Part shown: positions 1 to 64,000 of the stretch, piece by piece | How the letters are laid out: every line of letters begins with the position of its first letter | Numbering within the stretch: the first letter of the stretch is position 1 | Assembly: GCF_055900595.2 (NCBI RefSeq) | Contig: NZ_CM148325.1 | DNA: 64,000 bases | Reading direction: 5' to 3' (one strand) | Translations under genes and position numbers: made by a program | Notes under the pieces: model-generated | Databases searched by the model: none | Told to the model about the DNA's origin: nothing | What the model saw: only the letters and a program-made list of their open reading frames with translations

Positions 1-1031
1 CGTTTTTATCCTCCGGCATTCTGGAATTCTTTACCTCGCTGTCGATTGCTCTGGTGGCGGTCTATTTTGGTTTCTCCTATCTCGGTGAGCTGAATTTTGG
101 TCACTACGATACTGGCGTGACGCTAGCTGCGGGTTTTCTGGCCCTGATCCTTGCGCCGGAGTTTTTCCAGCCATTGCGCGATCTGGGTACGTTTTATCAT
201 GCTAAAGCCCAGGCTGTTGGCGCGGCGGACAGTCTGAAAACGTTTATGGAAACCCCGCTCGCCCATCCGCAGCGCGGTGAGGCTGAATTAACGTCGACCG
301 ATCCGGTGACCATTGAGGCCGAGGATCTGTTTATCACGTCGCCGGAAGGTAAAACGCTGGCAGGTCCGTTGAACTTTACTTTGCCAGCAGGCCAACGAGC
401 GGTGTTGGTTGGTCGTAGCGGTTCAGGTAAAAGCTCACTACTGAATGCGCTTTCCGGTTTTCTTTCATATCAGGGATCGCTACGAATCAACGGAATAGAA
501 TTACGTGATTTATCACCGGAATCATGGCGTAAGCATCTCTCCTGGGTTGGTCAAAATCCACAATTACCAGCAGCAACACTACGAGATAACGTACTGCTGG
601 CACGACCTGATGCCAGCGAACAAGAGTTACAAACAGCACTGGATAACGCGTGGGTCAGTGAGTTTCTACCGCTCCTGCCACAAGGAGTTGATACGCCTGT
701 TGGCGACCAGGCTGCCCGCCTTTCCGTAGGCCAGGCACAACGTGTGGCGGTGGCGCGTGCATTACTGAATCCCTGTTCGCTATTACTGTTGGATGAACCC
801 GCAGCAAGCCTTGATGCTCACAGTGAACAGCGCGTAATGGAGGCGCTGAATGCCGCCTCTCTGCACCAGACAACGTTAATGGTCACCCACCAGTTAGAAG
901 ATCTTGCTGACTGGGATGTCATTTGGGTAATGCAGGATGGTCAGATTATCGAGCAAGGACGTTACGCGGAATTAAGCGTGGCTGGTGGTCCTTTCGCCAC
1001 ATTGCTGGCCCATCGTCAGGAGGAGATTTAA
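1..1031 (+). CDS. cydD: ABC exporter CydD (glutathione/cysteine export, cytochrome bd assembly); 3' portion only, 5' end lies outside the window
   Basis: Open frame runs from the window edge to the TAA at 1029-1031; Walker A GRSGSGKSS, ABC signature LSVGQAQR, Walker B LLLLDEP; followed directly by cydC. Confidence 0.9.
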   Translation, partial: FLSSGILEFFTSLSIALVAVYFGFSYLGELNFGHYDTGVTLAAGFLALILAPEFFQPLRDLGTFYHAKAQAVGAADSLKTFMETPLAHPQRGEAELTSTDPVTIEAEDLFITSPEGKTLAGPLNFTLPAGQRAVLVGRSGSGKSSLLNALSGFLSYQGSLRINGIELRDLSPESWRKHLSWVGQNPQLPAATLRDNVLLARPDASEQELQTALDNAWVSEFLPLLPQGVDTPVGDQAARLSVGQAQRVAVARALLNPCSLLLLDEPAASLDAHSEQRVMEALNAASLHQTTLMVTHQLEDLADWDVIWVMQDGQIIEQGRYAELSVAGGPFATLLAHRQEEI

Positions 1032-2753
1032 ATGCGCGCTTTGCTACCCTATCTGGCACTGTATAAACGTCATAAATGGATGTTAAGTCTTGGTATTGTG
1101 CTGGCAATTGTCACGCTGCTCGCCAGTATCGGTCTGTTGACACTTTCCGGCTGGTTCCTCTCGGCCTCAGCGGTAGCGGGGGTTGCCGGACTGTACAGCT
1201 TCAACTATATGCTACCCGCTGCGGGCGTGCGTGGTGCAGCAATCACCCGTACTGCCGGGCGCTATTTTGAACGTCTGGTAAGTCACGACGCGACTTTCCG
1301 CGTGTTGCAGCATCTGCGTATTTACACCTTCAGCAAATTGCTCCCCCTCTCCCCTGCCGGACTGGCGCGCTATCGTCAGGGCGAATTGCTCAACCGCGTG
1401 GTGGCGGATGTTGATACGCTCGATCATCTTTACCTGCGCGTTATCTCGCCGCTGGTGGGCGCTTTTGTGGTGATTATGGTGGTGACAATCGGGTTAAGTT
1501 TCCTTGATTTCACCCTCGCCTTTACGCTGGGCGGCATTATGTTACTGACGCTTTTGCTGATGCCACCGCTGTTTTATCGTGCGGGAAAAAGCACCGGGCA
1601 AAATCTGACTCATCTTCGCGGGCAGTATCGCCAACAACTGACAGCCTGGCTGCAAGGGCAAGCTGAGCTGACCATTTTTGGTGCCAGCGATCGTTATCGC
1701 ACGCAATTAGAGAATACTGAAATTCAGTGGCTGGAAGCGCAACGCCGTCAATCTGAACTGACAGCTTTGTCGCAAGCAATAATGCTGTTAATTGGCGCGT
1801 TAGCGGTGATCCTGATGCTGTGGATGGCGTCTGGCGGCGTTGGTGGCAATACTCAACCAGGCGCGTTAATTGCCCTGTTTGTCTTCTGTGCGTTAGCCGC
1901 GTTTGAAGCACTGGCACCGGTAACGGGTGCATTTCAGCATCTGGGGCAAGTCATTGCCTCTGCCGTACGGATCACTGATTTAACGGATCAAAAACCGGAA
2001 GTCACCTTCCCTGATACCCAAACCCATGTTGCCGATCGTGTTTCGCTGACGTTACGGGATGTTCAGTTCACTTATCCGGAGCAGTCCCAACAGGCACTTA
2101 AAGGGATTTCTCTTCAGGTAAACGCCGGAGAACATATGGCGATTCTCGGGCGAACCGGATGCGGCAAATCAACACTGTTACAACTGCTGACCCGCGCATG
2201 GGACCCGCAACAGGGCGAGATTTTGCTTAACGATAGCCCCATAGCCAGCCTGAATGAAGCGACTCTACGACAGACCATCAGCGTTGTTCCTCAGCGAGTG
2301 CATCTGTTTAGCGCCACGCTGCGTGATAATCTGTTACTCGCCTCCCCTGGCAGTAGTGATGAAGTTTTGGCGGAGATCTTGCGTCGAGTTGGTCTGGAGA
2401 AGCTGCTCGAGGATGCAGGTCTCAACAGTTGGTTAGGTGAAGGCGGACGCCAGCTCTCCGGTGGTGAACTGCGCCGTCTGGCTATCGCCCGTGCGCTGTT
2501 ACATGATGCGCCACTGGTATTGCTGGATGAACCTACCGAAGGCTTAGATGCCACAACTGAAAGTCAGATCCTTGAATTACTTGCAGAAATGATGCGTGAG
2601 AAAACGGTGTTAATGGTCACCCATCGACTTCGCGGGCTCTCTCGTTTCCAGCAAATAATAGTGATGGACAACGGGCAAATTATTGAGCAAGGTACTCACG
2701 CAGAACTGCTTGCCAGACAGGGGCGTTATTACCAGTTTAAGCAGGGTTTGTAA
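1032..2753 (+). CDS. cydC: ABC exporter CydC (permease/ATPase fusion)
   Basis: 573-aa ORF; N-terminal transmembrane region then Walker A GRTGCGKST, signature LSGGELRR, Walker B LVLLDEPT; ATG immediately after the cydD stop. Confidence 0.92.
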   Translation: MRALLPYLALYKRHKWMLSLGIVLAIVTLLASIGLLTLSGWFLSASAVAGVAGLYSFNYMLPAAGVRGAAITRTAGRYFERLVSHDATFRVLQHLRIYTFSKLLPLSPAGLARYRQGELLNRVVADVDTLDHLYLRVISPLVGAFVVIMVVTIGLSFLDFTLAFTLGGIMLLTLLLMPPLFYRAGKSTGQNLTHLRGQYRQQLTAWLQGQAELTIFGASDRYRTQLENTEIQWLEAQRRQSELTALSQAIMLLIGALAVILMLWMASGGVGGNTQPGALIALFVFCALAAFEALAPVTGAFQHLGQVIASAVRITDLTDQKPEVTFPDTQTHVADRVSLTLRDVQFTYPEQSQQALKGISLQVNAGEHMAILGRTGCGKSTLLQLLTRAWDPQQGEILLNDSPIASLNEATLRQTISVVPQRVHLFSATLRDNLLLASPGSSDEVLAEILRRVGLEKLLEDAGLNSWLGEGGRQLSGGELRRLAIARALLHDAPLVLLDEPTEGLDATTESQILELLAEMMREKTVLMVTHRLRGLSRFQQIIVMDNGQIIEQGTHAELLARQGRYYQFKQGL

Positions 2754-2794
2754 GCTATTATTGAACGATCCGACTTGCGTGGAGTTTTGCGGTC

Positions 2795-3499
2795 ATGCGC
2801 CTGGTTCAGCTTTCTCGCCATTCAATAGCCTTCCCTTCCCCGGAAGGCGCATTACGTGAGCCTAACGGCCTGCTGGCACTGGGGGGCGATCTTAGCCCTG
2901 CGCGCCTGTTAATGGCTTACCAGCGTGGTATTTTTCCGTGGTTTTCTCCAGGCGACCCCATCCTCTGGTGGTCGCCCGATCCTCGCGCGGTGCTATGGCC
3001 AGAATCACTGCATATCAGCCGTAGTATGAAGCGATTTCATAAACGCTCGCCCTATCGTGTCACGATGAATTACGCCTTTGGTCAGGTCATTGAAGGCTGT
3101 GCCAGCGATCGCGAAGAAGGAACCTGGATCACGCGTGGCGTGGTCGAAGCCTACCATCGTCTTCACGAACTCGGTCATGCCCACTCCATCGAAGTCTGGT
3201 GTGAAGATGAGCTTGTTGGCGGTATGTACGGCGTGGCCCAGGGAACGCTATTTTGTGGCGAGTCCATGTTCAGCCGGATGGAAAACGCGTCCAAAACGGC
3301 GCTACTGGTCTTCTGTGAGGAATTTATCCGTCACGGTGGCAAACTTATCGACTGCCAGGTCCTTAACGATCACACAGCTTCGCTTGGTGCCTGCGAAATT
3401 CCCCGCCGGGATTATCTAAATTATCTCAATCAAATGCGCCTCGGACGATTGCCGAATAATTTCTGGGTACCACGGTGCTTGTTTTCACCACAAGAATGA
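2795..3499 (+). CDS. aat: Leucyl/phenylalanyl-tRNA--protein transferase
   Basis: 234-aa ORF in the conserved position between cydC and infA. Confidence 0.88.
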
Positions 3500-3780
3500 A
3501 TGTTTTCGGCACTTTTCTCCCCAGAGTGTTATAATTGCGGTCGCAGAGTTGGTTACGCTCATTACCCCGCTGCCGATAAGGAATTTTTCGCGTCAGGTAA
3601 CGCCCATCGTTTATCTCACCGCTCCCTTATACGTTGCGCTTTTGGTGCGGCTTAGCCGTGTGTTTTCGGAGTAATGTGCCGAACCTGTTTGTTGCGATTT
3701 AGCGCGCAAATCTTTACTTATTTACAGAACTTCGGCATTATCTTGCCGGTTCAAATTACGGTAGTGATACCCCAGAGGAT

Positions 3781-4002
<222 letters not shown>

Positions 4003-4041
4003 TTGTTTTACCGCCTGATGGGCGAAGAGAAAGAACGAGTA

Positions 4042-4071
4042 AAAGGTCGGTTTAACCGGCCTTTTTATTTT
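4042..4071 (+). terminator. Intrinsic terminator downstream of infA
   Basis: Imperfect GC stem aaaggtcgg/ccggccttt followed by tttttatttt. Confidence 0.6.
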
Positions 4072-4249
4072 GTACGAAGAACGCTGGAAGTATAAGTACA
4101 TAACTTGTCTCGATGTAGATATACTGCACAACTTGTTTACAGTATGAGCAAACGAGAATTGTCAGTAAAATTCTTCTTGACCGTTTTACTCCAACTCCCT
4201 ATAGTAGCGCCCCGTTGCCCCCCCATGAGGTCAGGCAGCAAAACAATTT

Positions 4250-4337
4250 GGTGAGGTGTCCGAGTGGCTGAAGGAGCACGCCTGGAAAGTGTGTATACGG
4301 CAACGTATCGGGGGTTCGAATCCCCCCCTCACCGCCA
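4250..4337 (+). tRNA. serW: tRNA-Ser (anticodon GGA)
   Basis: 88-nt sequence ggtgaggtgtccgagtggctgaagg...ggttcgaatccccccctcaccgcca with long variable arm, anticodon loop ccuGGAaag, T-loop GGTTCGAATCC and encoded 3' CCA. Confidence 0.95.
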
Positions 4338-4348
4338 TATTTGAAGAA

Positions 4349-4379
4349 GAGCTCGTACGAAAGTACGGGCTTTTTTTTC
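4349..4379 (+). terminator. Intrinsic terminator after serW
   Basis: Stem agctcgtac/gtacgggct with gaaa loop, followed by a run of 8 T. Confidence 0.75.
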
Positions 4380-4388
4380 GCATTTTAT

Positions 4389-4468
4389 CTGCCTGTACGG
4401 CAGTGAACGGTATAAAAATCGAGTTTTCCTTTCGGTTGGCTTTCTAAGCTGCCTGTACGGCAGTGAAC
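4389..4468. repeat. Two direct copies of the 20-bp motif ctgcctgtacggcagtgaac, 60 bp apart
   Basis: Exact 20-mer at 4389-4408 and 4449-4468; each copy has a short internal dyad ctgcc...ggcag. Confidence 0.8.
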
Positions 4469-4617
4469 TCAAATACTACACGTCTAGCCCGTTGTTAATA
4501 AAGCAAAACCATCTCATTTTCCTGCTGCCCCCCCTTTTTTATCCTTACCTTTCAGCTGCACTACTTATCAACAACTTACCATCATCATCAAAAAAAGGGT
4601 CTGAACCTCCTCCACCC

Positions 4618-4660
4618 CATAAATAAAAAGTCCGTAACCTCTTTCGAGATTACGGACTTC
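4618..4660 (-). terminator. Intrinsic terminator of clpA
   Basis: Stem aagtccgtaa/ttacggactt just 3' of the clpA stop; on the minus strand it is followed by ttttattt. Confidence 0.7.
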
Positions 4661-4682
4661 ACCAACCTACCTAACAATTAGA

Positions 4683-6959
4683 TTAATGCGCTGCTTCCGC
4701 CTTGTGCTTTTGTGCACTCTGAAATCCGTAAGTCAGCTCATTTTTCTCTTTATCCAGCGCAACCGTCACCTGACCGCCGTCCACCAGCGAACCAAACAAC
4801 AGTTCGTTGGCGAGCGGTTTTTTCAGGTTGTCCTGGATGACACGCGCCATCGGACGTGCGCCCATTGCCCGGTCGTAACCTTTCTCGGCCAGCCAGTTAC
4901 GCGCTTCCTGGCTCACTTCCAGAGAAACACCTTTCTGATCCAACTGAACCTGCAACTCGACGATGAATTTATCCACTACCTGATGGATCACGTCGGTGGA
5001 GAGATGATCGAACCAGATAATGTTGTCGAGACGGTTACGGAATTCCGGTGTAAAGATCTTCTTGATCTCTTCCATCGCATCGGTGCTGTTATCCTGGTGG
5101 ATAAGACCAATGGATTTACGCTCAGTTTCCCGTACCCCGGCATTAGTGGTCATCACCAGCACCACGTTACGGAAGTCCGCTTTGCGTCCGTTGTTATCGG
5201 TCAGCGTACCGTTGTCCATCACCTGCAACAGAATATTGAACACGTCCGGGTGCGCTTTCTCGATTTCGTCCAGCAGCAGCACCGCATGAGGATGCTTGAT
5301 GACCGCATCAGTCAGCAAACCGCCCTGATCAAAACCAACGTATCCCGGAGGCGCACCAATCAGACGGCTGACGGTATGGCGTTCCATATACTCGGACATA
5401 TCAAAGCGCAGAAGCTCAATGCCCAAAGCTTTCGAAAGCTGTACCGTCACCTCTGTTTTCCCGACCCCGGTAGGGCCGGCAAACAGGAACGAACCGACTG
5501 GTTTATGTTCGTGACCTAAACCTGCACGCGCCATCTTAATGGCTTCAGTCAGCGCCTCAATGGCTTTATCCTGACCGAAGACCAGCATTTTCAGGCGATC
5601 GCTGAGGTTTTTCAGGGTATCGCGGTCACTCTGAGAAACACTCTTCTCTGGAATGCGCGCAATACGGGCCACCACGGACTCAATATCCGCCACATTAACG
5701 GTTTTCTTGCGTTTGCTTACCGGCATCAGGCGTGCGCGAGCGCCCGCTTCGTCGATAACGTCAATGGCTTTATCCGGCAGATGACGATCGTTAATGTATT
5801 TCACCGCCAGCTCTACCGCTGCACGCACCGCTTTTGCGGTATAACGCACGTCATGGTGCGCTTCGTACTTCGGTTTCAGGCCGTTGATGATCTGTACGGT
5901 TTCTTCGATCGACGGTTCAGTAATATCAATTTTCTGGAAGCGACGCGCCAGAGCACGGTCTTTCTCGAAAATGTTGCTGAACTCCTGATAGGTTGTCGAA
6001 CCAATTACGCGAATTTTACCGCTTGAGAGCAACGGTTTGATCAGGTTAGCCGCATCAACCTGACCACCAGAGGCTGCACCCGCACCGATAATGGTGTGGA
6101 TCTCATCAATAAACAGGATGCTGTTAGTGTCCTGCTCCAGCTGCTTGAGCAACGCTTTAAAACGTTTTTCAAAGTCGCCGCGATATTTTGTGCCCGCTAA
6201 CAGAGAACCGATATCGAGAGAGTAAATCGTACAGTCAGCCATCACTTCCGGCACATCGCCCTGTACAATTCGCCAGGCAAGACCTTCCGCAATCGCGGTT
6301 TTGCCGACACCGGATTCCCCCACCAGCAGCGGGTTGTTTTTACGGCGACGGCAGAGAACCTGAATAGCACGCTCCAGCTCCTTCTCACGACCAATCAGTG
6401 GGTCGATTCCGCCCACACGCGCAAGCTGATTCAGGTTCGTCGTGAAATTCTCCATACGTTCCTCCCCACCAGCTTGTTCTTCGCTGTTTGGCTGGCTGCC
6501 AGGATCAGAAGACTGTGTCGGCTCGTCTTTACGCGTGCCATGAGAGATAAAGTTCACCACATCGAGACGGCTGACTTCATGTTTGCGCAACAGATATGCC
6601 GCCTGCGACTCCTGTTCGCTAAAGATAGCGACCAGAACGTTTGCACCGGTAACCTCATTGCGACCGGAGGACTGGACATGGAAGACCGCACGTTGCAGTA
6701 CACGCTGAAAACTCAGCGTTGGCTGTGTGTCGCGCTCCTCTTCACTGGCAGGCAGAACGGGTGTGGTTTGTTCAATAAAGGCTTCCAGTTCCTGACGGAG
6801 CGCAACCAAATCCACGGAACACGCTTCCAGCGCCTCCCGGGCAGATGGGTTACTGAGCAGCGCCAGTAACAAGTGCTCGACGGTCATAAACTCATGACGG
6901 TGCTCGCGCGCTCTGGCGAAAGCCATATTTAAACTGAGTTCCAGTTCTTGATTGAGCAT
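4683..6959 (-). CDS. clpA: ATP-dependent Clp protease ATP-binding subunit ClpA
   Basis: 758 aa from [11 protein letters not shown]; two AAA+ modules with Walker A GESGVGKT and GPTGVGKT; the ORF track adds 5 upstream codons. Confidence 0.95.
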
Positions 6960-6989
6960 AGGCACCTCCCCCAATTTTTATGCCTGCAT

Positions 6990-7310
6990 TCAGGCTTTTT
7001 CTAGCGTACACAGCAATGGATGCTCATTCTCCCTCGCGTACTTGTTCACCATCGCCACTTTGGTTTCTGCAACCTCGGCGGTAAAGACTCCGCAAATGGC
7101 CTTCCCCTGGTAGTGAACAGCGAGCATCAATTGCGTTGCACGTTCTACATCATAAGAAAAGAATTTTTGTAACACGTCAATAACAAACTCCATCGGAGTG
7201 TAATCATCATTGACTAATATCACTTTATACATAGATGGCGGTTTTAGCGCGTCGCGAACTTTTTCTTCCGCCAGTTGATCAAAGTCCAGCCAGTCGTTCG
7301 TTTTACCCAT
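6990..7310 (-). CDS. clpS: ClpS adaptor protein (N-end rule substrate delivery to ClpAP)
   Basis: 106-aa ORF immediately upstream of clpA on the same strand. Confidence 0.93.
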
Positions 7311-7632
7311 TGTCAGTTATCATCTTCGGTTACGGTTATCGGCAGAACGCCCTGCCGCTGACAAGAGCTTATTTGCCTGACCAATCTACTCCACATGATA
7401 GATAACTATCATCTATCGTTGGCATCAGCGACATCTGTCACATTCCTGTCAATAGCGTTAACTGCTTCAAATTTTTGATTCATACCTGCCCCCTGGCCCC
7501 TGTCAAATGCTTGACGGCTCGCCCTAATTCTCTAAATTGTATTTCTAGAGTTGGCGAGGTTTTGAACAGCCCCCTCTCTGACCCCGGTTTATTCCATCTT
7601 ACTTGTATAAGATTTGCGAAGGATGTCGAAGC

Positions 7633-7857
7633 ATGGAAAAGGGTACTGTTAAGTGGTTCAACAATGCCAAAGGGTTTGGTTTCATCTGCCCTGAAGGCGG
7701 CGGCGAAGATATTTTCGCTCATTATTCCACCATTCAGATGGATGGTTACAGAACGCTAAAAGCTGGACAATCCGTTCAGTTTGATGTCCACCAGGGGCCA
7801 AAAGGCAATCACGCCAGTGTTATTGTGCCCGTCGAAGTAGAAGCGGCAGTCGCATAG
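7633..7857 (+). CDS. cspD: Cold-shock-domain protein CspD
   Basis: 74 aa from MEKGTVKWFNNAKGFGFI (RNP1 motif KGFGFI); ends with TAG. Confidence 0.93.
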   Translation: MEKGTVKWFNNAKGFGFICPEGGGEDIFAHYSTIQMDGYRTLKAGQSVQFDVHQGPKGNHASVIVPVEVEAAVA

Positions 7858-7888
7858 CTCTTCTGTCTCATTGTGTACATCCTAAAGG

Positions 7889-7920
7889 CAAAATGCCAGC
7901 CCGATCGGCTGGCATTTTTA
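7889..7920. terminator. Bidirectional intrinsic terminator between cspD and macB
   Basis: Stem aaaatgccagcc/ggctggcatttt flanked by A-run and T-run. Confidence 0.75.
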
Positions 7921-7929
7921 TCTCAAAAA

Positions 7930-9876
7930 TTACTCTCGTGCCAGAGCATCTACTGGATCCAGTCGTGCCGCATTTCGTGCGGGTAACCAGCCAAATAAAA
8001 TCCCGGTGACCGTCGAGCAGAGAAACGCCAGCAGCAGCGCCAACGGTGAAAAACCAATCTCCCAGCCGGGTAAGAAAAGCTGCAAGGTGAAAGCAATTAA
8101 CAGTGACAGTGTTATTCCCAACGCGCCACCGACCAGGCAAACCAGTACGGCTTCGATCAGAAACTGTTGCAAAACATCGCTTGCTCGCGCACCTACAGCC
8201 ATGCGAATGCCAATTTCCCGCGTCCGCTCGGTCACTGACACCAGCATAATATTCATTACACCAATACCGCCCACCACCAGCGAAATCACCGCCACCAGCG
8301 TCAGAAACAGTTGTAAAGTACGTGTGGTCTTTTCAACGGTTTTCAAGACGCCGTCCATGTTCCAGGTAAAGAAATCCTTCTTACCGTGGCGCAGTGAAAG
8401 TAAACGCGTGAGTTGCTGTTCCGCCTCAGCGCTGTCAAATCCTTCTTTCACCCTGACAGTAATAGAGTTCAGCCACGACTGGCCCATAACTCGCCCGGAC
8501 ATCGTGCTGTAAGGTAACCACACGCGCAGCACTTTACTACTGCCAAACATCGACTGTTTTTCCTCTGCCACGCCGATGACTCTCGCTGGCATATTACCAA
8601 CCAAGATAACCTCGCCAACCACATTTGCTTTATGGGGGAAAAGCTGACGGCGAGTATTACTGTCGAGAACCACGACTTGCGCACGGCCATTCAGCTGTTC
8701 CTGATTAAAGGTATTCCCTTCGCTGAAGGTCATGCCATAGACATTGAAATAATCGCCGCTCACGCCATTGGCACTGGCAGCCACATCAACATTGTTATAA
8801 CGCAGGCGCAGGTTTTGCGAGACGGCAGGTGTGGCTGAGGCGACCCACGGTTGTTTCTGGATGGCAATTAAGTCGTCGTACTTTAGCGCCTGCTGATATT
8901 GCGGATCGTCATCGCCAAAATCTTTTCCGGGATAGACATCGATAGTATTCGTACCAATAGAACGGATATCCGCCAGCACCATTTGTTTGGCGGCATCGCC
9001 CACCACGACAATTGAAACCACCGACGCAATACCGATAATAATCCCCAGCATGGTTAGTAAAGTACGCATTTTATTCGCTGCCAGCGCCCGCCATGCCATC
9101 GTCAGCGCCTCGTTAAAACCGCTGACAAACTGCCGCCAGCCAGAGGCCATTTTGACAACAGGTGCCGTCCCGCCAGCAACATTCACTTTTTCAATGGCGG
9201 GAGGATTGCGCACAATTTCGCCGTCGCGAATTTCGATCACCCGCTCTGCCTGAGCAGCAACCTGCGGATCATGAGTGACGATAATCACCGTATGCCCGCG
9301 ATCGCGCAGCTGATGCAGGATCGCCATTACCTCCTCACCGGAATGGCTGTCCAGTGCGCCTGTCGGTTCATCGGCAAGAATTACCTGACCGCCGTTCATC
9401 AATGCCCGCGCGATGCTGACGCGCTGTTGCTGACCACCCGAAAGCTGTGCCGGATAATACTCTGTACGGTCTTCAAGCCCCAGTCGTTGCAATAACTTCT
9501 GGGCACGAAGCAGTCGCTGTTTCCGCTCAAGACCCGCATAGACGGCGGGTACTTCAACATTCTGCTCGGCGGTTAAATGTGAAAGCAAATGGTAACGCTG
9601 GAAAATAAAGCCGAAGTGTTCGCGACGCAGTTGCGCCAGCGCATCGGCGTCCAGCATGGCAACATCCTGACCGGCGACGCGATAGGTGCCGCTGGTGGCC
9701 TTATCCAGGCAGCCGAGAATATTCATCAGGGTCGATTTACCGGAACCCGAAGCGCCGACAATCGCCACCATCTCACCAGCATAAATATCGAGGGTGATGC
9801 CCTTCAGCACCTCAACCTGCTCATCACCGGCAGGATAGCTGCGACGAATATCCTTTAATTCGAGCAAGGGCGTCAT
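7930..9876 (-). CDS. macB: Macrolide export ABC transporter MacB (ATPase/permease)
   Basis: 648-aa ORF; N-terminal Walker [10 protein letters not shown], signature LSGGQQQR, Walker [13 protein letters not shown]-terminal transmembrane domain. Confidence 0.93.
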
Positions 9877-10988
9877 TGTGCAGCTCCTGGTTTGGCCTCA
9901 CCAATCACCACTTCATCGCCAGCTTCCAGCCCTTTGACAATCTCAACGTCGGTGTCGTTACGTGCACCAATCGTCACTTCACGTTCGCGTGTTTCACCAT
10001 TACGCAACAATTTGACTTTATAACGATTATCACCGACTGGATCGCCTAACGCCGACAGAGGGATCGTCAGCACATTTTTCACATCGGTGAGTTGAATATG
10101 CACTTGCGCAGTCATATCCAGACGCAGCAAACCATTGGGGTTGGGTACTTCAAAACGGGCGTAATAGAAAATAGCGTCGTTAACCTTTTCCGGCGTCGGT
10201 AGCACATCCTTGATTTGCCCCTCGTAGCGCGTCAGCGGATCGCCAAGCACCGTAAACCAGGCTTTTTGCCCCGGCTTCAGGTGGATTACATCCGCTTCAG
10301 AAACCTGCGCTTTTACCAGCATGGTGCTCATATCTGCCAGCGTCAGAATGTTCGGTGCTTGTTGTGCGGCAATCACCGTCTGGCCTTGCAGAGTGGTGAT
10401 TTGCGTGACTTCCCCGGCCATCGGGGCAACGATGCGGGTGTAATCGAGATTGGTTTTAGCCGTATCGAGTGAGGCCTGATTGCGCTTGATTTGCGCGTCA
10501 ATGGTGCCAATTTGCGCCTGTTTCACAGCCATCTCCGTCGCGGCGGTATCGAGATCCTGCTGTGAAACCGCCTGCGTTTGTGCAAGACGTTGCTGACGGG
10601 AATACGTCACCCGCGCCAGTTTCAGCTCCGCTTCCGCCTGCTGCCGCTGCGCGCGTAGCTCCATCAGCGTTGCTTCCACCTCCTTGATCTGGTTTTCAGC
10701 TTGTTCAGGATCAATAACCCCTAAAAGCTGGTCTTTTTTTACTTTATCGCCAATCGCCACCGACAGCGTTTTCAACTGACCGCTGACCTGTGCACCCACG
10801 TCAACCTTACGCAGCGCGTCCAGCTTTCCGGTCGCCAGCACGCTTTGCTGTAAATCGCCTGGACGCACAATCAGCGTCTGATAAGTCGGCACGGGTGCGT
10901 TAAGAATTCTCCATAACGTAATCAGCCCGGCAATGACTATCACCAGCGCAATAACGTAACGCTTCTTCACGGTTTTCCGCTTTTTCAT
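9873..10988 (-). CDS. macA: Macrolide export membrane fusion protein MacA
   Basis: 371 aa from [16 protein letters not shown]; coiled-coil rich periplasmic adaptor; stop overlaps macB start by 4 nt. Confidence 0.92.
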
Positions 10989-11102
10989 AAATATTCTGAA
11001 TACTCCATATGCCAATCCGGGTCATTAACTTCAACGAAATATCAACAAAACCCTAAAATTTACGTTAGTAATCACACTATTGATGTTTGGTTAAGATACG
11101 CC

Positions 11103-12095
11103 ATGGTGAAATCGACGTTATGTATAACCATTGATTTCATGAATATGTCGCAGCTAACTGAACGGACCTTTACGCCATCTGAATCTCTCAGCAGCCTGTC
11201 ACTTTTTCTTAGTCTGGCACGTGGACAGTGTCGGCCGGGTAAATTTTGGCATCGCCGTAGTTTTCGCCAGAAATTTTTGCTGCGCTCGTTGATTATGCCG
11301 CGTTTAAGCGTTGAGTGGATGAACGAACTTTCCCACTGGCCGAATCTCCATGTGTTGTTAACGCGCCAGCCGCGACTGCCTGTGCGTCTGCATCGCCCTT
11401 ACCTTGCGGCGAATCTTAGCCGCAAGCAATTGCTGGAGGCGTTACGTTACCATTATGCATTGCTTCGTGCCTGCATGTCGGCAGAAGAATTCAGCTTATA
11501 TTTGAATACTCCCGGGCTGCAACTGGCGAAGCTGGAAGGCAAAAACGGCGAGCAGTTCACACTTGAGCTGACCATGATGATCTCAATGGATAAAGAAGGT
11601 GACAGCACAATCCTGTTCCGCAACAGCGAAGGTATTCCTCTGGCAGAGATCACCTTTACTCTGTGTGAATACCAGGGGAAAAGAACAATGTTTATTGGCG
11701 GGCTGCAAGGTGCGAAATGGGAAATTCCACATCAGGAAATCCAGAATGCGACGAAAGCCTGCCACGGGCTATTTCCCAAACGTCTCGTGATGGAAGCGGC
11801 CTGTCTGTTTGCCCAACGTTTGCAGGTAGAGCAGATCATTGCCGTCAGCAATGAAACACATATTTACCGCAGCCTGCGTTATCGCGATAAAGAAGGCAAG
11901 ATCCATGCTGATTACAACGCGTTCTGGGAGTCGGTTGGCGGCGTATGTGATGCTGAACGCCATTACCGCCTTCCGGCACAGATAGCACGAAAAGAGATTG
12001 CCGAAATCGCCAGTAAAAAACGGGCTGAATACCGTCGGCGCTATGAGATGCTCGACGCTATTCAGCCACAAATGGCCACGATGTTTCGCGGTTAA
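11103..12095 (+). CDS. ybjX: VirK/YbjX-family protein
   Basis: 330-aa ORF divergent from macA, in the position of ybjX; start codon not verified. Confidence 0.8.
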   Translation: MVKSTLCITIDFMNMSQLTERTFTPSESLSSLSLFLSLARGQCRPGKFWHRRSFRQKFLLRSLIMPRLSVEWMNELSHWPNLHVLLTRQPRLPVRLHRPYLAANLSRKQLLEALRYHYALLRACMSAEEFSLYLNTPGLQLAKLEGKNGEQFTLELTMMISMDKEGDSTILFRNSEGIPLAEITFTLCEYQGKRTMFIGGLQGAKWEIPHQEIQNATKACHGLFPKRLVMEAACLFAQRLQVEQIIAVSNETHIYRSLRYRDKEGKIHADYNAFWESVGGVCDAERHYRLPAQIARKEIAEIASKKRAEYRRRYEMLDAIQPQMATMFRG

Positions 12096-13750
12096 TCCGC
12101 GCGACCGCGCGCCAGCCACAGCACGCGTGAGAACATTTTTTTCAGCAGCGTCGGTACGGAATCCACACCACGACGTCCTGCCTCCATTGCCACTTCAATG
12201 GCAAGATCGGGTTTGGAAGAGCGATGGATCGCTTTCGAGATAATTTTACGCAGATTCATCGGCACATTTTCCGGGATCTGCGCCACGCGGTGGAACACAT
12301 CGGAAAATCCCTGGCGATACATAAAATGTTCCATATCCAGCGCCGGTAACGCCGTTAAATGTTCTCGTTCGGCTTCCCGATCGTTATTCAACAGGCTGCG
12401 TACCGTAGCGGCATATTTCTTCCCTGCTTCATCGCCATCGACCAGTACATGCCATTCAATCCCCATCCGGCGGGCGAATTTAACCAGTGGCTTTAGCCCG
12501 GACTGGGCAAACTCAATGACCTTGATCCCTTCGGCATCAAAATGATGTCCACACTGACGCGCCAGTTCATTGATAACCCAGGTTTCCGTTTCGCCTTCCA
12601 CCAGCAGCCAGCAGCGAGCAAACAGCGATGACGGACGGTTAAAACGAATGTGGAAAGAGATACGTCGGCTGTCTTCGGTACTCAAGCCACTCGGACCCAA
12701 ACGCCAGGCGGCAACGCGAGAGGACTCACGTACCAGACGGCAAACATGCTCTACCGGCGTTAACGAAAGCAACTCACCCGAGTTGGTGGTGGCAATGCGC
12801 TGCAATGGCAGAAGATTCAACAGATGCCAGGCAACTGAAAGCATAATGGGGTGTAAACGGGTTTCTGGATCTTCGATCAGCAACAATGGACGGGCGTCTT
12901 TATCCAGTCGCAATGTGCCTTTTGCCTGCAATAAAGTAGCAAACAGGCCGAGCAAAATAACCCGATACGAGCGCCCTCCTGGTCGGTCAATCATCCGGTT
13001 GATGATATCCAGATAGCGCCAGCTTCGTTGCTCATTACTGGCCCGCCGCCGCATTAAACGATATCGCGCTTGTCCGGCCCCCTGTTCAGAGAAATAATGC
13101 TCAAGCAGCTGTACCATTGCGGAAAGTCCCTGACGAATCTGCCCATCAGAGAGATTTTGCGGATGTGAGGATAACTCACGGGCGAGGAAATCGAGCTGGC
13201 GCGCGGTGACTTCCACATTAGGGACATTTGGCACCGTGCCGTTACGAATACGGCGCATAAAACGGGCATCACGCAAGCGCAGCACCGGCATTAAACGCAC
13301 CAGATGGCGTGCCTGATCGTTAATATCCTCGACATCAATCGGATGTCCGTCTTTATCGAGAAAACTGCGGAGTGTCATCACACTGCCATCTTCCGCACTC
13401 TCTCCTTCCAGGCGATAAAAAATTCGATGATAACCATCGGTGCATGGCGTCCAGCACGCTTCCAGCGGCCGATAGCGGCGAACCCGATGTCGGCCTGGCA
13501 GCGATTCGCGGAAGGTCAAAATAATATGCAGATGATGTTCTCGCCCGTTGATATCTCCCGGCGGGAACCAGAAATCGTCGCGCTCAAAATGGTAGAGATC
13601 TGATTCTGGCGATAGCAGCAGAGTTAAGGCGTCCAGCAAGCTGGATTTACCCCACGCGTTCTCCCCAATCAGGACGTTGTTTTGTTCCAGCATCAACGAC
13701 AAACGGTTGATACCGCGAAAACCCACAATTTCAACGCGCTCAAGAATCAT
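12092..13750 (-). CDS. ybjD: Predicted OLD-family ATP-dependent endonuclease YbjD
   Basis: 552-aa ORF; N-terminal P-loop GENAWGKSS; position conserved. Confidence 0.85.
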   Translation of the reverse strand: MILERVEIVGFRGINRLSLMLEQNNVLIGENAWGKSSLLDALTLLLSPESDLYHFERDDFWFPPGDINGREHHLHIILTFRESLPGRHRVRRYRPLEACWTPCTDGYHRIFYRLEGESAEDGSVMTLRSFLDKDGHPIDVEDINDQARHLVRLMPVLRLRDARFMRRIRNGTVPNVPNVEVTARQLDFLARELSSHPQNLSDGQIRQGLSAMVQLLEHYFSEQGAGQARYRLMRRRASNEQRSWRYLDIINRMIDRPGGRSYRVILLGLFATLLQAKGTLRLDKDARPLLLIEDPETRLHPIMLSVAWHLLNLLPLQRIATTNSGELLSLTPVEHVCRLVRESSRVAAWRLGPSGLSTEDSRRISFHIRFNRPSSLFARCWLLVEGETETWVINELARQCGHHFDAEGIKVIEFAQSGLKPLVKFARRMGIEWHVLVDGDEAGKKYAATVRSLLNNDREAEREHLTALPALDMEHFMYRQGFSDVFHRVAQIPENVPMNLRKIISKAIHRSSKPDLAIEVAMEAGRRGVDSVPTLLKKMFSRVLWLARGRAD

Positions 13751-14175
13751 ATCCCCTCCAGAAATATGTGACTTATCCTTTACGCTGGCAGTATAACGGG
13801 AAAGGCCTTGCTAATACGTGATGACATCACATTTAAGCATGGCAAATGTCTGAAAAATGAGCGAATAATCGCGTTATACTCCCTCTTGCTGATAAGTCTG
13901 CAAAAACAACAAAATCAAATAATTAGCATGATAAATTATTTTTTATTACGCCTAAAGGATTAAATCTTTTGCTTGCACTACACTGTCAATCAGACAAATG
14001 ACTATATGGGGCAACCCGCTGTTGCCCTAAATCAAATTTACTGGATTTATTTATCTGGTGAATGACTCGCCTTCGTTTTTAAAATAGCCGCGCATTATTT
14101 CCGTCGTCACTTTTTTACGACGACCCTATAAAACGACCATATTTTTCACAGGGTCAATTTTTAATTGAGGTGGAT

Positions 14176-14871
14176 ATGTTCAGAAAATTAGCAGCTGAAT
14201 GTTTTGGTACTTTCTGGCTTGTTTTTGGTGGCTGTGGTAGTGCCGTACTGGCCGCAGGCTTCCCGGAATTAGGCATTGGTTTTGCCGGCGTGGCGCTGGC
14301 ATTCGGTTTAACCGTTCTGACGATGGCCTTCGCTGTTGGTCATATTTCTGGTGGTCATTTTAACCCGGCGGTCACTATTGGCTTATGGGCTGGCGGACGT
14401 TTTCCGGCAAAAGAAGTCGTTGGCTACGTAATTGCCCAGGTTGTCGGCGGTATTGTTGCAGCGGCGCTGCTGTATTTAATTGCCAGTGGTAAAACGGGAT
14501 TTGACGCGGCAGCCAGCGGTTTTGCTTCTAACGGTTATGGCGAGCATTCACCAGGCGGTTATTCCATGCTTTCCGCGCTGGTAGTTGAACTGGTATTGAG
14601 TGCAGGTTTCTTGCTGGTGATCCACGGCGCAACCGACAAATTCGCTCCGGCGGGTTTTGCACCAATTGCCATTGGTCTGGCATTAACGCTGATTCACTTA
14701 ATCAGTATTCCGGTGACTAACACTTCCGTTAACCCGGCGCGCAGTACTGCGGTTGCCATCTTCCAGGGCGGCTGGGCGTTAGAACAACTGTGGTTCTTCT
14801 GGGTAGTGCCAATTATCGGCGGTATTATCGGTGGTCTGATTTACCGGACTCTGCTGGAAAAACGTAATTAA
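14176..14871 (+). CDS. aqpZ: Aquaporin Z
   Basis: 231 aa from [19 protein letters not shown]; two NPA motifs (HFNPAVT and SVNPARS). Confidence 0.95.
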
Positions 14872-14881
14872 TTAACGCAGA

Positions 14882-14910
14882 AGGCCTGGCGCAATGTCAG
14901 GCCTTTTTTA
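14882..14910 (+). terminator. Intrinsic terminator of aqpZ
   Basis: Stem aggcctg/caggcct followed by tttttt. Confidence 0.75.
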
Positions 14911-14959
14911 AATATATTGATTCATCTTCCTGTTGCGCTCCTTGATGTGTTAAGCCACA

Positions 14960-15200
14960 TATAGTCACTGGCGCAGGGAGCGCGCAGGGGGCGGCCAATC
15001 GCCGCCGCCCCCTGCCCCCCCGGGCTCTGGCGAACAAAATCGCCGCTGCGCGGTGCCCTCGACTTATCCCTTGCGGCTACCGGGTCGGGCGCGAGGTAAC
15101 ATCCCGGTAAAACGCGCCCTCAGCCCACATCCATGTGGGCTGCCCCGGCCTTCAGGGAACGCCTCGGCGATTTTGACGCCACCAACACCGGTGCGGTTTG
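14960..15200. repeat. GC-rich structured extragenic element with nested inverted repeats
   Basis: Dyads cagggggcggc/gccgccccctg (about 14985-15014), cccacat/atgtggg (15124-15139) and a long-range pairing caaaatcgcc (about 15034-15043) with ggcgattttg (about 15166-15175); non-coding, sharply more GC-rich than flanks. Confidence 0.55.
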
Positions 15201-15355
15201 TAATTAAAGCGCAAGAATATCTTTAAATGAAAATGAATACCCTACCGATCCTTATGCATAACATTTCCTTTTAATTGCAACTTTACTCGTCCTTCCGCTT
15301 TCAGTAGTGTGTCATCGCGCATTTCGACTTCTTTCTTTGCAAGGACTGGTTTTTC

Positions 15356-16255
15356 ATGTTTTCTGGGCTGTTAATCATTCTGGTTCCCCTGATTGTGGGT
15401 TACCTCATTCCGCTTCGCCAAAAAGCTGCATTAAAGGTTATTAATCAGCTATTAAGCTGGATGGTTTACCTTATTCTCTTTTTTATGGGTATCAGTCTGG
15501 CGTTTCTCGATAACCTCGCCAGTAACCTGTTGGCGATTCTGCATTATTCCGCCGTCAGTATTACCGTTATTTTACTGTGTAATATTGCCGCCCTGATGTG
15601 GCTGGAGCGAGGCCTACCGTGGCGCAACCACCATCAGCAAGAAAAACTCCCGTCACGTATTGCGATGGCGCTGGAGTCCCTCAAGCTCTGCGGTGTGGTG
15701 GTGATTGGCTTTGCTATTGGCCTTAGCGGATTAGGTTTCTTACAACACGCTACGGAAGCCAGCGAATACACGTTAATTCTGCTACTTTTCCTCGTCGGTA
15801 TTCAGTTGCGCAATAATGGCATGACCTTAAAGCAGATTGTCCTTAATCGCCGGGGAATGATTGTCGCTGTGGTGGTGGTGGCCAGTTCTTTAATTGGTGG
15901 TTTAATTAACGCCTTTATTCTTGATCTTCCCATCAATACCGCGCTGGCAATGGCTTCCGGTTTCGGCTGGTATTCTCTTTCCGGTATTTTATTGACCGAA
16001 TCTTTTGGTCCGGTAATCGGGAGCGCGGCGTTTTTTAATGATTTGGCCCGTGAGCTGATTGCTATTATGTTGATCCCTGGGCTGATTCGCCGTAGCCGCT
16101 CGACTGCACTGGGCTTATGCGGTGCAACCTCGATGGATTTCACCCTGCCCGTTCTTCAACGTACTGGCGGGCTGGATATGGTCCCGGCGGCGATTGTTCA
16201 CGGTTTTATTCTCAGCCTGTTAGTACCTATCCTCATCGCCTTTTTCTCCGCGTAA
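15356..16255 (+). CDS. lysO: Lysine exporter LysO (YbjE)
   Basis: 299-aa polytopic membrane ORF in the position of ybjE between aqpZ and hcp. Confidence 0.88.
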   Translation: MFSGLLIILVPLIVGYLIPLRQKAALKVINQLLSWMVYLILFFMGISLAFLDNLASNLLAILHYSAVSITVILLCNIAALMWLERGLPWRNHHQQEKLPSRIAMALESLKLCGVVVIGFAIGLSGLGFLQHATEASEYTLILLLFLVGIQLRNNGMTLKQIVLNRRGMIVAVVVVASSLIGGLINAFILDLPINTALAMASGFGWYSLSGILLTESFGPVIGSAAFFNDLARELIAIMLIPGLIRRSRSTALGLCGATSMDFTLPVLQRTGGLDMVPAAIVHGFILSLLVPILIAFFSA

Positions 16256-16288
16256 TACCTCTCTGGCGGTAGATCCCTGCCGCCAAAA

Positions 16289-16302
16289 TTGCGCTAAATC
16301 AA
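16289..16302 (+). promoter_or_regulatory. FNR-type binding site in the hcp promoter
   Basis: TTGCGctaaATCAA matches the FNR consensus TTGAT-N4-ATCAA in 8 of 10 positions, about 100 bp upstream of the hcp ATG; hcp is a known anaerobically induced gene. Confidence 0.6.
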
Positions 16303-16398
16303 TCTCCCTTAAAGTTGGATGAAAAATCCCTTTTATCCCCGTGTTAAGCGTCTTAATCTTAAACATGTATATTAAATATAACTTTAAAAGGTGTGATC

Positions 16399-18051
16399 AT
16401 GTTTTGTGTGCAATGTGAACAAACTATCCGTACTCCGGCAGGAAACGGCTGCTCATACGCGCAGGGGATGTGTGGTAAAACGGCGGAAACCTCTGACCTT
16501 CAGGATTTACTCATTGCGGCGCTGCAAGGGCTTTCGGCCTGGGCGGTAAAAGCGCGTGAATACGGCATCATCAACCACGATGTAGACAGCTTCGCGCCGC
16601 GCGCATTTTTCTCAACTCTGACTAACGTTAACTTCGATTCTCCGCGTATTGTCGGCTACGCTCGTGAAGCAATTGCCCTGCGCGAGGCGCTGAAAGCACA
16701 GTGCCTGGCTGTAGATGCCAACGCCCACGTCGATAACCCGATGGCTGACCTGCAACTGGTGAGTGACGATCTCGGCGAACTGCAACGTCAGGCGGCGGAA
16801 TTTACTCCCAATAAAGATAAAGCGGCGATTGGCGAAAACATTCTCGGCCTGCGTCTGCTCTGCCTGTATGGCCTGAAAGGTGCTGCCGCCTATATGGAAC
16901 ACGCGCACGTTCTCGGTCAATATGACAACGATATTTACGCCCAGTACCATAAAATCATGGCATGGCTGGGTACCTGGCCTGCCGATATGAACGCACTTCT
17001 CGAGTGCTCCATGGAAATCGGCCAGATGAACTTCAAAGTGATGAGCATTCTGGACGCAGGCGAAACCGGTAAATACGGTCACCCGACGCCAACTCAGGTC
17101 AACGTCAAAGCGACGGCGGGTAAATGCATTCTGATTTCCGGTCACGATCTCAAAGATCTCTACAACTTGCTGGAACAGACCGAAGGCACGGGCGTTAATG
17201 TCTACACTCACGGCGAAATGCTGCCTGCCCACGGCTACCCGGAGCTGCGTAAATTCAAGCATCTGGTCGGTAACTACGGCAGCGGCTGGCAGAATCAGCA
17301 AGTAGAGTTCGCTCGCTTCCCTGGACCTATCGTGATGACCTCGAACTGCATCATCGACCCAACCGTAGGGGCTTATGACGATCGTATCTGGACCCGCAGC
17401 ATCGTTGGCTGGCCGGGTGTGCGTCATCTGGATGGTGATGATTTCTCAGCAGTTATTGCCCAGGCACAACAAATGGCGGGCTTCCCGTACAGCGAAATTC
17501 CGCACCTGATCACCGTGGGCTTTGGTCGTCAGACGCTGCTTGGCGCGGCGGATACGCTGATTGATCTGGTGAGCCGTGAAAAACTGCGTCATATCTTCCT
17601 GCTCGGTGGCTGTGACGGCGCACGCGGCGAGCGCCACTACTTCACCGATTTCGCCACCAGCGTGCCAGATGACTGCCTGATCCTGACTCTCGCCTGCGGT
17701 AAATATCGCTTTAACAAACTTGAGTTCGGCGATATCGAAGGTCTGCCGCGTCTGGTAGATGCTGGTCAATGTAACGATGCTTACTCAGCGATTATTCTGG
17801 CTGTCACTTTGGCAGAAAAACTGGGCTGCGGTGTCAACGATCTGCCGTTGTCGCTGGTACTCTCCTGGTTCGAACAAAAAGCGATTGTTATTCTGCTGAC
17901 GCTGCTTTCTTTGGGCGTGAAAAATATCGTTACCGGCCCGACTGCACCTGGCTTCCTGACGCCAGACCTGCTGGCGGTACTGAACGAGAAATTCGGCCTG
18001 CGTTCTATCACCACTGTTGAAGAAGATATGAAGCAACTGTTGAGCGCGTAA
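16399..18051 (+). CDS. hcp: Hybrid-cluster protein (hydroxylamine reductase / NO-stress protein)
   Basis: 550 aa from MFCVQCEQT with N-terminal Cys cluster C-x2-C-x(n)-C-x(n)-C. Confidence 0.95.
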
Positions 18052-18062
18052 GGAGTTTGTCG

Positions 18063-19031
18063 ATGACGATGCCAACCAATCAATGCCCCTGGCGGATGCA
18101 GGTTCATCACATTACGCAAGAAACGCCGGATGTGTGGACGATTTCCCTGATTTGCCACGATTACTACCCATATCGCGCCGGGCAATATGCACTGGTCAGC
18201 GTGCGAAACTCAGCGGAAACGCTGCGTGCTTACACCATTTCCTCCACGCCAGGCGTGAGTGAATACATCACTCTGACCGTGCGGCGGATTGATGACGGTG
18301 TCGGTTCCCAGTGGCTGACCCGCGATGTAAAACGCGGTGACTACCTCTGGCTTTCGGACGCGATGGGGGAATTTACCTGCGACGATAAAGCAGAAGATAA
18401 ATTCCTGTTGCTGGCGGCCGGTTGCGGCGTCACACCGATTATGTCGATGCGTCGCTGGCTGGCGAAAAATCGCCCGCAGGCGGATGTGCAGGTGATCTAC
18501 AACGTGCGTACGCCGCAGGATGTCATTTTCGCGGATGAGTGGCGTAATTACCCGGTGACACTGGTAGCGGAAAACGATGTTACGGAGGGATTCGTTGCCG
18601 GACGTCTGACACGTGAACTGCTGACAAGCGTTCCTGATTTAGCCTCTCGTACTGTGATGACCTGTGGCCCGGCTCCGTATATGGATTGGGTAGAACAGGA
18701 AGTGAAAGCGCTCGGCGTGACGCGTTTCTTTAAAGAGAAGTTCTTTACGCCAGTGGCGGAAGCAGCAACCAGCGGTCTGAAATTCACCAAACTGCAACCG
18801 GCGCAAGAATTTTACGCACCTGTTGGCACCACACTGCTGGAGGCTTTGGAAAGCAACAAAGTTCCGGTTGTCGCCGCCTGCCGTGCGGGTGTTTGCGGCT
18901 GCTGTAAAACGAAGGTGGTTTCCGGTGAATATACGGTGAGCAGCACGATGACGCTGACCGACGCCGAAATCGCTGAAGGTTACGTACTGGCCTGCTCCTG
19001 CCATCCGCAGGGGGATTTGGTTCTCGCATAA
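18063..19031 (+). CDS. hcr: NADH oxidoreductase Hcr (partner of Hcp)
   Basis: 322 aa; FAD/NAD-binding ferredoxin-reductase fold with C-terminal 2Fe-2S motif CRAGVCGCCK; 5 nt after hcp. Confidence 0.93.
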   Translation: MTMPTNQCPWRMQVHHITQETPDVWTISLICHDYYPYRAGQYALVSVRNSAETLRAYTISSTPGVSEYITLTVRRIDDGVGSQWLTRDVKRGDYLWLSDAMGEFTCDDKAEDKFLLLAAGCGVTPIMSMRRWLAKNRPQADVQVIYNVRTPQDVIFADEWRNYPVTLVAENDVTEGFVAGRLTRELLTSVPDLASRTVMTCGPAPYMDWVEQEVKALGVTRFFKEKFFTPVAEAATSGLKFTKLQPAQEFYAPVGTTLLEALESNKVPVVAACRAGVCGCCKTKVVSGEYTVSSTMTLTDAEIAEGYVLACSCHPQGDLVLA

Positions 19032-19040
19032 TCGTATTAT

Positions 19041-19070
19041 GCCCGATGATATACCTGTCATCGGGCAGTT
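19041..19070 (+). terminator. Hairpin downstream of hcr (possible terminator)
   Basis: Stem gcccgatga/tcatcgggc; weak U-tract. Confidence 0.45.
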
Positions 19071-19163
19071 TAACCGTTAGTGCCTCATTTTTCTCCCATC
19101 TCTTCCCCCTCCGTCAGATGAACTAAACTTGTTACCGTTATCACATTCAGGAGATGGAGAACC

Positions 19164-20882
19164 ATGAAACAAACGGTTGCAGCTTATATCGCCAAAACAC
19201 TCGAATCAGCAGGGGTAAAACGCATTTGGGGAGTGACTGGCGACTCTCTGAACGGTCTTAGCGACAGTCTTAATCGCATGGGCACCATCGAGTGGATGTC
19301 CACCCGTCATGAAGAAGTGGCGGCCTTTGCCGCTGGCGCTGAAGCCCAACTTAGCGGGGAACTGGCGGTCTGCGCCGGATCATGCGGACCTGGCAACCTG
19401 CACTTAATCAATGGTTTGTTCGATTGTCACCGTAATCACGTTCCGGTACTGGCAATTGCCGCTCATATCCCTTCCAGCGAAATTGGCAGCGGCTATTTCC
19501 AGGAAACCCACCCGCAAGAGTTATTCCGCGAATGTAGCCATTATTGCGAGCTGGTTTCCAGCCCGGAGCAGATCCCACAAGTGCTGGCGATTGCTATGCG
19601 TAAAGCGGTGTTAAACCGTGGCGTTTCCGTTGTCGTGTTACCGGGCGACGTGGCGTTAAAACCGGCACCGGAAGGGGCAACCACGCACTGGTATCATGCG
19701 CCACAACCAGTCGTCACCCCAGAAGAGGAAGAGTTACGCAAACTGGCGCAACTGCTGCGTTACTCCAGCAATATCGCTCTGATGTGTGGCAGCGGTTGCG
19801 CGGGGGCGCATAAAGAGCTCGTCGAGTTTGCCGGAAAAATTAAAGCGCCTATTGTTCATGCCCTGCGCGGTAAAGAACATGTCGAATACGATAATCCGTA
19901 TGATGTCGGAATGACGGGATTAATCGGCTTCTCGTCAGGTTTTCATACCATGATGAACGCCGACACGTTAGTGCTGCTCGGCACCCAATTCCCCTACCGT
20001 GCGTTCTACCCGACCGATGCCAAAATTATTCAGATTGATATCAACCCGGCCAGCATCGGCGCGCACAGTAAGGTGGATATGGCACTGGTCGGTGATATCA
20101 AATCGACTCTGCGTGCATTGCTGCCTTTAGTGGAAGAAAAAACCGATCGCAAATTTCTGGATAAAGCGCTGGAAGATTACCGCGATGCCCGCAAAGGGCT
20201 GGACGATTTAGCTAAACCGAGTGAGAAAGCCATTCACCCGCAATATCTGGCGCAGCAAATTAGCCATTTTGCTGCCGATGACGCCATTTTCACCTGTGAT
20301 GTCGGCACACCAACGGTATGGGCGGCGCGTTATCTGAAAATGAACGGCAAGCGCCGCCTGTTAGGTTCGTTTAACCACGGTTCAATGGCCAACGCCATGC
20401 CGCAGGCGCTGGGTGCTCAGGCGACAGAGCCAGAACGTCAGGTGGTCGCCATGTGCGGTGATGGTGGTTTCAGTATGTTGATGGGCGATTTTCTCTCAGT
20501 GGTACAAATGAAGCTGCCAGTGAAAATTATCGTCTTTAACAACAGCGTGCTGGGCTTTGTAGCGATGGAGATGAAAGCCGGAGGCTACCTGACTGACGGC
20601 ACCGAACTGCACGACACCAACTTTGCCCGCATTGCTGAAGCGTGCGGTATTACGGGCATCCGCGTAGAAAAAGCCGCTGAAGTCGATGAAGCCTTGCAAC
20701 GCGCCTTTTCCATCGACGGCCCGGTGCTGGTGGATGTGGTAGTCGCGAAAGAAGAGTTAGCCATTCCGCCGCAGATCAAACTCGAACAGGCCAAAGGATT
20801 TAGCCTGTATATGTTGCGCGCAATCATCAGCGGACGCGGTGACGAAGTGATCGAACTGGCGAAAACGAACTGGCTAAGGTAA
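19164..20882 (+). CDS. poxB: Pyruvate oxidase (ubiquinone-dependent, thiamine diphosphate enzyme)
   Basis: 572-aa [35 protein letters not shown]-terminus typical of TPP enzymes; synteny. Confidence 0.93.
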
Positions 20883-20919
20883 AAAGGGTGGCATTTCCTG
20901 TCATAAATAAGGACATGCC

Positions 20920-21921
20920 ATGATTGATTTACGCAGTGATACCGTTACCCGACCGAGCCGCGCCATGCTCGAAGCAATGATGGCCGCCCCGGTTGGGGAC
21001 GACGTTTACGGAGACGACCCTACCGTTAATGCTCTGCAGGACTATGCGGCAGAGCTTTCCGGGAAAGAAGCCGCCATTTTTCTGCCTACCGGCACTCAGG
21101 CCAACCTGGTCGCTCTGCTCAGTCACTGCGAGCGCGGCGAAGAGTATATTGTCGGTCAGGCCGCGCATAACTATCTGTTTGAAGCCGGTGGCGCAGCGGT
21201 GCTGGGCAGTATTCAGCCGCAACCCATCGATGCTGACGCCGACGGTACGCTACCGCTGGATAAAGTCGCCATGAAAATCAAACCCGACGATATCCATTTC
21301 GCCCGCACCAAATTACTCAGTCTGGAAAACACCCACAATGGAAAAGTGCTGCCGCGGGAATACCTGAAAGAAGCATGGGAATTTACTCGCGAGCGCAATC
21401 TGGCACTGCATGTTGACGGTGCGCGCATCTTTAATGCCGTGGTGGCTTACGGCTGCGAACTGAAAGAGATCACGCAATATTGTGATTCGTTCACCATTTG
21501 TCTGTCGAAAGGTCTTGGTACGCCAGTCGGTTCATTACTGGTCGGCAATCGTGATTACATTAAACGCGCCATCCGCTGGCGGAAAATGACTGGCGGCGGG
21601 ATGCGTCAATCCGGCATTCTGGCTGCCGCAGGGATGTATGCGCTGAAAAATAACGTCGCACGCTTGCAGGAAGACCACGACAACGCAGCCTGGATGGCGG
21701 AGCAGTTGCGTGAAGCAGGCGCGGATGTGATGCGTCAGGACACCAATATGCTGTTTGTTCGCGTCGGACAAGAAAATGCTGCCGCGTTAGGCGAATACAT
21801 GAAAGCGAGAAACGTACTGATTAACGCCTCGCCGATTGTCCGCCTGGTAACCCATCTTGATGTCTCGCGTGAACAACTGGCAGAAGTCGCAGCCCACTGG
21901 CGCGCTTTCCTGGCGCGTTAA
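20920..21921 (+). CDS. ltaE: Low-specificity L-threonine aldolase
   Basis: 333-aa ORF, PLP aldolase family; synteny. Confidence 0.9.
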
Positions 21922-21931
21922 GGAGAGAGAC

Positions 21932-23362
21932 GTGCCGCAACGCATTTTAGTTCTCGGTGCCAGTGGCTATATTGGTCAGCATCTGGTGCACGCGCTCAGC
22001 CAACAAGGGCATCAGATCCTGGCGGCAGCACGTCACGTCGACAGGCTTGCAAAACTGCAACTGGCAAACGTCAGTTGCCATAAAGTCGATCTCAGCTGGC
22101 CGGATAACCTTCCGGCCCTGTTGCAGAATATCGATACCGTCTATTTTCTGGTGCACAGCATGGGCGAAGGCGGCGATTTTATCGCTCAGGAACGCCAGGT
22201 AGCTCTTAACGTCCGCGATGCGCTGCGCGAAGCACCGGTTAAACAATTAATCTTTCTGAGTTCATTGCAGGCCCCGCCTCACGAGCAGTCGGACCATCTG
22301 CGCGCCCGTCAGGCTACGGCGGATATTCTTCGTGAAGCGGGTGTCCCGGTGACCGAATTGCGTGCCGGAATTATCGTTGGCGCAGGTTCAGCGGCGTTCG
22401 AAGTTATGCGCGATATGGTCTACAACCTGGCGGTGTTAACCCCGCCGCGTTGGGTTCGTTCACGCACCACGCCCATTGCACTGGAAAACCTGCTGCATTA
22501 TCTGGTGGCGTTACTGGACCATCCAGCCTGGGAACATCGCATTTTCGAAGCCGCCGGACCAGAGGTGCTCAGTTATCAACAACAGTTTGAACATTTTATG
22601 GCGGTGAGCGGTAAGCGCCGCTGGTTAATCCCCATCCCCTTTCCCACCCGCTGGATTTCGGTGTGGTTTCTCAATGTGATTACTTCCGTACCGTCAACCA
22701 CCGCCAAAGCGTTGATTCAGGGGCTGAAACACGATCTGCTGGCGGATGACACCGCGCTACGTGCACTCATTCCACAACAACTGATCGCTTTCGATGACGC
22801 GGTACGTCGCACGTTGAAAGAAGAAGAAAAGCTGGTCAACTCCAGCGACTGGGGATACGACGCTCAGGCCTTTGCCCGCTGGCGACCGGAGTACGGTTAT
22901 TTCGCCAAACAGGCGGGGTTTACCGTTAAAACGTCCGCCAGCCTTGCGGCTTTATGGCAGGTGGTGAATCAAATCGGCGGTAAAGAGCGTTATTTCTTTG
23001 GCAATATTTTGTGGCAAACCCGGGCGTTGATGGACCGCGCGATCGGTCATAAGCTGGCGAAAGGCCGCCCGGAGCGTGAATATTTGCAGACCGGAGATGC
23101 GGTGGATAGCTGGAAAGTGATTGTCGTTGAACCGGAAAAACAACTTACGCTGTTATTTGGCATGAAAGCGCCGGGGCTGGGACGACTGTGTTTTACCCTG
23201 GAAGATAAAGGTGACTATCGTACTATCGATGTTCGCGCATTCTGGCATCCGCACGGTATGCCGGGGCTGTTTTACTGGTTATTGATGATCCCCGCGCATC
23301 TGTTTATTTTTCGCGGAATGGCAAAACGAATCGCCAGACTGGCAGAACAAAGCACAGATTAA
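21932..23362 (+). CDS. ybjT: NAD(P)-binding Rossmann-fold protein YbjT
   Basis: 476 aa from a GTG start ([16 protein letters not shown]) preceded by GGAGAG; the ORF-track ATG at 21857 would overlap ltaE by 65 nt. Confidence 0.85.
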
Positions 23363-23460
23363 TCGACAAAACCTGCGTTATTCTTTCATGTTTCCCATTG
23401 CATCAAGGGGGAAATCACGGAAGAATGCGCACGTCATTTTCTCAACAACAGTGGATTGAT

Positions 23461-33055: not shown

Positions 33056-34179
33056 TGCTTCACCAACAGTGTCAGCACTTCATAGTGCGCGGTGTGCGGG
33101 AACATATCAAAAAGCTGTACCCGTTCAATACGATAACCTGACAGTTCGCGGATATCTTTGGCCATCGTTTGGGCGTTACAGCTGGAGTAGATGATAAAAC
33201 GCGGTGCCATCGTTGAAAGATAATCACACAGCGGTTTACCAATGCCGCGGCGCGGCGGGTTAACCAGCACCAGCTCCGGCACCTCCCCCTGAGCGGTGGC
33301 AAACTGAGTGGAGTCCAGCGCCTGAAATTGCAAACGCGTTAAGCCCAGTTCAGCAGCTGACTGCTTCGCACAGGCAATGGCCTCTGGCGCAATTTCGATC
33401 CCGGTTAACTGCATGTCAGGCGTCGCGCAGTGTAAACCAAAGCCCCCCACGCCACAGAACAGATCCCACATATGTTTAACCGGCAACTGTTGTACCCAGC
33501 CGCGCGCAGTAGCGTACAGCTGGCTGGCTACCGCCGGATTAGTCTGGAAGAAACTTTGCGGACGGATCCACAGCGGCACATCGTTAAAACGCTCCGCCAG
33601 CGCCTGTTGTTCGGTCAGGTAAATCTCCGTTTCCCCTTCCATAATCGCCATATGTATCGGCTGAATGTTGACGGTAATAACTTTCAGCTGCGGCAGTTGT
33701 TCCTGTAACCACGGCAGCGCCTTACGCAGTTGTGCCAGCTTGGTTTCGGAACGCAGTACAAAGCGCAGCATCATGCCACCATCGCTCTGGCTTTCAGTCA
33801 GCAGAATGTATTTCAGTTCGCCACGCTTACGCGCCACATTGTAGGGGGTTAGCCCCGCACGGGCGATAAACGGTTTTAGCGACGCAAAAACGGGCGCAAA
33901 TGAGGCAGGATAAAGCGGGCAATCGCAAAGGTCTTCTGGTGTGCCGTCGCGATGCAGCATACCGAGCAGTGGTTTTTCAACGCTACCACTCACCACCATT
34001 TTGGCTTTATTACGAAACCCTTGCTCCGGGCCTGACACCGGCGCGCACCATTCCTCAACCGAAAAGTCGGCGAGCAGATTTTTAAGATCGGCGGTTTTAG
34101 CGGAGAGTTGCTCTGGAATCAGCTGCGTTATCCACTGACAGGAACGACAGCGACCCGCGTCGTAAAGTGCGCACTGCAT
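33052..34179 (-). CDS. rlmC: 23S rRNA (uracil747-C5)-methyltransferase RlmC
   Basis: 375-aa ORF; N-terminal Fe-S Cys motif [19 protein letters not shown]-MTase motif [10 protein letters not shown]. Confidence 0.9.
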
Positions 34180-34219
34180 ACATTGACCTTCACATCATCA
34201 GGGGCGACGATTATACACA

Positions 34220-34708
34220 TTATTGCAACTGGAAGAACCGCCGACTGGTTGAGGGAACGAACAGTAGCAACAGGATGAGCATATCCGGCAACTTCTGCAG
34301 CATCAGGCTATGGAAGATTTCACGTTTTGATTCACCGGGAATGCTGAACAGCTCCGGATAACCATACCCCAGCGAAGCCGCCCACAAATAACTGGCGGCC
34401 GTGATTTGTGTCAACAGATACAGCCAGCGCGCCCAGCGACGCCCTTTCACCAGTGAAAACGCACACCAGATCTCAATGAAAACCAGCACCAGGCTGCTTA
34501 AAAAGACCAGTGTTAAACTCCAGGTTTGTACACTGCGATGAATGAACTCGCCAATACCGCGCACGCCCAGCGTATTGAAAATCATCAGCACGTCGAGGCC
34601 ACGGATCATAATAATGGCGAGCGCCGCCACCTGCACCAGCGCAGGCACATTCAGGCGAGCATGAGATGAAGATGTTTTCTTAAAAAATCCCAACGTTTCG
34701 TCTTCCAT
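34220..34708 (-). CDS. ybjO: Inner-membrane protein YbjO
   Basis: 162-aa hydrophobic ORF in the position of ybjO. Confidence 0.85.
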   Translation of the reverse strand: MEDETLGFFKKTSSSHARLNVPALVQVAALAIIMIRGLDVLMIFNTLGVRGIGEFIHRSVQTWSLTLVFLSSLVLVFIEIWCAFSLVKGRRWARWLYLLTQITAASYLWAASLGYGYPELFSIPGESKREIFHSLMLQKLPDMLILLLLFVPSTSRRFFQLQ

Positions 34709-34767
34709 GAAAACAATGCCGCGACATGCGCGGCATTATGTAGCCAGGTTGGCAAATTTTAGTGTCT

Positions 34768-35613
34768 TCAGCCACGTCTTGCACGCTGGATGTCGCGTAT
34801 CCGCTGTTTTTCTGCGCGCGCCATCAGATACCAGGCGATAAATCCGACAATTCCGACCGCGCCGAGGATCAATGTTGCCAGGGCGTTGATTTCCGGATTT
34901 ACCCCCATCCGCACGCTGGAGAAGACCAGCATCGGTAACGTGGTGGCTCCTGGCCCGGAAACAAAGCTGGCAATCACCAGATCGTCGAGCGACAGAGTAA
35001 AAGCCAGTAACCAGCCAGAAATGATCGCGGGCATGATCATCGGTAGCGTAATGACGAAAAACACTTTCAGTGGCGTCGCACCAAGATCCATCGCTGCTTC
35101 TTCTATCGAGCTATCCAGTTCCCGCAGACGCGACGAAATAACGACTGCCACATAAGCCGTACAGAAAGTGACATGCGCCAGCCAGATGGTGAGCATGCCT
35201 CGCTCCGCAGGCCAGCCGATGGCATGTGCAAGTGCGACGAATAACAACAACAGCGACAAGCCTGTGATGACATCTGGCATTACCAGCGGCGCGGTGATCA
35301 TAAAGGCAAAACCATTTGATCCGCGAAACCTGCCAAAACGCACCAGCACTACCGCCGCAATCGTCCCGAGGATCGCCGCTGCCGTTGCCGCACAGGCTGC
35401 AATTGTCAGGCTTAAACCAACCGCGCTCATCATCGCGTCATCACGCAGTAATTCGCCATACCAGCGCGTTGACCAACCCGCCCATACCGTCACCAACTTC
35501 GAGCTGTTGAATGAATAGATCACCAGCATCAGCATTGGCGCGTAGAGAAAGGTGAAGCCCAGCAGCAAAATCACAATCCGCCAGGGCGAACGAACCACCG
35601 GTAAATTATTCAT
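34768..35613 (-). CDS. potI: Putrescine ABC transporter permease PotI
   Basis: 281 aa from MNNLPVVRSPWRIV; start overlaps potH stop. Confidence 0.9.
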   Translation of the reverse strand: MNNLPVVRSPWRIVILLLGFTFLYAPMLMLVIYSFNSSKLVTVWAGWSTRWYGELLRDDAMMSAVGLSLTIAACAATAAAILGTIAAVVLVRFGRFRGSNGFAFMITAPLVMPDVITGLSLLLLFVALAHAIGWPAERGMLTIWLAHVTFCTAYVAVVISSRLRELDSSIEEAAMDLGATPLKVFFVITLPMIMPAIISGWLLAFTLSLDDLVIASFVSGPGATTLPMLVFSSVRMGVNPEINALATLILGAVGIVGFIAWYLMARAEKQRIRDIQRARRG

Positions 35614-36563
35614 CCGTGTTCTCCCACGCTTTTTTGCTGATGCTTGTGGAACCACATTATCGGCACAATTAGCAGCAGCAACATGATGATCGCTACCGCC
35701 GAGGCCACCGGCCAGTCGCGGTTATTGAAAAACTCCTGCCACAGCACGCGCCCGATCATGATGCTGTCCGGGCCACCGAGCAGTTCAGGGATCACAAACT
35801 CGCCCACAGCCGGGATAAACACCAGCATCGATCCGGCAATAATCCCGCCTTTGGTCAGCGGCACGATCACAGTAAAGAACGTTTTCAGCGGTCGTGCACC
35901 GAGATCCAGTGCCGCTTCCACCAGCGAATAATCAATACGAATCAACGCGGTATAAATCGGCAGCACCATAAACGGTACATAGGCATAAACAATGCCGATA
36001 TAAACAGCCAGGTTTGTATGCAGAATGGTCAGCGGCTGGTCGATAACTCCCAGCCACAGCAGAAAGTTATTCAGCACGCCGTTATTTTTTAATATTCCCA
36101 TCCAGGCATAGACGCGGATCAGAAACGAGGTCCACGACGGCAGGATCACCAGCAGCAATAAGATATTGCGGGTCGAAGGCTTACTGTGCGCCACCGCCCA
36201 CGCCAGCGGATAGCCGATCAGTAAACAACAAATTGTCGAAATCGCCGCTACCTGTAACGACTGGAGATATGCATCGAAATAGAGCGGATCGTCAGTCAGT
36301 TGCAGGAAATTACCAAGATTGAGGGTGATGGAAAGTTGCCCGTCAGCCCACTCCATCAGTTCGGTATAAGGTGGAATAGCGCGCGCCATCTCCGCCAGAC
36401 TTATTTTAAAGACGATCAGAAATGGCAGCAGAAACAGTAAGATCAACCAGATATACGGCAACGCAATGACCAGTTTGCGCCCATGCTTCATTTGCAGCTG
36501 CGACAACCACAGCTTAAATCCGCCCGGCGGTTTCGACTGGGCAGCAGGTTCAAGTGTACTCAT
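35610..36563 (-). CDS. potH: Putrescine ABC transporter permease PotH
   Basis: 317-aa polytopic membrane ORF; operon position. Confidence 0.9.
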   Translation of the reverse strand: MSTLEPAAQSKPPGGFKLWLSQLQMKHGRKLVIALPYIWLILLFLLPFLIVFKISLAEMARAIPPYTELMEWADGQLSITLNLGNFLQLTDDPLYFDAYLQSLQVAAISTICCLLIGYPLAWAVAHSKPSTRNILLLLVILPSWTSFLIRVYAWMGILKNNGVLNNFLLWLGVIDQPLTILHTNLAVYIGIVYAYVPFMVLPIYTALIRIDYSLVEAALDLGARPLKTFFTVIVPLTKGGIIAGSMLVFIPAVGEFVIPELLGGPDSIMIGRVLWQEFFNNRDWPVASAVAIIMLLLLIVPIMWFHKHQQKSVGEHG

Positions 36564-36572
36564 CTTTGCTCC

Positions 36573-37706
36573 TTAAACCGTCAACACCACACAGCTGTCC
36601 ACTTCCCAGCACAAACGCACTTCGTCGCCCCAGGTCGGTAACCCTTTGCGATAACGATGGGCGTTTTGTAGCTGGGCGCTAATCATTTGCCCGCTTTTTA
36701 GACGAACGTGATACACCGAAAGATCGCCGAGATAGGCAATGTGCATCACCTCCCCTACCGCGAAGTTACAACCATTGGCGGGCGGTGCTTCGCAAAGCAT
36801 GATTTTTTCCGGCCGCAGCGCCACATGCACCGGCACGTTATCGACCACCGAAGCATCTACATCAACTTTCAGTGGATGCACCAGCCCCGGCGAATAAAGC
36901 ACCAGACCATCTTCCTGACGCTCTTTGAGTACACCTTCAAAGACGTTTACCGAACCGATAAATTCAGCACTGTAGCGCGTGGTCGGATGCTCGTAGATCT
37001 CTTCCGGCTCGCCAATCTGGACAAATTTCCCACGATTCATAATGGCGATACGCCCCGCCATCGTCATCGCCTCTTCCTGATCGTGAGTAACCATCACGCA
37101 GGTCACACCGACACGTTCCAGAATATCCACCACTTCAAGCTGCATCCGGTCACGCAGTTTTTTATCCAGCGCGCCCATCGGCTCGTCGAGCAGTAATAGT
37201 TTCGGACGTTTGGCGAGGCTTCGGGCCAGCGCCACACGCTGTCGCTGACCGCCGGAAAGCTGATGCGGTTTGCGTTTGGCGAACTCCTGCATATGCACCA
37301 GCCCAAGCATCTCATTGACCCGGCTGGCAATTTCCGCTTTCGGCAATTTGTCCTGTTTCAGGCCAAAAGCGATGTTCTGTTCCACGGTCATATGCGGAAA
37401 CAGCGCGTAAGACTGAAACATCATATTGATAGGGCGCAGGTAAGGCGGTACCTGTGATAAATCGACGCCATCGAGCATAATCTGCCCGGCAGAAGGTTGT
37501 TCGAAACCTGCCAGCATACGCAGCAGCGTGGACTTGCCACAGCCGGATGCGCCCAGCAGCGCGAAGATTTCGCCTTTATAGATGGTCAGGCTGACATCAT
37601 CGACCGCATGCTGACCATCGTAAGATTTAGTCAGATTACGGATTTCTAATAGCGGCGTCAGCGCCTTACGGGTTTTCGCCTGGGGGCGAGGGATAGCGTC
37701 ATTCAC
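36573..37706 (-). CDS. potG: Putrescine ABC transporter ATP-binding protein PotG
   Basis: 377 aa from a GTG start (MNDAIPRPQ); Walker A GASGCGKST, signature LSGGQRQR. Confidence 0.9.
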   Translation of the reverse strand: MNDAIPRPQAKTRKALTPLLEIRNLTKSYDGQHAVDDVSLTIYKGEIFALLGASGCGKSTLLRMLAGFEQPSAGQIMLDGVDLSQVPPYLRPINMMFQSYALFPHMTVEQNIAFGLKQDKLPKAEIASRVNEMLGLVHMQEFAKRKPHQLSGGQRQRVALARSLAKRPKLLLLDEPMGALDKKLRDRMQLEVVDILERVGVTCVMVTHDQEEAMTMAGRIAIMNRGKFVQIGEPEEIYEHPTTRYSAEFIGSVNVFEGVLKERQEDGLVLYSPGLVHPLKVDVDASVVDNVPVHVALRPEKIMLCEAPPANGCNFAVGEVMHIAYLGDLSVYHVRLKSGQMISAQLQNAHRYRKGLPTWGDEVRLCWEVDSCVVLTV

Positions 37707-37800
37707 GGCTGCTCTCCGGCATTGAATGTGTGCAAGCGCACCCTGATGGTGCGAATTGCCGGCGGGTGTGGTGCGCCCGTCCGGCATCTACGGCTGCGGA

Positions 37801-38913
37801 TTATTTTCCGCTCTTCACTTTGGTCCACGCGCGGGTGCGCACACGGTCGATTTTCGGATCCTGCACTTTCAGAGTGAACAGCTTCGCACGGACATCCGCA
37901 GGCGGGTAAATACCGGGGTTATCACGCACTTCCGCGCTTACCAGCGGCGTAGCTTCTTTGTTCGCGTTGGCATAGAACACATGGTCAGAGATATGCGCTA
38001 CGACATCCGGACGCAGCAGGTAATTCAGGAACTGATAAGCTTCGTCTTTATTTTTGGCATCCGCAGGCATGGCAAATACATCAAAGAATGCCATCGCCCC
38101 TTCTTTCGGAATCGAGAACGAGACATTCACGCCATTCTTTGCTTCCTTCGCGCGGTTTGACGCCTGCCAGACATCGCCCGCCCAGCCAATAGCGACGCAG
38201 ATATCGCCGTTTGCCAGGTCGTTAATGTATTGAGATGAATGGAAATAACGAATGTTCGGGCGCAGCTTTAACAGCAGATCGGTTGCCGGTCCGGTGTAAT
38301 CATCTGCTTTAGTGCTGTTGGGATCTTTACCGAGATAATTCAGCACGGTAGCAAACACTTCTTCCGGTGCATCAAGGAAAGAGACGCCGCAGCTTTTCAG
38401 TTTTTCCAGATTTTCAGGTTTGAGGATCAAGTCCCAGCTATCGACGGGCGCGTTTTCACCCAGTACAGCTTTGACTTTATCGACGTTATAGCCAATCCCG
38501 GTCGTCGCCCACATATAGGGCATAGCAAATTTATTATCCGGGTCATGTTTAGCGACCAGCTTCAGCAGTTCCGGGTCGAGATTCTTCCACTCCGGCAATT
38601 TGTTTTTATCCAGTGGCTGGAAAACTCCCGCTGTCAGCTGGCGTTCAAGAAAGCTTGCTGACGGCACCACCAGGTCAAACCCGGTGCTCCCCGCCATTAA
38701 TTTTCCTTCCAGTACTTCGTTGGAATCGAAAACATCGTAAACGACTTAAATACCGGTTTCTTTTTCAAAATTGGCCACCGTATCCGGGGCGATATAATCA
38801 GACCAGTTATAGATGTGGAGTGTTTTTTGTTCAGCCGCGAGCGTGCCGACAGAGACGGCCATCAGAGCACCCGCAACCAGACCCGATAGCCATTTTTTAT
38901 TTAAGGCGGTCAT
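37801..38913 (-). pseudogene. potF: Putrescine periplasmic binding protein PotF, interrupted by an in-frame TAA at codon 56
   Basis: The two minus-strand ORFs 38746-39063 and 37801-38697 are in the same frame, separated only by the TAA at 38746-38748 (+ strand tta); the translation reads ...[32 protein letters not shown]...; full frame would be 370 aa from [12 protein letters not shown]. Confidence 0.8.
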
Positions 38914-39263
38914 ATCTCTTTCCTTCTGAAAGTTCGTTAACAAACGAACAAAAGTTGTCACACTGAAAGATATGCAATATTCGTGCATATTTTTTATCGG
39001 CTCGGTGTAAGAAAAGAGAACTCTCTCCCGGCCAGCACTGCTCGCTATATAAAAGCATCGCAAGAATAACTTTAGCCAGGGTTTGAGACTATAGCTCGAT
39101 TTAAAAAACGGTATTTAACAAATTTTTATGCGTATTTGCTCTATGTGATAAAGCCAAATCGGCACAAGAGAAGTGAAATAATCTTTAAGAAGAGGTTAAA
39201 AACAGCAGATAATTTTGCAGCACGCAGTCACTGCGGCAGCGACTGCGTACTCTAAAGGAGTTA

Positions 39264-39740
39264 TCAGTGGAGGAAATAGTTTTCGGTAACGTTGTTTTGC
39301 CCTTCATCGTCAGTCGGTAACAGCAGTTGATGGGCATTAGCTTCAAGAATGACCATCGAAATCTGCTCTTCGCTCTGACGCACGAACCATGCAAACTGCT
39401 CATAGGTTACGCCCTGCATAACGGATAAAGACTGGCAAACCACCAGCTTTGGCAGATTATCATCCTGCATATCAAGAAATGCTTTCACGGTCAGCGAACT
39501 GGCATTGATGGCTGATAAATCCGCCGCCAGCGGTAACACGGCTGAAGGTCGGACTTCCGCCATGGCAGAAAACAGGATCGTGTTATCGATCAGATCGATT
39601 TTGGCATCAAAGACACCGTCGAAATTCTGCATATGGGGCAGATGCAGAGCCTGACAGTTATCACATTCAAAAAAACTCATCCCCAGGTCATCGAGCCATT
39701 GACGCAACGTATCCAGACCAGGAACGACCAGCGATGTCAT
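39264..39740 (-). CDS. ybjN: YbjN-family protein (putative sensory-transduction regulator)
   Basis: 158 aa from MTSLVVPGLDTLRQW; synteny between potF and rimK. Confidence 0.88.
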   Translation of the reverse strand: MTSLVVPGLDTLRQWLDDLGMSFFECDNCQALHLPHMQNFDGVFDAKIDLIDNTILFSAMAEVRPSAVLPLAADLSAINASSLTVKAFLDMQDDNLPKLVVCQSLSVMQGVTYEQFAWFVRQSEEQISMVILEANAHQLLLPTDDEGQNNVTENYFLH

Positions 39741-39827
39741 AATTTTGTACAACCTCTTTCGATAAAAAGACCGGCACAGCTTACGCAAAAAGCGCAGGCA
39801 AAACCATGATCAGTAATGTGATTGCGA

Positions 39828-40730
39828 CTAACCACCCGTTTTCAGGCAATATTCGGTCGTAGCGTGGCGTTCGATCCAGCGGATCATTTTACCCGCGATG
39901 TCGATACCGGTGGTTTTTTCTATTCCTTCCAGCCCCGGCGACGCATTCACCTCCATCACCAATGGCCCGCGATTAGCACGCAGAATATCCACACCAGCAA
40001 CGTCCAGCGCCATCGTTCGCGCGGCTTTTATCGCGATTTCACGCTCCTGTGGTGTGATACTGGCGACGCTTGCCGCGCCTCCACGATGCAAATTGGAACG
40101 AAAATCGCCCTCTTTCGCCCGCCGTTCAATCGCAGCGACCACTTCATCGCCAACAACCAGACAGCGGATATCGCACCCTTGCGCCTCTTTGATATATTCC
40201 TGCACCAAAATATGCGCGTTCAGACCGCGGAAAGCGTCAATCACGCTTTCCGCCGCCTGACGCGTCTCCGCCAGCACGACACCAATTCCCTGCGTACCTT
40301 CAACCAGCTTAACCACCAGCGGCGCACCACCGACCATGTCGATTAAATCGCTGGTATCATCCGGCGAATGCGTAATGCCCGTGACAGGCAGGTCGATGCC
40401 CTGACGCGCCAACAGCTGCATGGAACGCAACTTGTCACGCGCCCGGGCAATGGCGACCGACTCATTGAGCGGATAGCTCCCCAGCATTTCAAACTGACGT
40501 AGCGCCGCCGTCCCATAAAAGGTAATGGCGGTGCCAATACGCGGGATCACAGCGTCAAAATGGGGTAACTTGCGGCCTTTGTAGTGAATAGAAGACGCCG
40601 CAGGATTTATGTTCATGTAGCAAGAAAGCGGATCAAGAATTTCAACCAGGTGACCACGCTGTATAGCGGCTTCACGCAGCCGCTTACACGAATAGAGCGT
40701 TCCATCCCGGGACAATATGGCAATTTTCAC
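39828..40730 (-). CDS. rimK: Ribosomal protein S6 glutamate ligase RimK (ATP-grasp)
   Basis: 300-aa [12 protein letters not shown]...; ATP-grasp fold; synteny. Confidence 0.92.
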
Positions 40731-40790
40731 CCTGCACCTCTCTGTCAGACCTGGTCAAAAGCCCGCGTATCATACATCGGCGTGGCGGTT

Positions 40791-41513
40791 TTAGCGCGTA
40801 GCCCAACCCTGTTTGTGCAAATAATCCAGTATAAATGGGCGGCTTTCTTTAATGATTGTTCGGCGGATATGATCGCTCCAGGTATCCCGGCGATTATTGC
40901 TGCCACGGGTGAGGTAATATTCCGCCAGCTGCTCGTCATACTGCGCCAGTGCGTCTTTATCCAGCGGTTGATAGCTGTTTTCATGCACCAAAATGGAAGC
41001 CGGTAAACGCGGCTTAAGATCTGGATTATCCGCAGGCCAGCCAAGGCACAGCCCAAACAGCGGCAGAACATGCTGCGGTAATTTCAGCAGTTCCGTCACC
41101 GCTTCAATATTATTGCGCAGGCCGCCAATATATACCCCGCCCAATCCCAGCGATTCCGCTGCGGTTAACGCATTCTGCGCCATCATTGCCGTATCAACGA
41201 CACCGAGCAACAGTTGTTCCGCCAGGCCAAGTTGTGCATCCGGACAGATCTGTAAATGGCGGTTAAAGTCGGCACAGAACACCCAAAACTCCGCCGCTTT
41301 CGCTACGTGTTTTTGCCCGCCGGTCAGCGTCACCAGTTCATCACGTAACGCTTTGTCGGTAATGCGAATAATGCTACTGCACTGCAAAAAACTGGAACTG
41401 GACGTCGCACGGGCGCTGTTAATAATCGCCTCACGCTGCGCTTCGGAAATGGGTTCATCAGTGAAATGGCGAATGGAGCGATGGCCACAAATAAGTTCAA
41501 TGGTTGGCGTCAT
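40791..41513 (-). CDS. nfsA: Oxygen-insensitive NADPH nitroreductase NfsA
   Basis: 240-aa ORF MTPTIELICGHRSIRHFTDEPI...; nitroreductase family. Confidence 0.92.
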   Translation of the reverse strand: MTPTIELICGHRSIRHFTDEPISEAQREAIINSARATSSSSFLQCSSIIRITDKALRDELVTLTGGQKHVAKAAEFWVFCADFNRHLQICPDAQLGLAEQLLLGVVDTAMMAQNALTAAESLGLGGVYIGGLRNNIEAVTELLKLPQHVLPLFGLCLGWPADNPDLKPRLPASILVHENSYQPLDKDALAQYDEQLAEYYLTRGSNNRRDTWSDHIRRTIIKESRPFILDYLHKQGWATR

Positions 41514-41784
41514 TATCTTTTTCTCTTTCTGAACGTGAATATTGCGGTGGACGGTTCATCAACTGTGGTGCTATACGTTTTGCCACCTGAAGAGTAACCA
41601 CCACCGCAGCGGGAAGCATGAGCAAAACACCGAGAAAAATCATCAGAATCTGCCCCTCTGGCCAAGAAAATGGCTCAGGCAGCGACAGGACGTCGCTTAC
41701 CGACAGTAGCGCCACCGTCAGCAACATCATCCCGATAAATTCCAGTATCACCACGCTTTTAGGCAATTTACCGATCGCGCGCAT
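41497..41784 (-). CDS. ybjC: Small membrane protein YbjC
   Basis: 95-aa hydrophobic ORF overlapping the nfsA start. Confidence 0.85.
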   Translation of the reverse strand: MRAIGKLPKSVVILEFIGMMLLTVALLSVSDVLSLPEPFSWPEGQILMIFLGVLLMLPAAVVVTLQVAKRIAPQLMNRPPQYSRSEREKDNDANH

Positions 41785-41943
41785 ACGCTTCCCTCAGCAA
41801 AGTAAGCCCTCAGTCTAAAACTTTTCACTGTATTGTGTTTAACAGTTATAGCTTTTAGCAATTAATGCAACAGGTTAAACCTACTTTCAGCGAATACATT
41901 TTGGCGTGATCATTACCGGCATAAACCGATGAGGAGAGAAACA

Positions 41944-42201
41944 ATGCAAACCGTTATTTTTGGTCGTCCGGGTTGCCCTTACTGTGTGCGTGCAAAAGAT
42001 CTGGCTGAGAAGTTGAGCAATGAACGCGATGATTTTCAGTATCAGTATGTAGATATTCGTGCGGAAGGGATCACTAAAGAAGATCTACAACAAAAGGCAG
42101 GTAAACCCGTAGAAACCGTGCCGCAGATTTTTGTCGATCAGCAACATATCGGCGGCTATACCGATTTTGCTGCATGGGTGAAAGAGAATCTGGACGCCTG
42201 A
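41944..42201 (+). CDS. grxA: Glutaredoxin 1
   Basis: 85 aa from MQTVIFGRPGCPYCVRAK with CPYC active site. Confidence 0.95.
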   Translation: MQTVIFGRPGCPYCVRAKDLAEKLSNERDDFQYQYVDIRAEGITKEDLQQKAGKPVETVPQIFVDQQHIGGYTDFAAWVKENLDA

Positions 42202-42233
42202 GCGTCTGACAAGCCCTCGTGTTGAGGGCTTAA

Positions 42234-42608
42234 TTAATTTTTTCTGTGCTGTGATTTAAACAAACTGCTGATAAATAAGAAACACAGTGCCCCCAACGCA
42301 CACCAGAACACCGCACTTAATAACCATGCCAGCTCTTGCCAGAATGAGCGCGTTGGTGAAAAAAACAGCCGCATTATGAGCATCGAACAGGGTGCCGCCA
42401 GCATTGCGCCAAACAGAGGTTTCAGGACTTCTCTACGCTGTGAAAAGAAGCTGGCAACCGCTCCAGGAAGAATGAAAAACAGCAAACCAATTTCAGGATG
42501 CCCGGCAGCCCGAAAAGCGCCTTTCATGTGCGTCGCCAGAAAAAGGCACACCACAATGAAGAGGACAAAACAGCAGATTGCCCCCGCCCAACGTTGTTTA
42601 TGTTTCAC
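42234..42608 (-). CDS. ybjM: Inner-membrane protein YbjM
   Basis: 124-aa hydrophobic ORF; synteny. Confidence 0.82.
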   Translation of the reverse strand: MKHKQRWAGAICCFVLFIVVCLFLATHMKGAFRAAGHPEIGLLFFILPGAVASFFSQRREVLKPLFGAMLAAPCSMLIMRLFFSPTRSFWQELAWLLSAVFWCALGALCFLFISSLFKSQHRKN

Positions 42609-42877
42609 TCGTTCCTCCTGACACTGCGTCTATCGAACACATTTTTCGCCAGTGTGGCGTTCAGTAAGATAAAGCCGCTTCGCATTCCATGCTAATATAG
42701 GCCAACGCAATTCATATAGCCGTTGATACCTAATGTGATTACACTAGTAAAATATATTGTTACTTTACTATCGTTTAGGTGCGCTGAATGAATCTGCGCC
42801 CTGAATTCTGGTAAAAAACATTATCGTAAATTACCATTTCTTTCAACAGCTTACTAGTAAACAAGAAGTTAGCCTCC

Positions 42878-44563
42878 GTGAATATAAACGTCGCCGAATT
42901 GTTAAATGGGAATTACATTCTGTTATTATTTGTGGTCCTCGCGCTTGGGCTATGTCTCGGGAAATTACGACTTGGTTCGATCCAACTGGGTAATTCCATT
43001 GGCGTTTTAGTCGTATCGCTGTTATTAGGCCAACAACATTTCAGCATTAACACCGACGCGCTTAATCTTGGCTTTATGCTGTTTATTTTCTGCGTCGGGG
43101 TCGAAGCCGGACCGAACTTTTTTTCCATTTTTTTTCGCGATGGGAAAAATTACCTAATGTTAGCACTGGTGATGGTTGGCAGTGCGCTGGTGATCGCCTT
43201 AGGGTTAGGTAAGCTGTTTGGCTGGGATATTGGCCTGACGGCCGGTATGTTAGCAGGCTCTATGACGTCGACACCGGTTCTGGTCGGTGCTGGCGATACA
43301 CTGCGTCATTCCGGCATGGAAAGCAGGCAGCTCTCACTGGCACTGGATAATCTGAGCCTCGGATATGCCTTAACCTATTTAATCGGTCTGGTGAGTTTGA
43401 TTGTTGGTGCGCGTTACTTGCCGAAATTGCAGCATCAGGACTTACAGACCAGCGCCCAGCAAATCGCCCGCGAACGTGGCCTGGACACTGATGCCAACCG
43501 TAAAGTTTATTTACCGGTGATCCGCGCCTACCGCGTCGGCCCGGAGCTGGTGGCCTGGACCGACGGCAAAAATCTGCGTGAGCTGGGCATTTATCGACAA
43601 ACCGGCTGCTACATTGAACGTATTCGACGTAACGGGATTCTGGCAAATCCAGACGGTGATGCCGTGCTACAAATGGGCGATGAAATAGCGTTGGTAGGCT
43701 ACCCCGACGCCCACGCTCGACTCGATCCCAGTTTCCGTAATGGCAAAGAAGTTTTCGATCGTGACCTTCTCGACATGCGTATCGTTACCGAAGAAGTGGT
43801 CGTTAAAAACCATAACGCTGTAGGCAAACGTCTCGCACAACTGAAGTTGACCGATCACGGTTGCTTCCTTAACCGCGTTATTCGTAGCCAGATTGAGATG
43901 CCGATAGATGACAACGTCGTGCTTAACAAAGGTGACGTTTTACAAGTCAGCGGCGATGCCCGCCGCGTAAAAACCATCGCCGATCGCATCGGCTTTATCT
44001 CGATTCACAGCCAGGTCACTGACTTGCTGGCATTCTGCGCCTTCTTTGTTATTGGGCTGATGATCGGGATGATCACATTCCAGTTCAGCACATTCAGTTT
44101 CGGCATGGGGAACGCTGCCGGGTTGTTATTCGCCGGAATTATGCTGGGCTTTATGCGTGCTAACCACCCGACCTTCGGTTACATTCCGCAGGGTGCATTA
44201 AGCATGGTGAAAGAGTTCGGCTTGATGGTGTTTATGGCAGGCGTTGGTCTGAGCGCCGGTAGCGGTATTAATAACGGTCTGGGCGCGATTGGCGGTCAGA
44301 TGTTGATTGCCGGATTGATTGTCAGTCTGGTGCCAGTGGTTATCTGCTTCCTGTTCGGTGCTTATGTATTGCGAATGAACCGCGCACTGTTGTTCGGCGC
44401 AATGATGGGTGCGCGTACCTGTGCACCGGCAATGGAGATCATCAGCGATACAGCCCGCAGTAACATCCCGGCGCTGGGCTATGCGGGCACCTACGCAATC
44501 GCCAACGTTCTGCTAACGCTGGCTGGGACAATCATCGTCATGGTATGGCCAGGGTTAGGATAA
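42878..44563 (+). CDS. ybjL: Putative AAE-family transporter YbjL (two TrkA-C domains)
   Basis: 561-aa ORF from a GTG start; membrane domains flanking soluble RCK-C-like segments. Confidence 0.88.
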
Positions 44564-44606
44564 AACTGAAGTTGCCCTGAAAATGAAATTTTTTTGCACA
44601 ACCGCA

Positions 44607-44634
44607 GAACTTTTCCTCAGGGCATCAGTCTTAA
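44607..44634 (+). promoter_or_regulatory. Sigma-E-type promoter of rybB
   Basis: -35 GAACTT (44607-44612) and -10 TCTTAA (about 44629-44634) with 16-nt spacer, 5-6 nt upstream of the RybB 5' end. Confidence 0.65.
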
Positions 44635-44639
44635 TTAGT

Positions 44640-44718
44640 GCCACTGCTTTTCTTTGATGTCCCCATTTTGTGGAGCCCATCAACCCCGCCATTTCGGTTC
44701 AAGGTTGGTGGGTTTTTT
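44640..44718 (+). ncRNA. rybB: RybB small RNA (sigma-E-dependent, Hfq-binding repressor of outer-membrane protein mRNAs)
   Basis: gccactgcttttctttgatgtccccattttgtggagcccatcaaccccgccatttcggttcaaggttggtgggtttttt matches RybB as I recall it (conserved 5' seed GCCACUGCUUUUCUUUGAUGUCCCC and terminator hairpin with U-run); lies between ybjL and rcdA. Confidence 0.85.
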
Positions 44719-44737
44719 GTTATCTAAAATTTATCTA

Positions 44738-45274
44738 CTACCCGGCAACCCTCTCAACCATCCTCAAAATCTCCTCGCGCGATAGCGGCTTACGGTCGGT
44801 GACAAAATGCAGCGTCATCCCCTCAATAAACGCATCAAGCGCGCGGGCGGTTCCGGGTTCAAACCATTGTTCGAGCGTTTGCTGACTGCGCTGCATCCAG
44901 TTTTGCATTACCGTTTTTAATAGCGGTTTTCGGCTAGCCAGCGCGTAGAGCTGGTACATCAGCTCCATGTTATCCGGCGTTGCAACCTGTGAGCTGTAGA
45001 TCATATCGGTGATAGCCTGGCATGCGCCCGGAGCATCACTAACATCGCTAAAAAATGCCTGATATTGCCGGGACATGATCTCAGTAAAACTGCTGAACGC
45101 CTCCAGCAACAACTCATCAATTCCTGAAAAATAGTAGGTCATCGACCCCAACGGTACCCCGGCAAGGGTAGCAATTTTGCGGTGCGTAACGGCATGTATT
45201 CCGTAAAGTTTCACCGCCTCCAGCGTGGCCTGGATAATTTTTTCTCGCCGTTGCGGATCGTTAGCGCGACGCAT
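44738..45274 (-). CDS. rcdA: TetR-family transcriptional regulator RcdA (YbjK)
   Basis: 178 aa from [22 protein letters not shown]-terminal TetR HTH; ends with TAG. Confidence 0.88.
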
Positions 45275-45357
45275 GTCATTTCCTCTCTCTGCAATTGTGT
45301 ACAAATGTACACAACCTTGCTAATGTTGTCTTCCCTCTTCTTATTTTGACGTGATCT

Positions 45358-46566
45358 ATGACCGTAAATTCTTCACGTAATGCATTGAAACGCCGAACCT
45401 GGGCGCTGTTTATGTTCTTCTTTTTGCCGGGCCTGTTAATGGCGTCCTGGGCAACTCGTACACCTGCTATCCGCGATATTCTTTCTGTTTCGATCGCTGA
45501 AATGGGCGGAGTCCTCTTTGGTCTGTCGATCGGTTCAATGAGCGGTATTCTCTGCTCGGCGTGGTTAGTGAAACGCTTTGGGACGCGGAATGTCATCCAG
45601 GTCACGATGTCCTGCGCATTGATCGGGATGATGATATTAAGTCTGGCACTCTGGCTGACATCGCCCCTGCTCTTTGCCGTTGGTCTCGGCGTCTTTGGGG
45701 CAAGTTTTGGTTCTGCGGAAGTGGCGATAAACGTTGAAGGTGCTGCCGTTGAGCGAGAAATGAATAAGACGGTTTTGCCGATGATGCACGGTTTTTATAG
45801 CCTGGGCACGCTGGCAGGCGCTGGTGTCGGGATGGCACTGACGGCCTTTGGCGTTCCGGCAACGGTGCACATTTTATTGGCGGCGCTGGTAGGCATCGCG
45901 CCTATTTATATCGCCATTCAGGCAATCCCTGACGGTACGGGCAAAAATGCTGCCGATGGCACCCAGCATGGTGAAAAAGGCGTACCTTTTTATCGGGATA
46001 TCCAGTTGCTGCTGATTGGTGTTGTGGTACTGGCGATGGCCTTTGCCGAAGGTTCTGCCAACGACTGGTTACCCTTATTAATGGTTGACGGTCACGGTTT
46101 TAGCCCTACTTCCGGCTCGCTGATTTATGCCGGTTTTACCCTGGGGATGACTGTTGGACGCTTTACCGGCGGTTGGTTCATCGACCGTTATAGTCGCGTT
46201 GCCGTGGTTCGGGCCAGTGCACTGATGGGAGCGTTGGGTATTGGGCTGATTATTTTTGTCGATAGCGCCTGGGTCGCTGGGGTGTCTGTTGTACTTTGGG
46301 GACTGGGGGCCTCGCTGGGCTTCCCGCTGACCATTTCTGCCGCCAGCGATACCGGCCCCGATGCACCGACCCGCGTCAGCGTAGTGGCGACGACCGGTTA
46401 TCTGGCTTTCCTCGTCGGGCCGCCGCTGCTGGGCTATCTCGGCGAACATTATGGATTACGTAGTGCAATGCTGGTTGTACTGGCGCTGGTTATTCTTGCG
46501 GCTATTGTCGCGAAAGCCGTCGCCAAACCCAATACCAAAACGCAGACGGCGATGGAGAATAGTTGA
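45358..46566 (+). CDS. ybjJ: MFS transporter YbjJ
   Basis: 402-aa ORF with 12 predicted transmembrane segments. Confidence 0.88.
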
Positions 46567-47381
46567 TGAGCATTAAATTAATTGCGGTTGACATGGATGG
46601 TACTTTCTTAAGCGATCAAAAAACCTATAACCGTGAGCGGTTTATGGCTCAGTATCAGCAGATGAAAGCACAAGGCATTCGCTTTGTGGTCGCCAGCGGG
46701 AATCAATATTATCAGTTAATCTCTTTCTTCCCTGAAATTGCTAATGAAATTGCCTTTGTGGCTGAAAACGGCGGTTGGGTTGTAAGCGAAGGCAAAGATG
46801 TTTTTAATGGCGAGCTGTCGAAGGATGCGTTTGCTACTGTGGTGGAACATTTACTGACGCGCCCAGAAGTGGAAATTATTGCCTGCGGAAAAAATAGCGC
46901 CTATACCCTCAAAAAATATGACGATGCCATGAAAACGGTGGCGGAAATGTATTATCACCGTCTGGAATACGTCGATAACTTTGATAATTTAGAAGATATC
47001 TTCTTTAAGTTTGGCCTGAATCTTTCCGATGAACTGATTCCACAAGTGCAAAAAGCATTACATGAGACCATCGGCGATATTATGGTGCCGGTCCACACCG
47101 GCAACGGCAGCATCGATCTGATTATCCCCGGCGTACATAAAGCGAATGGCCTGCGCCAACTTCAGAAATTATGGGGAATAGACGACAGCGAAGTGGTGGT
47201 CTTCGGCGATGGTGGTAACGATATTGAGATGCTGCGTCAGGCAGGCTTTAGTTTTGCGATGGAAAATGCTGGCAGCGCGGTCGTCGCAGCGGCAAAATAC
47301 CGGGCAGGCTCCAATAATCATGAAGGTGTACTGGATGTGATCGATAAAGTTCTTAAACACGAAGCGCCTTTTGATCAATAA
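46566..47381 (+). CDS. ybjI: HAD-family phosphatase YbjI (Cof-type)
   Basis: 271 aa from [15 protein letters not shown] (HAD motif I DxDGT); ATG overlaps the ybjJ stop. Confidence 0.88.
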   Translation: MSIKLIAVDMDGTFLSDQKTYNRERFMAQYQQMKAQGIRFVVASGNQYYQLISFFPEIANEIAFVAENGGWVVSEGKDVFNGELSKDAFATVVEHLLTRPEVEIIACGKNSAYTLKKYDDAMKTVAEMYYHRLEYVDNFDNLEDIFFKFGLNLSDELIPQVQKALHETIGDIMVPVHTGNGSIDLIIPGVHKANGLRQLQKLWGIDDSEVVVFGDGGNDIEMLRQAGFSFAMENAGSAVVAAAKYRAGSNNHEGVLDVIDKVLKHEAPFDQ

Positions 47382-47466
47382 AAACGGTAGCACGCCCGGC
47401 AACACAAAGCCTGAATGAAGGCTGCATAATTCGCAGAAATTAACCCGCTGCATTATTTCAGGCGAA

Positions 47467-47751
47467 ATGATTATGAGAAATTGTCTACTGTTGGGCGCGC
47501 TTTTAATGGGCTTTACTGGTGTGGCGATGGCGCAAAGTGTCACCGTCGATGTGCCGAGTGGATACAAAGTGGTTGTGGTCCCTGATTCAGTCAGCGTTCC
47601 ACAAGCAGTCAGCGTCGCGACTGTGCCGCAAACCGTCTATGTGGCTCCTGCGCCAGCTCCGGCTTACCGCCCGCATCCGTATGTTCGCCATCTTGCCAGC
47701 GTAGGTGAAGGGATGGTTATCGAACACCAGATTGATGACCATCACCATTAA
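47467..47751 (+). CDS. ybjH: Small secreted protein YbjH
   Basis: 94-aa ORF with signal peptide MIMRNCLLLGALLMGFTGVAMA. Confidence 0.8.
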   Translation: MIMRNCLLLGALLMGFTGVAMAQSVTVDVPSGYKVVVVPDSVSVPQAVSVATVPQTVYVAPAPAPAYRPHPYVRHLASVGEGMVIEHQIDDHHH

Positions 47752-47754
47752 TTT

Positions 47755-47793
47755 GAAAATGCCTGATTGCTTTGCGCAACCAGGCATTTTTTT
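47755..47793. terminator. Bidirectional intrinsic terminator between ybjH and mdfA
   Basis: Stem aatgcctg/caggcatt flanked by A-run and ttttttt. Confidence 0.75.
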
Positions 47794-49024
47794 ACCCTTC
47801 GTGCGAATTACCCATCTGTTTATCTTTTAAAAAGATAACCATCAGCAGCAGCCACAAAATCCCGTTGGCAAGGTTGAAGAGATTAAACAGGCCATTTCCC
47901 CCATTCAGCCAGGCATGTTTGCTGATTTCAATACCGACGGTAAAAATAAGCATTTGCAACATTCCCATCGCCGCAGAAACCGTACCTTTACTCATATCGC
48001 TGGCAAACAGGGTCAATCGCACCAGTCCCGCATTCGCCAGGCCAATACCGAAAGCATAAATACTTAACCCGGCGGTCATCCACAAATACGCGTGCGATGA
48101 GATAACCGTTGCCGCAGCAGCGACCAACAGGCCAATCATAATCGGCCAGCCGCCCATAATAATCAATGAACGTACGGTGCGGCGCGAGGTCAGACGCGCT
48201 AGCAGCAAGTTACCCGCAATTAATGCCCCGAAAATAGGCACTTGCAGCAAGCCATATTCATAACTGCTCAACTGCTCGCCGGTAATGATGATAATCGGCG
48301 ACTGGGCGATCCACGCCAGCAACGGCAGGCTAACGAATCCCAGCGCCAGTGCCCCTGCCACAAAGCGACCGTTCTTCAGCACCAGCTTATAGTCACGACC
48401 GAGTTCTTTCAGCGACAGTTTCTCGCCTATACGCGTGGCGGTTTCAGGCATGGCTCGTTGCAGACCGAAAAAGGAGATCGCTGCCAATGAGGCAAACAAG
48501 ACGAACATCCCTTCCCAGGGCAGCACATGGATCCACGCCGCGCCCACCAGCGGACCAAGTAGCGGAGCAATCAGCGCCACGTTCGCCATCAGCGCGGTGA
48601 TCTTGATACAAACCGCCTCTTCGAAGGACTCCTGAATTGCGGCGTAACCCACAGCGCCAATGAAACAGAGGCTTATGCCCTGCAAGAAGCGCAACAGCGT
48701 GAATTGTTCAATGTTTTGCGCCAGTAATATCGCCAGACAAGTGATGATAAACCACACTACCCCCGCCAGCATCACCGGACGGCGACCAATACGATCCGAC
48801 AGTGGTCCCAGCAGCCACTGTAAAAACATCCCGCCCGCCAGATACGCGGTCATCGAAGTAGGAACCCAATCAATGCCCGCCTGATACTGCTCCACCACGG
48901 CCAACATGCCGGGTTGAATCATATCGTTGCCGATATAGGTTGAAAATTCGTAAAGCACCAGACAGAGAGGGAAAAGTAACGCCTGACGTCCAAGCCTGGC
49001 ACCGGAAGCTAATCTATTTTGCAT
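47792..49024 (-). CDS. mdfA: Multidrug efflux MFS transporter MdfA (Cmr)
   Basis: 410 aa from [40 protein letters not shown]; 12-TM MFS protein. Confidence 0.92.
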
Positions 49025-49309
49025 GCAATTTCTTCGCCAATAATAATCGCGCAAAGTTTAATAAAAGCGCAGCTAACGAGAAAGCGAATTTTGTAGCTGA
49101 AACTTCGGTTAAGCACATTCTTACATTATTGCGAGTATAGCTACGCTTTCTTTAAGTTTTATTTAACCTATGCTCGTTACAATCAGCCACCGTAAACAGG
49201 GCCGCTTGAGGGAAATAAGACGATGCCGCTTTACCCAGTTTAACCTGCACTTTATTCTCAACGACTTGCCTGTATTGGCTCCCTTTTAATCACTTTGCGT
49301 CGGGAAGTT

Positions 49310-49906
49310 ATGCTGGAAAATTTGAATCTCTCTCTATTCTCTCTTATTAACGCGACGCCAGACTCTGCGCCGTGGATGATCTCGTTGGCGATTTTTATTG
49401 CTAAAGATTTGATTACCGTGGTGCCGCTGCTGGCCGCAGTACTTTGGTTGTGGGGGCTTACAGCACAACGGCAACTGGTGATAAAAATCGCAATCGCGCT
49501 AGTCGTCAGCCTGTTAGTGTCCTGGACGATGGGGCATCTTTTCCCACACGACCGACCCTTTGTCGAGAATATCGGCTATAACTTCCTGCATCATGCGGCG
49601 GATGACTCATTCCCGAGCGATCATGGTACGGTAATTTTCACCTTTGCACTGGCATTTTTATGCTGGCATCGCCTGTGGTCCGGTTCCCTTTTAATGGTAC
49701 TGGCTGTTGTCATTGCCTGGTCGCGCGTTTATCTTGGCGTGCACTGGCCGCTGGATATGCTCGGTGGATTGCTGGCAGGTATGATTGGCTGCCTTAGCGC
49801 TCAGATTATCTGGCAAGCGATAGGGCATAAACTCTATCAACGTCTGCAATCATGGTATCGCTTCTGTTTTGCATTACCGATCCGCAAAGGCTGGGTGCGT
49901 GACTGA
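49310..49906 (+). CDS. ybjG: Undecaprenyl-pyrophosphate phosphatase YbjG (PAP2 family)
   Basis: 198 aa from MLENLNLSLFSLINATPDSAPWM; PAP2 motifs PSDH and SRVYLGVHWPLD. Confidence 0.9.
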   Translation: MLENLNLSLFSLINATPDSAPWMISLAIFIAKDLITVVPLLAAVLWLWGLTAQRQLVIKIAIALVVSLLVSWTMGHLFPHDRPFVENIGYNFLHHAADDSFPSDHGTVIFTFALAFLCWHRLWSGSLLMVLAVVIAWSRVYLGVHWPLDMLGGLLAGMIGCLSAQIIWQAIGHKLYQRLQSWYRFCFALPIRKGWVRD

Positions 49907-49963
49907 TCTCTGCTAAAAAGTGTAGTATTGAGCGGCTCGCTTCAATAACTATTCAGAGGGATT

Positions 49964-50722
49964 ATGGAAACACGTCGCGAAGAGCGTATCGGGCAACTGC
50001 TGCAAGAATTAAAACGCAGCGATAAGTTACATCTTAAAGACGCCGCCGCCCTGCTTGGGGTTTCGGAGATGACGATTCGTCGCGATCTGAACAACCACAG
50101 CGCCCCCGTCGTTTTGCTTGGCGGCTATATTGTTCTGGAACCGCGCAGCGCCAGCCATTATCTGTTAAGCGATCAAAAATCCCGTCTGGTAGAGGAAAAA
50201 CGCCGGGCGGCAAAACTGGCTGCGACGCTGGTAGAACCCGATCAGACCCTCTTTTTTGACTGTGGCACCACCACACCGTGGATTATTGAAGCGATTGATA
50301 ATGAAATCCCTTTTACCGCCATTTGTTATTCGCTAAATACCTTTCTGGCACTGAAAGAGAAACCTCATTGCCGCGCGTTTCTTTGCGGTGGTGAATTTCA
50401 CGCCAGCAACGCCATTTTCAAACCCATCGATTTTCAGCAAACGCTGAATAATTTTTGCCCGGATATCGCTTTTTATTCCGCGGCGGGGGTGCATGTCAGT
50501 AAGGGCGCTACCTGTTTTAATCTTGAAGAGTTGCCGGTAAAACACTGGGCCATGTCGATGGCGCAAAAGCATGTGCTGGTTGTCGACCACAGTAAATTTG
50601 GCAAGGTGCGTCCGGCACGCATGGGTGACCTGAAACGCTTTGATATTGTAGTGAGCGATTGTTGCCCGGAAGATGAGTATGTGAAGTACGCGCAGACGCA
50701 GCGTATTAAGTTGATGTATTAA
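49964..50722 (+). CDS. deoR: DeoR transcriptional repressor
   Basis: 252-aa ORF; N-terminal HTH (LLGVSEMTIRRDL); synteny. Confidence 0.9.
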   Translation: METRREERIGQLLQELKRSDKLHLKDAAALLGVSEMTIRRDLNNHSAPVVLLGGYIVLEPRSASHYLLSDQKSRLVEEKRRAAKLAATLVEPDQTLFFDCGTTTPWIIEAIDNEIPFTAICYSLNTFLALKEKPHCRAFLCGGEFHASNAIFKPIDFQQTLNNFCPDIAFYSAAGVHVSKGATCFNLEELPVKHWAMSMAQKHVLVVDHSKFGKVRPARMGDLKRFDIVVSDCCPEDEYVKYAQTQRIKLMY

Positions 50723-50728
50723 CAACGA

Positions 50729-50762
50729 ATAACCGGATGACGTTTCGCGCCATCCGGTTATC
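50729..50762. terminator. Hairpin between convergent deoR and dacC
   Basis: Stem aaccggatg/catccggtt. Confidence 0.55.
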
Positions 50763-50768
50763 AGAAGA

Positions 50769-51971
50769 TTAAGAGAACCAGCTGCCGAACCACTGATGGA
50801 ATTTCATCATCACGAAATCCCACATCCGACCAAAGAATCCACCCTCTTCCACATTTTCCATCACGATCAGCGGGCGCTGTTCAATGGATTTACCGTTAAG
50901 CTGGAAATCAATGGTGCCGACAACCTGACCTTTTTTCAGCGGTGCGGTAAGCTGCGGTTCCGTTAACGTATAACTCGCTTTCAGGTTTTTCAGCTGCCCA
51001 CGCGGTATGGTCACGGATCCCGCTTCGCCTGCCCCGAGATTCACTTCGCTCTTATCACCAAACCAGACGCGCTGAGTCACAAAGGTGGCATCAGGTTTAA
51101 TTGGCGTCACGGTTTCAAAGAAGCGGAAACCCCAGGTCAATAATTTCTCAGACTCATTAAAACGGATACGGTCAGTTTTCGCCCCCAGCACTACGGAGAT
51201 TAAACGCATATCGCCCTGGGTAGCAGAAGCAACCAGATTATATCCCGCGCCTGCCGTGGTTCCTGTCTTCATGCCATCAACATTCAGATTGCTGCTCCAC
51301 AGCAGACGGTTACGGTTAGGCTGACGAATTTTGTTGAAGGTGAACTCTTTCTCTTTATGAATGGCGTACTCTTCTGGCACATCGTGAATCAGTGCTTTAC
51401 CCAGCAATGCCATATCGCGTGCGGTACTGAACTGCCCCGGCGCATCCAGACCGTGCACCGTCTGGAAGGTCGTGTTGGTCAGCCCCAGTTTTTTGGCATA
51501 ACCATTCATCAAACCAATAAATGACTCCTGGCTCCCGGCAACGTAATCAGCCAGCGCAATACAGGCGTCATTACCGGACTGGATAATCACGCCTTTGTTC
51601 AAGTCTGCCACCGAAACCTGATCGCCTGGTTTGAGGAACATTACCGACGAACCACGCAGTGCCGGGTTTCCCGTCGCCCAGGCATCTTTACCGACCGTCA
51701 CCATATCGGTGAGTTTAATCTTATCGGCCTTAAGCGCCTGCCCAACCACATAGCTGGTCATGATTTTAGTCAGGCTCGCGGGGTCCAGTTTCTCATCCGC
51801 ATTGCCTTCTGCCAGCACTTTACCGCTGGCGTAATCCATTAAAATCCATGCACGCGCATCCACGCTCGGCGCTTCAACGGTTTGTTCCGCCGCGAATGCC
51901 GTTGGGGCAAAAAGGAATAAAAATGCAGAACCCGCTGCAAGACCACGAAGGAGAGAGGAGTATTGCGTCAT
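50769..51971 (-). CDS. dacC: D-alanyl-D-alanine carboxypeptidase DacC (PBP6)
   Basis: 400 aa from [27 protein letters not shown]; active-site SxxK (PASLTK), SGN and KTG motifs. Confidence 0.93.
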
Positions 51972-52217
51972 AAATGCCACCCGAGTATCCATTCAAAAAA
52001 AATACGTTATATCGCCGTATGATAAGTTCGGTGATTAATAACGCACACACAAACTTAAAGAAACCGTAAGTTGGTAAAGTTTTTAAAGTTTATGCAATAT
52101 CCTGCCGCTTCGCTGCTTCTGCCGTCATTTTTTTGCCAGCTGTTGCTTAAAAGTTAACTTTACTTCACCATCAAAGTCCTGTTCAGCCTGTGGCTGCCTG
52201 TCGGAAAAGGGGTAAGT

Positions 52218-52844
52218 ATGATTACGCTGTGGGGTCGGAATAATTCAACCAACGTAAAAAAAGTATTGCTGACGCTCGAAGAACTGGAACTACCTTATGA
52301 GCAAATTCTCGCGGGCCGTGAGTTTGGGGTAAACCACGATGCTGATTTTCTGGCGATGAACCCTAACGGGCTGGTGCCGTTGTTGCGTGACGACGAAAGT
52401 GATCTCATTCTTTGGGAATCAAACGCCATTGTCCGCTATCTGGCGGCACAGTATGGGCAAAACCTCCTGTGGATCGACTCACCGGCACGCCGTGCAGAAG
52501 CGGAAAAATGGATGGACTGGGCAAACCAGACGCTCAGTAATGCCCACCGCGGGATCCTGATGGGATTAGTCAGAACACCACCGGAAGAGCGCGATCAGGC
52601 CGCCATTGATGCCAGTTGCAAAGAGTGTGACGCCCTGTTTGCCCTGCTCGATGCGGAACTGGCAAAAGTAAAATGGTTCTCTGGCGACGAGTTTGGTGTG
52701 GGCGATATCGCCATCGCACCGTTCATCTACAATTTATTTAACGTTGGCCTGACCTGGACACCGCGTCCAAATCTGCAACGCTGGTATCAGCAACTCACTG
52801 AACGCCCCGCAGTGCGCAAAGTGGTGATGATCCCCGTTAGCTAA
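52218..52844 (+). CDS. gstB: Glutathione S-transferase GstB (YliJ)
   Basis: 208-aa GST-fold ORF; synteny. Confidence 0.88.
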
Positions 52845-53956
52845 TTGCGTGGGCTAACTTTAAGTAATTCCCCACTGGACTCGTCGGTGAGAACGTATAA
52901 ATAACCGTCGGGTCCAGTACGAACATCACGAATTCGCTGCCCTCTGTCCGTTAAAATACGGCCATCTTCTGTCACTTTGTCGCCGTTGACGCTCATCACA
53001 ATGACATCTTTATCTTTCAGCGCGCCAATAAATAATTTTTGCTGCCACTGGGGGAATTTATCGCTGTTATAGAAGGCCATGCCGCTCACGGCGGGCGAAT
53101 CTTTCCAGTAAAAAATAGGTTGCTCGGTCCCGGCGACGATCTCCCCTTTCGCTTCCGGTATTTTAAAGCCTGAATAATTGATTCCCCAGGTTGCCAGCGG
53201 CCAGACGTAGTTTTTGCCTTTTTGCGGGATATTAATTTCATCACCACCGCGTGGGCCATGTTCATTCAGCCACAGTGCATTACTCCACGGATTCATCGCC
53301 ATTCCTTGCGGGTTACGAATACCATAAGACCAGATCTCGGCGCGTGCATCGGATCTCCTGGCAAAAGGATTATCATCCGGGATCTCGCCCTGGTCAGTAA
53401 GACGCACCAGTTTGCCCTGTAATTTATCCAGATCCTGCGCCGTCGGGCGCTGATTGTTTTCGCCCAGAGCAATAAAAAGATAACCTTTACCGTCGAATAC
53501 CAGCCGCCCACCAAAATGGTTGCCGGTAGACAGTTTTGGCATCTGGCGAAAAATGGTGCGGAAGTCGGTCACTTTTGAAAGATCATCACTTAAACGACCA
53601 TACCCCACGGCAGTTCCGGCTTTGCCATCATCGCCAACTTCGGAATAGCTTAACCAGATGCGGCGCGACTGGGCAAAATCAGGTGCTAAAGCCACATCCA
53701 TTAAGCCGCCCTGCCCGTGCGCCCAAACTTCCGGCACTCCGGAAAGCGGCGCAGATAATCCTTTTCCTGCTTGCCAGCGACGCAACTCACCGCCGCGCAG
53801 GGTGATTAACATGCCGTGATTATCGGGTAAAAAGGCCAGCGCCCAGGGGTGATCGAGTTTGTCTTGCAGTACTTCGACATTTACCGTTGCAGGAGCTGCC
53901 CAGAGAGCAGAAGAAAGACAGATAAGGGGCACAAGGAAAAAGGATTGTCTCTGCAT
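52841..53956 (-). CDS. yliI: PQQ-dependent soluble aldose sugar dehydrogenase YliI
   Basis: 371-aa ORF with signal peptide; beta-propeller sugar dehydrogenase family; 3' end overlaps gstB by 4 nt. Confidence 0.88.
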
Positions 53957-54035
53957 AACGCCTCCAGATTGACTCTGGCTTAAAGCGTAGTCAGTGAAGG
54001 CGATAACAAATTCATTTTTACAAAAACTTAAATAT

Positions 54036-54066
54036 GAAGGGGGAGACGCTTTCTCCCCCTTTGTTT
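54036..54066 (-). terminator. Hairpin immediately 3' of bssR
   Basis: Stem gggggaga/tctccccc adjacent to the bssR stop. Confidence 0.55.
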
Positions 54067-54450
54067 TCAGGCCTTCTCAAGCATGGCATGTTTCTGCAGG
54101 CTCTGGATACTCAGCGTTAAGCTCATCAGACAATTTTCAAGCTTATCGGCGTTGACGGTAATAACAGTCGGGCAATCATGGTGCCCACTCATCAAACATA
54201 CTGCGGCTGTCGCTAATGCTTCTTCAGCATGATGAAGAGCACTCCACTCTTCCTGATCCAGATGAAGATTCAACCGCAGCGATTTATCGTGCAGTTCGCG
54301 ATTCAGTTTAAAAAAGTTATCTCGTAGATGATTGCTTTCGCTGACGGACATGTATCCTTTTGCCTTCCTCAGTTGCACGTATGCAGCGAGGTCAACGCGT
54401 GCGTCGATCAACCGGTTCAGCAGATCGATTCGCTGTCTGTCAACGAACAT
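54067..54450 (-). CDS. bssR: Biofilm regulator BssR
   Basis: 127 aa from MFVDRQRIDLLNRLIDARVDLAAYVQ; synteny. Confidence 0.88.
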   Translation of the reverse strand: MFVDRQRIDLLNRLIDARVDLAAYVQLRKAKGYMSVSESNHLRDNFFKLNRELHDKSLRLNLHLDQEEWSALHHAEEALATAAVCLMSGHHDCPTVITVNADKLENCLMSLTLSIQSLQKHAMLEKA

Positions 54451-54662
54451 ACTTCGATCCTCCTCTTTCCAGCCTTGTTGCAATTAAATAGTATGGCTAT
54501 TTATTGAGCAAAATGCTGTCCAGGATCAATTCTTCACGCCGAATTAACAAAATTTACATTTCCTTCGCCTCCGCCAGCGAATGAGATTGCGATACAAATT
54601 TTATCCAGAACTCTGTAGAATCCCTGCCCTGACCTTTCCTGTAACTGAATATTTTTTAAGCT

Positions 54663-55988
54663 ATGAGCAAAGTAACTCCCCAGCCGAAAATCGGCTTTGT
54701 TTCCCTTGGCTGTCCGAAAAACCTTGTCGATTCAGAGCGTATTCTCACCGAACTACGCACCGAAGGTTATGACGTGGTACCGAGCTATGACGATGCGGAC
54801 ATGGTGATCGTCAATACCTGCGGCTTTATTGACAGCGCGGTACAAGAATCACTGGAAGCCATTGGCGAAGCGTTGAATGAAAACGGCAAGGTAATTGTGA
54901 CCGGTTGTCTGGGGGCGAAAGAAGATCAGATCCGCGAAGTCCACCCGAAAGTGCTGGAAATCACCGGGCCTCATAGCTATGAGCAGGTTCTTGAGCACGT
55001 TCATCACTACGTACCAAAACCGAAACACAACCCATTCCTGAGCCTGGTGCCAGAACAAGGTGTGAAACTGACGCCGCGTCATTATGCCTATCTGAAAATT
55101 TCTGAAGGCTGTAACCACCGCTGCACCTTCTGCATTATTCCGTCTATGCGCGGCGATCTGGTGAGCCGTCCGATTGGCGAAGTGTTAAGTGAAGCGAAAC
55201 GACTGGTTGATGCGGGCGTTAAAGAGATTCTGGTGATCTCGCAGGATACTTCCGCCTATGGCGTCGATGTTAAACATCGTACTGGCTTCCACAACGGCGA
55301 GCCGGTAAAAACCAGCATGGTCAGCCTGTGTGAACAGTTATCGAAACTGGGGATCTGGACACGTCTGCACTACGTTTACCCTTATCCACACGTGGACGAC
55401 GTCATCCCACTGATGGCGGAAGGCAAAATCCTGCCGTATCTGGATATCCCGTTGCAACACGCCAGCCCGCGCATTCTCAAACTGATGAAGCGTCCGGGTT
55501 CTGTAGATCGCCAACTGGCGCGCATCAAACAGTGGCGCGAAATCTGCCCGGAACTGACCCTGCGCTCAACCTTTATTGTCGGCTTCCCTGGCGAGACGGA
55601 AGAAGATTTCCAGATGCTACTCGATTTCCTGAAAGAAGCACGTCTGGATCGCGTTGGCTGCTTTAAATACAGCCCGGTTGAAGGCGCAGACGCCAATGCC
55701 CTGCCTGACCAGGTTCCGGAAGAAGTGAAAGAAGAACGCTGGAACCGTTTCATGCAGCTGCAGCAGCAGATTTCCGCCGAGCGCCTGCAAGAGAAAGTGG
55801 GCAGTGAAATTCTGGTGATTATCGACGAAGTGGACGAAGAAGGCGCGATTGGCCGCAGCATGGCAGATGCACCAGAAATCGACGGCGCGGTTTATCTCAA
55901 TGGTGAAACTAACGTTAAGCCGGGTGATATCCTGCGAGTGAAAGTCGAGCACGCCGATGAGTACGATTTGTGGGGTAGCCGGGTTTAA
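54663..55988 (+). CDS. rimO: Ribosomal protein S12 methylthiotransferase RimO (radical SAM)
   Basis: 441-aa ORF; N-terminal Cys triad plus radical-SAM motif CNHRCTFC; C-terminal TRAM domain. Confidence 0.93.
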
Positions 55989-55994
55989 TTAATT

Positions 55995-56024
55995 CAGGCA
56001 GGGCAACATCATTTGCCCTGCCTG
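55995..56024. terminator. Hairpin between convergent rimO and dgcI
   Basis: Stem caggcagggcaa/ttgccctgcctg; no strong U-tract. Confidence 0.5.
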
Positions 56025-56034
56025 CTAATAATGA

Positions 56035-57363
56035 TTACTGCCAGCTAATCTGCGCCCTGCCGTTTTTCTTACTCTTATACAGCCGCTCATCCGCCAGCAT
56101 TTTCAAACGTTCAACGGTGGTACATTCATTTGAATGCGCTACACCGATACTGGTGCTCAAGTTAATACTCCCCACCTGGAAATGGACGATTTCTTTTAGA
56201 ATCGATAGCAACTCCTCCAGCGTTCCGCCAGTATAAATCACCGCAAATTCGTCACCGCCGAAGCGGTAGACTTTACCTTTATCTACCGGGATTTGTGATT
56301 TAAGGATTTTCACCACTTTCATCAACACTTCATCGCCCAGCAAATGACCGAAGGTGTCGTTAATGTTTTTGAATTTATCGACATCAAAAAGACACAGATA
56401 GCCCCCTTTTTCCGGCAGGGCTTTTAAATCTTCATCAAAGGATTTTCTGCCCATTGCTTTGGTCAGGTCGTCCAGAAACGCCGAGTTATACATACTGTAG
56501 AGTTTTTTGACATCGGCAGCCGAAAAGAAAAGCCCACCGTCCAGGACGCGTTCAAAATGGTTATTAATAATGGCTTCTTTCTCCACAATGCCACGATTAA
56601 TCACTCTGCGCACCAGATAAAGGCAGCTAGCACCCGATATCACTGCCACCAATGCAGCAAAGAAAATAATCAACATACATACCTGAAAATAAACGTCTTT
56701 TTTATACGAAAATACGTACAATCCGGTCGGCAAATAGGCGAAGTGCTCCATTGCTTCCGAAACGGTGAAGATGGCGTTTTTAGCATTATATTCATCACCG
56801 GTCACCGGTTTACCGTTCTTAAACAGAGAGAACATCAGGTTCTCGCTATCCATCGCCAGCGATTTTGACAGTAAAGAAAAACGCTCCAGACCAAGCAAAA
56901 ATATCAGACTGCGATTGTGAGTTACCGGATAGAGGTAATAGACGAAGGTTTTACCGTCAAAAGAGATAAACCCTGTATTTTTGACATGTCGATACTTAAC
57001 AACCTGCATAATATCTGCACAATAATTTTTCTCGAACTCCTTTACCTGAATACATTCGTCACTGGAAATCAGATAAGGACCGACATCGTACAAATAAGAG
57101 GGTGAAACCGAGTCGGCGTAAGCTGTGCGCAAGCCAACCAACAGCTGTTCCTCCGTGGGATTTAGCGTGTTGATGAGATCAATTGCCACGCTACGCCGAT
57201 ATTCAGCAATATTTGCCACCGCAAAAGCAGTATCAATAACGGACTGTTTCAGGCCATACACCCGTTCCTTTACCATTTGAGTGTAGATCCCGCAGGCAAC
57301 TGCTGAAATCATGATAAAAATCAGCAGACTGACTGTAAGTACGAACTTATTGATTCTGGACAT
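56035..57363 (-). CDS. dgcI: Diguanylate cyclase DgcI (YliF), membrane-anchored GGDEF protein
   Basis: 442-aa ORF; N-terminal TM/periplasmic region, C-terminal GGDEF (RFGGDEF). Confidence 0.9.
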
Positions 57364-57370
57364 ACGTAAA

Positions 57371-59719
57371 CTACTCTTTTACTAATTTTCCACTTTTATC
57401 CCAGGCGGAGAACGGCATGGGTTTCTGGTACAGATACCCCTGAGCCTGAACACATCCTAATTTGATTAATTCGCGCGCAACGTCTTCGCTCTCTACGCCT
57501 TCCGCAATCACCGGGATCCGGTTATAGCGTGCCAGATCGAAAATAATGCGCACAATTTTCCCCGCAGTACCGAAAATATCGCCGGTAAATTGCGAGTCCA
57601 CTTTTATACTGTCTGGATTAATTTCATAAAAACGTTTCAGGTTTGACAAACCGGTGCCAAAGTCATCAATCGATATCCGTACCCCTTGTTTACGCAGTTG
57701 TTCAATATTGAGATAAAAATGTTCATTAATTCGCTCGATCACAGTTTCAGTGATCTCAACACAGAGGCTGTTCGCCTTCAGGCCATTTTCTTTCATGATG
57801 GTGGTAAAACGCTCATGAAAGTGTGGTTCGTTTAACTGCCAGGGCGAAACATTAATATGCAGTAAGAAACCGTCCTTCAGCGACGCACGCTGACTAAAAT
57901 GTCTAAATTCACCCATTGCCGTTTTAATAATCTGATAACCCAGCGCATTGATAAACCCGATATCTTCAGCAATGGTAATGAACTTCAGCGGTGAAATGAT
58001 CCCCCGCTCCGCAGACACCCAACGGCACAACGCCTCCGCGCCCAGAATGGCGCGGGTGTTAATATCAACGATCGGTTGATAGACCAGGAATAGTTCGCCA
58101 ATTTCCATTGCATGGCGAATATTACGCGCAATCCAAATATTCTCTTCTATTTCGTTGAGCTTCGCGTCATCACAGAAAATAAACTCTGAGAACATATGGT
58201 CACGGATACTGGAAATCGCCAGTTTCAGTTTTTCTGCGTAACTCCAGGCGTTTTCTCCCTGCAAAGGTTCACAAATAGCAGACTTATGGATGCGCAGATT
58301 GCGGTAGCCAAAGCTGCTGTCAAAATCGTTTATCGTCGCTATCTTACGGGTAAACGTCTGGACATTTTCCCGGCACAGGAGTAAATAAAGATCGGCATTG
58401 AATGTCACGATATCGCAGCATTGTGCATATTTCTCGGCAATTCGCTGACACAGTTTTCTGACGATTTTATTACGCTCATCGACACCAAACACCGCTTCAA
58501 CGGCTTCCAGGCCACACAGTTTGATGATCCCCACAGCCAGATACTGATTATTGTTGGACTCAATAATCGCCATATTTTTAATAAAACCGCTTTCTTGATC
58601 GTAAGAGATCAGCGAGAGCAATTTATTCGAACGTTCAATTTCGGCATCTTTCATTTCCGCGATCGAATTTTTGATGCTGATAATCTCTTTCGCATCGCCT
58701 TCGCGAATTTTCAGAGCCTCGATTTGATCCGTTGAGTCGGGCAAAAATGCCAGCGTATTAACCAGCTCGGTCATTTCAGAAAATTGCCGACGGAACACAC
58801 GAGTGGTCATTAAATAAACCACCAGCAATACGATAATAATGAAAGCAAACGGCAGATAAAAAAGTTTATCTGATGCGTTCAATAAATTACCGCCAGGATA
58901 ATAAAAATAGATTTCGAATAATGCGTTGTTTGGCACCGCTGATGTTTTTTCGATATATTCAGTATCGACAGAATCAATAATATTATAATTGCCTTCGCTA
59001 TTATAAATAATCAGTTTTTCACGAGCGAGTTGATTCTTGGCAATGATCTCATGGCCTTATTTCAAAAATAGAACTTCATCATTAGCGCTGATTTGATCAA
59101 GATACTCGTTCAGATATCGCCAGTTTAAATCGACATGAATTTTATCCACCACTAACAAATCGTGATCTTTGCCGTTGATGCGTAGCGTAAAAGAGATACA
59201 TTTTTTACCCGGACGATCAAAGCAATTGTATGCCGGATTCCAGCTGTTGTTAGAGTCATCTGAAGCCACAGACCACGGTCGTTTCGATGGGTTAAAATCG
59301 GCAAAAATAACCCGCCCTGACTCGTCGACAAGCGGTCCATTTACTTGTTCCTGATGATAAACAGCGATTTTATCATTTGCCCTCCGTGAAAAGAGATAAT
59401 ATTTATTATCATCAAGTACCAGTCCCACCGAGTCTAAAAATGGCATCATTTCCATTTTAAGGATCACAGCGCGTTGAATCTCCTCTGTATTTTTTAATAA
59501 ATACAGTGAGTCCTTTAATGTCAGGGCCGAACGTTCAATATCTTTAAAGAAATAGCCAACGTTTTTCTGAATAAGTTCAAAGCGGCTATCGGCACGTTTT
59601 ACCGCGCGTTCCGATACCAGTTGATAGTTAATGATGAAAAAAAGGCCAATAAATGACAGTGCTGCCAATAAAAATAAAATTATCAGCCTTATCTTTATCT
59701 TTTCGTATAAACTCAGCAT
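57371..59719 (-). pseudogene. pdeI: c-di-GMP phosphodiesterase PdeI (YliE), interrupted by an in-frame TAA at codon 221
   Basis: ORFs 59057-59797 and 57371-58936 are in the same frame; my translation of 58937-59056 has no stop, so the only interruption is the TAA at 59057-59059 (+ strand tta), reading ...NDEVLFLK*GHEIIAKNQLAREK...; EAL motif (GAEALCRW) lies downstream of the stop; full frame from MLSLYEKIKIRL would be 782 aa. Confidence 0.8.
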
Positions 59720-59896
59720 GTTAATACATTTAACAAAATAACTGTCTGAACGCTGTGCCGCTGCAAAAACAGTCCCTTGCTGCGGCTTTTTAACCAAATT
59801 ACCCGATTCTACAAAATCAGCAGAAAGTTACAACACTTGCTTAGGGCAATAATTTCCTGTGAGGTGATTACCCTTTCAAGCAATATTCAAACGTAA

Positions 59897-60808
59897 CTAT
59901 CCTTTAATTTTCGGATCCAGCGCATCGCGTAAACCATCACCCAACAAATTGAACGCCAGTACAGTCAGAAAAATAGCCAGGGCCGGAAAAATAGCGACAT
60001 GCGGCGCGATAACCATATCCGCTCGTGCCTCATTGAGCATTGCTCCCCACTCTGGTGTCGGCGGCTGCGCACCGAGGCCGAGAAATGACAGGCTGGCCGC
60101 AGAGATAATCGAGGTACCGATGCGCATGGTGAAAAACACCACGATAGACGAGACGGTCCCAGGCAAGATATGACGCAATAAAATGGTCATATCGCTGGCA
60201 CCAATACTGCGTGCTGACTCAATAAAGGTTTGCCGTTTCAACACCAGCGTGTTGCCGCGCACCAGGCGGGCAAACGCGGGGATGGAAAAAATGGCAACGG
60301 CGATAATCACGTTAGCGATGCCGCTTCCCAACACCGCAACAACAGCGATGGCCAGCAAAATACCCGGGAAGGCAAACAGCACATCGCAAATGCGCATGAT
60401 CAGCCGATCCCACCAGCCTTCATAATATCCCGCCAGCAAGCCCAGCAACGTCCCGATCGCCGCACCGATAAACACGGCAAACACGCCCGCCGCCAGCGAG
60501 ATTTGCGCACCAACCAGGACACGGCTGAAAATGTCGCGTCCCAGTGAATCGACGCCAAACCAGTGCTGCAAAGAAGGTCCGTTATTCAGATTGTCATAAT
60601 CGAAAAAATTTTCGGCGTCATAGGGGGCAATCCAGCGTGCAAAAATGGCCACCACAATCAATAAAATGACGAATAATGCGGCGGCCATCGCCATATGCTG
60701 ATGGCGAAATCGTCGCCAGAATTCATGCCACGGTGTACGTACCTGGTCAGGTTTAACCAATGGCATGGCGTTTAACACCGCCTGACGTCGCCAGTTAAAT
60801 ATTCGCAT
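59897..60808 (-). CDS. gsiD: Glutathione ABC transporter permease GsiD
   Basis: 303-aa membrane ORF; operon order gsiA-B-C-D on the minus strand. Confidence 0.9.
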
Positions 60809-60810
60809 CC

Positions 60811-61731
60811 TTACTTGTACCTGATAGCCGGGTTAATGGCGGCATAAAGCACATCCACCACTAAGTTGATAAGAATAAATTCCAGCGAGAAAAGCAGAAT
60901 TTCCGCCTGAATCACCGGGTAATCGCGCATTTCTACGGAGTCGACGAGTAAGCGTCCAAGTCCGGGCCAGTTGAAGACTTTCTCCACCACAATGGAACCA
61001 CCGAGTAAAAAGCCAAACTGTAAGCCCATCATGGTCACTACCGGGATCATCGCATTGCGTAACCCGTGTTTGAGGATGACCCAGGTTTCGCTCACCCCTT
61101 TCGCCCTCGCGGTACGCATATAATCTTCGCTTAAAACGTCGACAAACGATGCGCGGGTAAAGCGCGCCATCACGGCTGCCACTGCCGCGCCGAGCGTCAG
61201 GGAGGGTAAAATGTAGTGCTGCCAACTGTCTGCACCTACGGTGGGTAACCAGCCAAGTTCAACTGAGAAAACCTGAATCAACAGTATTCCTAACGCAAAT
61301 GCCGGGAATGAAATCCCTGATACCGCGATAGTCATACTTAATCGATCCGGCCAACGGTTACGCCAGACAGCGGCGATAATACCAGCCCCCATGCCGAACA
61401 GCACCGCCCAGGTCATACTGGTAATAGTCAACCATAGAGTAGGCATAAAGCGGCTGGCAATCTCATCGGCAACGGGACGACGCGACACCATCGACAGGCC
61501 AAAATCGCCCTGTACGGCATTGGTGATATAGTGCCAGAACTGGTGATACAGTGGCTGATCCAACCCCAGTTGCTGACGCACCAGCTCGATGACCTGCGCA
61601 TCGGCTTCTGGTCCGGCAATCAATCGCGCTGGATCGCCGGGGAGCATATGAACAAACAAAAACACCAGCACCGAGACGATAAACAGCGTCGGAATCAACC
61701 CCAGTAAGCGTTTGATAACGTAATTAAGCAT
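60811..61731 (-). CDS. gsiC: Glutathione ABC transporter permease GsiC
   Basis: 306-aa membrane ORF; operon position. Confidence 0.9.
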
Positions 61732-61748
61732 TCCACTCCCTGCGTTGC

Positions 61749-63287
61749 TTATTGCAAATCCGCGTCTTCAAAGCTGAAACCGGTGTCTGGCATGATCCAA
61801 AAACCGGTCAGGTTTTTACTGTGTGCCGACACCAGTTTTTCTACCACCAGCGGGATCCACGGCGACTCTTGCCAGATGATATCCTGCACCGCCTTATATA
61901 AACGGGTCTTTTCTGCCGGATCATTAGTTTTCAGTGCCTGAGCCAGGAAGTCATCCACCTGTTTATTGCTGTAAAACGCGGTATTAAACAGCGTCGGTGG
62001 CCAGTTCTGCGAGGCAAACAGCGGCGATAGTGCCCAGTCAGCTTCGCCGGTTGAAGCCGACCAGCCAGTGTAGAACATCCGCACGCCGCTCTCTTTTTGC
62101 CCTTTACCTTCAACTTCTGCCGCCCGCTGTCCGGCATCCATCGCAGTCACCTGGGCTTTAATCCCGACCTGCGCTAACTGCTGCTGGGTAAATTGCAGCA
62201 CTTTCTGCGCGGTGCTGTGGTTATGTGACGACCACAGCGTGGTGCTGAAACCGTTGGGATATCCCGCCTCTTTCAGTAATTCGCGCGCTTTCACTGGATC
62301 GTAAGGCCACGGTTTATAACTTTGCGCGTAGGCGATACTTGGCGGTACCACACCAGTAGCTGGCGTTGCATAGCCCGCGAAGGCTACTTTCACCAGCGCC
62401 GGGCGGTTAATGGCGTAATTCAGCGCCTCACGGACCTTCGGGTTATCGAACGGCTTTTGCGTCACGTTCATACTGATATAACGCTGCATAATTGACGGAC
62501 TGGCCATCAACTCGATATTTTTGTTTTTCTCCAGCAGTGCGGCCTGCTCGTAGGGAATGGGGAAAGCAAACTGCGCTTCACCGGTTTGCAGCATTGCCGC
62601 GCGGGTGTTGTTATCCGCCACCGGACGCCAGGTTATGCTGTCCAGTTTGGGCAATCCTGGCTGCCAGTAACCCGCGAATTTTTTCACTTTCACAAAATCG
62701 GTCTGATTCCAGGTATCCAGTTCATACGGCCCGGTTCCCACCGGATGAAAACCAATATCCTTGCCATATTTTTCCAGCGCTGCCGGTGAAATCATCGCGG
62801 TCGCCGGATGGGCAAGAATATTAATAAACGCTGAAAACGGCTGTTTGAGGGTAATCTTTACCGTTGTCGGATCGATCGCTTCCGTTTTGGCAATATTCTT
62901 ATACAGGTTATAGCGTTTAAGATGATTCGCCGGATCGCTGGCCCGGTCCAGATTCGCTTTTACCGCCGCTGCGTTGAAATCGGTGCCATCCTGGAATTTA
63001 ATTCCTTCCCGCAGTTTCACGGTGTAAGTAAGGCCGTCATCGGAAACGGTATAACTCTCCGCCAGCACGTTTTTCAGTTTCATCTCTTTATCGAGACCGA
63101 ACAGCCCCTGGTAAAACGATTTCGCTACGGCCTGAGATAACGTGTCATTCGCGTCATATGGATCGAGCGTGGTGAAGTTCGATCCTACCGCCACCACCAC
63201 ATCTTTGGCAGCGAATGCACAAGATGCCATCAACGCTGTCGCAATGCCCAGCGCCACTAACCCACTACGGTGTACAGCTCTTGCCAT
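61749..63287 (-). CDS. gsiB: Glutathione-binding periplasmic protein GsiB
   Basis: 512 aa from [26 protein letters not shown]; family-5 solute-binding protein; the ORF track extends 89 codons upstream. Confidence 0.9.
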
Positions 63288-63306
63288 TTTATTCTCCGCC
63301 TGAATG

Positions 63307-64000
63307 TTATCTACGCATGAATGCGTATTCTGATTGTGGTTGTGCGACGTAATGCCCCGGCCCGACGCATTGCAACGAGACGGCTGCAACCTCTTCGCCA
63401 CGCAGATGAATATTGCTGGGAAGATCGTCCGACAGCAGTACACGCTGCGGTCGTTGTCGGGACGGTTCAGCGACCGGAACTGCCGCCAGTAATTTACGCG
63501 TATAAGGATGCTGCGGGTTTTCAAAGACCGCGCGCCGTGGACCAATTTCAACAATTTGTCCGAGATACATCACCGCCACACGATGACTAATCCGCTCTAC
63601 AACGGCCATATCGTGGGAGATAAACAGATACGCAATGCCGAAATCACGCTGGAGATCGAGCAACAAGTTGATAATCTGCCCGCGAATAGAAACATCCAGC
63701 GCTGATACGGCTTCATCGGCAATGATCACTTTTGGATTCAATGCCAACGCGCGAGCAATGCAGATGCGCTGGCGCTGACCGCCGGAAAACTCATGCGGGT
63801 AACGCCAGGCATGTTCAGGTAACAGGCCCACGCGCTCTAGCAACCACGCAACGCGTGCAGCCGCTTCTTTACCTGGCAATAAACCGTGTACGCGCAGCGG
63901 TTCGATAATCGAATCACCGATGGTCTGACGTGGGTCCAGCGAAGCGTAAGGGTCCTGAAAAATAAACTGAATATCGCGACGCAATGCCTGAAGTTTGCCG
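63307..64000 (-). CDS. gsiA: Glutathione ABC transporter ATP-binding protein GsiA (3' part; 5' end outside window)
   Basis: Minus-strand frame open to the window edge; second ABC domain with signature SGGQRQR and Walker [13 protein letters not shown]. Confidence 0.88.

What the first reader, a model, noticed from the sequence alone, without database searches (positions are those of the whole stretch)
14960..15200. GC-rich, highly structured extragenic element between aqpZ and lysO
A non-coding segment of about 240 bp is sharply more GC-rich than its surroundings and contains nested dyad symmetries: cagggggcggc/gccgccccctg, cccacat/atgtggg, and a long-range pairing of caaaatcgcc (about 15034-15043) with ggcgattttg (about 15166-15175). 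It is not a canonical REP unit. It could be a member of another extragenic repeat family (Box C/RSA-like), a structured RNA, or a remnant of a small mobile element.
Basis: seen in the sequence. Interest (0 to 1): 0.45.

Follow-up and report, generated by a model that had tools for sequence, protein, structure and literature searches.

The report
Known E. coli replication-risk repeat (RRS/TRIP1a)
The GC-rich folded segment between aqpZ and lysO is real, but it is the already described TRIP1a repeat, also called RRS-lysO, which published experiments show stalls lagging-strand DNA synthesis and leaves programmed single-stranded gaps at the edge of the chromosome's terminus region.

Summary
Window 14932-15197 is a 266-bp block with 67% G+C, against 37-40% in its flanks. 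The element is not a new repeat family. It is TRIP1a (Rudd 1999; Li et al. 2024), renamed RRS-lysO, a "replication risk sequence" (Pham et al. 2023, 2024; Kusi-Appauh et al. 2026). It is found in 5425 of 5426 complete E. coli genomes, at a median of 3 places per genome. Other loci are dusC-yohP and a shortened copy at putP-efeU. It also occurs in Klebsiella, Pseudocitrobacter and Citrobacter. The window carries the published G-quadruplex motif with one mismatch, on the minus strand at 15002-15021. GC skew and synteny place that strand on the lagging-strand template, as in K-12. My additions are small. A 76-pair fold of the G-rich strand is kept by 17 compensatory pairs. Two adjacent hairpins have conserved GGA loops that resemble the Rfam TwoAYGGAY motif but score below its threshold. 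Strain S88 carries both copies flipped relative to K-12. I found no promoter and no support from a CsrA crosslinking dataset. Verdict: already known, low interest.

The parts
14932..15197 (-). TRIP1a repeat, also called RRS-lysO: 266 bp, 66.9% G+C. The strand given is the G-rich (G4) strand.
   Evidence: Li et al. 2024 place TRIP1a 158 bp upstream of the ybjE/lysO start codon and give its length as 266 bp; lysO starts at 15356. The element is 95.7% identical to K-12-type strains and 93% identical to the K-12 dusC copy over 14925-15196. G+C.
15002..15021 (-). G-quadruplex-forming motif GGGGGGGCAGGGGGCGGCGG. The published RRS motif is GGGGGTGCAGGGGGCGGCGG, so there is one mismatch.
   Evidence: the only match in the 64-kb window, against 0 expected by chance. 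Motif quoted from Pham et al. 2024. The core is conserved in 22 of 24 aligned copies.
14984..15015 (.). Perfect 12-bp GC hairpin (GCAGGGGGCGGC / GCCGCCCCCTGC). On the minus strand its 5' arm holds three of the four G-runs of the G4 motif.
   Evidence: I3. In the alignment this is helix 11: 12 pairs, 4 with compensatory double changes, 99.6% of cells paired.
14935..14983 (.). Left-end hairpin, GCGCTCC(T/C) pairing with (A/G)GGAGCGC, with a 36-nt variable loop.
   Evidence: I15. Helix 12: 8 pairs, with UA changing to CG in 9 sequences at one pair.
15018..15187 (-). Long closing helix: 5' side 15187-15168 (TTGGTGGCG.CAAAATCG) pairs with 3' side 15042-15018. It encloses a multi-branch core.
   Evidence: Helices 1-6. 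Column-to-window mapping.
15121..15142 (-). Hairpin 1, CAGCCCAC-ATGGAT-GTGGGCTG. The loop CATGGATG is invariant in 24 of 24 copies.
   Evidence: I10. Helix 7 has 3 compensatory pairs. Loop table.
15087..15119 (-). Hairpin 2, GGGCGCG...AC-CGGGAT-GT...CGCGCCC. The loop is CA-N-GGA-Y-G in the other copies.
   Evidence: Helices 8-9. Loop table. Aligned to the second hairpin of Rfam TwoAYGGAY at sub-threshold score.
15016..15139 (.). Internal segment of about 125 bp that is missing from the short (TRIP1b-type) copies. It is bounded by the direct repeat CTGCCCC (15012-15018 and 15140-15146).
   Evidence: Alignments. Li et al. describe TRIP1b as TRIP1a lacking an internal 125 bp.
14881..14911 (+). 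aqpZ intrinsic terminator (AAGGCCTG...CAGGCCTT followed by a T run). It is a neighbour, not part of the repeat.
   Evidence: (I16) and the sequence. [quoted passage not shown]

Best explanation
This is the lysO copy of the E. coli replication risk sequence (RRS-lysO, also called TRIP1a).

It works at the DNA level. When the replication fork unwinds it, the G-rich strand folds quickly into a G-quadruplex and/or an extensive hairpin structure. In this window that strand is the minus strand, which is the lagging-strand template. The folded template blocks the lagging-strand polymerase. Synthesis restarts at the next primer and leaves a single-stranded gap of up to about 2 kb, onto which SSB and RecA load.

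Together with its inverted partner near dusC, on the other side of dif, it flanks the Ter macrodomain. The discoverers propose that it acts as a topological relief valve during termination and segregation.

Shown by published experiments: polymerase blockage, gap formation wherever the element is placed, conditional essentiality of at least one copy, and effects on supercoiling.

Shown here: the identity, position, G4 motif and strand of this copy, and selection for base pairing of the whole fold.

Inferred: that this strain's copy behaves like the K-12 copy. The relief-valve function is still the authors' hypothesis.
For: Identity
- The element lies between aqpZ and lysO and ends 158 bp upstream of the lysO start codon, as published for TRIP1a.
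- It is 95.7% identical to K-12-type strains and 100% identical to one sequenced strain.
- It is 93% identical to the K-12 dusC copy over 272-274 bp.
- The family structure seen here matches Li et al. 2024: a long copy at lysO, a long copy at dusC-yohP and a short copy at putP-efeU.

G4 motif and strand
- There is one match to the published 20-nt motif in the window, on the minus strand.
- Plus-strand GC skew is negative in 13 of 15 windows of 8 kb.
- The gene order ybjD, aqpZ, lysO, hcp is the reverse complement of K-12 coordinates 912-918 kb.

Function (literature)
- RecA and SSB peaks at both RRS disappear when the RRS is deleted.
- Pol I, II and IV are blocked at the G4. New gaps appear at ectopic RRS. 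A double deletion is obtained only together with a 200-kb amplification. Supercoiling changes genome-wide.
- Single-molecule assays show a gap at essentially every replisome passage.

- 99.0% of 1810 pair cells are standard pairs, against 94.6% in shuffles.
- 17 pairs carry compensatory changes, against 11.3 in shuffles (0 of 500 shuffles reach the observed value) and 0-3 when partners are slid.
- G-T wobbles favour the G4 strand: 91 against 8, or 20 against 6 without helix 1.
Against: - Nothing contradicts the identification.
- The claim that the G4 must sit on the lagging-strand template is weakened by natural variation. In strain S88 both copies are flipped relative to K-12, and the lysO copy is the short form. 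Li et al. count 27% of TRIP1a copies and 49% of TRIP1c copies in reverse orientation.
- The compensatory changes in the C-rich arm of the 14984-15015 hairpin show selection for the hairpin. A G4 alone would not require them, so which structure actually blocks the polymerase in vivo is not settled.
- The window copy has a T-to-G change in the first loop of the G4 motif, and its effect is untested.
Confidence: 0.93

Rival explanations
1. The element encodes, or is part of, a structured RNA made from the G-rich strand. Its two adjacent GGA-loop hairpins would bind a protein dimer such as CsrA. That would make it a relative of the Rfam TwoAYGGAY motif, with the DNA-level effects being secondary or additional.
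For: - The fold has 17 compensatory pairs, and wobble pairs are biased to one strand.
- The hairpin-1 loop CAUGGAUG is invariant in 24 of 24 copies. The hairpin-2 loop is CA-N-GGA-Y-G.
- The K-12 form UACAGGGAUGU matches the CsrA SELEX consensus RUACARGGAUGU. That consensus is from my memory of Dubey et al. 2005 and was not checked here.
- TwoAYGGAY is the best or near-best Rfam match on that strand for two copies that are about 75% identical: the window at 26.4 bits and Citrobacter at 25.6 bits.
- Li et al. predict a stable 'double-Y' RNA fold.
Against: - Both Rfam scores are well below the gathering score of 43, and a Klebsiella copy gives no match at all.
- There is no sigma-70-like promoter on either strand in 14800-15400.
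- In this window and at putP-efeU the G-rich strand is antisense to both neighbouring genes. At the K-12 dusC locus it is co-directional with dusC. There is therefore no consistent transcription context.
- In the Potts et al. 2017 table, dusC and ybjE are marked 'No' in all four yes/no columns (their headers were not shown in the excerpt retrieved) and are not significantly regulated.
- G-T wobbles are tolerated in folded single-stranded DNA too, so the strand bias fits the DNA model equally well.
- The short copies lack both hairpins.
Confidence: 0.08
2. The element is a non-autonomous mobile element (MITE-like) or its remnant, and its copies reflect past transposition rather than selection for a chromosomal function.
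For: - Copy number varies from 1 to 10 places per E. coli genome and reaches 13 in a K. pneumoniae chromosome.
- In both the aqpZ-lysO and dusC-yohP intergenic regions the element occurs in either orientation in different strains, with unrelated immediate flanks.
- There are extra loci in some strains: alx-sstT and copA-ybaP according to Li et al..
Against: - No terminal inverted repeats are seen at the ends in the copy alignments, and none appear in the repeat scan of the window copy.
- No target-site duplication is visible in the alignments of copies with their flanks.
- No copy in the 36 fetched loci lies next to a transposase gene.
- Positions are fixed at a handful of loci across thousands of genomes.
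- Compensatory evolution indicates long-term selection on the fold.
- Experiments show a phenotype when both copies are lost.
Confidence: 0.05

Closest known systems
TRIP1 repeats (TRIP1a-e) of E. coli: Rudd 1999, Res Microbiol; Li et al. 2024, Genes 15:236 (PMC10888264)
   Same: - The locus is the same: between aqpZ and ybjE/lysO, ending 158 bp upstream of the lysO start codon.
- The length (266 bp) and G+C content match: 66.9% here, against the 62-65% Li et al. give for the five TRIP1 types.
- About 96% identical to the K-12 copy.
- The same sister copies are present: TRIP1c at yohI(dusC)/yohG(mdtQ), and the short TRIP1b at putP/ycdN(efeU) with an internal 125-bp deletion.
- The same orientation polymorphism is seen.
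   Different: This strain has a 10-bp deletion in the flank between the aqpZ terminator and the repeat, so the repeat starts 60 bp rather than 70 bp after the aqpZ stop codon. Its sequence differs from K-12 by about 4%.
RRS, replication risk sequences (RRS-lysO, RRS-dusC): Pham et al. 2023 NAR (PMC10287960); Pham et al. 2024 (PMC10592627 / PMC11194060); Kusi-Appauh et al. 2026 bioRxiv
   Same: This is the same element under another name. It is GC-rich, lies next to lysO, carries the G4 motif, and has the G4 strand on the inferred lagging-strand template.
   Different: - RRS is defined as a 222-bp core, while the homology block is 266-272 bp.
- The window allele has G instead of T at position 6 of the 20-nt G4 motif.
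- The function of this allele has not been tested.
Rfam RF01731 TwoAYGGAY RNA motif (Weinberg et al. 2010, PMC2864571)
   Same: - The architecture is the same: a long closing stem around two adjacent hairpins joined by AG, each with a GGA-containing hexaloop.
- The first loop, AUGGAU, fits AYGGAY exactly.
- It is found in gamma-proteobacteria.
- Its function is unknown.
   Different: - Scores are 26.4 and 25.6 bits against a gathering score of 43.
- The second loop is mostly AGGGAY, not AYGGAY.
- The RRS has extra helices and a G4 hairpin outside the motif.
- NC_000913 does not appear in the stored part of the authors' alignment.
REP/BIME elements, and the pilE G4 of Neisseria gonorrhoeae
   Same: - REP/BIME elements are also GC-rich, palindromic and extragenic, with proposed roles in DNA topology.
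- The pilE G4 is the other bacterial G4 reported to trigger gaps, and the RRS authors cite it.
   Different: - The element has no REP consensus, and its unit is far longer and much lower in copy number.
- It shares no sequence with the pilE G4 and has no role in antigenic variation.

Membership tests
TRIP1a (E. coli intergenic repeat) | Lies between aqpZ and ybjE/lysO, 158 bp upstream of the lysO start codon and about 70 bp after the aqpZ stop codon. | tested here: met
   lysO starts at 15356 and aqpZ ends at 14871. The conserved block starts at 14932/14933 and ends at about 15197. The left spacing is 60 bp because of a 10-bp indel relative to K-12.
TRIP1a (E. coli intergenic repeat) | About 266 bp, 62-65% G+C, and highly similar to the K-12 TRIP1a and TRIP1c copies. 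| tested here: met
   266 bp with 66.9% G+C. 95.7% identity to K-12-type strains. 93.1% identity to the K-12 dusC copy.
TRIP1a (E. coli intergenic repeat) | A low-copy dispersed family at fixed loci, including a short form that lacks an internal 125 bp. | tested here: met
   Median 3 places per genome in 5425 of 5426 genomes. The dusC-yohP locus is confirmed. The short putP-efeU form is confirmed.
RRS (replication risk sequence) | Carries the G-quadruplex motif GGGGGTGCAGGGGGCGGCGG on one strand. | tested here: met
   One match at 15002-15021 on the minus strand, with 1 mismatch. The motif core is conserved in 22 of 24 copies.
RRS (replication risk sequence) | The G4 strand is the lagging-strand template. 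| tested here: met
   This is indirect. Plus-strand GC skew is negative across the window. The window is the reverse complement of K-12 912-918 kb on the clockwise replichore. In K-12 the motif is on the + strand at lysO and on the - strand at dusC.
RRS (replication risk sequence) | Paired with an inverted copy, each about 650 kb from dif, flanking the Ter macrodomain. | not testable with these tools
   The window holds only one copy. Only the homologous K-12 position, 914.9-915.4 kb, is known.
RRS (replication risk sequence) | Blocks DNA polymerases and triggers RecA/SSB-bound post-replication gaps. | not testable with these tools
   This is experimental. It is published for the K-12 alleles. 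Here I can only show that both strands fold far better than shuffled sequence.
Rfam TwoAYGGAY (RF01731) | Score at or above the gathering score of 43 bits. | tested here: not met
   26.4 bits for the window and 25.6 bits for Citrobacter. No match for Klebsiella copies.
Rfam TwoAYGGAY (RF01731) | Two terminal loops with AYGGAY, closed by a P1 stem. | tested here: inconclusive
   Loop 1 is AUGGAU in 24 of 24 copies. Loop 2 is A-N-GGA-Y in 23 copies, but N is a pyrimidine in only 2 of them, and the window itself has CGGGAU. A P1-like closing stem is present.
REP / BIME | Imperfect palindromes of about 35 bp with the REP consensus, usually in clusters. | tested here: not met
   Nothing in the element matches the REP-derived naRNA4 Rfam model, whereas a true REP next to the putP-efeU copy does match it. 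NC_000913 has no annotated feature in this intergenic region.
Box C / RSA repeats | Match to the Box C (about 56 bp) or RSA (about 152 bp) consensus. | not tested
The positive identification as TRIP1 makes this unnecessary.
MITE / small mobile element | Terminal inverted repeats, target-site duplication, and empty versus filled sites. | tested here: not met
   No inverted repeats or duplications at the ends in 28 aligned copies with their flanks. No empty site was seen at the lysO or dusC loci; only orientation and length variants were found.
CsrA-binding RNA | Transcribed RNA with GGA motifs in hairpin loops that CsrA binds in vivo. | tested here: inconclusive
   The GGA loops are present and conserved. 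There is no promoter-like site. dusC and ybjE are marked 'No' in all four yes/no columns of the Potts et al. 2017 table, whose headers were not shown in the excerpt. No RNA-seq tool was available.

The most novel reading that the evidence does not exclude
What selection maintains in RRS/TRIP1 may be the whole fold of about 250 nt of the G-rich strand, not only a G-quadruplex. That fold includes two adjacent hairpins with invariant or near-invariant CA-N-GGA-Y-G loops. These loops could be a recognition site for a dimeric factor acting on the folded single-stranded DNA or on a transcript. The element could be a divergent relative of the orphan TwoAYGGAY motif, which is common in gut metagenomes. 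That would give TwoAYGGAY a first functional lead, namely replication-gap or topology elements.
Probability: 0.12. Interest if true: 0.6.

Novelty: already known. Interest (0 to 1): 0.18.

Why it matters
The element is biologically notable. It is a programmed replication obstacle that creates single-stranded gaps at the borders of the terminus domain, and cells tolerate loss of both copies only with compensating changes. All of that is already published, so this finding adds no new kind of system.

Three small points may be useful to people working on RRS.

1. Compensatory substitutions show that the hairpins, including the one that competes with the G4, are under selection.
2. Two GGA-loop hairpins are the most conserved part of the core, and they are missing from the short copies.
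3. Natural lineages such as S88 carry both copies flipped, so the G4 sits on the leading-strand template at both loci. That is in tension with a strict lagging-strand G4 model. It fits the 2026 report that the complementary strand can also trigger gaps.

Tried and rejected
- Rfam scans of the window copy and of Klebsiella and Citrobacter copies. Nothing reached threshold. The miRNA, pestivirus and other hits on the GC hairpin are chance matches.
- TwoAYGGAY membership was rejected on score. NC_000913 does not appear in the stored part of the authors' alignment.
- A stand-alone sRNA gene. The consensus scan found no promoter-like or terminator-like site in 14800-15400. My hand-picked -35/-10 candidates were poor and not conserved between copies.
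- A CsrA sponge. The Potts et al. 2017 supplement marks dusC and ybjE 'No' in all four yes/no columns (headers not shown in the excerpt) and not significantly regulated. aqpZ was not found in the stored part of that file.
- Coding potential. The two small ORFs across the element are not conserved, because indels in Klebsiella copies break the frames.
- Simple inversion of the whole intergenic region as the cause of the orientation variants. Outside the repeat plus about 20 bp, the flanks of the flipped alleles are unrelated, so this is not a clean inversion.
- A relation to IS110 bridge RNA or IS200/IS605 omega RNA. I only considered this. No transposase gene lies next to any copy, and by eye I saw no similarity to the IS621 bridge RNA as I remember it. 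It was not tested formally.
- Box C / RSA. A literature search for descriptions returned nothing.
- The genome-wide pattern scan used a strict 21-base pattern. Its narrow taxon list (Escherichia, Klebsiella, Pseudocitrobacter) therefore understates the range that Pham et al. report for enterobacteria.

Full report
**1. The observation**

The window is E. coli. aqpZ (14170-14871, +) and lysO (15356-16255, +) flank a 484-bp intergenic region. Within it, G+C rises to 0.64-0.73 per 100 bp.

- 14984-14995 with 15004-15015, 12 of 12 complementary.
- 15121-15130 with 15133-15142, 10 of 10.
- 15035-15050 with 15160-15175, 14 of 16.

Folded as single-stranded DNA, the minus strand reaches -82.4 kcal/mol (z -5.9) and the plus strand -79.4 kcal/mol (z -5.5). 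None of 200 shuffles does as well on either strand. Only the left boundary needs correcting, to about 14932.

**2. It is a dispersed repeat**

A blastn search of complete E. coli genomes finds the sequence in 5425 of 5426 genomes, at a median of 3 and up to 10 places per genome. The plasmid collection includes some mislabelled chromosomes. In it, Klebsiella copies are about 85% identical, with up to 13 places in one record, and a Citrobacter copy is about 75% identical. A strict pattern scan of one genome per species found copies only in Escherichia species, Klebsiella and Pseudocitrobacter. It also hit three tiny low-coverage contigs in unrelated assemblies, which look like contamination.

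The other E. coli loci are dusC-yohP-mdtQ and putP-efeU. The putP-efeU copy is short and lacks the stretch equivalent to window 15016-15139, which is bounded by the direct repeat CTGCCCC.

At both the aqpZ-lysO and dusC-yohP loci, different strains carry the element in opposite orientations with unrelated immediate flanks.

**3. Identification**

A search for papers citing Rudd's 1999 survey of intergenic repeats led to two bodies of work that describe exactly this element.

- Li et al. 2024 (PMC10888264) describe TRIP1a: 266 bp, 70 bp after the aqpZ stop codon and 158 bp before the ybjE (lysO) start codon. They describe TRIP1b at putP/ycdN, which lacks an internal 125 bp, and TRIP1c at yohI(dusC)/yohG. 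Two further types occur in some strains. TRIP1a and TRIP1c are found in both orientations, and the repeats mediate large inversions.
- Pham et al. 2023 and 2024 rediscovered the same repeats as the two strongest RecA/SSB peaks on lagging-strand single-stranded DNA and named them RRS-lysO and RRS-dusC. They state that these are Rudd's TRIP1.

In the window, 158 bp upstream of lysO gives 15197 as the last base and 14932 as the first base of a 266-bp unit. That matches the boundary I had derived from the copy alignments. The left spacing is 60 bp rather than 70 bp because this strain lacks 10 bp present in K-12. The window copy is 95.7% identical to K-12-type strains and 93% identical to the K-12 dusC copy over 14925-15196.

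**4. How it works**

Published experiments, quoted, show the following.
- The G-rich strand carries a G4 motif, GGGGGTGCAGGGGGCGGCGG. It blocks Pol I, II and IV in vitro and lowers M13 replication in vivo.
- With that strand as the lagging-strand template, a gap of up to about 2 kb forms and is loaded with SSB and RecA.
- Ectopic copies create new peaks.
- Both native copies can be deleted only with a compensating 200-kb amplification, or with ectopic or inverted copies present.
- Loss or inversion of both copies reshapes supercoiling genome-wide.
- Single-molecule assays show a gap at essentially every replisome passage in that orientation. In the other orientation gaps form at lower frequency, through a structure on the complementary strand.

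The authors' functional hypothesis is a topological relief valve, or a Ter macrodomain boundary.

In the window the motif occurs once, at 15002-15021 on the minus strand, with one mismatch (T to G). Plus-strand GC skew is negative in 13 of 15 windows of 8 kb. The gene order is the reverse complement of K-12 912-918 kb on the clockwise replichore. The minus strand is therefore the lagging-strand template, as in K-12, where the motif is on the + strand at lysO and on the - strand at dusC. That this allele behaves like the K-12 allele is an inference.

I aligned 24 long copies from Escherichia, Klebsiella and Pseudocitrobacter on the G-rich strand (A5).

- RNAalifold gives a 76-pair fold, and 17 of those pairs carry compensatory double changes.
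- Counted against controls, 99.0% of cells are standard pairs, against 94.6% in shuffles. The 17 compensatory pairs compare with 11.3 in shuffles (0 of 500 reach the observed value) and 0-3 when partners are slid.
- The sequences are related, so the shuffle control overstates significance. The slid control does not have that weakness.
- G-T wobbles outnumber A-C mismatches 91 to 8, or 20 to 6 without the weak outer helix. The fold therefore belongs to the G4 strand. This fits folded DNA as well as RNA.
- The 12-bp hairpin at 14984-15015, whose 5' arm on the minus strand holds most of the G4 motif, has four compensatory pairs. For example, GGGGGCGGCGG becomes GGGGGAGGAGG, with matching G-to-T changes in the C-rich arm. 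The hairpin is therefore selected, not only the G-runs.
- The core contains two adjacent hairpins whose loops are CATGGATG (24 of 24 copies) and CA-N-GGA-Y-G.

**6. Tests of the RNA reading**

The only Rfam family that repeatedly appears on the G-rich strand is TwoAYGGAY: 26.4 bits for the window and 25.6 bits for the Citrobacter copy, against a gathering score of 43. A Klebsiella copy gives no match. Weinberg et al. describe TwoAYGGAY as a long P1 stem closing two hairpins with AYGGAY loops, found in gut metagenomes, Clostridia and gamma-proteobacteria, with no known function.

The loops also resemble CsrA sites, though that comparison rests on my memory of the SELEX consensus. Against an RNA role:
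- No promoter-like site on either strand.
- The direction of neighbouring genes relative to the G-rich strand is not consistent between loci.
- dusC and ybjE are marked 'No' in all four yes/no columns of the Potts et al. table, whose headers were not shown in the excerpt retrieved, and neither is significantly regulated.
- The short copies lack both hairpins.

I keep this as a low-probability reading.

**7. Mobile-element reading**

Copy number and orientation vary. However, I found no terminal inverted repeats, no duplications at the ends, no empty sites and no adjacent transposase gene. How the orientation variants arose is unexplained.

**8. Verdict**

The element is already known and experimentally characterised as TRIP1a / RRS-lysO. 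Interest is low for this scan. The covariation result, the GGA-loop hairpins and the concerted flip in strain S88 are minor leads for specialists.

Noticed in passing
L036 10046 (S88 lysO locus) and L032 835 (S88 dusC locus), compared with L001 2192 and L033 725 (K-12): In E. coli S88 (NC_011742) both RRS/TRIP1 copies are flipped relative to K-12. The G4 motif is on the - strand at lysO and on the + strand at dusC, and the lysO copy is the short form in a 320-bp intergenic region. If the S88 replichores match K-12, the G4 sits on the leading-strand template at both loci.
   Followed up: partly
window 14984-15015; alignment A5 columns 264-297: Several copies (the dusC copies of S88, L006 and L023, and Klebsiella L026) change C to A between the G-runs, with matching G-to-T changes in the opposite arm. 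This keeps both the hairpin and the G-runs. The hairpin competes with G4 formation yet is itself under selection.
   Followed up: partly
window about 14912, compared with L001 (K-12): The window strain lacks 10 bp (AGATGTTGTT in K-12) between the aqpZ terminator T-run and the repeat. The intergenic region is therefore 484 bp instead of 494 bp.
   Followed up: no
L007 and L019 (aqpZ-lysO, inverted long allele); L002 and L036 (inverted short allele): In strains with the inverted allele, the aqpZ terminator hairpin seen at window 14881-14905 is absent and is replaced by unrelated sequence. aqpZ transcription would then run straight into the G-rich strand of the repeat.
   Followed up: no
L009 (Pseudobutyrivibrio), L027 (Bacillus) and L030 (Ensifer), contigs of 432-583 bp: Tiny contigs with coverage below 1x in unrelated assemblies carry E. 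coli TRIP1 copies with E. coli flanks, which almost certainly reflects contamination. L027 joins a putP-type left flank to a lysO-type right flank, which looks like a TRIP1a/1b recombinant junction.
   Followed up: no
L003, L004, L013, L015, L025 and L026 (Klebsiella), just 3' of the repeat in plus orientation: Klebsiella copies are followed within about 40 bp by REP-like sequences (GTAGGCCGGATAAGGCG). Klebsiella carries many more copies than E. coli, up to 13 places in one chromosome record.
   Followed up: no
L035 1568-1895 and 10956-11344 (S88, near clpA and infA): While locating lysO in S88, I saw that the neighbouring region carries a type I-F CRISPR-Cas locus with two arrays (csy2 has an internal stop). 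This is not related to the finding.
   Followed up: no
window 12092-13750 (-): ybjD, annotated as a DUF2813 protein or ATP-dependent endonuclease, lies divergently upstream of aqpZ. I did not examine it.
   Followed up: no

What the first reader, a model, noticed from the sequence alone, without database searches (positions are those of the whole stretch)
16289..16302. FNR-type site (TTGCG-N4-ATCAA) positioned for class II activation of hcp-hcr
The site matches the FNR consensus in 8 of 10 positions and sits about 100 bp upstream of the hcp ATG, consistent with the known anaerobic, nitrosative-stress-responsive regulation of hcp. NsrR and OxyR sites may also be present but I could not confidently delineate them by eye.
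Basis: partly seen in the sequence, partly recalled or inferred. Interest (0 to 1): 0.2.

Follow-up and report, generated by a model that had tools for sequence, protein, structure and literature searches.

The report
Known FNR site of hcp promoter

Summary
Window 16289-16302 reads TTGCGCTAAATCAA, 8 of 10 FNR consensus positions. Its centre lies 103.5 nt upstream of the hcp ATG, which is at 16399.

A bare consensus match is not distinctive: 52 such matches occur in the window against about 36 expected. A weight matrix built from 62 ChIP-bound E. coli FNR sites ranks it 3rd in 64 kb, where about 0.9 sites that good are expected by chance.

The 14-mer is identical in E. coli K-12. There, Myers et al. 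2013 list it as a ChIP-seq-bound FNR site and as a direct activator of hcp-hcr. It is nearly invariant in about 5,300 E. coli genomes and across Enterobacteriaceae.

The class II reading is wrong. Myers et al. place the site at -72.5, citing Filenko et al. 2005. In 92% of 108 gamma-proteobacterial hcp promoters a TAnnnT -10-like hexamer (16354-16359 here) sits exactly 65 nt after the start of the site. No -10-like element is conserved at class II distance.

The NsrR operator (16362-16384) is confirmed. Also present are a NarL/NarP-like 7-2-7 site (16256-16271) and a second NsrR-like repeat (16312-16334). No OxyR-like site stands out.

Verdict: a real, already known feature of low interest, with its geometry corrected.

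The parts
16289..16302 (.). FNR-binding site TTGCGCTAAATCAA. It has a strong right half-site (ATCAA) and a weak left half-site (TTGCG). Its centre at 16295/16296 is about -70.5 to -72.5 from the hcp transcript start.
   Evidence: Sequence. Weight-matrix rank 3 of 64 kb. Identical to the K-12 site that is ChIP-seq bound and listed at -72.5: PMC3688515. Conservation.
16354..16359 (+). Probable -10 hexamer of the hcp promoter: TAATCT here, TAACCT in K-12. This assignment is inferred.
   Evidence: A hexamer with A at position 2 and T at position 6 lies exactly 65 nt after the FNR site start in 92% of 108 species (T1, A2 and T6 together in 89%). Examples are Aeromonas TAGAAT and Yersinia/Serratia TATGCT. 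Columns 16354, 16355, 16358 and 16359 carry 2.0 bits in the 51-species footprint.
16368..16368 (+). Transcript start, inferred by arithmetic from the published -72.5 position. It could lie at 16366-16368 if the hexamer above occupies -12 to -7.
   Evidence: Myers et al. 2013 Table 1: FNR site at -72.5, with the TSS reference Filenko et al. 2005. The start was not mapped in this strain.
16362..16384 (.). NsrR operator (11-1-11 inverted repeat) AACATGTATAT-T-AAATATAACTT. It overlaps the transcript start, with its centre at 16373, about +6.
   Evidence: 16 of 22 consensus positions, and the only such site in the window. Its reverse complement AAGTTATATTTAATATACATGTT is the hcp 11-1-11 site at the NsrR ChIP-seq peak in CFT073, summit 22 bp upstream of the hcp start codon (PMC5320621). 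Nearly invariant in 51 species.
16312..16334 (.). Second, weaker NsrR-like 11-1-11 repeat AAGTTGGATGA-A-AAATCCCTTTT, centred about -45. It overlaps the -35 region (CTTTT, 16330-16334) and an A-tract (16322-16326). Its function is inferred.
   Evidence: 15 of 22 consensus positions; 12 placements in the window (both strands) are equal or better. Conserved blocks TTG, A.AAA and CTTTT appear in the footprint. The CFT073 left half AAGTTGCATTA is listed among predicted NsrR 11-mers under the hcp peak.
16256..16271 (.). NarL/NarP-like 7-2-7 heptamer pair TACCTCT-CT-GGCGGTA. Its centre is 32 bp upstream of the FNR centre, which is -104.5 if FNR is at -72.5.
   Evidence: 12 of 14 positions of TACYYMT-NN-AKRRGTA; 14 placements in the window (both strands) are equal or better. 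Partly conserved. NarL/NarP dependence of hcp induction is stated in PMC1274295. The -104.5 position is my recollection of Filenko 2005 and Chismon 2010, which could not be read here.
16265..16284 (+). Conserved hairpin GGCGGTAG-ATCC-CTGCCGCC between the lysO stop codon and the FNR site. It is probably the 3' stem-loop of lysO. Its 5' arm is also the right NarL heptamer.
   Evidence: All 8 pairs form in 48 of 108 species. Pair 6 occurs as T-A, T-G, C-G and G-C. No T-run follows it, and the terminator scan finds nothing.
16399..18051 (+). hcp coding sequence (hybrid cluster protein, annotated as hydroxylamine reductase).
   Evidence: ORF. RefSeq annotation of 100%-identical genomes. Two amino-acid differences from K-12.
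18063..19031 (+). hcr coding sequence (NADH oxidoreductase), second gene of the operon.
   Evidence: Coordinates mapped from the K-12 annotation.

Best explanation
The motif is the single FNR operator of the hcp-hcr promoter.

Activation. Under anoxia, dimeric [4Fe-4S] FNR binds TTGCGCTAAATCAA. [quoted passage not shown] It does not overlap the -35 element as a class II activator would.

Layered control. The core promoter is weak: the -10 is TAATCT at 16354-16359 and the -35 region is poor, around 16330-16336. NsrR sits on an 11-1-11 operator over the transcript start (16362-16384). It probably also binds a weaker repeat over the -35 region and A-tract (16312-16334). This keeps the promoter shut until nitric oxide inactivates NsrR. 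A NarL/NarP-type 7-2-7 site 32 bp upstream of the FNR centre adds the nitrate/nitrite input.

Shown versus inferred. Shown: the sequence, its statistical distinctiveness, its conservation, the fixed spacing, and its identity to the K-12 and CFT073 sites that are bound in vivo. Taken from the literature: the -72.5 position, FNR dependence and NsrR repression. Inferred: the alpha-CTD contact, the exact -10 and -35 hexamers, and the roles of the second NsrR-like repeat and the NarL site in this strain.
For: Site quality. The weight matrix ranks it 3rd in 64 kb, with 0.87 expected by chance.

Identity to studied sites. The window and K-12 differ at only 3 of 143 intergenic positions (16318, 16342, 16357), none inside the FNR site or the downstream NsrR operator (16362-16384); 16318 lies in the second NsrR-like repeat. 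In K-12 the 14-mer is a ChIP-seq-bound FNR site and hcp-hcr is directly FNR-activated with the site at -72.5 (PMC3688515). The NsrR 11-1-11 site is identical to the ChIP-seq site in CFT073 (PMC5320621). The hcp promoter is used as an NsrR/NO reporter (PMC9052748).

Purifying selection. The intergenic region is 2.1% diverged from K-12. Four-fold degenerate sites of the flanking genes are 18-27% diverged, and the two neighbouring intergenic regions 6.7-6.8%.

Geometry. In the 51 Enterobacteriaceae-type promoters selected because the NsrR core starts exactly 76 nt after the FNR site start (centre to centre 77.5 bp), the sequences line up without gaps across a spacer stretch (16336-16351) that is otherwise unconserved; most other Enterobacteriaceae-type promoters in the table are at 76.5-77.5 bp. 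A TAnnnT hexamer lies exactly 65 nt after the site start in 92% of 108 species, including Aeromonas.

Definition. Class I FNR promoters have an upstream site that works through alpha-CTD contact (PMC4601167; PMC3688515).
Against: No experiment exists for this strain; the transcript start is transferred from K-12.

With +1 at 16368 the conserved TAnnnT hexamer would occupy -14 to -9, slightly further upstream than usual. Either the start or the hexamer assignment could therefore be off by about 2 nt.

Myers et al. saw no sigma-70 ChIP peak at hcp and called the operon sigma-E dependent. I could not trace that claim in the cited paper, and I found no sigma-E-like promoter. Their cultures lacked nitrite or NO, so NsrR repression could explain the missing sigma-70 peak; that explanation is my inference.

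The two primary promoter papers (Filenko 2005/2007 and Chismon 2010) were not available. The NarL -104.5 position and any second NsrR target rest on sequence plus my recollection.
Confidence: 0.9

Rival explanations
1. One reading: the site is a class II FNR site centred at -41.5. It would overlap the -35 element of a promoter that starts near 16337 and gives a 5' leader of about 62 nt.
For: Most FNR-activated promoters are class II: 19 of 23 in Myers et al.. In this window AAAAAT at 16322-16327 has the A2/T6 signature of a -10 hexamer and would put the site at about -38.5.
Against: The published position is -72.5. The AAAAAT hexamer is not conserved: only 12% of 108 species have A2/T6 there, and no offset corresponding to -38.5 to -45.5 exceeds 19%. 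The offset corresponding to -70.5 reaches 92%. The sigma-70 scan finds no promoter-like pair in 16150-16500. The A-tract is better explained as part of the conserved second NsrR-like repeat.
Confidence: 0.04
2. The motif is a chance consensus match with no regulatory role, and hcp is controlled from elsewhere.
For: Matches with 2 or fewer mismatches are common: 52 in the window against about 36 expected. The left half-site is poor (TTGCG).
Against: Weight-matrix rank 3 of 64 kb. ChIP-seq occupancy of the identical K-12 sequence. Near-invariance across Enterobacteriaceae while neighbouring spacer columns are free to vary. Fixed distance to the -10-like hexamer.
Confidence: 0.01
3. The site is bound by FNR, but the promoter it serves is read by an alternative sigma factor (sigma-E), as Myers et al. 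suggested.
For: Myers et al. found no sigma-70 ChIP enrichment at hcp and annotate a 'sigma-E site'.
Against: The cited sigma-E paper does not mention hcp or ybjW in its main text, and its supplements are not held. The best GGAACTT-N15-19-TCAAA match upstream of hcp is 8 of 12 positions, with 809 equal or better placements in the window. The conserved hexamer is a sigma-70-type TAnnnT.
Confidence: 0.03

Closest known systems
E. coli K-12 hcp-hcr promoter (Filenko, Browning and Cole 2005; Filenko et al. 2007; Chismon et al. 2010; Myers et al. 2013)
   Same: This is the same locus. The FNR 14-mer, the NsrR 11-1-11 operator, the NarL/NarP-like 7-2-7 site, all spacings and the distance to the ATG are identical. 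FNR is at -72.5.
   Different: There are three intergenic substitutions. G for C at 16318 lies in the second NsrR-like repeat. T for C at 16342 lies in unconserved spacer. T for C at 16357 lies in the -10-like hexamer, giving TAATCT instead of TAACCT; both forms occur among Enterobacteriaceae. The host is a divergent Escherichia lineage, 18-27% diverged from K-12 at four-fold sites.
Class I FNR/CRP-dependent promoters (activator upstream of -35, for example hlyE at -61.5, ackA at -74.5)
   Same: An upstream position, roughly three helical turns beyond the class II position. Activation is expected through the alpha-CTD.
   Different: The alpha-CTD contact was not tested. The promoter carries extra layers (NsrR, NarL/NarP) that simple class I promoters lack.
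Class II FNR-dependent promoters (narG, nirB, dmsA, nrfA at -41.5)
   Same: The same activator and the same type of operator sequence.
   Different: The site is about 30 bp further upstream and does not overlap the -35 region. No conserved -10 element lies at class II distance.
FNR site upstream of aqpZ, in the ybjD-aqpZ intergenic region (window 14022-14035, TTGCCCTAAATCAA)
   Same: 13 of 14 bases are identical. It is also ChIP-bound in K-12 and is the best weight-matrix hit in the window.
   Different: It serves a different promoter and the flanking sequences are unrelated. The resemblance looks coincidental.

Membership tests
FNR operator (TTGAT-N4-ATCAA) | 14-bp inverted repeat matching the FNR consensus or weight matrix above a genome-wide threshold | tested here: met
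   8 of 10 consensus positions. 13.2 bits on a matrix of 62 ChIP-bound sites, rank 3 of 64 kb. The identical K-12 sequence passes the PatSer threshold of Myers et al. (13.11, ln p -11.6).
FNR operator (TTGAT-N4-ATCAA) | Lies in the regulatory region of an FNR-dependent transcription unit | tested here: met
   It lies in the 143-bp lysO-hcp intergenic region, 103.5 nt before the hcp ATG. hcp-hcr is in the direct FNR-activated category in K-12.
FNR operator (TTGAT-N4-ATCAA) | Occupied by FNR in vivo or in vitro | not testable with these tools
   Not testable for this strain. The identical sequence in K-12 lies at an FNR ChIP-seq peak (PMC3688515 Tables 1 and S6).
FNR operator (TTGAT-N4-ATCAA) | Conserved in orthologous promoters | tested here: met
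   The 14-mer is identical in 46 of 59 Enterobacteriaceae and unassigned species, and ATCAA is kept throughout Enterobacterales and Aeromonas. The 34-mer is identical in 5,318 of 5,424 E. coli genomes.
Class II FNR-dependent promoter | Site centred near -41.5 (+/- 4), overlapping the -35 element | tested here: not met
   The published position is -72.5. The conserved -10-like hexamer starts 58.5 bp downstream of the site centre, which implies about -70.5. No conserved -10-like hexamer lies at class II distance.
Class I-type (upstream) FNR activation | Site centred upstream of -35 near -61.5, -71.5 or -82.5, at a fixed distance from the core promoter | tested here: met
   The site is at -70.5 to -72.5. 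The 65-nt distance from site start to hexamer start is kept in 92% of 108 species. The 77.5-bp distance to the NsrR centre holds in most Enterobacteriaceae-type promoters; the 51 sequences were selected for this offset.
Class I-type (upstream) FNR activation | Activation through contact between FNR and the alpha-CTD of RNA polymerase | not testable with these tools
   Inferred from the position only.
NsrR operator (11-1-11 inverted repeat) | Match to AAGATGCATTT-N-AAATGCATCTT overlapping the promoter, at an NsrR ChIP peak | tested here: met
   16362-16384 matches 16 of 22 positions and is unique in the window. It is identical to the hcp site at the CFT073 NsrR ChIP-seq peak.
NarL/NarP 7-2-7 site | Inverted heptamers TACYYMT-NN-AKRRGTA upstream of a nitrate/nitrite-induced promoter | tested here: inconclusive
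   16256-16271 matches 12 of 14 positions, but 14 placements in the window (both strands) are as good. Its conservation is confounded by the overlapping hairpin. NarL/NarP dependence of hcp is stated in PMC1274295.
OxyR-binding site | Match to ATAGnTnnnAnCTAT-N7-ATAGnTnnnAnCTAT | tested here: not met
   The best match in 16240-16400 is 12 of 20 positions, and 98 placements in the window are equal or better. A consensus count is a crude test for OxyR.

The most novel reading that the evidence does not exclude
The whole 14-mer is held almost invariant across Enterobacteriaceae. That includes the non-consensus left half (TTGCG), the 4-nt spacer and the immediately adjacent conserved hairpin and AAAA. 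The fixed upstream position (about -71) is kept as far as Aeromonas. This much constraint could mean more than simple FNR recognition. The deliberately weak half-site might tune FNR occupancy, the site might overlap the target of a second factor (for example the uncharacterised OxyR-SNO input), or it might be coupled to read-through and termination of lysO at the abutting hairpin.
Probability: 0.07. Interest if true: 0.3.

Novelty: already known. Interest (0 to 1): 0.08.

Why it matters
It matters little beyond correct annotation. The hcp promoter is a standard reporter for cytoplasmic nitric oxide. Its control by FNR, NsrR and NarL/NarP has been dissected in K-12, and the window carries the same elements almost base for base.

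The useful outcomes are three:
- The geometry is corrected: hcp is one of the few FNR promoters activated from an upstream position (-72.5), not a class II promoter.
- This upstream architecture, with its fixed 65-nt distance from the FNR site to the -10-like hexamer, is conserved across Enterobacterales and Aeromonas.
- The regulatory region is far more conserved than the surrounding synonymous sites in this divergent Escherichia lineage.

Tried and rejected
Papers not obtainable. Chismon et al. 2010 (by DOI) and Filenko et al. 2007 (by PMC id) are not held. Searches for 'Chismon' with hcp and FNR, for 'hcp-hcr operon promoter', and for transcription-start papers on hcp found nothing usable. 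One search failed on syntax, as did one find call. The -72.5 position therefore rests on Myers et al. 2013 Table 1, which cites Filenko et al. 2005.

Promoter and terminator scan. The sigma-70 and terminator scan of 16150-16500 found nothing. This is as expected for a weak, activator-dependent promoter, so it was not informative.

OxyR. The consensus scan gave no distinctive site.

Sigma-E. The cited paper does not mention hcp or ybjW and its supplements are not held. No sigma-E-like promoter was found in the sequence. Rejected.

Class II promoter built on AAAAAT (16322-16327). The hexamer is not conserved. Rejected.

Duplication linking the aqpZ and hcp FNR sites. The flanks are unrelated. 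Rejected.

Hairpin 16265-16284 as a canonical intrinsic terminator. No T-run follows it. Left open.

Full report
**What is in the sequence.** Window 16289-16302 reads TTGCGCTAAATCAA, which matches the FNR consensus TTGAT-N4-ATCAA at 8 of 10 positions. The site lies in the 143-bp gap between lysO/ybjE (15356-16255) and hcp. The hcp ATG is at 16399; the ORF tool starts at an in-frame GTG at 16393. hcr (18063-19031) and poxB (19164-20882) follow on the same strand. The gene names come from the RefSeq annotation of genomes that are 100% identical over 3.8 kb. The site centre (16295/16296) is 103.5 nt upstream of the A of the ATG.

**Is it more than chance?** As a bare consensus match it is not. 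The window contains 52 matches with 2 or fewer mismatches, against 36 +/- 6 in shuffles. I built a symmetrised weight matrix from the 62 ChIP-bound FNR sites in Table S6 of Myers et al. 2013, leaving out the hcp site itself. On that matrix the site scores 13.2 bits and ranks third of about 64,000 positions. Random sequence with the same first-order composition gives 0.87 +/- 0.88 sites that good per 64 kb. That is about 0.002 expected in the 143-bp intergenic region (my arithmetic).

**Identity with the studied E. coli site.**
- The window comes from an Escherichia lineage that RefSeq labels E. coli but that is clearly divergent. Only 10 of 5,426 complete genomes are at least 99% identical over the locus.
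- Four-fold degenerate sites of lysO, hcp, hcr and poxB differ from K-12 at 18-27%.
- The lysO-hcp intergenic region differs from K-12 at only 3 of 143 positions (16318, 16342, 16357). None is in the FNR site or the downstream NsrR operator (16362-16384); 16318 falls in the second NsrR-like repeat.
- The two neighbouring intergenic regions are 6.7-6.8% diverged.
- In K-12 the same 14-mer, written as TTGATTTAGCGCAA on the other strand, is in Myers et al. Table S6 with PatSer score 13.11 and a '+' for lying at an FNR ChIP-seq peak. Table 1 of that paper places hcp-hcr among operons directly activated by FNR (PMC3688515).
- Rodionov et al. 2005 had already pointed to a conserved FNR-like motif and a downstream NsrR motif upstream of enterobacterial hcp (PMC1274295).

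**Geometry: upstream (class I-type), not class II.** Myers et al. [quoted passage not shown] The reference for the start is Filenko, Browning and Cole 2005. In window coordinates this puts +1 at 16368, 31 nt before the ATG.

I tested the geometry independently. One scan of genome contigs with a degenerate pattern for the hcp N-terminus returned 120 loci from Enterobacterales, Aeromonas, Shewanella and others. In 108 of them an FNR-like site of at least 11 bits lies 85-140 nt before the ATG.
- Anchored on that site, a hexamer with A at position 2 and T at position 6 occurs exactly 65 nt after the site start in 92% of species. All three of T1, A2 and T6 are present in 89%.
- The hexamer is TAATCT or TAACCT in Enterobacteriaceae, TATGCT in Yersinia, Serratia and Pectobacterium, and TAGAAT in Aeromonas.
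- If this hexamer is -12 to -7, the FNR centre is at -70.5. With the published start it is -72.5.
- At offsets corresponding to a centre at -38.5 to -45.5, at most 19% of species show even the A2/T6 signature. The AAAAAT at 16322-16327 in this window reaches only 12%.
- In the 51 Enterobacteriaceae-type promoters I selected because the NsrR core begins exactly 76 nt after the FNR site start (77.5 bp centre to centre), the sequences align without gaps even though the spacer 16336-16351 is otherwise unconserved. Most other Enterobacteriaceae-type promoters in the table have 76.5-77.5 bp.

Myers et al. and Green et al. describe upstream FNR sites (-61.5 or beyond) as rare and as working through the alpha-CTD of RNA polymerase. 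I infer that mechanism here but have not shown it.

**Other elements of the promoter.**
- **NsrR operator.** 16362-16384 (AACATGTATAT-T-AAATATAACTT) matches the NsrR 11-1-11 consensus at 16 of 22 positions and is the only such site in the window. Its reverse complement is exactly the hcp site listed at the NsrR ChIP-seq peak in CFT073, whose summit is 22 bp upstream of the start codon (PMC5320621). It is centred at about +6.
- **Second NsrR-like repeat.** 16312-16334 matches 15 of 22 positions and is centred at about -45. It explains the conserved blocks TTG / A.AAA / CTTTT between the FNR site and the -10. The CFT073 form of its left half (AAGTTGCATTA) is among the predicted NsrR 11-mers under the same peak.
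- **NarL/NarP-like site.** 16256-16271 (TACCTCT-CT-GGCGGTA) matches the 7-2-7 consensus at 12 of 14 positions. Its centre is 32 bp upstream of the FNR centre, which is -104.5. That agrees with my recollection of the K-12 literature, which I could not read here.
- **OxyR.** No consensus-like site stands out: the best match is 12 of 20 positions, with 98 equal or better placements in the window.
- **Sigma-E.** Myers et al. remark that hcp-hcr is sigma-E dependent. I could not trace this in the cited paper, and it is not supported by sequence.

**How it most likely works.** Anaerobic FNR binds 16289-16302 and activates a weak sigma-70 promoter from about -71 or -72. NsrR bound over the start, and probably over the -35 region, keeps the promoter off until NO destroys the NsrR cluster. 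NarL/NarP add the nitrate/nitrite signal from further upstream. The result is expression only when oxygen is absent and nitrosative stress is present. This matches the known behaviour of hcp and its use as an NO reporter (PMC9052748).

**Verdict.** It is wrong on the class II positioning. Everything found is already described for E. coli K-12. The only modest additions are the breadth of conservation of the upstream architecture and the strong purifying selection on the region in this divergent Escherichia lineage. Interest is low.

Noticed in passing
window 14022-14035: TTGCCCTAAATCAA is the best FNR weight-matrix hit in the whole window (14.2 bits) and is 13 of 14 bases identical to the hcp site. 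It lies about 147 nt upstream of the aqpZ ATG (14176), in the gap between divergent ybjD and aqpZ. It corresponds to the ChIP-bound 'aqpZ/ybjD' site of Myers et al. Table S6. The flanks are unrelated to those of the hcp site.
   Followed up: partly
window 16265-16284: A conserved GC-rich hairpin, GGCGGTAG-ATCC-CTGCCGCC, starts nine bases after the lysO stop codon and ends 4 nt before the FNR site. All 8 pairs are kept in 48 of 108 species, and pair 6 occurs as T-A, T-G, C-G and G-C. No T-run follows, so it is not a canonical intrinsic terminator. Its 5' arm doubles as the right heptamer of the NarL/NarP-like 7-2-7 site.
   Followed up: partly
window 16312-16334: A second NsrR-like 11-1-11 repeat (15 of 22 positions) is centred at about -45 and conserved across Enterobacteriaceae. 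In this window position 16318 is G where K-12 has C, which weakens the left half (AAGTTGGATGA against AAGTTGCATGA).
   Followed up: partly
window 15356-20882 (whole locus): The lineage is labelled E. coli in RefSeq but is 18-27% diverged from K-12 at four-fold degenerate sites. Only 10 of 5,426 complete genomes are at least 99% identical. It is about 93% identical to two other 'E. coli'-labelled GTDB species representatives and 91% to E. albertii. It is probably a cryptic Escherichia clade.
   Followed up: partly
window 16256-16398 compared with 14872-15355 and 19032-19163: The lysO-hcp intergenic region is 2.1% diverged from K-12. The aqpZ-lysO and hcr-poxB intergenic regions are 6.7-6.8% diverged. 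The hcp regulatory region is under unusually strong constraint.
   Followed up: yes
window 16357: T here against C in K-12, inside the probable -10 hexamer (TAATCT against TAACCT). Both forms are common among Enterobacteriaceae: 16 and 25 of 59 species.
   Followed up: yes
window 10701-10714, 34401-34414, 7210-7223: Three other FNR weight-matrix hits score about the same as the hcp site (13.2-13.3 bits): TTGTTCAGGATCAA, GTGATTTGTGTCAA and TTGACTAATATCAC. Their gene context was not examined.
   Followed up: no
E. coli genome hits to window 15300-19100: Six of the matching places for the lysO-hcp-hcr region are on records classed as plasmids, and a few genomes carry 2-3 places.
   Followed up: no
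Aeromonas loci, e.g. L008, L015, L030: In Aeromonas the hcp FNR-like site is a perfect consensus (TTGATCTGCATCAA) at the same 65-nt distance from a TAGAAT hexamer. It is preceded by a canonical terminator-like hairpin with a T-run, and no NsrR-like repeat was detected.
   Followed up: no

Follow-up and report, generated by a model that had tools for sequence, protein, structure and literature searches.

Comparative evidence for initiation of ybjT at a GTG codon behind ltaE in the Escherichia coli chromosome

The 64-kb stretch of DNA analyzed here (64,000 nucleotides of contig NZ_CM148325.1 from RefSeq assembly GCF_055900595.2, hereafter the window) is part of the Escherichia coli chromosome, in which poxB, ltaE, ybjT, and ybjS follow one another on the + strand. 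The coordinates of ltaE match the RefSeq annotation mapped from a 100% identical strain. The features around the beginning of ybjT are as follows:

19164-20882, + strand: poxB, according to the list of open reading frames (ORFs) and the RefSeq annotation of the identical strain.
20920-21921, + strand: ltaE, encoding low-specificity L-threonine aldolase (333 aa), from the ORF list, with its TAA stop codon at 21919-21921.
21857-21871, + strand: in-frame upstream start candidates of ybjT (TTG 21857, ATG 21860, and GTG 21869), located within ltaE and judged to be unused.
21921-21927, + strand: Shine-Dalgarno sequence AGGAGAG, sharing its first A with the end of the ltaE stop codon (TAAGGAG).
21932-21934, + strand: GTG, the probable initiation codon of ybjT, assigned by conservation and reference annotation.
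21932-23362, + strand: ybjT as predicted from this codon (476 aa), with an N-terminal NAD(P)-binding Rossmann/SDR part and a C-terminal DUF2867 domain, from translation and Pfam.
21956-21979, + strand: GASGYIGQ, a GxxGxxG dinucleotide-binding motif at residues 9-16 of the 476-aa YbjT, from translation.

Across the ltaE-ybjT junction the letters read ...CTGGCGCGT TAA GGAGAGAGAC GTG CCG CAA CGC ATT..., and the distance between the ltaE stop codon and the GTG at 21932 is 10 nt. A preliminary description of this DNA had placed the start of ybjT at this GTG, right after the ltaE stop and 8 nt behind a GGAGAG sequence, and had reported that the longest ORF begins at an ATG at 21857 inside ltaE. The choice of the GTG is supported by Shine-Dalgarno pairing, conservation, a switch of reading frame, and the beginnings of the protein domains, all of which agree, and the 476-aa product with GASGYIGQ near its N-terminus was confirmed by translation. 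Several details had to be corrected. The longest ORF of the frame does extend over 21857..23362 (501 aa), but its first codon is TTG, and ATG (21860-21862) is only the second. The GGAGAG is present at 21922-21927, but the spacing is 4 nt (6 nt from the GGAG core), and the GTG does lie downstream of the TAA, but after a gap rather than immediately.

Signals in the window itself point to the same codon. The duplex between the 3' tail of 16S rRNA and the 18 nt before GTG 21932 was calculated at -9.2 kcal/mol, and the same measure yielded -2.8 kcal/mol for both TTG 21857 and ATG 21860 and +0.3 kcal/mol for GTG 21869. The AGGAG at 21921-21925 precedes the GTG by 6 nt, which agrees with a canonical Shine-Dalgarno site, that is, complementarity to the anti-Shine-Dalgarno sequence at a spacing of 5-9 nt. 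In the window lineage, the ybjT frame stays open for 84 nt upstream of the GTG; the chance of 25 open codons in random sequence is approximately 0.3, calculated as (61/64)^25, and such an open stretch before a real start is unremarkable. The minimum-free-energy RNA fold at the junction pairs part of the Shine-Dalgarno sequence. Structural RNA regulation was considered and dropped, because this fold is indistinguishable in stability from those of shuffled sequences (z = -0.33).

A comparative analysis of the junction was conducted with one genome per species, which generated a set of 80 Enterobacteriaceae loci. The GTG start is kept in 76 of these species. The exceptions are four loci, from Atlantibacter, Buttiauxella, Dryocola, and a mislabelled 'C. 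freundii', where an ATG with a GAGG-type site of its own lies two codons upstream. Six Citrobacter loci contain both this ATG at -6 and the GTG. A GGAG at -10 or -9 was detected in 72 species, and the stop-overlapping arrangement of the TAAGGAG type in 71. An in-frame stop codon less than 75 nt upstream closes the ybjT frame in 70/80 species, and in 65 of the 80 it lies within 45 nt. The preliminary description had proposed that an alignment of orthologs conserving the 25 upstream residues would speak against the GTG; these residues proved not to be conserved. Among collinear sequences the hypothetical extension shows a protein identity of 36% and is interrupted by stop codons in 51 of 62, in comparison with identities of 77% for the LtaE C-terminus, which is encoded by almost the same DNA, and 88% for YbjT residues 2-26.

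The pattern of substitutions gives a further indication of where translation of ybjT begins. Column variability was computed on the 61 loci that are exactly collinear with the window. Over the 75 nt before the ltaE stop codon, it amounts to 0.56, 0.55, and 1.28 at ltaE codon positions 1, 2, and 3, respectively, and the variable third position of ltaE corresponds to codon position 2 of the ybjT frame upstream of the GTG. After the GTG, the values at ybjT codon positions 1, 2, and 3 are 0.35, 0.24, and 1.10. Substitutions before the GTG track the ltaE frame, and the coding-type pattern changes to the ybjT frame at the GTG. A genuine N-terminal extension would be expected to remain open and conserved as protein and to start at a conserved codon behind a ribosome-binding site of its own, and none of these properties was found. 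GTG 21932, on the other hand, combines a conserved start codon and Shine-Dalgarno sequence with a coding pattern that begins at the start.

Domain and homology searches were also used to locate the N-terminus. The N-terminal Pfam matches are NAD_binding_10, Epimerase, and NmrA (PF13460, 1.3e-16; PF01370, 8.7e-16; PF05368), and DUF2867 (PF11066, E = 8.6e-15) covers residues 357-488 of the 501-aa form. The N-terminal domains begin at residues 28-34 of the 501-aa form; profile position 1 of Epimerase and NAD_binding_10 falls at residues 30 and 34, respectively, so that no domain reaches into the 25 extra residues, and position 1 of Epimerase corresponds to residue 5 of the 476-aa form. A HMMER search of 1.84 billion representative proteins revealed 8995 relatives of YbjT. 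None of the best 150 of these aligned with residues 1-20 of the long form; the query enters these alignments at residues 21-33, and the homologue in most cases at residues 2-12. The protein is approximately 97% identical to the main E. coli cluster (6891 members), and the Rossmann domain with GxxGxxG, DUF2867, the gene order, and the high identity to K-12 were all found, as expected of a YbjT orthologue.

A group of LtaE-YbjT fusion proteins (P0001-P0014, mapping to approximately 20920-23362) was also observed in public databases, among the top matches of the homology search. They are singletons of 720-814 aa, their junctions differ within the last ~20 ltaE codons, other odd substitutions are present, and LtaE and YbjT sequences are chained through them into one 90%-identity cluster. 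The fusions were rejected as a sign that the extension is translated. Indel errors that carry ltaE over into the open ybjT frame are their most likely origin, since singletons with different junctions and extra errors are consistent with frameshifts in assemblies.

The GTG start of ybjT is already known, as reference annotations place it there. In MG1655, ybjT (b0869, NP_415390.4, named 'putative NAD(P)-binding protein YbjT') occupies 906852..908282 (1431 nt, 476 aa) and starts 10 nt after ltaE. The same GTG is annotated in seven other RefSeq genomes processed with PGAP, namely the 100% identical strain and six chosen across the identity range, although starts recorded in databases are predictions too and do not count as independent observations. 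The expectation that automated callers may get this start wrong was thus largely unfounded, as MG1655 and all seven of the other genomes use the GTG. In a collection of approximately 15 billion public proteins, 391 contigs encode a protein identical to the 476-aa product of the window, and no 500- or 501-aa form of the window allele was found there. For the K-12 allele, at least 1000 contigs of the same collection carry the 476-aa form and none carries the 501-aa form. The single miscall encountered, a 486-aa form of the K-12 allele that starts at a GTG at -30, was found on 7 contigs with old annotations under the name 'putative dTDP-glucose enzyme'; in the window, this position is GCG (21902-21904). 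Older pipelines thus overcalled the gene now and then, at another codon, and this has been settled for a long time. The version number of NP_415390.4 suggests a historical revision of the ybjT start. No start-site entry for ybjT/b0869 was found in the possibly partial supplements of TetRP, Giess et al. 2017, and the TRAINSPOTTER N-terminomics study, and their silence is not taken as support.

On this comparative and sequence evidence, ybjT almost certainly starts at GTG 21932 and encodes a product of 476 aa.

The upstream codons were then compared in a sample of 12 Escherichia sequences. In this sample, ATG 21860 is restricted to the window and the strain identical to it, and ACG is found in the other 10 of the 12, including K-12-like strains and O157:H7; in ltaE, the difference is synonymous (GAT/GAC). 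Three of the 12 sequences have lost TTG 21857, and the ybjT frame is shut by a TAG at -21 in E. albertii, E. whittamii, and one species-representative genome of E. coli. Among about 5425 complete-genome records, only 8-10 are at least 99% identical to the window in ltaE/ybjT, which marks its allele as one of a rare lineage. Over the ltaE-ybjT junction (window 21700-23000), 3466 records are only 90-95% identical. In a segment of rimK (window 40000-40400), identity reaches at least 99% in 95 records and is 95-99% in all others. Thus, ltaE-ybjT is unusually divergent even for this genome, possibly owing to an old recombination tract or relaxed constraint.

The derived ATG raises the question of dual initiation confined to the window lineage, in which most YbjT would be made from GTG 21932 and a minor extended isoform from the new ATG 21860. 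The frame is open from this ATG down to the GTG, and E. coli genes with internal or alternative starts have been reported (10.1101/520783). However, ATG 21860 lacks a Shine-Dalgarno sequence and lies inside a translated gene, where ribosomes elongating in the ltaE frame would probably occlude it. Moreover, the ATG arose through a synonymous change in ltaE (GAC to GAT), as would be expected from neutral drift, and no sign of selection on the extension was detected. Dual initiation is consequently regarded as very unlikely. That the GAC-to-GAT change permits low-level initiation within ltaE, giving a lineage-specific 500-aa isoform that shares the DNA of its first 24 codons with ltaE in another frame, is a fainter prospect still.

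Initiation of YbjT at ATG 21860 or TTG 21857 alone would yield a protein of 500 or 501 aa, with its first 25 codons overlapping, in the +1 frame, the final 62-65 nt of ltaE. Such a start would give the longest ORF, ATG is a stronger start codon than GTG, and no stop interrupts the frame in the window lineage or in most of the E. coli sampled. Against this, neither codon has a Shine-Dalgarno sequence, the ATG is absent from K-12, O157:H7, and eight other Escherichia sequences and the TTG from three, and the extension, stopped in most species, evolves with the ltaE frame only. It is covered by no Pfam domain and by no homologue among the best 150 of 8995, and the public collection contains no 500- or 501-aa call for the window or the K-12 allele. 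An upstream start is largely refuted by the comparative data and is considered exceedingly improbable. A true start elsewhere near the GTG, such as a couple of codons off as in Atlantibacter, Buttiauxella, and Dryocola, is suggested by the four species with ATG at -6 and the six Citrobacter loci with both codons, but has a negligible probability here, because GTG 21932 is the sole in-frame ATG, GTG, or TTG between -63 and +30 in the window, which leaves no neighboring alternative.

With GTG 21932 as the preferred start, the expression of ybjT can be placed in the context of its transcription unit. It has been reported that poxB, ltaE, and ybjT are co-transcribed as an operon (PMC2759082), of which ybjT is the last gene. 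An experimentally mapped Reg-Seq transcription start labelled 'ybjT' is located at MG1655 909320, which falls between the poxB stop and the ltaE start (approximately window 20883-20919). Since it is upstream of ltaE, it also gives an ltaE-ybjT message, and the promoter that Reg-Seq assigns to 'ybjT' is in fact an internal promoter of the poxB operon serving ltaE and ybjT. No sigma-70-like site was detected on the + strand of window 20800-23600, and no promoter- or terminator-like site on the + strand between ltaE and ybjT. A private ybjT promoter inside ltaE was considered and dropped, given the lack of a sigma-70-like site and the position of the Reg-Seq start upstream of ltaE.

In the proposed mechanism, ybjT would be translated from GTG 21932 by ordinary Shine-Dalgarno-led initiation. 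Ribosomes that terminate on ltaE would be released on the ribosome-binding site of ybjT, and the pair shows both co-transcription and a close stop and start, as is characteristic of coupled genes. Translational coupling of ltaE and ybjT is therefore suggested as plausible by the geometry, because the ltaE stop lies within the Shine-Dalgarno sequence and the start is 10 nt away. The resulting YbjT of 476 aa would carry its Rossmann beta1-GxxGxxG element from residue 5, and the 75 nt of open frame upstream, which lie in frame +1 at the 3' end of ltaE, would be open by chance and not translated as part of YbjT. The explanation as a whole, with initiation at GTG 21932, a geometry suggestive of coupling, and an untranslated extension, is considered highly probable.

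These results indicate that the reference start of ybjT is well supported comparatively and that a longest-ORF rule would mislead here. This pitfall is a textbook point already handled by current pipelines, and the significance of the case is very small. It may nevertheless serve as a worked example of how three signals, namely a ribosome-binding site overlapping a stop codon, upstream in-frame stops, and a third-position frame switch, can fix a start without experiments.

Several other features of the window were recorded. In the next gene, ybjS (window 23398-24474), the longest ORF runs from TTG 23398 (358 aa) vs. ATG 23461 in RefSeq (337 aa), and here, too, the RefSeq start brings the Rossmann motif to the N-terminal end. 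A CRISPR-type direct repeat is present in two copies 60 nt apart, at 4389-4408 and 4449-4468, with an Rfam CRISPR-DR4 match at 4441-4468 on the minus strand, directly downstream of tRNA-Ser(GGA) (4250-4337). The segment 4389-4468 resembles a minimal orphan array in which a single spacer separates two repeats. A vestigial type I-F array, 'CRISPR4', is a feature of the clpA-serW-infA region of E. coli. Matches to three Rfam families, all expected features of E. coli, reached the gathering score:

31888-31968, - strand: naRNA4 (CssrE).
32925-32967, - strand: ES036 (CssrF).
44643-44721, + strand: RybB sRNA.

The closest known counterpart of the locus is ybjT of MG1655, which shares with the window the gene context, the GTG, the 10-nt gap, the 476-aa length, and an identical TAAGGAGAGAGACGTG junction. 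The window allele differs from that of K-12 in having ATG instead of ACG at 21860 and in being without the K-12 GTG at -30. At the protein level, YbjT resembles atypical/extended SDR or NmrA-like proteins with DUF2867, as it has the same N-terminal Pfam set and the C-terminal DUF2867. With initiation at GTG 21932, its GxxGxxG at residues 9-15 occupies the usual place in SDR proteins, a few residues from the N-terminus. Solved structures match the Rossmann half of YbjT alone, and weakly (best 3dqp, E = 2.5e-6). In comparison with translationally coupled operon genes, ltaE and ybjT likewise share one operon, a distance of 10 nt, and a stop codon embedded in the Shine-Dalgarno sequence (TAAGGAG), an arrangement seen in 71 of the 80 species. 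The strong Shine-Dalgarno sequence of ybjT could equally drive independent initiation.

Follow-up and report, generated by a model that had tools for sequence, protein, structure and literature searches.

An inherited AAA-to-TAA nonsense change at codon 56 of potF in a lineage of Escherichia cryptic clade I near ST485

ABC importers of the PotFGHI type rely on a binding protein for substrate delivery, and in Escherichia coli K-12 this protein is PotF (b0854; PDB 1A99, 6YE0), encoded in the gene order ybjN-potF-potG-potH-potI-ybjO. Lineage-specific pseudogenes that owe their origin to a single nonsense change are common in Shigella, in host-restricted Salmonella, and in E. coli clones. E. coli also imports putrescine through PuuP, PlaP, PotE, and YdcSTUV, and synthesizes it as well (PMC8674398). 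In an engineered K-12 strain, deletion of potFGHI left extracellular putrescine unchanged (PMC8674398), and deletion of potF in W3110 caused a partial defect, with surface motility down 40% (PMC11968103). The literature was searched for descriptions of potF as a pseudogene in E. coli, and no report was found of the allele considered here, in which the codon for lysine 56 of PotF has become a stop (K56*).

This allele was found in a stretch of 64,000 bases (hereafter the window) that carries the same locus as K-12 in the same gene order, with a potF-potG-potH-potI operon that is collinear with the annotated loci of both K-12 and the complete genome Z0117EC0005 (Table 1). The interrupted gene is an orthologue of the characterized E. 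coli PotF, as residues 27–370 of its translation align end to end with PDB 1A99 (E = 2.5e-234), the mature chain of which begins at A27, and its DNA is 99.8% identical to potF as annotated in the closest genomes (WP_000126061.1) and 94.1% identical to that of K-12. Translated from 38913 to 37801, the gene contains a single internal stop, at codon 56, where tta on the plus strand (38746–38748) is read as TAA on the minus (coding) strand, and the remainder of the 370-codon frame is intact. In contrast to K-12 PotF, the full-length protein cannot be produced by normal translation, and with the signal peptide and both lobes no longer joined in one uninterrupted frame, the gene is an orthologue of PotF that would not be a functional member of the family. 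The first-pass annotation had placed an in-frame TAA at this codon, gave lysine as the residue at the same position of the K-12 protein (ETGIKVVYDV), and proposed a single-base change from AAA. All three points hold, since the stop is present in both the letters and the translation, K-12 potF and the 1A99 mature chain have the lysine, and AAA is found in the closest complete genomes and in K-12 (GGT ATT AAA GTC). The A→T change lies at coding position 166.

Table 1. Position and description of the features discussed in the text, all in window coordinates.
Feature	Position	Strand	Description	Basis
Hypothetical gene between ybjP and ybjQ	25831–27600	minus	589 aa; annotated "hypothetical protein" in Z0117EC0005	
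potI	34768–35613	minus	permease, intact; 2 amino-acid differences from K-12	mapped from Z0117EC0005
potH	35610–36563	minus	permease, intact; 1 amino-acid difference from K-12	mapped from Z0117EC0005
potG	36573–37706	minus	ATP-binding subunit, intact; 5 amino-acid differences from K-12	mapped from Z0117EC0005 annotation
potF pseudogene	37801–38913	minus	370-codon frame with terminal stop, broken at codon 56	translation
Remnant ORF from Met73	37801–38697	minus	298 aa, in-frame, without signal peptide	ORF list and sequence
Premature ochre stop of potF	38746–38748	minus	TAA from AAA (Lys56); A→T at window 38748	
Residual N-terminal ORF	38749–38913	minus	55 codons: signal peptide (codons 1–26) and 29 mature residues	ORF list
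ybjN-potF intergenic region	38914–39263	minus	5' of potF; contains one SNP, 39192	
pdeI	57371–59719	minus	premature ochre stop Q221* at 59057–59059	

The ancestral state of the codon is evident when potF is searched in the 5,426 complete E. coli genomes of RefSeq: the sequence matched 5,419 of them, 5,416 at a coverage of at least 80%. Because most records are only 90–95% identical to it (4,573 records) and identity of at least 99% is reached in only eight genomes, the potF of the window is a minority haplotype among complete genomes, a divergent cryptic clade I allele unlike the potF of most E. coli. Each of the eight closest genomes is 99.8% identical to the window across the full gene and has AAA at codon 56. 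In the two whose potF was aligned, Z0117EC0005 and E200086, the differences from the window are two, namely the change at coding position 166 and a synonymous TTT/TTC difference at codon 346. Relative to the nearest potF allele, no non-synonymous difference other than AAA→TAA is present. The TAA is a genuine single-base nonsense change in potF.

The relatives of the window also identify its source. The window aligns with Z0117EC0005 in a single gapless block that takes in all 64,000 bases and contains 17 mismatches, K56* included, of which 14 are coding (seven synonymous, five missense, and two nonsense). The eight closest genomes lie about 17 SNPs from the window in 64 kb. Seven of them belong to Global Enteric Multicenter Study (GEMS) isolates, and five of these seven (100117, E200086, E400634, E500002, and E600003) have been typed as cryptic (I), ST485, OND:H45, and eatA-positive (PMC13064198). 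Since the window is collinear with Z0117EC0005 and its GEMS relatives are typed in this way, its source belongs to Escherichia cryptic clade I and is closely related to ST485, and its potFGHI genes are therefore only 94–95% identical to those of K-12 in nucleotides. A divergent clade I haplotype fits the results of a pan-genome study that lists potF-H among "high divergence orthologs," together with artI-Q, nfsA, poxB, and rlmC (PMC12595684). Divergence from K-12 is mosaic along this part of the window, as each of the four pot genes lies in the 94–95% range and the adjoining ybjN (39264–39740) is 99% identical; this pattern would be compatible either with the divergent haplotype of clade I or with a boundary left between ybjN and potF by old recombination.

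For a one-letter difference of this kind, the relevant null is a false base call rather than chance, and it is recurrence in independent assemblies that settles the base call. An error of sequencing or assembly in a strain that truly has AAA might be suggested by the single base that separates potF from the nearest complete genomes, but the identical TAA is carried by at least three other independently made assemblies, namely GCA_965259665.1 (loci L005 and L011, with three to four further SNPs relative to the window), GCA_965258375.1 (locus L006, with two SNPs and a 3-bp in-frame insertion in nfsA), and ERZ25021421 (locus L010, with two SNPs and a 1-bp deletion in potH). These three assemblies differ from the window at two to four other sites per 10–21 kb, and the change itself is a substitution that alters the length of no base run. 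The exact 55-aa N-terminal product is found on 174 public contigs (247 index blocks), and 130 contigs (171 index blocks) have the exact 298-aa remnant, compared to 410 for this protein allele in its intact form (WP_000126061.1), counts that are to be read as orders of magnitude only, as they pool NCBI, ENA, and Logan and one isolate may recur. All three sources contribute contigs with truncated products, the longest of which measures 5.49 Mb. Because independent assemblies with the identical TAA differ from the window elsewhere, the stop has been inherited and has diversified since its origin and is not a sequencing error, an explanation that was rejected as extremely improbable. The error had been raised in the first-pass annotation together with a comparison to related strains, which might have revealed the same TAA in a differently organized gene; the TAA was indeed found in other strains, but within a potFGHI operon organized identically.

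Within this group, the intergenic SNP at 39192 is common to the window and L010 and is absent from the other TAA assemblies and from Z0117EC0005. The nfsA insertion of L006 (L006:3092–3094, corresponding to window position ∼40819) gives a product of 241 rather than 240 aa.

The allele was also sought with 41-mers centered on the mutation, for which megablast seeding requires the variant base to be present. Neither the TAA 41-mer of the window nor a TAA 41-mer in the K-12 context matched any of the 5,426 complete genomes, although the wild-type 41-mer, used as a positive control, matched 5,395 of the 5,426 (exactly or nearly), with exact matches in 4,854 records.

The lesion is young. Relative to K-12, 66 of the 1,113 nucleotides of potF differ, but only three amino acids in addition to the stop, and because of this disparity the sequence points clearly to purifying selection on potF until very recently. 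The mutation is of recent origin within an Escherichia cryptic clade I sub-lineage near ST485, was inherited vertically, and is an ordinary lineage-specific pseudogene with nothing exotic about it. It resembles the nonsense pseudogenes of other clones in that a one-base change in a conserved core gene is common to a clonal group, is absent from close relatives, and has left the neighboring genes of the operon intact. It does not resemble wholesale genome decay, as the 64-kb window is free of IS elements and rearrangements and is collinear with an intact relative. Decay of the Shigella type, which the absence of the source from the complete E. coli genomes had suggested, was accordingly rejected on the grounds that the window can be aligned collinearly with a genome labelled E. 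coli, lacks IS elements and indels, and has cryptic clade I ST485 genomes as its closest relatives.

A stop codon need not abolish a protein if it is read through, whether by an ochre suppressor tRNA encoded elsewhere in the genome or in a context-dependent manner, and enough PotF might then be made for a working PotFGHI. Such readthrough could be suggested by the fact that the two premature stops found in the window, potF K56* and pdeI Q221*, are both TAA and that potGHI is still intact. TAA is, however, what random first-position changes in the common codons AAA and CAA are expected to produce, and a conserved recoding site is contradicted by the absence of the stop from close relatives, with AAA in all eight of the closest genomes, and from the 5,426 complete genomes. 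A search for tRNA genes within the 64-kb window found one, an ordinary tRNA-Ser (GGA). TAA is the most efficiently terminated stop codon in E. coli, and ochre suppressors are rare in natural isolates. We consider readthrough to be very improbable, and the stop is almost certainly inactivating, which would make potF a null allele.

The consequences of a null allele can be followed from the sequence of the gene. Translation would halt after 55 residues, and cleavage at A26/A27 would leave a 29-residue peptide that could still reach the periplasm. The 55-codon ORF takes in W37, S38, and Y40 (within HIYNWSDY), which are described as residues of the putrescine-binding site of the 1A99 structure. 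The next in-frame ATG after the stop is that of Met73, at 38697. A GGA-rich stretch resembling a Shine-Dalgarno sequence, GAAGGAAAATTAATG, lies before it, with GAAGGAAAATTA 5' of Met73 as a plausible Shine-Dalgarno sequence. Reinitiation at this codon would yield a leaderless cytoplasmic fragment that is missing the first 46 mature residues, W37, S38, and Y40 among them. Neither product would serve as a periplasmic putrescine-binding protein, and an intact PotG2HI translocator would be left without the partner that delivers its substrate. Because this type of importer depends on a binding protein and none is expected, PotGHI should be inactive for uptake, and the high-affinity uptake of putrescine through PotFGHI would be lost. 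In addition, ∼950 nt of potF mRNA would go untranslated, which may lower the expression of potGHI via Rho-dependent polarity. The earlier statement that "the putrescine importer" loses its binding protein is supported by the sequence as far as the predicted loss is concerned, but its wording overstates the case, as several importers exist.

Given the other routes of putrescine import in E. coli, the allele is probably near-neutral, and its persistence and diversification would be explained if these importers, together with endogenous putrescine synthesis, make up for the loss of PotF. A potF null is expected to be viable with subtle phenotypes, which fits its persistence in a diversifying lineage. 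A second potF-like gene may also be present elsewhere in the genome. Taken as a whole, we regard it as very likely that the locus carries an inherited AAA→TAA nonsense allele that renders potF null and persists with little effect on fitness.

The remainder of the operon was described as intact in the first-pass annotation, and potG, potH, and potI are indeed full length with zero internal stops and few amino-acid differences from K-12 (Table 1). Their state fits a recent loss of potF, one possible frameshift in an A-run of potH in L010 aside, and would equally fit a PotGHI translocator that is still used with another binding protein. Relaxed selection in potGHI was considered on account of the potH difference I80T and was rejected, as the exact PotH sequence of the window is common (at least 1000 contigs), which places the I80T change on the branch of the relative. 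In L010, an A-run of potH is short by 1 bp (L010:12613 in ERZ25021421, window position 36085); this deletion splits the gene into ORFs of 163 and 155 aa, and is either secondary decay of an orphaned operon or a homopolymer assembly error. A consensus scan for an internal potG promoter, for a terminator after the stop, and for promoter sites upstream of potF gave sites that did not rise above those of shuffled sequence.

A selective explanation for the loss of potF must also be weighed, in which inactivation of PotF-dependent putrescine/spermidine uptake was positively selected in the niche of this lineage and the null allele spread to a sizeable sub-lineage as a result. Among contigs of this protein allele, the truncated form accounts for roughly one quarter to one third (130–174 as opposed to 410 intact), although a single clonal expansion with a hitch-hiking neutral allele accounts for these counts equally well, and the fixation of pdeI Q221* in the same lineage suggests drift in a recent clone instead of selection acting on polyamine uptake in particular. 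A second lesion at exactly the same potF site was found in L007 (GCA_053182365.1; L007:5160–5175, window position ∼38746), in which a +1 T insertion gives GGTATTTAAAGTC where the wild type has GGTATTAAAGTC. The lineage of L007 is unrelated, being 96.3% identical to the window over 10 kb. Its lesion is like that of the window in site and in its identical 55-aa truncated product, but arose independently as a frameshifting insertion in a different genetic background. A 42-mer carrying the +T frameshift matched none of the 5,426 complete genomes. Because the TAA and +T alleles are both absent from these genomes, and potF is near-universal in them, the loss of potF is rare across the species, which speaks against an adaptive loss. 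Further short N-terminal fragments of PotF (54–92 aa) also occur, each on tens of contigs, and could be counted in favor of recurrent loss, but many are labelled "partial" and may be contig ends. Selection for the loss of potF is possible but unlikely, and the coincidence of site in L007 is the observation that lends it weight. A broader form of the same proposal, that potF has been inactivated recurrently under positive selection in gut Escherichia (K56* and the +T of L007) with PotGHI retained, either because putrescine or spermidine import through PotF carries a cost in the niche or because a different binding protein now works with PotGHI, is less likely again, and we hold it to be quite improbable. 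The near-neutral persistence of an inherited null allele therefore remains the preferred explanation.

The short PotF fragments are an observation in their own right. N-terminal products of various lengths (54, 66, 71, and 91 aa, for example) are each found on tens of E. coli/Shigella contigs, and may represent contig ends (e.g., at IS insertions) or further independent truncations.

The K56* allele matters little alone, but is a clean case of a core transport operon in which a recent pseudogene marks a lineage. As a SNP, it is diagnostic for a cryptic clade I sub-lineage near ST485, the closest relatives of which include eatA-carrying isolates from childhood diarrhea in GEMS. Genomes of this lineage should be annotated with potF as a pseudogene, and PotFGHI should be removed from metabolic models. 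Strains that naturally lack a functional potF could also be used to gauge the share of PotFGHI in polyamine homeostasis, surface motility, and colonization beyond K-12.

Two other features of the window deserve mention. The first is a hypothetical gene between ybjP and ybjQ, a position at which K-12 is not known to have a gene. Its product has weak pentapeptide-repeat matches (Pfam, E about 0.002), no PADLOC match, and a partial, far sub-threshold similarity to the Hailong effector HalA (26 bits, compared to a cut-off of 250). The second is pdeI, in which codon 221 has changed from CAA to TAA at window position 59059. In the complete RefSeq E. coli genomes, the 601 bases around this stop have no perfect match, the best match containing one mismatch. 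The exact 220-aa product is found on 217 contigs, compared to 55 for the exact intact allele, and Q221* is lineage-wide. Q221* lies before the GGDEF-like and EAL domains of this c-di-GMP phosphodiesterase, and the truncated product would lack both.

What the first reader, a model, noticed from the sequence alone, without database searches (positions are those of the whole stretch)
44607..44718. RybB sRNA locus with sigma-E promoter conserved between ybjL and rcdA
The RybB sequence with its seed region and terminator is present on the + strand, with a GAACTT -35 and TCTTAA-like -10 at the expected spacing. It is not novel, but it is a functional non-coding element that ORF-based annotation would miss. 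Its terminator stem reads ggttggtggg; verify this against the reference, since base-pairing in the terminator matters for Hfq binding.
Basis: partly seen in the sequence, partly recalled or inferred. Interest (0 to 1): 0.3.

Follow-up and report, generated by a model that had tools for sequence, protein, structure and literature searches.

The report
Known RybB small RNA, variant allele
This is the well-known E. coli envelope-stress small RNA RybB with its sigma-E promoter, in its usual place between ybjL and rcdA; it is ordinary apart from two harmless-looking single-base differences from the K-12 reference.

Summary
Rfam's RybB model (RF00110) matches window 44643-44721 (+) at 104.1 bits against a gathering score of 40 (E 2.5e-20). 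The annotated K-12 rybB gene (b4417) aligns base for base to 44640-44718, with ybjL upstream and rcdA convergent downstream, as in K-12.

A sigma-E-type promoter lies at the right spacing: GAACTTT at 44607-44613, a 14-nt gap to GTCTTA at 44628-44633, then 6 nt to the +1. These boxes are invariant in 115-116 of 116 enterobacterial loci.

K-12 reads GGTTGATGGG and the window reads GGTTGGTGGG (44708, RybB A69G). This turns U41-A69 into a U·G wobble, keeps the same fold, and costs 0.6 kcal/mol. The allele is a common polymorphism: 738 of 5420 complete E. coli chromosomes carry it, against 4491 with the K-12 form. Serratia orthologues carry U·G at the same pair.

A second difference, G>T at 44617 (-23, promoter spacer), is rare in E. 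coli (11 of 5307) but lies at a position that varies freely across genera.

The stem covaries (7 of 12 pairs change on both sides; 97.9% paired). Verdict: already known, low interest. Sigma-E dependence, Hfq binding and target repression are inferred from the literature, not tested here.

The parts
42878..44563 (+). ybjL (putative transporter / aspartate:alanine antiporter), upstream flanking gene
   Evidence: 561-aa ORF. Annotated ybjL in K-12 and in the identical strain Z0117EC0005.
44580..44596 (+). A/T-tract-rich stretch (AAAATGAAATTTTTTT, about -60 to -44); a candidate UP element of the rybB promoter (inferred)
   Evidence: 72% A+T over -60..-36 against 50% for the whole window. The mean is 71% across 116 loci. 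UP elements of sigma-E promoters are described in PMC3326320. Function not tested.
44607..44613 (+). -35 box GAACTTT of the sigma-E-type promoter
   Evidence: Read directly. G-A-A-C-T-T-T at -33..-27 is invariant in 115-116 of 116 loci. Consensus GGAACTTTT as quoted in PMC1804206.
44617..44617 (+). Spacer polymorphism at -23: T here, G in K-12
   Evidence: Alignment to K-12. The window's 61-nt promoter is identical in only 11 of 5307 E. coli records. Position -23 varies freely across genera: T 50, C 27, A 25, G 14.
44628..44633 (+). -10 box GTCTTA of the sigma-E-type promoter
   Evidence: G-T-C at -12..-10 and A at -7 are invariant in 116 of 116 loci. Consensus GTCAAA as quoted in PMC1804206.
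44640..44718 (+). RybB sRNA, 79 nt
   Evidence: Aligns to the K-12 ncRNA rybB b4417. Rfam RF00110 at 104.1 bits.
44640..44655 (+). 5' seed / target-recognition region (GCCACUGCUUUUCUUU)
   Evidence: Identical to K-12. The first three bases, which lie outside the search pattern, are invariant in all 116 loci. The seed role comes from published work recalled from memory (Papenfort et al. 2010), not tested here.
44674..44714 (+). Terminator hairpin: 12-bp stem (44674-44685 with 44703-44714) around a 17-nt loop that holds a 3-bp inner helix
   Evidence: MFE structure. Rfam consensus structure. Seven of 12 pairs change on both sides and 97.9% of cells are paired.
44708..44708 (+). RybB A69G: U41-A69 in K-12 becomes a U41·G69 wobble
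   Evidence: Alignment. Energy -24.6 against -25.2 kcal/mol with the same structure. The allele is in 738 of 5420 E. coli records, against 4491 with the K-12 allele.
44713..44718 (+). 3' U-tail (TTTTTT, followed by GTT)
   Evidence: Read directly. Identical to K-12.
44738..45274 (-). rcdA (ybjK), convergent downstream gene; its stop codon lies 19 nt beyond the RybB 3' end
   Evidence: ORF list. Annotation in K-12 and in strain Z0117EC0005, mapped to window coordinates.

Best explanation
Window 44640-44718 (+) is the E. coli orthologue of rybB, a 79-nt Hfq-dependent small RNA. It is transcribed from a sigma-E (RpoE)-dependent promoter at 44607-44633 and ends at its own Rho-independent terminator.

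By published work on this family, envelope stress activates sigma-E and RybB accumulates. Its single-stranded 5' end pairs with many outer-membrane-protein mRNAs and speeds their decay, which lowers OMP load and feeds back on sigma-E.

The window carries a natural allele with two substitutions relative to K-12:
- A69G in the terminator's 3' arm gives a U·G wobble. Pairing is kept, and the allele is in about 14% of complete E. coli genomes.
- G>T at -23 lies in the non-conserved promoter spacer and is rare, about 0.2%.

Both are most likely neutral.

Shown here: identity, synteny, promoter motif conservation, terminator structure and covariation, and allele frequencies. Inferred from the literature: sigma-E dependence, Hfq binding, target repression, and neutrality of the two SNPs.
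For: - Rfam RF00110 matches full length at 104.1 bits against GA 40.
- 78 of 79 nt are identical to the annotated K-12 rybB, in the same ybjL-rybB-rcdA arrangement.
- The locus is present in 5418 of 5426 complete E. coli genomes.
- The -35 GAACTTT and -10 GTC..A boxes are invariant, at fixed spacing, in 116 loci from Escherichia to Proteus, Xenorhabdus and Yersinia.
- Published consensus and strict sigma-E dependence of rybB: PMC1804206. rybB is among the active, strongly competing sigma-E promoters in PMC3326320.
- The terminator folds at -22.4 kcal/mol, z -4.2.
- The stem is 97.9% paired, with 7 of 12 pairs changed on both sides. No shuffle in 500 reaches the observed score, and slid controls reach at most 47.5% paired.
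- A69G costs only 0.6 kcal/mol and leaves the structure unchanged. U·G at the same stem pair occurs in Serratia oryzae and S. grimesii.
- Position -23 is unconstrained across genera, and T is the commonest base there.
Against: - Nothing contradicts the identity.
- No expression, sigma-E, Hfq or target data exist for this strain.
- The comparative set was collected with an exact 22-nt pattern from RybB nt 4-25. Conservation of that stretch is therefore built in, and divergent orthologues are missing.
- The sequences are related, so shuffle controls overstate significance.
- The simple terminator scan found no terminator here. It allows loops of 3-8 nt only, and this loop is 17 nt.
- PMC3326320 reports that spacer sequence correlates (negatively) with sigma-E promoter strength. 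A small effect of the -23 change cannot be excluded.
Confidence: 0.97

Rival explanations
1. The locus is RybB, but this allele is functionally altered. The U·G wobble weakens termination or shifts the termination point, which changes U-tail length and Hfq loading. The -23 G>T change could also alter promoter strength. Together they would change RybB levels in this lineage.
For: - Terminator hairpin strength tunes poly(U) length and Hfq binding in SgrS and RyhB (PMC5558911).
- Spacer sequence correlates with sigma-E promoter strength (PMC3326320).
- The -23T variant is rare: 11 of 5307.
- None of the 113 non-E. coli loci with an ATCAAC-type stem carries the G allele.
Against: - The energy change is only 0.6 kcal/mol, with an identical MFE and centroid structure.
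- The published effect came from extending and strengthening stems, not from a single wobble.
- The G allele is in 738 of 5420 genomes, so it is not strongly deleterious.
- Serratia orthologues naturally have U·G at this pair.
- Position -23 is the least constrained kind of position across genera.
Confidence: 0.07
2. The hairpin mainly serves as the terminator of the convergent rcdA gene (a bidirectional terminator). The SNP would then matter on the minus strand, where it creates a C·A mismatch.
For: - The rcdA stop codon lies 19 nt from the RybB 3' end, and the hairpin is the only strong structure after it.
- On the minus strand the SNP weakens the fold from -22.2 to -17.4 kcal/mol.
Against: - On the minus strand the hairpin is followed by CUCCACAAAAU, not a U-run, so it is a poor intrinsic terminator in that direction.
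- The substitution preserves pairing only in the RybB sense. This fits constraint on the + strand RNA.
- This reading is not exclusive of RybB, whose identity is established.
Confidence: 0.05
3. The region encodes a small protein rather than, or as well as, an RNA. Mechanical ORFs overlap it: 43 aa at 44654-44785 (+), 71 aa at 44670-44885 (+), and 45 aa at 44555-44692 (-).
For: These ORFs appear in the six-frame list.
Against: - The + strand ORFs start with TTG or GTG and run antisense through rcdA.
- Variation across genera follows RNA pairing, not codon structure, and includes indels of 1-3 nt in the loop.
- K-12 annotates only an ncRNA here.
Confidence: 0.01

Closest known systems
RybB sRNA of E. 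coli K-12 (b4417; Rfam RF00110)
   Same: Same locus between ybjL and rcdA, same strand relation and same 79-nt length. The first 68 nt are identical, including the seed. The U-tail, the -35 and -10 boxes and their spacing are the same.
   Different: One base in the RNA: A69G, so U-A becomes U·G in the terminator stem. One base in the promoter spacer: -23 G>T. One base 12 nt past the 3' end: 44730 C>T.
RybB of Salmonella and other Enterobacterales (sigma-E-dependent omp-mRNA repressor; PMC1804206)
   Same: Same 5' domain, same promoter boxes and the same hairpin-plus-U-tail architecture.
   Different: The stem sequence differs and covaries in Serratia, Yersinia, Xenorhabdus, Proteus and Providencia (for example CCCGAUAGUC/GACUAUCGGG). 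Loop length and sequence also vary.
MicA and MicL, the other sigma-E-dependent sRNAs of E. coli
   Same: Same regulatory logic: a sigma-E promoter, Hfq dependence and repression of envelope protein synthesis (PMC1804206, PMC4102768).
   Different: Unrelated sequences at other loci. No match to them was found in this window.

Membership tests
RybB (Rfam RF00110) | Covariance-model score at or above the curated gathering score, over the full model | tested here: met
   104.1 bits against 40, E 2.5e-20, model positions 1-79 of 79, not truncated.
RybB (Rfam RF00110) | Orthologous position: the ybjL-rcdA (ybjK) intergenic region, convergent with rcdA | tested here: met
   ORFs and annotation of K-12 and of an identical strain. 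The location is stated in PMC1804206.
RybB (Rfam RF00110) | Conserved single-stranded 5' end (seed GCCACUGCUUUUCUUU) starting at the +1 | tested here: met
   Identical to K-12. The weak 4-bp 5' helix in the MFE gets no comparative support: 20 of 65 sequences break pair 4-34, with no compensating change.
RybB (Rfam RF00110) | Rho-independent terminator hairpin followed by a U-run | tested here: met
   A 12-bp stem at -22.4 kcal/mol, z -4.2, followed by UUUUUU. Covariation in 7 of 12 pairs.
Sigma-E regulon promoters | -35 GGAACTT(TT) and -10 (G)TCAAA-like boxes with a ~16-nt gap, and a start about 6 nt after the -10 box | tested here: met
   aGAACTTTT, then 14 nt, then GTCTTA, then 6 nt, then G+1. 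Equivalently GAACTT-16-TCTTA. The boxes are invariant in 116 loci. Consensus from PMC1804206 and PMC3326320.
Sigma-E regulon promoters | Transcription depends on RpoE | not testable with these tools
   Shown for Salmonella rybB in PMC1804206. Not measured for this strain.
Hfq-dependent trans-acting sRNAs | Binds Hfq and represses target mRNAs by base pairing | not testable with these tools
   Literature only (PMC1804206, PMC4911921). The sequence features that Hfq needs, a hairpin and a U-tail, are present.

The most novel reading that the evidence does not exclude
The window's haplotype (RybB A69G plus the rare -23T spacer base) could be a functional variant. It might shift RybB termination or U-tail length, or promoter output. 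Through the C·A mismatch it creates on the opposite strand, it might instead change 3'-end formation of the convergent rcdA mRNA. Either effect would give this lineage a slightly different envelope-stress or biofilm-regulator set point.
Probability: 0.06. Interest if true: 0.2.

Novelty: already known. Interest (0 to 1): 0.08.

Why it matters
It matters little beyond annotation quality. RybB is a textbook sigma-E-dependent sRNA. The practical points are these:
- Standard PGAP/RefSeq annotation leaves it unlabelled in nearly all E. coli genomes.
- The K-12 sequence is not the only natural allele. About one complete genome in seven carries A69G, a U·G wobble in the terminator stem. Anyone designing probes or mutants, or modelling terminator and Hfq-module strength, should know this.
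- The wobble preserves pairing only in the RybB-sense strand. This is a small textbook illustration of strand-specific structural constraint.

Tried and rejected
- The generic terminator and sigma-70 promoter scan of 44300-45000 found no terminator and only one weak minus-strand sigma-70-like site. It misses the RybB terminator because it allows loops of 3-8 nt and this loop is 17 nt. It does not model sigma-E promoters.
- The 4-bp helix between nt 2-5 and 31-34 in the MFE fold is rejected. Twenty of 65 orthologues break it without compensation, which fits a free seed.
- RybB copies on plasmids: 16 plasmid-collection hits. Eight are records of 0.5-5.4 Mb, far too large for ordinary plasmids and probably chromosomes or chromosome pieces filed as plasmids. 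Five are E. coli 'plasmids' of 36-74 kb that carry the locus at 98.4% identity. The three partial hits (Yersinia, two Proteus) are among the 0.5-5.4 Mb records. I did not inspect any record individually, so true plasmid carriage is neither shown nor excluded.
- I checked whether the 2024 paper on terminator loops in sRNA regulation (PMC11979758) gives the RybB terminator a regulatory role. From the abstract and the passages that mention RybB, that mechanism concerns other sRNAs. RybB represses fepA in a way that suggests the TIR or early coding sequence is targeted, directly or indirectly.
- Small ORFs overlapping the RNA are rejected as coding; see the rival explanations.
- One literature query failed on syntax.

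Full report
**1. Observation**

The sequence at 44600-44721 reads cagaacttttcctcagggcatcagtcttaattagt|GCCACTGCTTTTCTTTGATGTCCCCATTTTGTGGAGCCCATCAACCCCGCCATTTCGGTTCAAGGTTGGTGGGTTTTTT|gtt.

A scan of the whole window against Rfam 15 gives RybB (RF00110) at 44643-44721 on the + strand. The score is 104.1 bits against a gathering score of 40, E 2.5e-20, with all 79 model positions matched. The Rfam model begins three bases inside the RNA.

The window is E. coli. A 171-nt query around the locus matches 5418 of 5426 complete E. coli genomes. In K-12 MG1655 the ncRNA rybB (b4417, 887979-888057, minus strand) lies between rcdA and ybjL. A pairwise alignment places it exactly on window 44640-44718.

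In the window ybjL is 42878-44563 (+) and rcdA is 44738-45274 (-), so synteny is the same.

**2. Promoter**

- GAACTTT occupies 44607-44613 and GTCTTA occupies 44628-44633.
- Six nucleotides separate the -10 box from G+1 at 44640.
- Papenfort et al. (PMC1804206) quote the sigma-E consensus as -35 GGAACTTTT and -10 GTCAAA. They report near-perfect, conserved matches upstream of rybB and strict rpoE dependence of the promoter.
- Rhodius and colleagues list rybB among active, strongly competing sigma-E promoters (PMC3326320).
- The degenerate motif GAACTT-N15-17-GTCNNA occurs once in the 64-kb window, at this site. About 0.26 matches are expected by chance, so the motif alone is weak evidence.

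The comparative evidence is stronger. I extracted -60..+100 from 113 of these loci, and added the window, K-12 and strain Z0117EC0005, which made 116 sequences.

- Positions -33..-27 (GAACTTT) are invariant in 115-116 of 116.
- Positions -12..-10 (GTC) and -7 (A) are invariant in 116 of 116.
- The spacing never changes, while the spacer is free to vary.
- Upstream, -60..-36 is 72% A+T with eight overlapping A3/T3 tracts. The mean is 71% across loci, and the whole window is 50% A+T. This fits a UP element, though that role is inferred only.

**3. The RNA and its terminator**

The MFE fold has a 12-bp stem (nt 35-46 with 64-75) enclosing a 17-nt loop with a 3-bp inner helix, followed by the U-run. 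The terminator module alone folds at -22.4 kcal/mol, z -4.2.

On an alignment of 65 distinct orthologous RNAs, the stem shows the following:
- It is 97.9% paired.
- Seven of its 12 pairs change on both sides, for example AUCAAC/GUUGAU against GAUAGU/ACUAUC.
- No shuffle in 500 reaches the observed covariation.
- Sliding the 3' partner by 1-3 columns drops pairing to 20-48%.

Two caveats apply. The sequences are related. They were also collected through an exact match in the 5' domain, so conservation of nt 4-25 is built in. The stem and the promoter lie outside the search pattern, so their evidence is independent of it.

The weak 5' helix (nt 2-5 with 31-34) in the MFE is not supported. Twenty of 65 sequences break it with no compensation. 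This fits a free 5' seed.

**4.

K-12 reads GGTTGATGGG and the window reads GGTTGGTGGG. The difference is at 44708, which is RybB nt 69. It pairs with U41 (44680), so U-A becomes U·G.

- The predicted structure is unchanged. The energy moves from -25.2 to -24.6 kcal/mol for the whole RNA, and from -23.0 to -22.4 for the terminator module.
- The allele is a common polymorphism. The window's 82-nt RybB sequence is identical in 738 of 5420 E. coli records, and the K-12 sequence in 4491.
- None of the other-species representatives with the ATCAAC-type stem has the G, so it looks derived within E. coli.
- Serratia oryzae and S. grimesii naturally carry U·G at the same stem pair.
- On the opposite strand the same substitution produces a C·A mismatch and weakens the hairpin from -22.2 to -17.4 kcal/mol. 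The change is therefore conservative only for the RybB-sense RNA.
- Morita et al. (PMC5558911) showed for SgrS and RyhB that the poly(U) tail and a moderate hairpin strength determine Hfq binding. Over-stabilised stems shorten the tail. A 0.6 kcal/mol weakening seems unlikely to matter, but this is inference.

**5. Second difference**

Position 44617 (-23, promoter spacer) is T where K-12 has G.

- The window's 61-nt promoter sequence is identical in only 11 of 5307 E. coli records.
- Across genera -23 is unconstrained, and T is the commonest base: T 50, C 27, A 25, G 14.
- Over 14 kb around the locus the window is 100% identical to eight complete genomes and at most 98.7% identical to all others. 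It therefore comes from a sparsely sampled clonal lineage.

**6. Mechanism**

Shown here: a conserved sigma-E-type promoter, a conserved 5' domain, and a covarying Rho-independent terminator with a U-tail.

Inferred from the literature: sigma-E drives transcription under envelope stress. Hfq binds the 3' module. The 5' end pairs with omp mRNAs and accelerates their decay, which relieves envelope stress and feeds back on sigma-E (PMC1804206). fepA is a more recently reported target (PMC11979758).

**7. Comparison and novelty**

Every sequence-level defining feature of RybB that can be tested here is met. The functional features (RpoE dependence, Hfq binding, target repression) cannot be tested with these tools.

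The element is already known. The only new details are allele frequencies.

PGAP-annotated RefSeq genomes list no feature under the RybB match, whereas the curated K-12 record does.

**8. Verdict**

The finding is confirmed and ordinary: RybB, already known, interest about 0.08. The most novel reading not excluded is a functional effect of the A69G/-23T haplotype on RybB output or on rcdA 3' ends. I give it a probability of about 0.06, and it would be of modest interest even if true.

Noticed in passing
window 4441-4468 (-), next to tRNA-Ser(GGA) at 4250-4337 (+): There is a single perfect match to the Rfam CRISPR-DR4 repeat (GTTCACTGCCGTACAGGCAGCTTAGAAA, 50.1 bits against GA 35), about 100 nt from a tRNA-Ser gene. 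No second copy occurs in the window even with 3 mismatches, so it is a lone repeat and not an array. From memory, E. coli strains that lack the type I-F system keep a remnant repeat near this region (clpA-infA). I did not verify that here.
   Followed up: partly
window 31888-31968 (-) and 32925-32967 (-): Rfam matches naRNA4 (CssrE, 78.4 bits against GA 59.5), which looks like a REP/BIME-type repeat. It also gives a borderline match to ES036 (CssrF, 38.8 against 37.6). I did not examine either further.
   Followed up: no
L123 (E. coli AR_0017, NZ_CP024886.1) 3001-3073, syntenic rybB locus: This genome has a 9-nt deletion (GAGCCCATC) that removes most of the 5' arm of the RybB terminator stem. 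The promoter, seed and 3' arm are intact. It is either a natural rybB terminator lesion or an assembly error, and it is the only record in the 80-90% identity band.
   Followed up: partly
E. coli complete genomes: Eight of 5426 complete genomes give no match to the rybB locus. Some genomes hold up to 3 places, and 7 places lie on records labelled plasmid. In the plasmid collection, eight of the 16 hits are records of 0.5-5.4 Mb and five are 36-74 kb E. coli records carrying the locus at 98.4% identity. None was inspected individually.
   Followed up: partly
window 38000-52000: Over 14 kb the window is 100% identical to only eight complete E. coli genomes (strains Z0117EC0005, E400634, E500002, E600003, E200086, 100117, 100248, AST85). 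The next best match is 98.7%. The window therefore comes from a sparsely sampled clonal lineage that is fairly divergent in this region.
   Followed up: partly
L072 (Kluyvera genomosp. 3) and L114: L072 has a 1-nt deletion in the CCC at the base of the RybB terminator's 5' arm (GAGCCATCAACC). L114 has a divergent stem (CCAGAGCGUC/GACGCUCGGG) and a shorter, interrupted U-run. Both are natural variants at the base of the hairpin.
   Followed up: no
RefSeq annotation of the locus: PGAP-annotated E. coli genomes carry no feature for rybB, even a re-sequenced MG1655 (NZ_CP025268.1). The curated NC_000913.3 record does annotate it.
   Followed up: yes

What the first reader, a model, noticed from the sequence alone, without database searches (positions are those of the whole stretch)
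59057..59059. In-frame TAA stop at codon 221 of pdeI (yliE), upstream of its EAL domain, with the partner cyclase dgcI intact
The 782-codon pdeI frame is interrupted only by TAA (translation EVLFLK*GHEIIAK), plausibly a CAA-to-TAA change. The truncated product would keep the N-terminal membrane/periplasmic region but lose the EAL phosphodiesterase domain (EALCRW motif downstream). The adjacent diguanylate cyclase dgcI, 7 bp downstream, is full-length, which may tilt local c-di-GMP balance toward synthesis. A GTG at 58934-58936 could allow reinitiation of a soluble EAL fragment, but that is speculation. This is the second independent TAA nonsense codon in 64 kb of otherwise intact genes.
Basis: partly seen in the sequence, partly recalled or inferred. 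Interest (0 to 1): 0.55.

Follow-up and report, generated by a model that had tools for sequence, protein, structure and literature searches.

The report
Inherited nonsense mutation inactivating pdeI
The stop codon is real: a single C-to-T change has knocked out the c-di-GMP signalling gene pdeI in one clone of Escherichia "cryptic clade I". This gene is broken again and again in E. coli, so the finding is ordinary.

Summary
On the minus strand, codon 221 of the 782-codon pdeI (57371-59719) is TAA at 59059-59057, and it is the only interruption of the frame. The nearest complete genomes (ST485, Escherichia cryptic clade I; 17 SNPs and no indels over 64 kb) and an outgroup all have CAA (Gln), so the change is a derived C-to-T transition.

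It is not a sequencing error. The exact 220-aa truncated product occurs on 217 public contigs, and one ENA contig matches the window base for base over 14.9 kb.

The stop lies in the periplasmic loop, after the CHASE9 domain and before the second membrane helix. It removes that helix, the degenerate GGDEF region and the EAL domain.

Other E. coli lineages carry independent pdeI stops (E205*, Q209*). A 2.8%-divergent chicken isolate has the same Q221*. A 2026 pangenome study lists pdeI among the most often pseudogenised genes.

The direction of any c-di-GMP shift cannot be inferred, because published evidence on PdeI's net activity conflicts.

Verdict: an ordinary, clone-marking pseudogene of low interest.

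The parts
57371..59719 (-). pdeI (yliE) reading frame, now a pseudogene. It has 782 codons, with CHASE9 at residues 35-150, TM helices at about 6-36 and 282-311, and EAL at 532-767.
   Evidence: Translation. Coordinates match the annotated pdeI of NZ_CP098223.1. Pfam hits: CHASE9 3e-62, EAL 1e-68. Hydropathy.
59057..59059 (-). TAA nonsense codon at codon 221 (Q221*), from a C-to-T change at 59059 (read on the minus strand).
   Evidence: CAA in three ST485 genomes and in the outgroup 2013C-4282.
59057..59719 (-). The N-terminal ORF that remains translatable: 220 aa, comprising TM1, CHASE9 and part of the periplasmic loop.
   Evidence: The exact product is found on 217 contigs and in 281 index blocks of public assemblies.
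57371..58936 (-). Downstream remnant ORF of 521 codons starting at a GTG. It contains TM2, the degenerate GGDEF region and EAL. There is no evidence that it is translated.
   Evidence: ORF list. No SD pairing at the GTG, and only weak candidates at TTG 58882 and ATG 58810. Gene callers annotate it as a separate 521-aa EAL protein on 199 contigs.
56035..57363 (-). dgcI (yliF), intact, 442 aa, with GAPES2 and GGDEF domains. It lies 7 bp downstream of pdeI with no terminator between them.
   Evidence: Translation with RFGGDEF. Pfam labels on the identical ENA contig. No terminator-like site in the gap. Gly95 is the ancestral state.

Best explanation
This is a genuine, vertically inherited loss-of-function mutation. 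A single C-to-T transition turned Gln221 (CAA) of pdeI into TAA in the ancestor of a clone related to ST485 within Escherichia cryptic clade I. Translation ends in the periplasmic loop. The cell therefore makes at most a 220-residue membrane-tethered CHASE9 stub and lacks TM2, the degenerate GGDEF region and the EAL catalytic domain, so full-length PdeI signalling is abolished (inferred from the domain map). The event is one of many independent inactivations of pdeI across E. coli. That pattern fits a dispensable gene, or one whose loss is mildly advantageous, within a redundant network; published counts give 13 phosphodiesterases and 12 cyclases in K-12. dgcI stays intact, but its expression may fall through Rho polarity or lost translational coupling (inference). 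The net effect on c-di-GMP cannot be predicted from sequence.
For: - The stop is present and is the only interruption of the frame.
- CAA is the state in three near-identical ST485 genomes and in the clade-I outgroup, so TAA is derived.
- None of the 8 complete genomes that are about 100% identical over 14 kb carries it.
- The exact 220-aa product is on 217 contigs from NCBI, ENA and Logan, and the 521-aa remnant is on 199.
- ENA contig ERZ25021421 NODE_22 is identical to the window over 14,944 bp.
- Isolates carrying the stop differ from the window at other sites (28780, 32038), so the stop predates their split.
- The domain map places the stop before TM2 and EAL.
- Independent pdeI nonsense alleles were verified elsewhere: Q209* CAA>TAA (L014), E205* GAG>TAG (L016), and the same Q221* in NZ_CP148423.1, which PGAP flags as 'internal stop'.
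- pdeI is named among the most frequently pseudogenised metabolic genes in 2,377 E. coli genomes (PMC13322260).
- K-12 yliE deletion mutants grow and form biofilm normally and show no in vivo colonisation effect (PMC3646849).
Against: - No expression or protein data exist for this clone.
- In Shigella flexneri, nonsense-mutated c-di-GMP genes (dgcE, dgcQ, dgcN) still yield active products (PMC11327459), so a stop codon does not prove a null phenotype.
- The remnant ORF shows no further decay in the window or in the ENA contig. This is uninformative, because the clone is very young.
- Two nonsense changes among the 7 derived coding SNPs on this lineage is somewhat more than expected (P about 0.036). 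This hints at something beyond pure drift, but it is a post hoc observation.
Confidence: 0.86

Rival explanations
1. The gene is split but still partly functional. Ribosomes initiate at an internal start downstream of the stop and produce a sensor-less C-terminal protein carrying the EAL domain. PdeI would then be rewired into a constitutive, signal-blind enzyme rather than lost.
For: A 521-codon ORF remains open. Weak SD-like pairings precede TTG 58882 (codon 280, -6.1 kcal/mol) and ATG 58810 (codon 304, -5.6 kcal/mol); the latter would give a cytoplasmic fragment without TM2. [quoted passage not shown]
Against: The other candidates are weak and were picked post hoc from 17 in-frame start codons. 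The split is confined to a shallow clone, so there has been no time for selection to show it is maintained. The Shigella precedent used plasmid overexpression.
Confidence: 0.09
2. The loss of PdeI was positively selected. Inactivation gave this clone an advantage and helped it expand, rather than being a neutral hitch-hiker.
For: The truncated allele is on 217 contigs, against 55 for the intact protein of identical background. pdeI is inactivated repeatedly in unrelated lineages, including the same site twice (PMC13322260). Two of the 7 derived coding SNPs on the lineage are nonsense (P about 0.036).
Against: Contig counts reflect sampling, such as outbreak or surveillance sequencing, not fitness. 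Recurrent loss is equally expected under relaxed selection on a redundant gene. pdeI has 46 nonsense-creating transitions among 314 possible nonsense changes, so a repeat at one site is not surprising when there are many independent events. K-12 yliE mutants have only mild phenotypes.
Confidence: 0.25
3. The TAA is a sequencing or assembly error, or a change private to one laboratory culture.
For: No read data are available for the window itself, and none of the 5,426 complete RefSeq E. coli genomes has the stop on this background.
Against: The exact truncated product is recorded on 217 contigs in three independent archives. An ENA assembly is identical over 14.9 kb, including the stop.
Confidence: 0.01
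4. The stop is read through, by an ochre suppressor tRNA or by programmed recoding, so full-length PdeI is still made.
For: In Shigella, some nonsense-mutated DGC genes gave a band of full-length size.
Against: The codon is TAA followed by G. From general knowledge of E. coli stop-codon usage and readthrough, not tested here, TAA is the least leaky stop. The only tRNA in the window is tRNA-Ser(GGA). No recoding signal was looked for beyond the local sequence, and none is evident. Sister lineages encode plain CAA, so there is no conserved recoding site.
Confidence: 0.02

Closest known systems
PdeI/YliE of E. coli K-12 (CHASE9, degenerate GGDEF, EAL membrane protein) with its neighbour DgcI/YliF
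   Same: The locus is the same (gsiD-pdeI-dgcI-rimO), the length is the same at 782 codons, and the CHASE9 and EAL domains are the same. The 401 bp around the site are 99.0% identical to K-12.
   Different: Here the frame is cut at codon 221 of 782, so only the N-terminal 28% can be made.
Other naturally occurring pdeI pseudogenes in E. coli (PGAP 'internal stop' in NZ_CP148423.1; Q209* and E205* alleles; the pangenome survey PMC13322260)
   Same: The same gene and the same class of lesion, a single-base nonsense change in the periplasmic sensor region. NZ_CP148423.1 has the identical codon change.
   Different: The origin is independent. The chicken isolate's gene differs at 66 of 2,349 nt, including a site 5 nt from the stop. 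The window allele marks a cryptic clade I clone related to ST485.
Nonsense-mutated c-di-GMP genes of Shigella flexneri (dgcE, dgcQ, dgcN, pdeR) that retain activity
   Same: A premature stop lies upstream of the catalytic domain of a membrane-anchored c-di-GMP enzyme, with in-frame start codons downstream.
   Different: Residual activity was shown there experimentally, on plasmids. Nothing has been shown here, and the internal starts have weak or no SD.

Membership tests
PdeI/YliE orthologue | N-terminal CHASE9 periplasmic sensor domain | tested here: met
   Pfam PF17153, residues 35-150, E = 3e-62 on the Q221-restored protein.
PdeI/YliE orthologue | C-terminal EAL domain with the EAL motif | tested here: met
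   Pfam PF00563, residues 532-767, E = 1e-68. GAEALCRW is present in the frame. It is encoded but lies downstream of the stop.
PdeI/YliE orthologue | Conserved chromosomal position between gsiD and dgcI | tested here: met
   Colinear with the annotated pdeI in NZ_CP098223.1, NZ_CM128600.1, NZ_AP043644.1 and NZ_CP027579.1.
PdeI/YliE orthologue | Uninterrupted 782-codon reading frame (a functional gene) | tested here: not met
   TAA at codon 221.
Pseudogene by nonsense mutation | A sense codon at the same position in sister and outgroup genomes | tested here: met
   CAA in Z0117EC0005, E400634, AST85 and 2013C-4282. Only 1 of 5,426 complete genomes has T at this site.
Pseudogene by nonsense mutation | The change is heritable and reproducible, not an assembly artefact | tested here: met
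   217 contigs carry the exact truncated product, and an ENA contig is identical over 14.9 kb.
Pseudogene by nonsense mutation | Loss of the protein's activity | not testable with these tools
   Inferred from removal of TM2, the degenerate GGDEF region and EAL. It needs protein and phenotype assays.
Functional split gene / internal reinitiation | An SD-led in-frame start shortly after the stop | tested here: not met
   The first in-frame start (GTG 58936) is 120 nt away with no SD pairing. The best candidates score only -6.1 and -5.6 kcal/mol.
Functional split gene / internal reinitiation | The split state maintained over evolutionary time | tested here: not met
   The stop is confined to a shallow clone. 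Relatives differing at only 17 of 64,000 positions have the intact gene.

The most novel reading that the evidence does not exclude
The stop does not simply kill PdeI. It uncouples the sensor from the catalytic half. A cytoplasmic or TM2-anchored C-terminal fragment would be translated from an internal start (for example ATG 58810 or TTG 58882) and act as a signal-blind c-di-GMP enzyme, while the orphan CHASE9 stub stays in the membrane. Recurrent stops in the periplasmic region in unrelated lineages (E205*, Q209*, Q221* twice) would then reflect selection for this uncoupling rather than for loss. Caveat: the clustering of the stops I saw between codons 196 and 240 is an ascertainment effect, because I queried the protein cluster built around 220-aa fragments.
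Probability: 0.07. Interest if true: 0.45.

Novelty: already known. Interest (0 to 1): 0.14.

Why it matters
The finding has little significance beyond strain typing. It gives a clean single-base marker for one clone of cryptic clade I; potF K56* is shared by at least the window and the ENA isolate ERZ25021421. It also adds a further example to the known pattern of E. coli lineages pruning their redundant c-di-GMP network. It would matter more if isogenic repair showed a fitness or biofilm effect, or if the C-terminal half proved to be expressed. Either result would bear on the open dispute over whether PdeI lowers or raises c-di-GMP.

Tried and rejected
- **Sequencing error.** Rejected by exact-product look-ups and an identical independent contig.
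- **Import by recombination from the other Q221* lineage.** Rejected. The two genes differ at 66 sites, including sites 5 nt downstream and 58 nt upstream of the mutation.
- **Dcm-type deamination hotspot.** The context AAACAAGGC is not CCWGG (read directly from the sequence), so there is no support.
No SD at the GTG, and TM2 is included in the product.
- **dgcI A95G as a linked derived change.** Rejected. The outgroup shows Gly95 is ancestral, and Ala95 is derived in the ST485 complete genomes.
- **Promoter and terminator scan of 55900-60000.** Counts were no higher than in shuffles, with nothing between pdeI and dgcI.
- **Search for rut-like C-rich, G-poor stretches downstream of the stop.** Only weak ones were found (best 26% C against 14% G), so Rho polarity stays an inference.
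- **Povolotsky and Hengge 2016 comparative paper.** It is not held in the library.
- **Frequency of pdeI pseudogenes in the 5,426 complete genomes.** I could not count them, because the hit tables do not show pseudogene flags.

Full report
**Observation.**
- pdeI lies on the minus strand at 57371-59719.
- Reading that strand, the sequence GAA GTT CTA TTT TTG AAA TAA GGC CAT encodes EVLFLK*GH, with TAA at 59059-59057.
- Translating the whole frame gives 782 positions with a single internal stop at codon 221 and the natural stop at the end. GAEALCRW lies downstream.
- dgcI (56035-57363) begins 7 bp after pdeI, is full length and carries RFGGDEF.

**Where the window comes from.**
- The window is colinear with NZ_CP098223.1 (strain Z0117EC0005). 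It differs at 17 single bases in 64,000, with no indels.
- The eight nearest complete genomes include six GEMS isolates (100117, 100248, E200086, E400634, E500002, E600003). The five that appear in the published table are typed ST485, OND:H45; four are labelled 'Cryptic I' and 100117 'Cryptic' (PMC13064198). 100248 is not in that table.
- Slightly more distant hits (2013C-4282, EC42405) are recognised clade I strains (PMC10100065).

**Direction of the change.**
- At codon 221 the reference has CAA (Gln) and the window has TAA.
- Z0117EC0005, E400634, AST85 and the outgroup 2013C-4282 all have C at this position, so the T is derived.
- With the outgroup, 10 of the 17 differences fall on the window's lineage: 3 intergenic, 3 synonymous, 2 missense (artQ V34A, yliI G251V) and 2 nonsense (pdeI Q221*, potF K56* AAA>TAA).
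- dgcI Gly95 is the ancestral state, so it is not a linked new change.
- Two nonsense changes among seven coding changes is modestly unusual (P about 0.036, given that 4.5% of possible SNVs are nonsense). This test is post hoc.

**Is it real?**
- The exact 220-aa N-terminal product is indexed in 281 blocks of the public assembly collection and on 217 contigs from NCBI, ENA and Logan. The 521-aa downstream ORF is on 199 contigs.
- ENA contig ERZ25021421 NODE_22 is identical to the window over 14,944 bp, including the stop.
- That same contig carries the potF stop. It differs from the window at 28780 and 32038.
- The two stops therefore predate the divergence of sampled members of the clone.
- The intact protein of identical background is on only 55 contigs, although such counts reflect sampling.
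- A 55-mer designed so that every 28-base seed spans the mutated base found the T in only 1 of 5,426 complete E. coli genomes.

**Same-site recurrence.**
- That one genome, NZ_CP148423.1 (chicken, Korea), has pdeI annotated as a pseudogene with an 'internal stop'. The stop is at the same codon 221, also TAA.
- Its gene differs from the window's at 66 of 2,349 nt, including sites 5 nt downstream and 58 nt upstream of the mutation. The two events are therefore independent.
- This is less striking than it looks. pdeI has 314 possible nonsense SNVs, but only 46 are transitions, and the gene is inactivated often.
- I verified Q209* (CAA>TAA) and E205* (GAG>TAG) in other backgrounds.
- I also saw recurrent contig breaks at codon 239/240 in two backgrounds.
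- A 2026 pangenome study names pdeI among the genes with the highest pseudogene frequency (PMC13322260).
- The concentration of these events near codon 221 is an artefact of querying the cluster of roughly 220-aa fragments.

**What the stop does.**
- Pfam places CHASE9 at residues 35-150 and EAL at 532-767.
- Hydropathy places the membrane helices at about 6-36 and 282-311.
- Codon 221 is therefore inside the periplasmic loop. The product keeps TM1, CHASE9 and about 70 further residues, and loses TM2, the degenerate GGDEF region and EAL.

**Reinitiation.**
- Seventeen in-frame ATG, GTG or TTG codons follow the stop up to codon 560.
It is 120 nt away and has no anti-SD pairing (+0.1 kcal/mol).
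- The best candidates are TTG 58882 (-6.1 kcal/mol) and ATG 58810 (-5.6 kcal/mol).
- A product starting at the GTG would include TM2, so it would not be soluble.
- Shigella flexneri dgcE, dgcQ and dgcN show that c-di-GMP genes with stops can still give active products (PMC11327459).
- I therefore keep this reading at about 9%.

**Effect on c-di-GMP.**
- The direction cannot be read from the sequence.
- Overexpressed PdeI blocks phage N4 as other phosphodiesterases do (PMC7553319).
- It was also reported to raise c-di-GMP about 11-fold, through its divergent GGDEF domain (PMC11651652).
- K-12 yliE mutants grow and form biofilm normally (PMC3646849).
- DgcI is an active cyclase when expressed in Shigella.
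- Here dgcI sits 7 bp behind 1,686 nt of now-untranslated RNA, with no terminator or enriched promoter signal between the genes. Its expression may therefore fall. Rut-like composition is weak, so this remains an inference.

**Verdict.**
- This is a real, clone-marking nonsense pseudogene in a gene already known to be lost often.
- It is of low interest, and the phenomenon is already known.
- The only reading that would raise the interest is expression of a sensor-less C-terminal fragment. That needs an experiment.

Noticed in passing
window 38746-38748 (-), potF 37801-38913: potF has a derived AAA>TAA stop at codon 56 of 370. It is absent from all 5,426 complete E. coli genomes, but its 298-aa downstream ORF is in 171 index blocks. 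The same ENA contig carries it together with the pdeI stop. In that isolate (L006) potH is additionally split into 163- and 155-aa ORFs, suggesting continuing decay of potFGHI.
   Followed up: partly
NZ_CP148423.1 (L004 2368-4716): An unrelated E. coli from chicken carries the identical Q221* CAA>TAA on a background with 66 of 2,349 nt different. This is independent recurrence at the same base. That version of the 220-aa product is on 16 contigs.
   Followed up: yes
L018 and L019 (ends of contigs), pdeI codon 239/240: Many draft assemblies from at least two different sequence backgrounds end at exactly the same point in pdeI (...ATTATTTATAA). The 239-aa partial product is in 79 index blocks. 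This looks like a recurrent insertion-sequence site that breaks assemblies.
   Followed up: no
window about 4338-4680, between tRNA-Ser(GGA) and clpA: The intergenic length varies even among near-identical ST485 genomes. E400634 and AST85 are 60 bp longer than the window and Z0117EC0005. The outgroup gap is 588 bp, and its BLAST alignment breaks here.
   Followed up: no
window 25831-27600 (-), between ybjP and ybjQ: A 1,770-nt gene is annotated as 'hypothetical' or 'pentapeptide repeat-containing protein' in the clade I relatives, and is frameshifted in 2013C-4282. I did not examine it.
   Followed up: no
window 53205 (yliI G251V) and 30571 (artQ V34A): These are the only two derived missense changes on the window's lineage. 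Both are shared with ENA isolate ERZ25021421.
   Followed up: partly
window 56035-59719: pdeI (41.7% GC) and dgcI (43.6% GC) are clearly more AT-rich than the window as a whole (50.1% GC).
   Followed up: no
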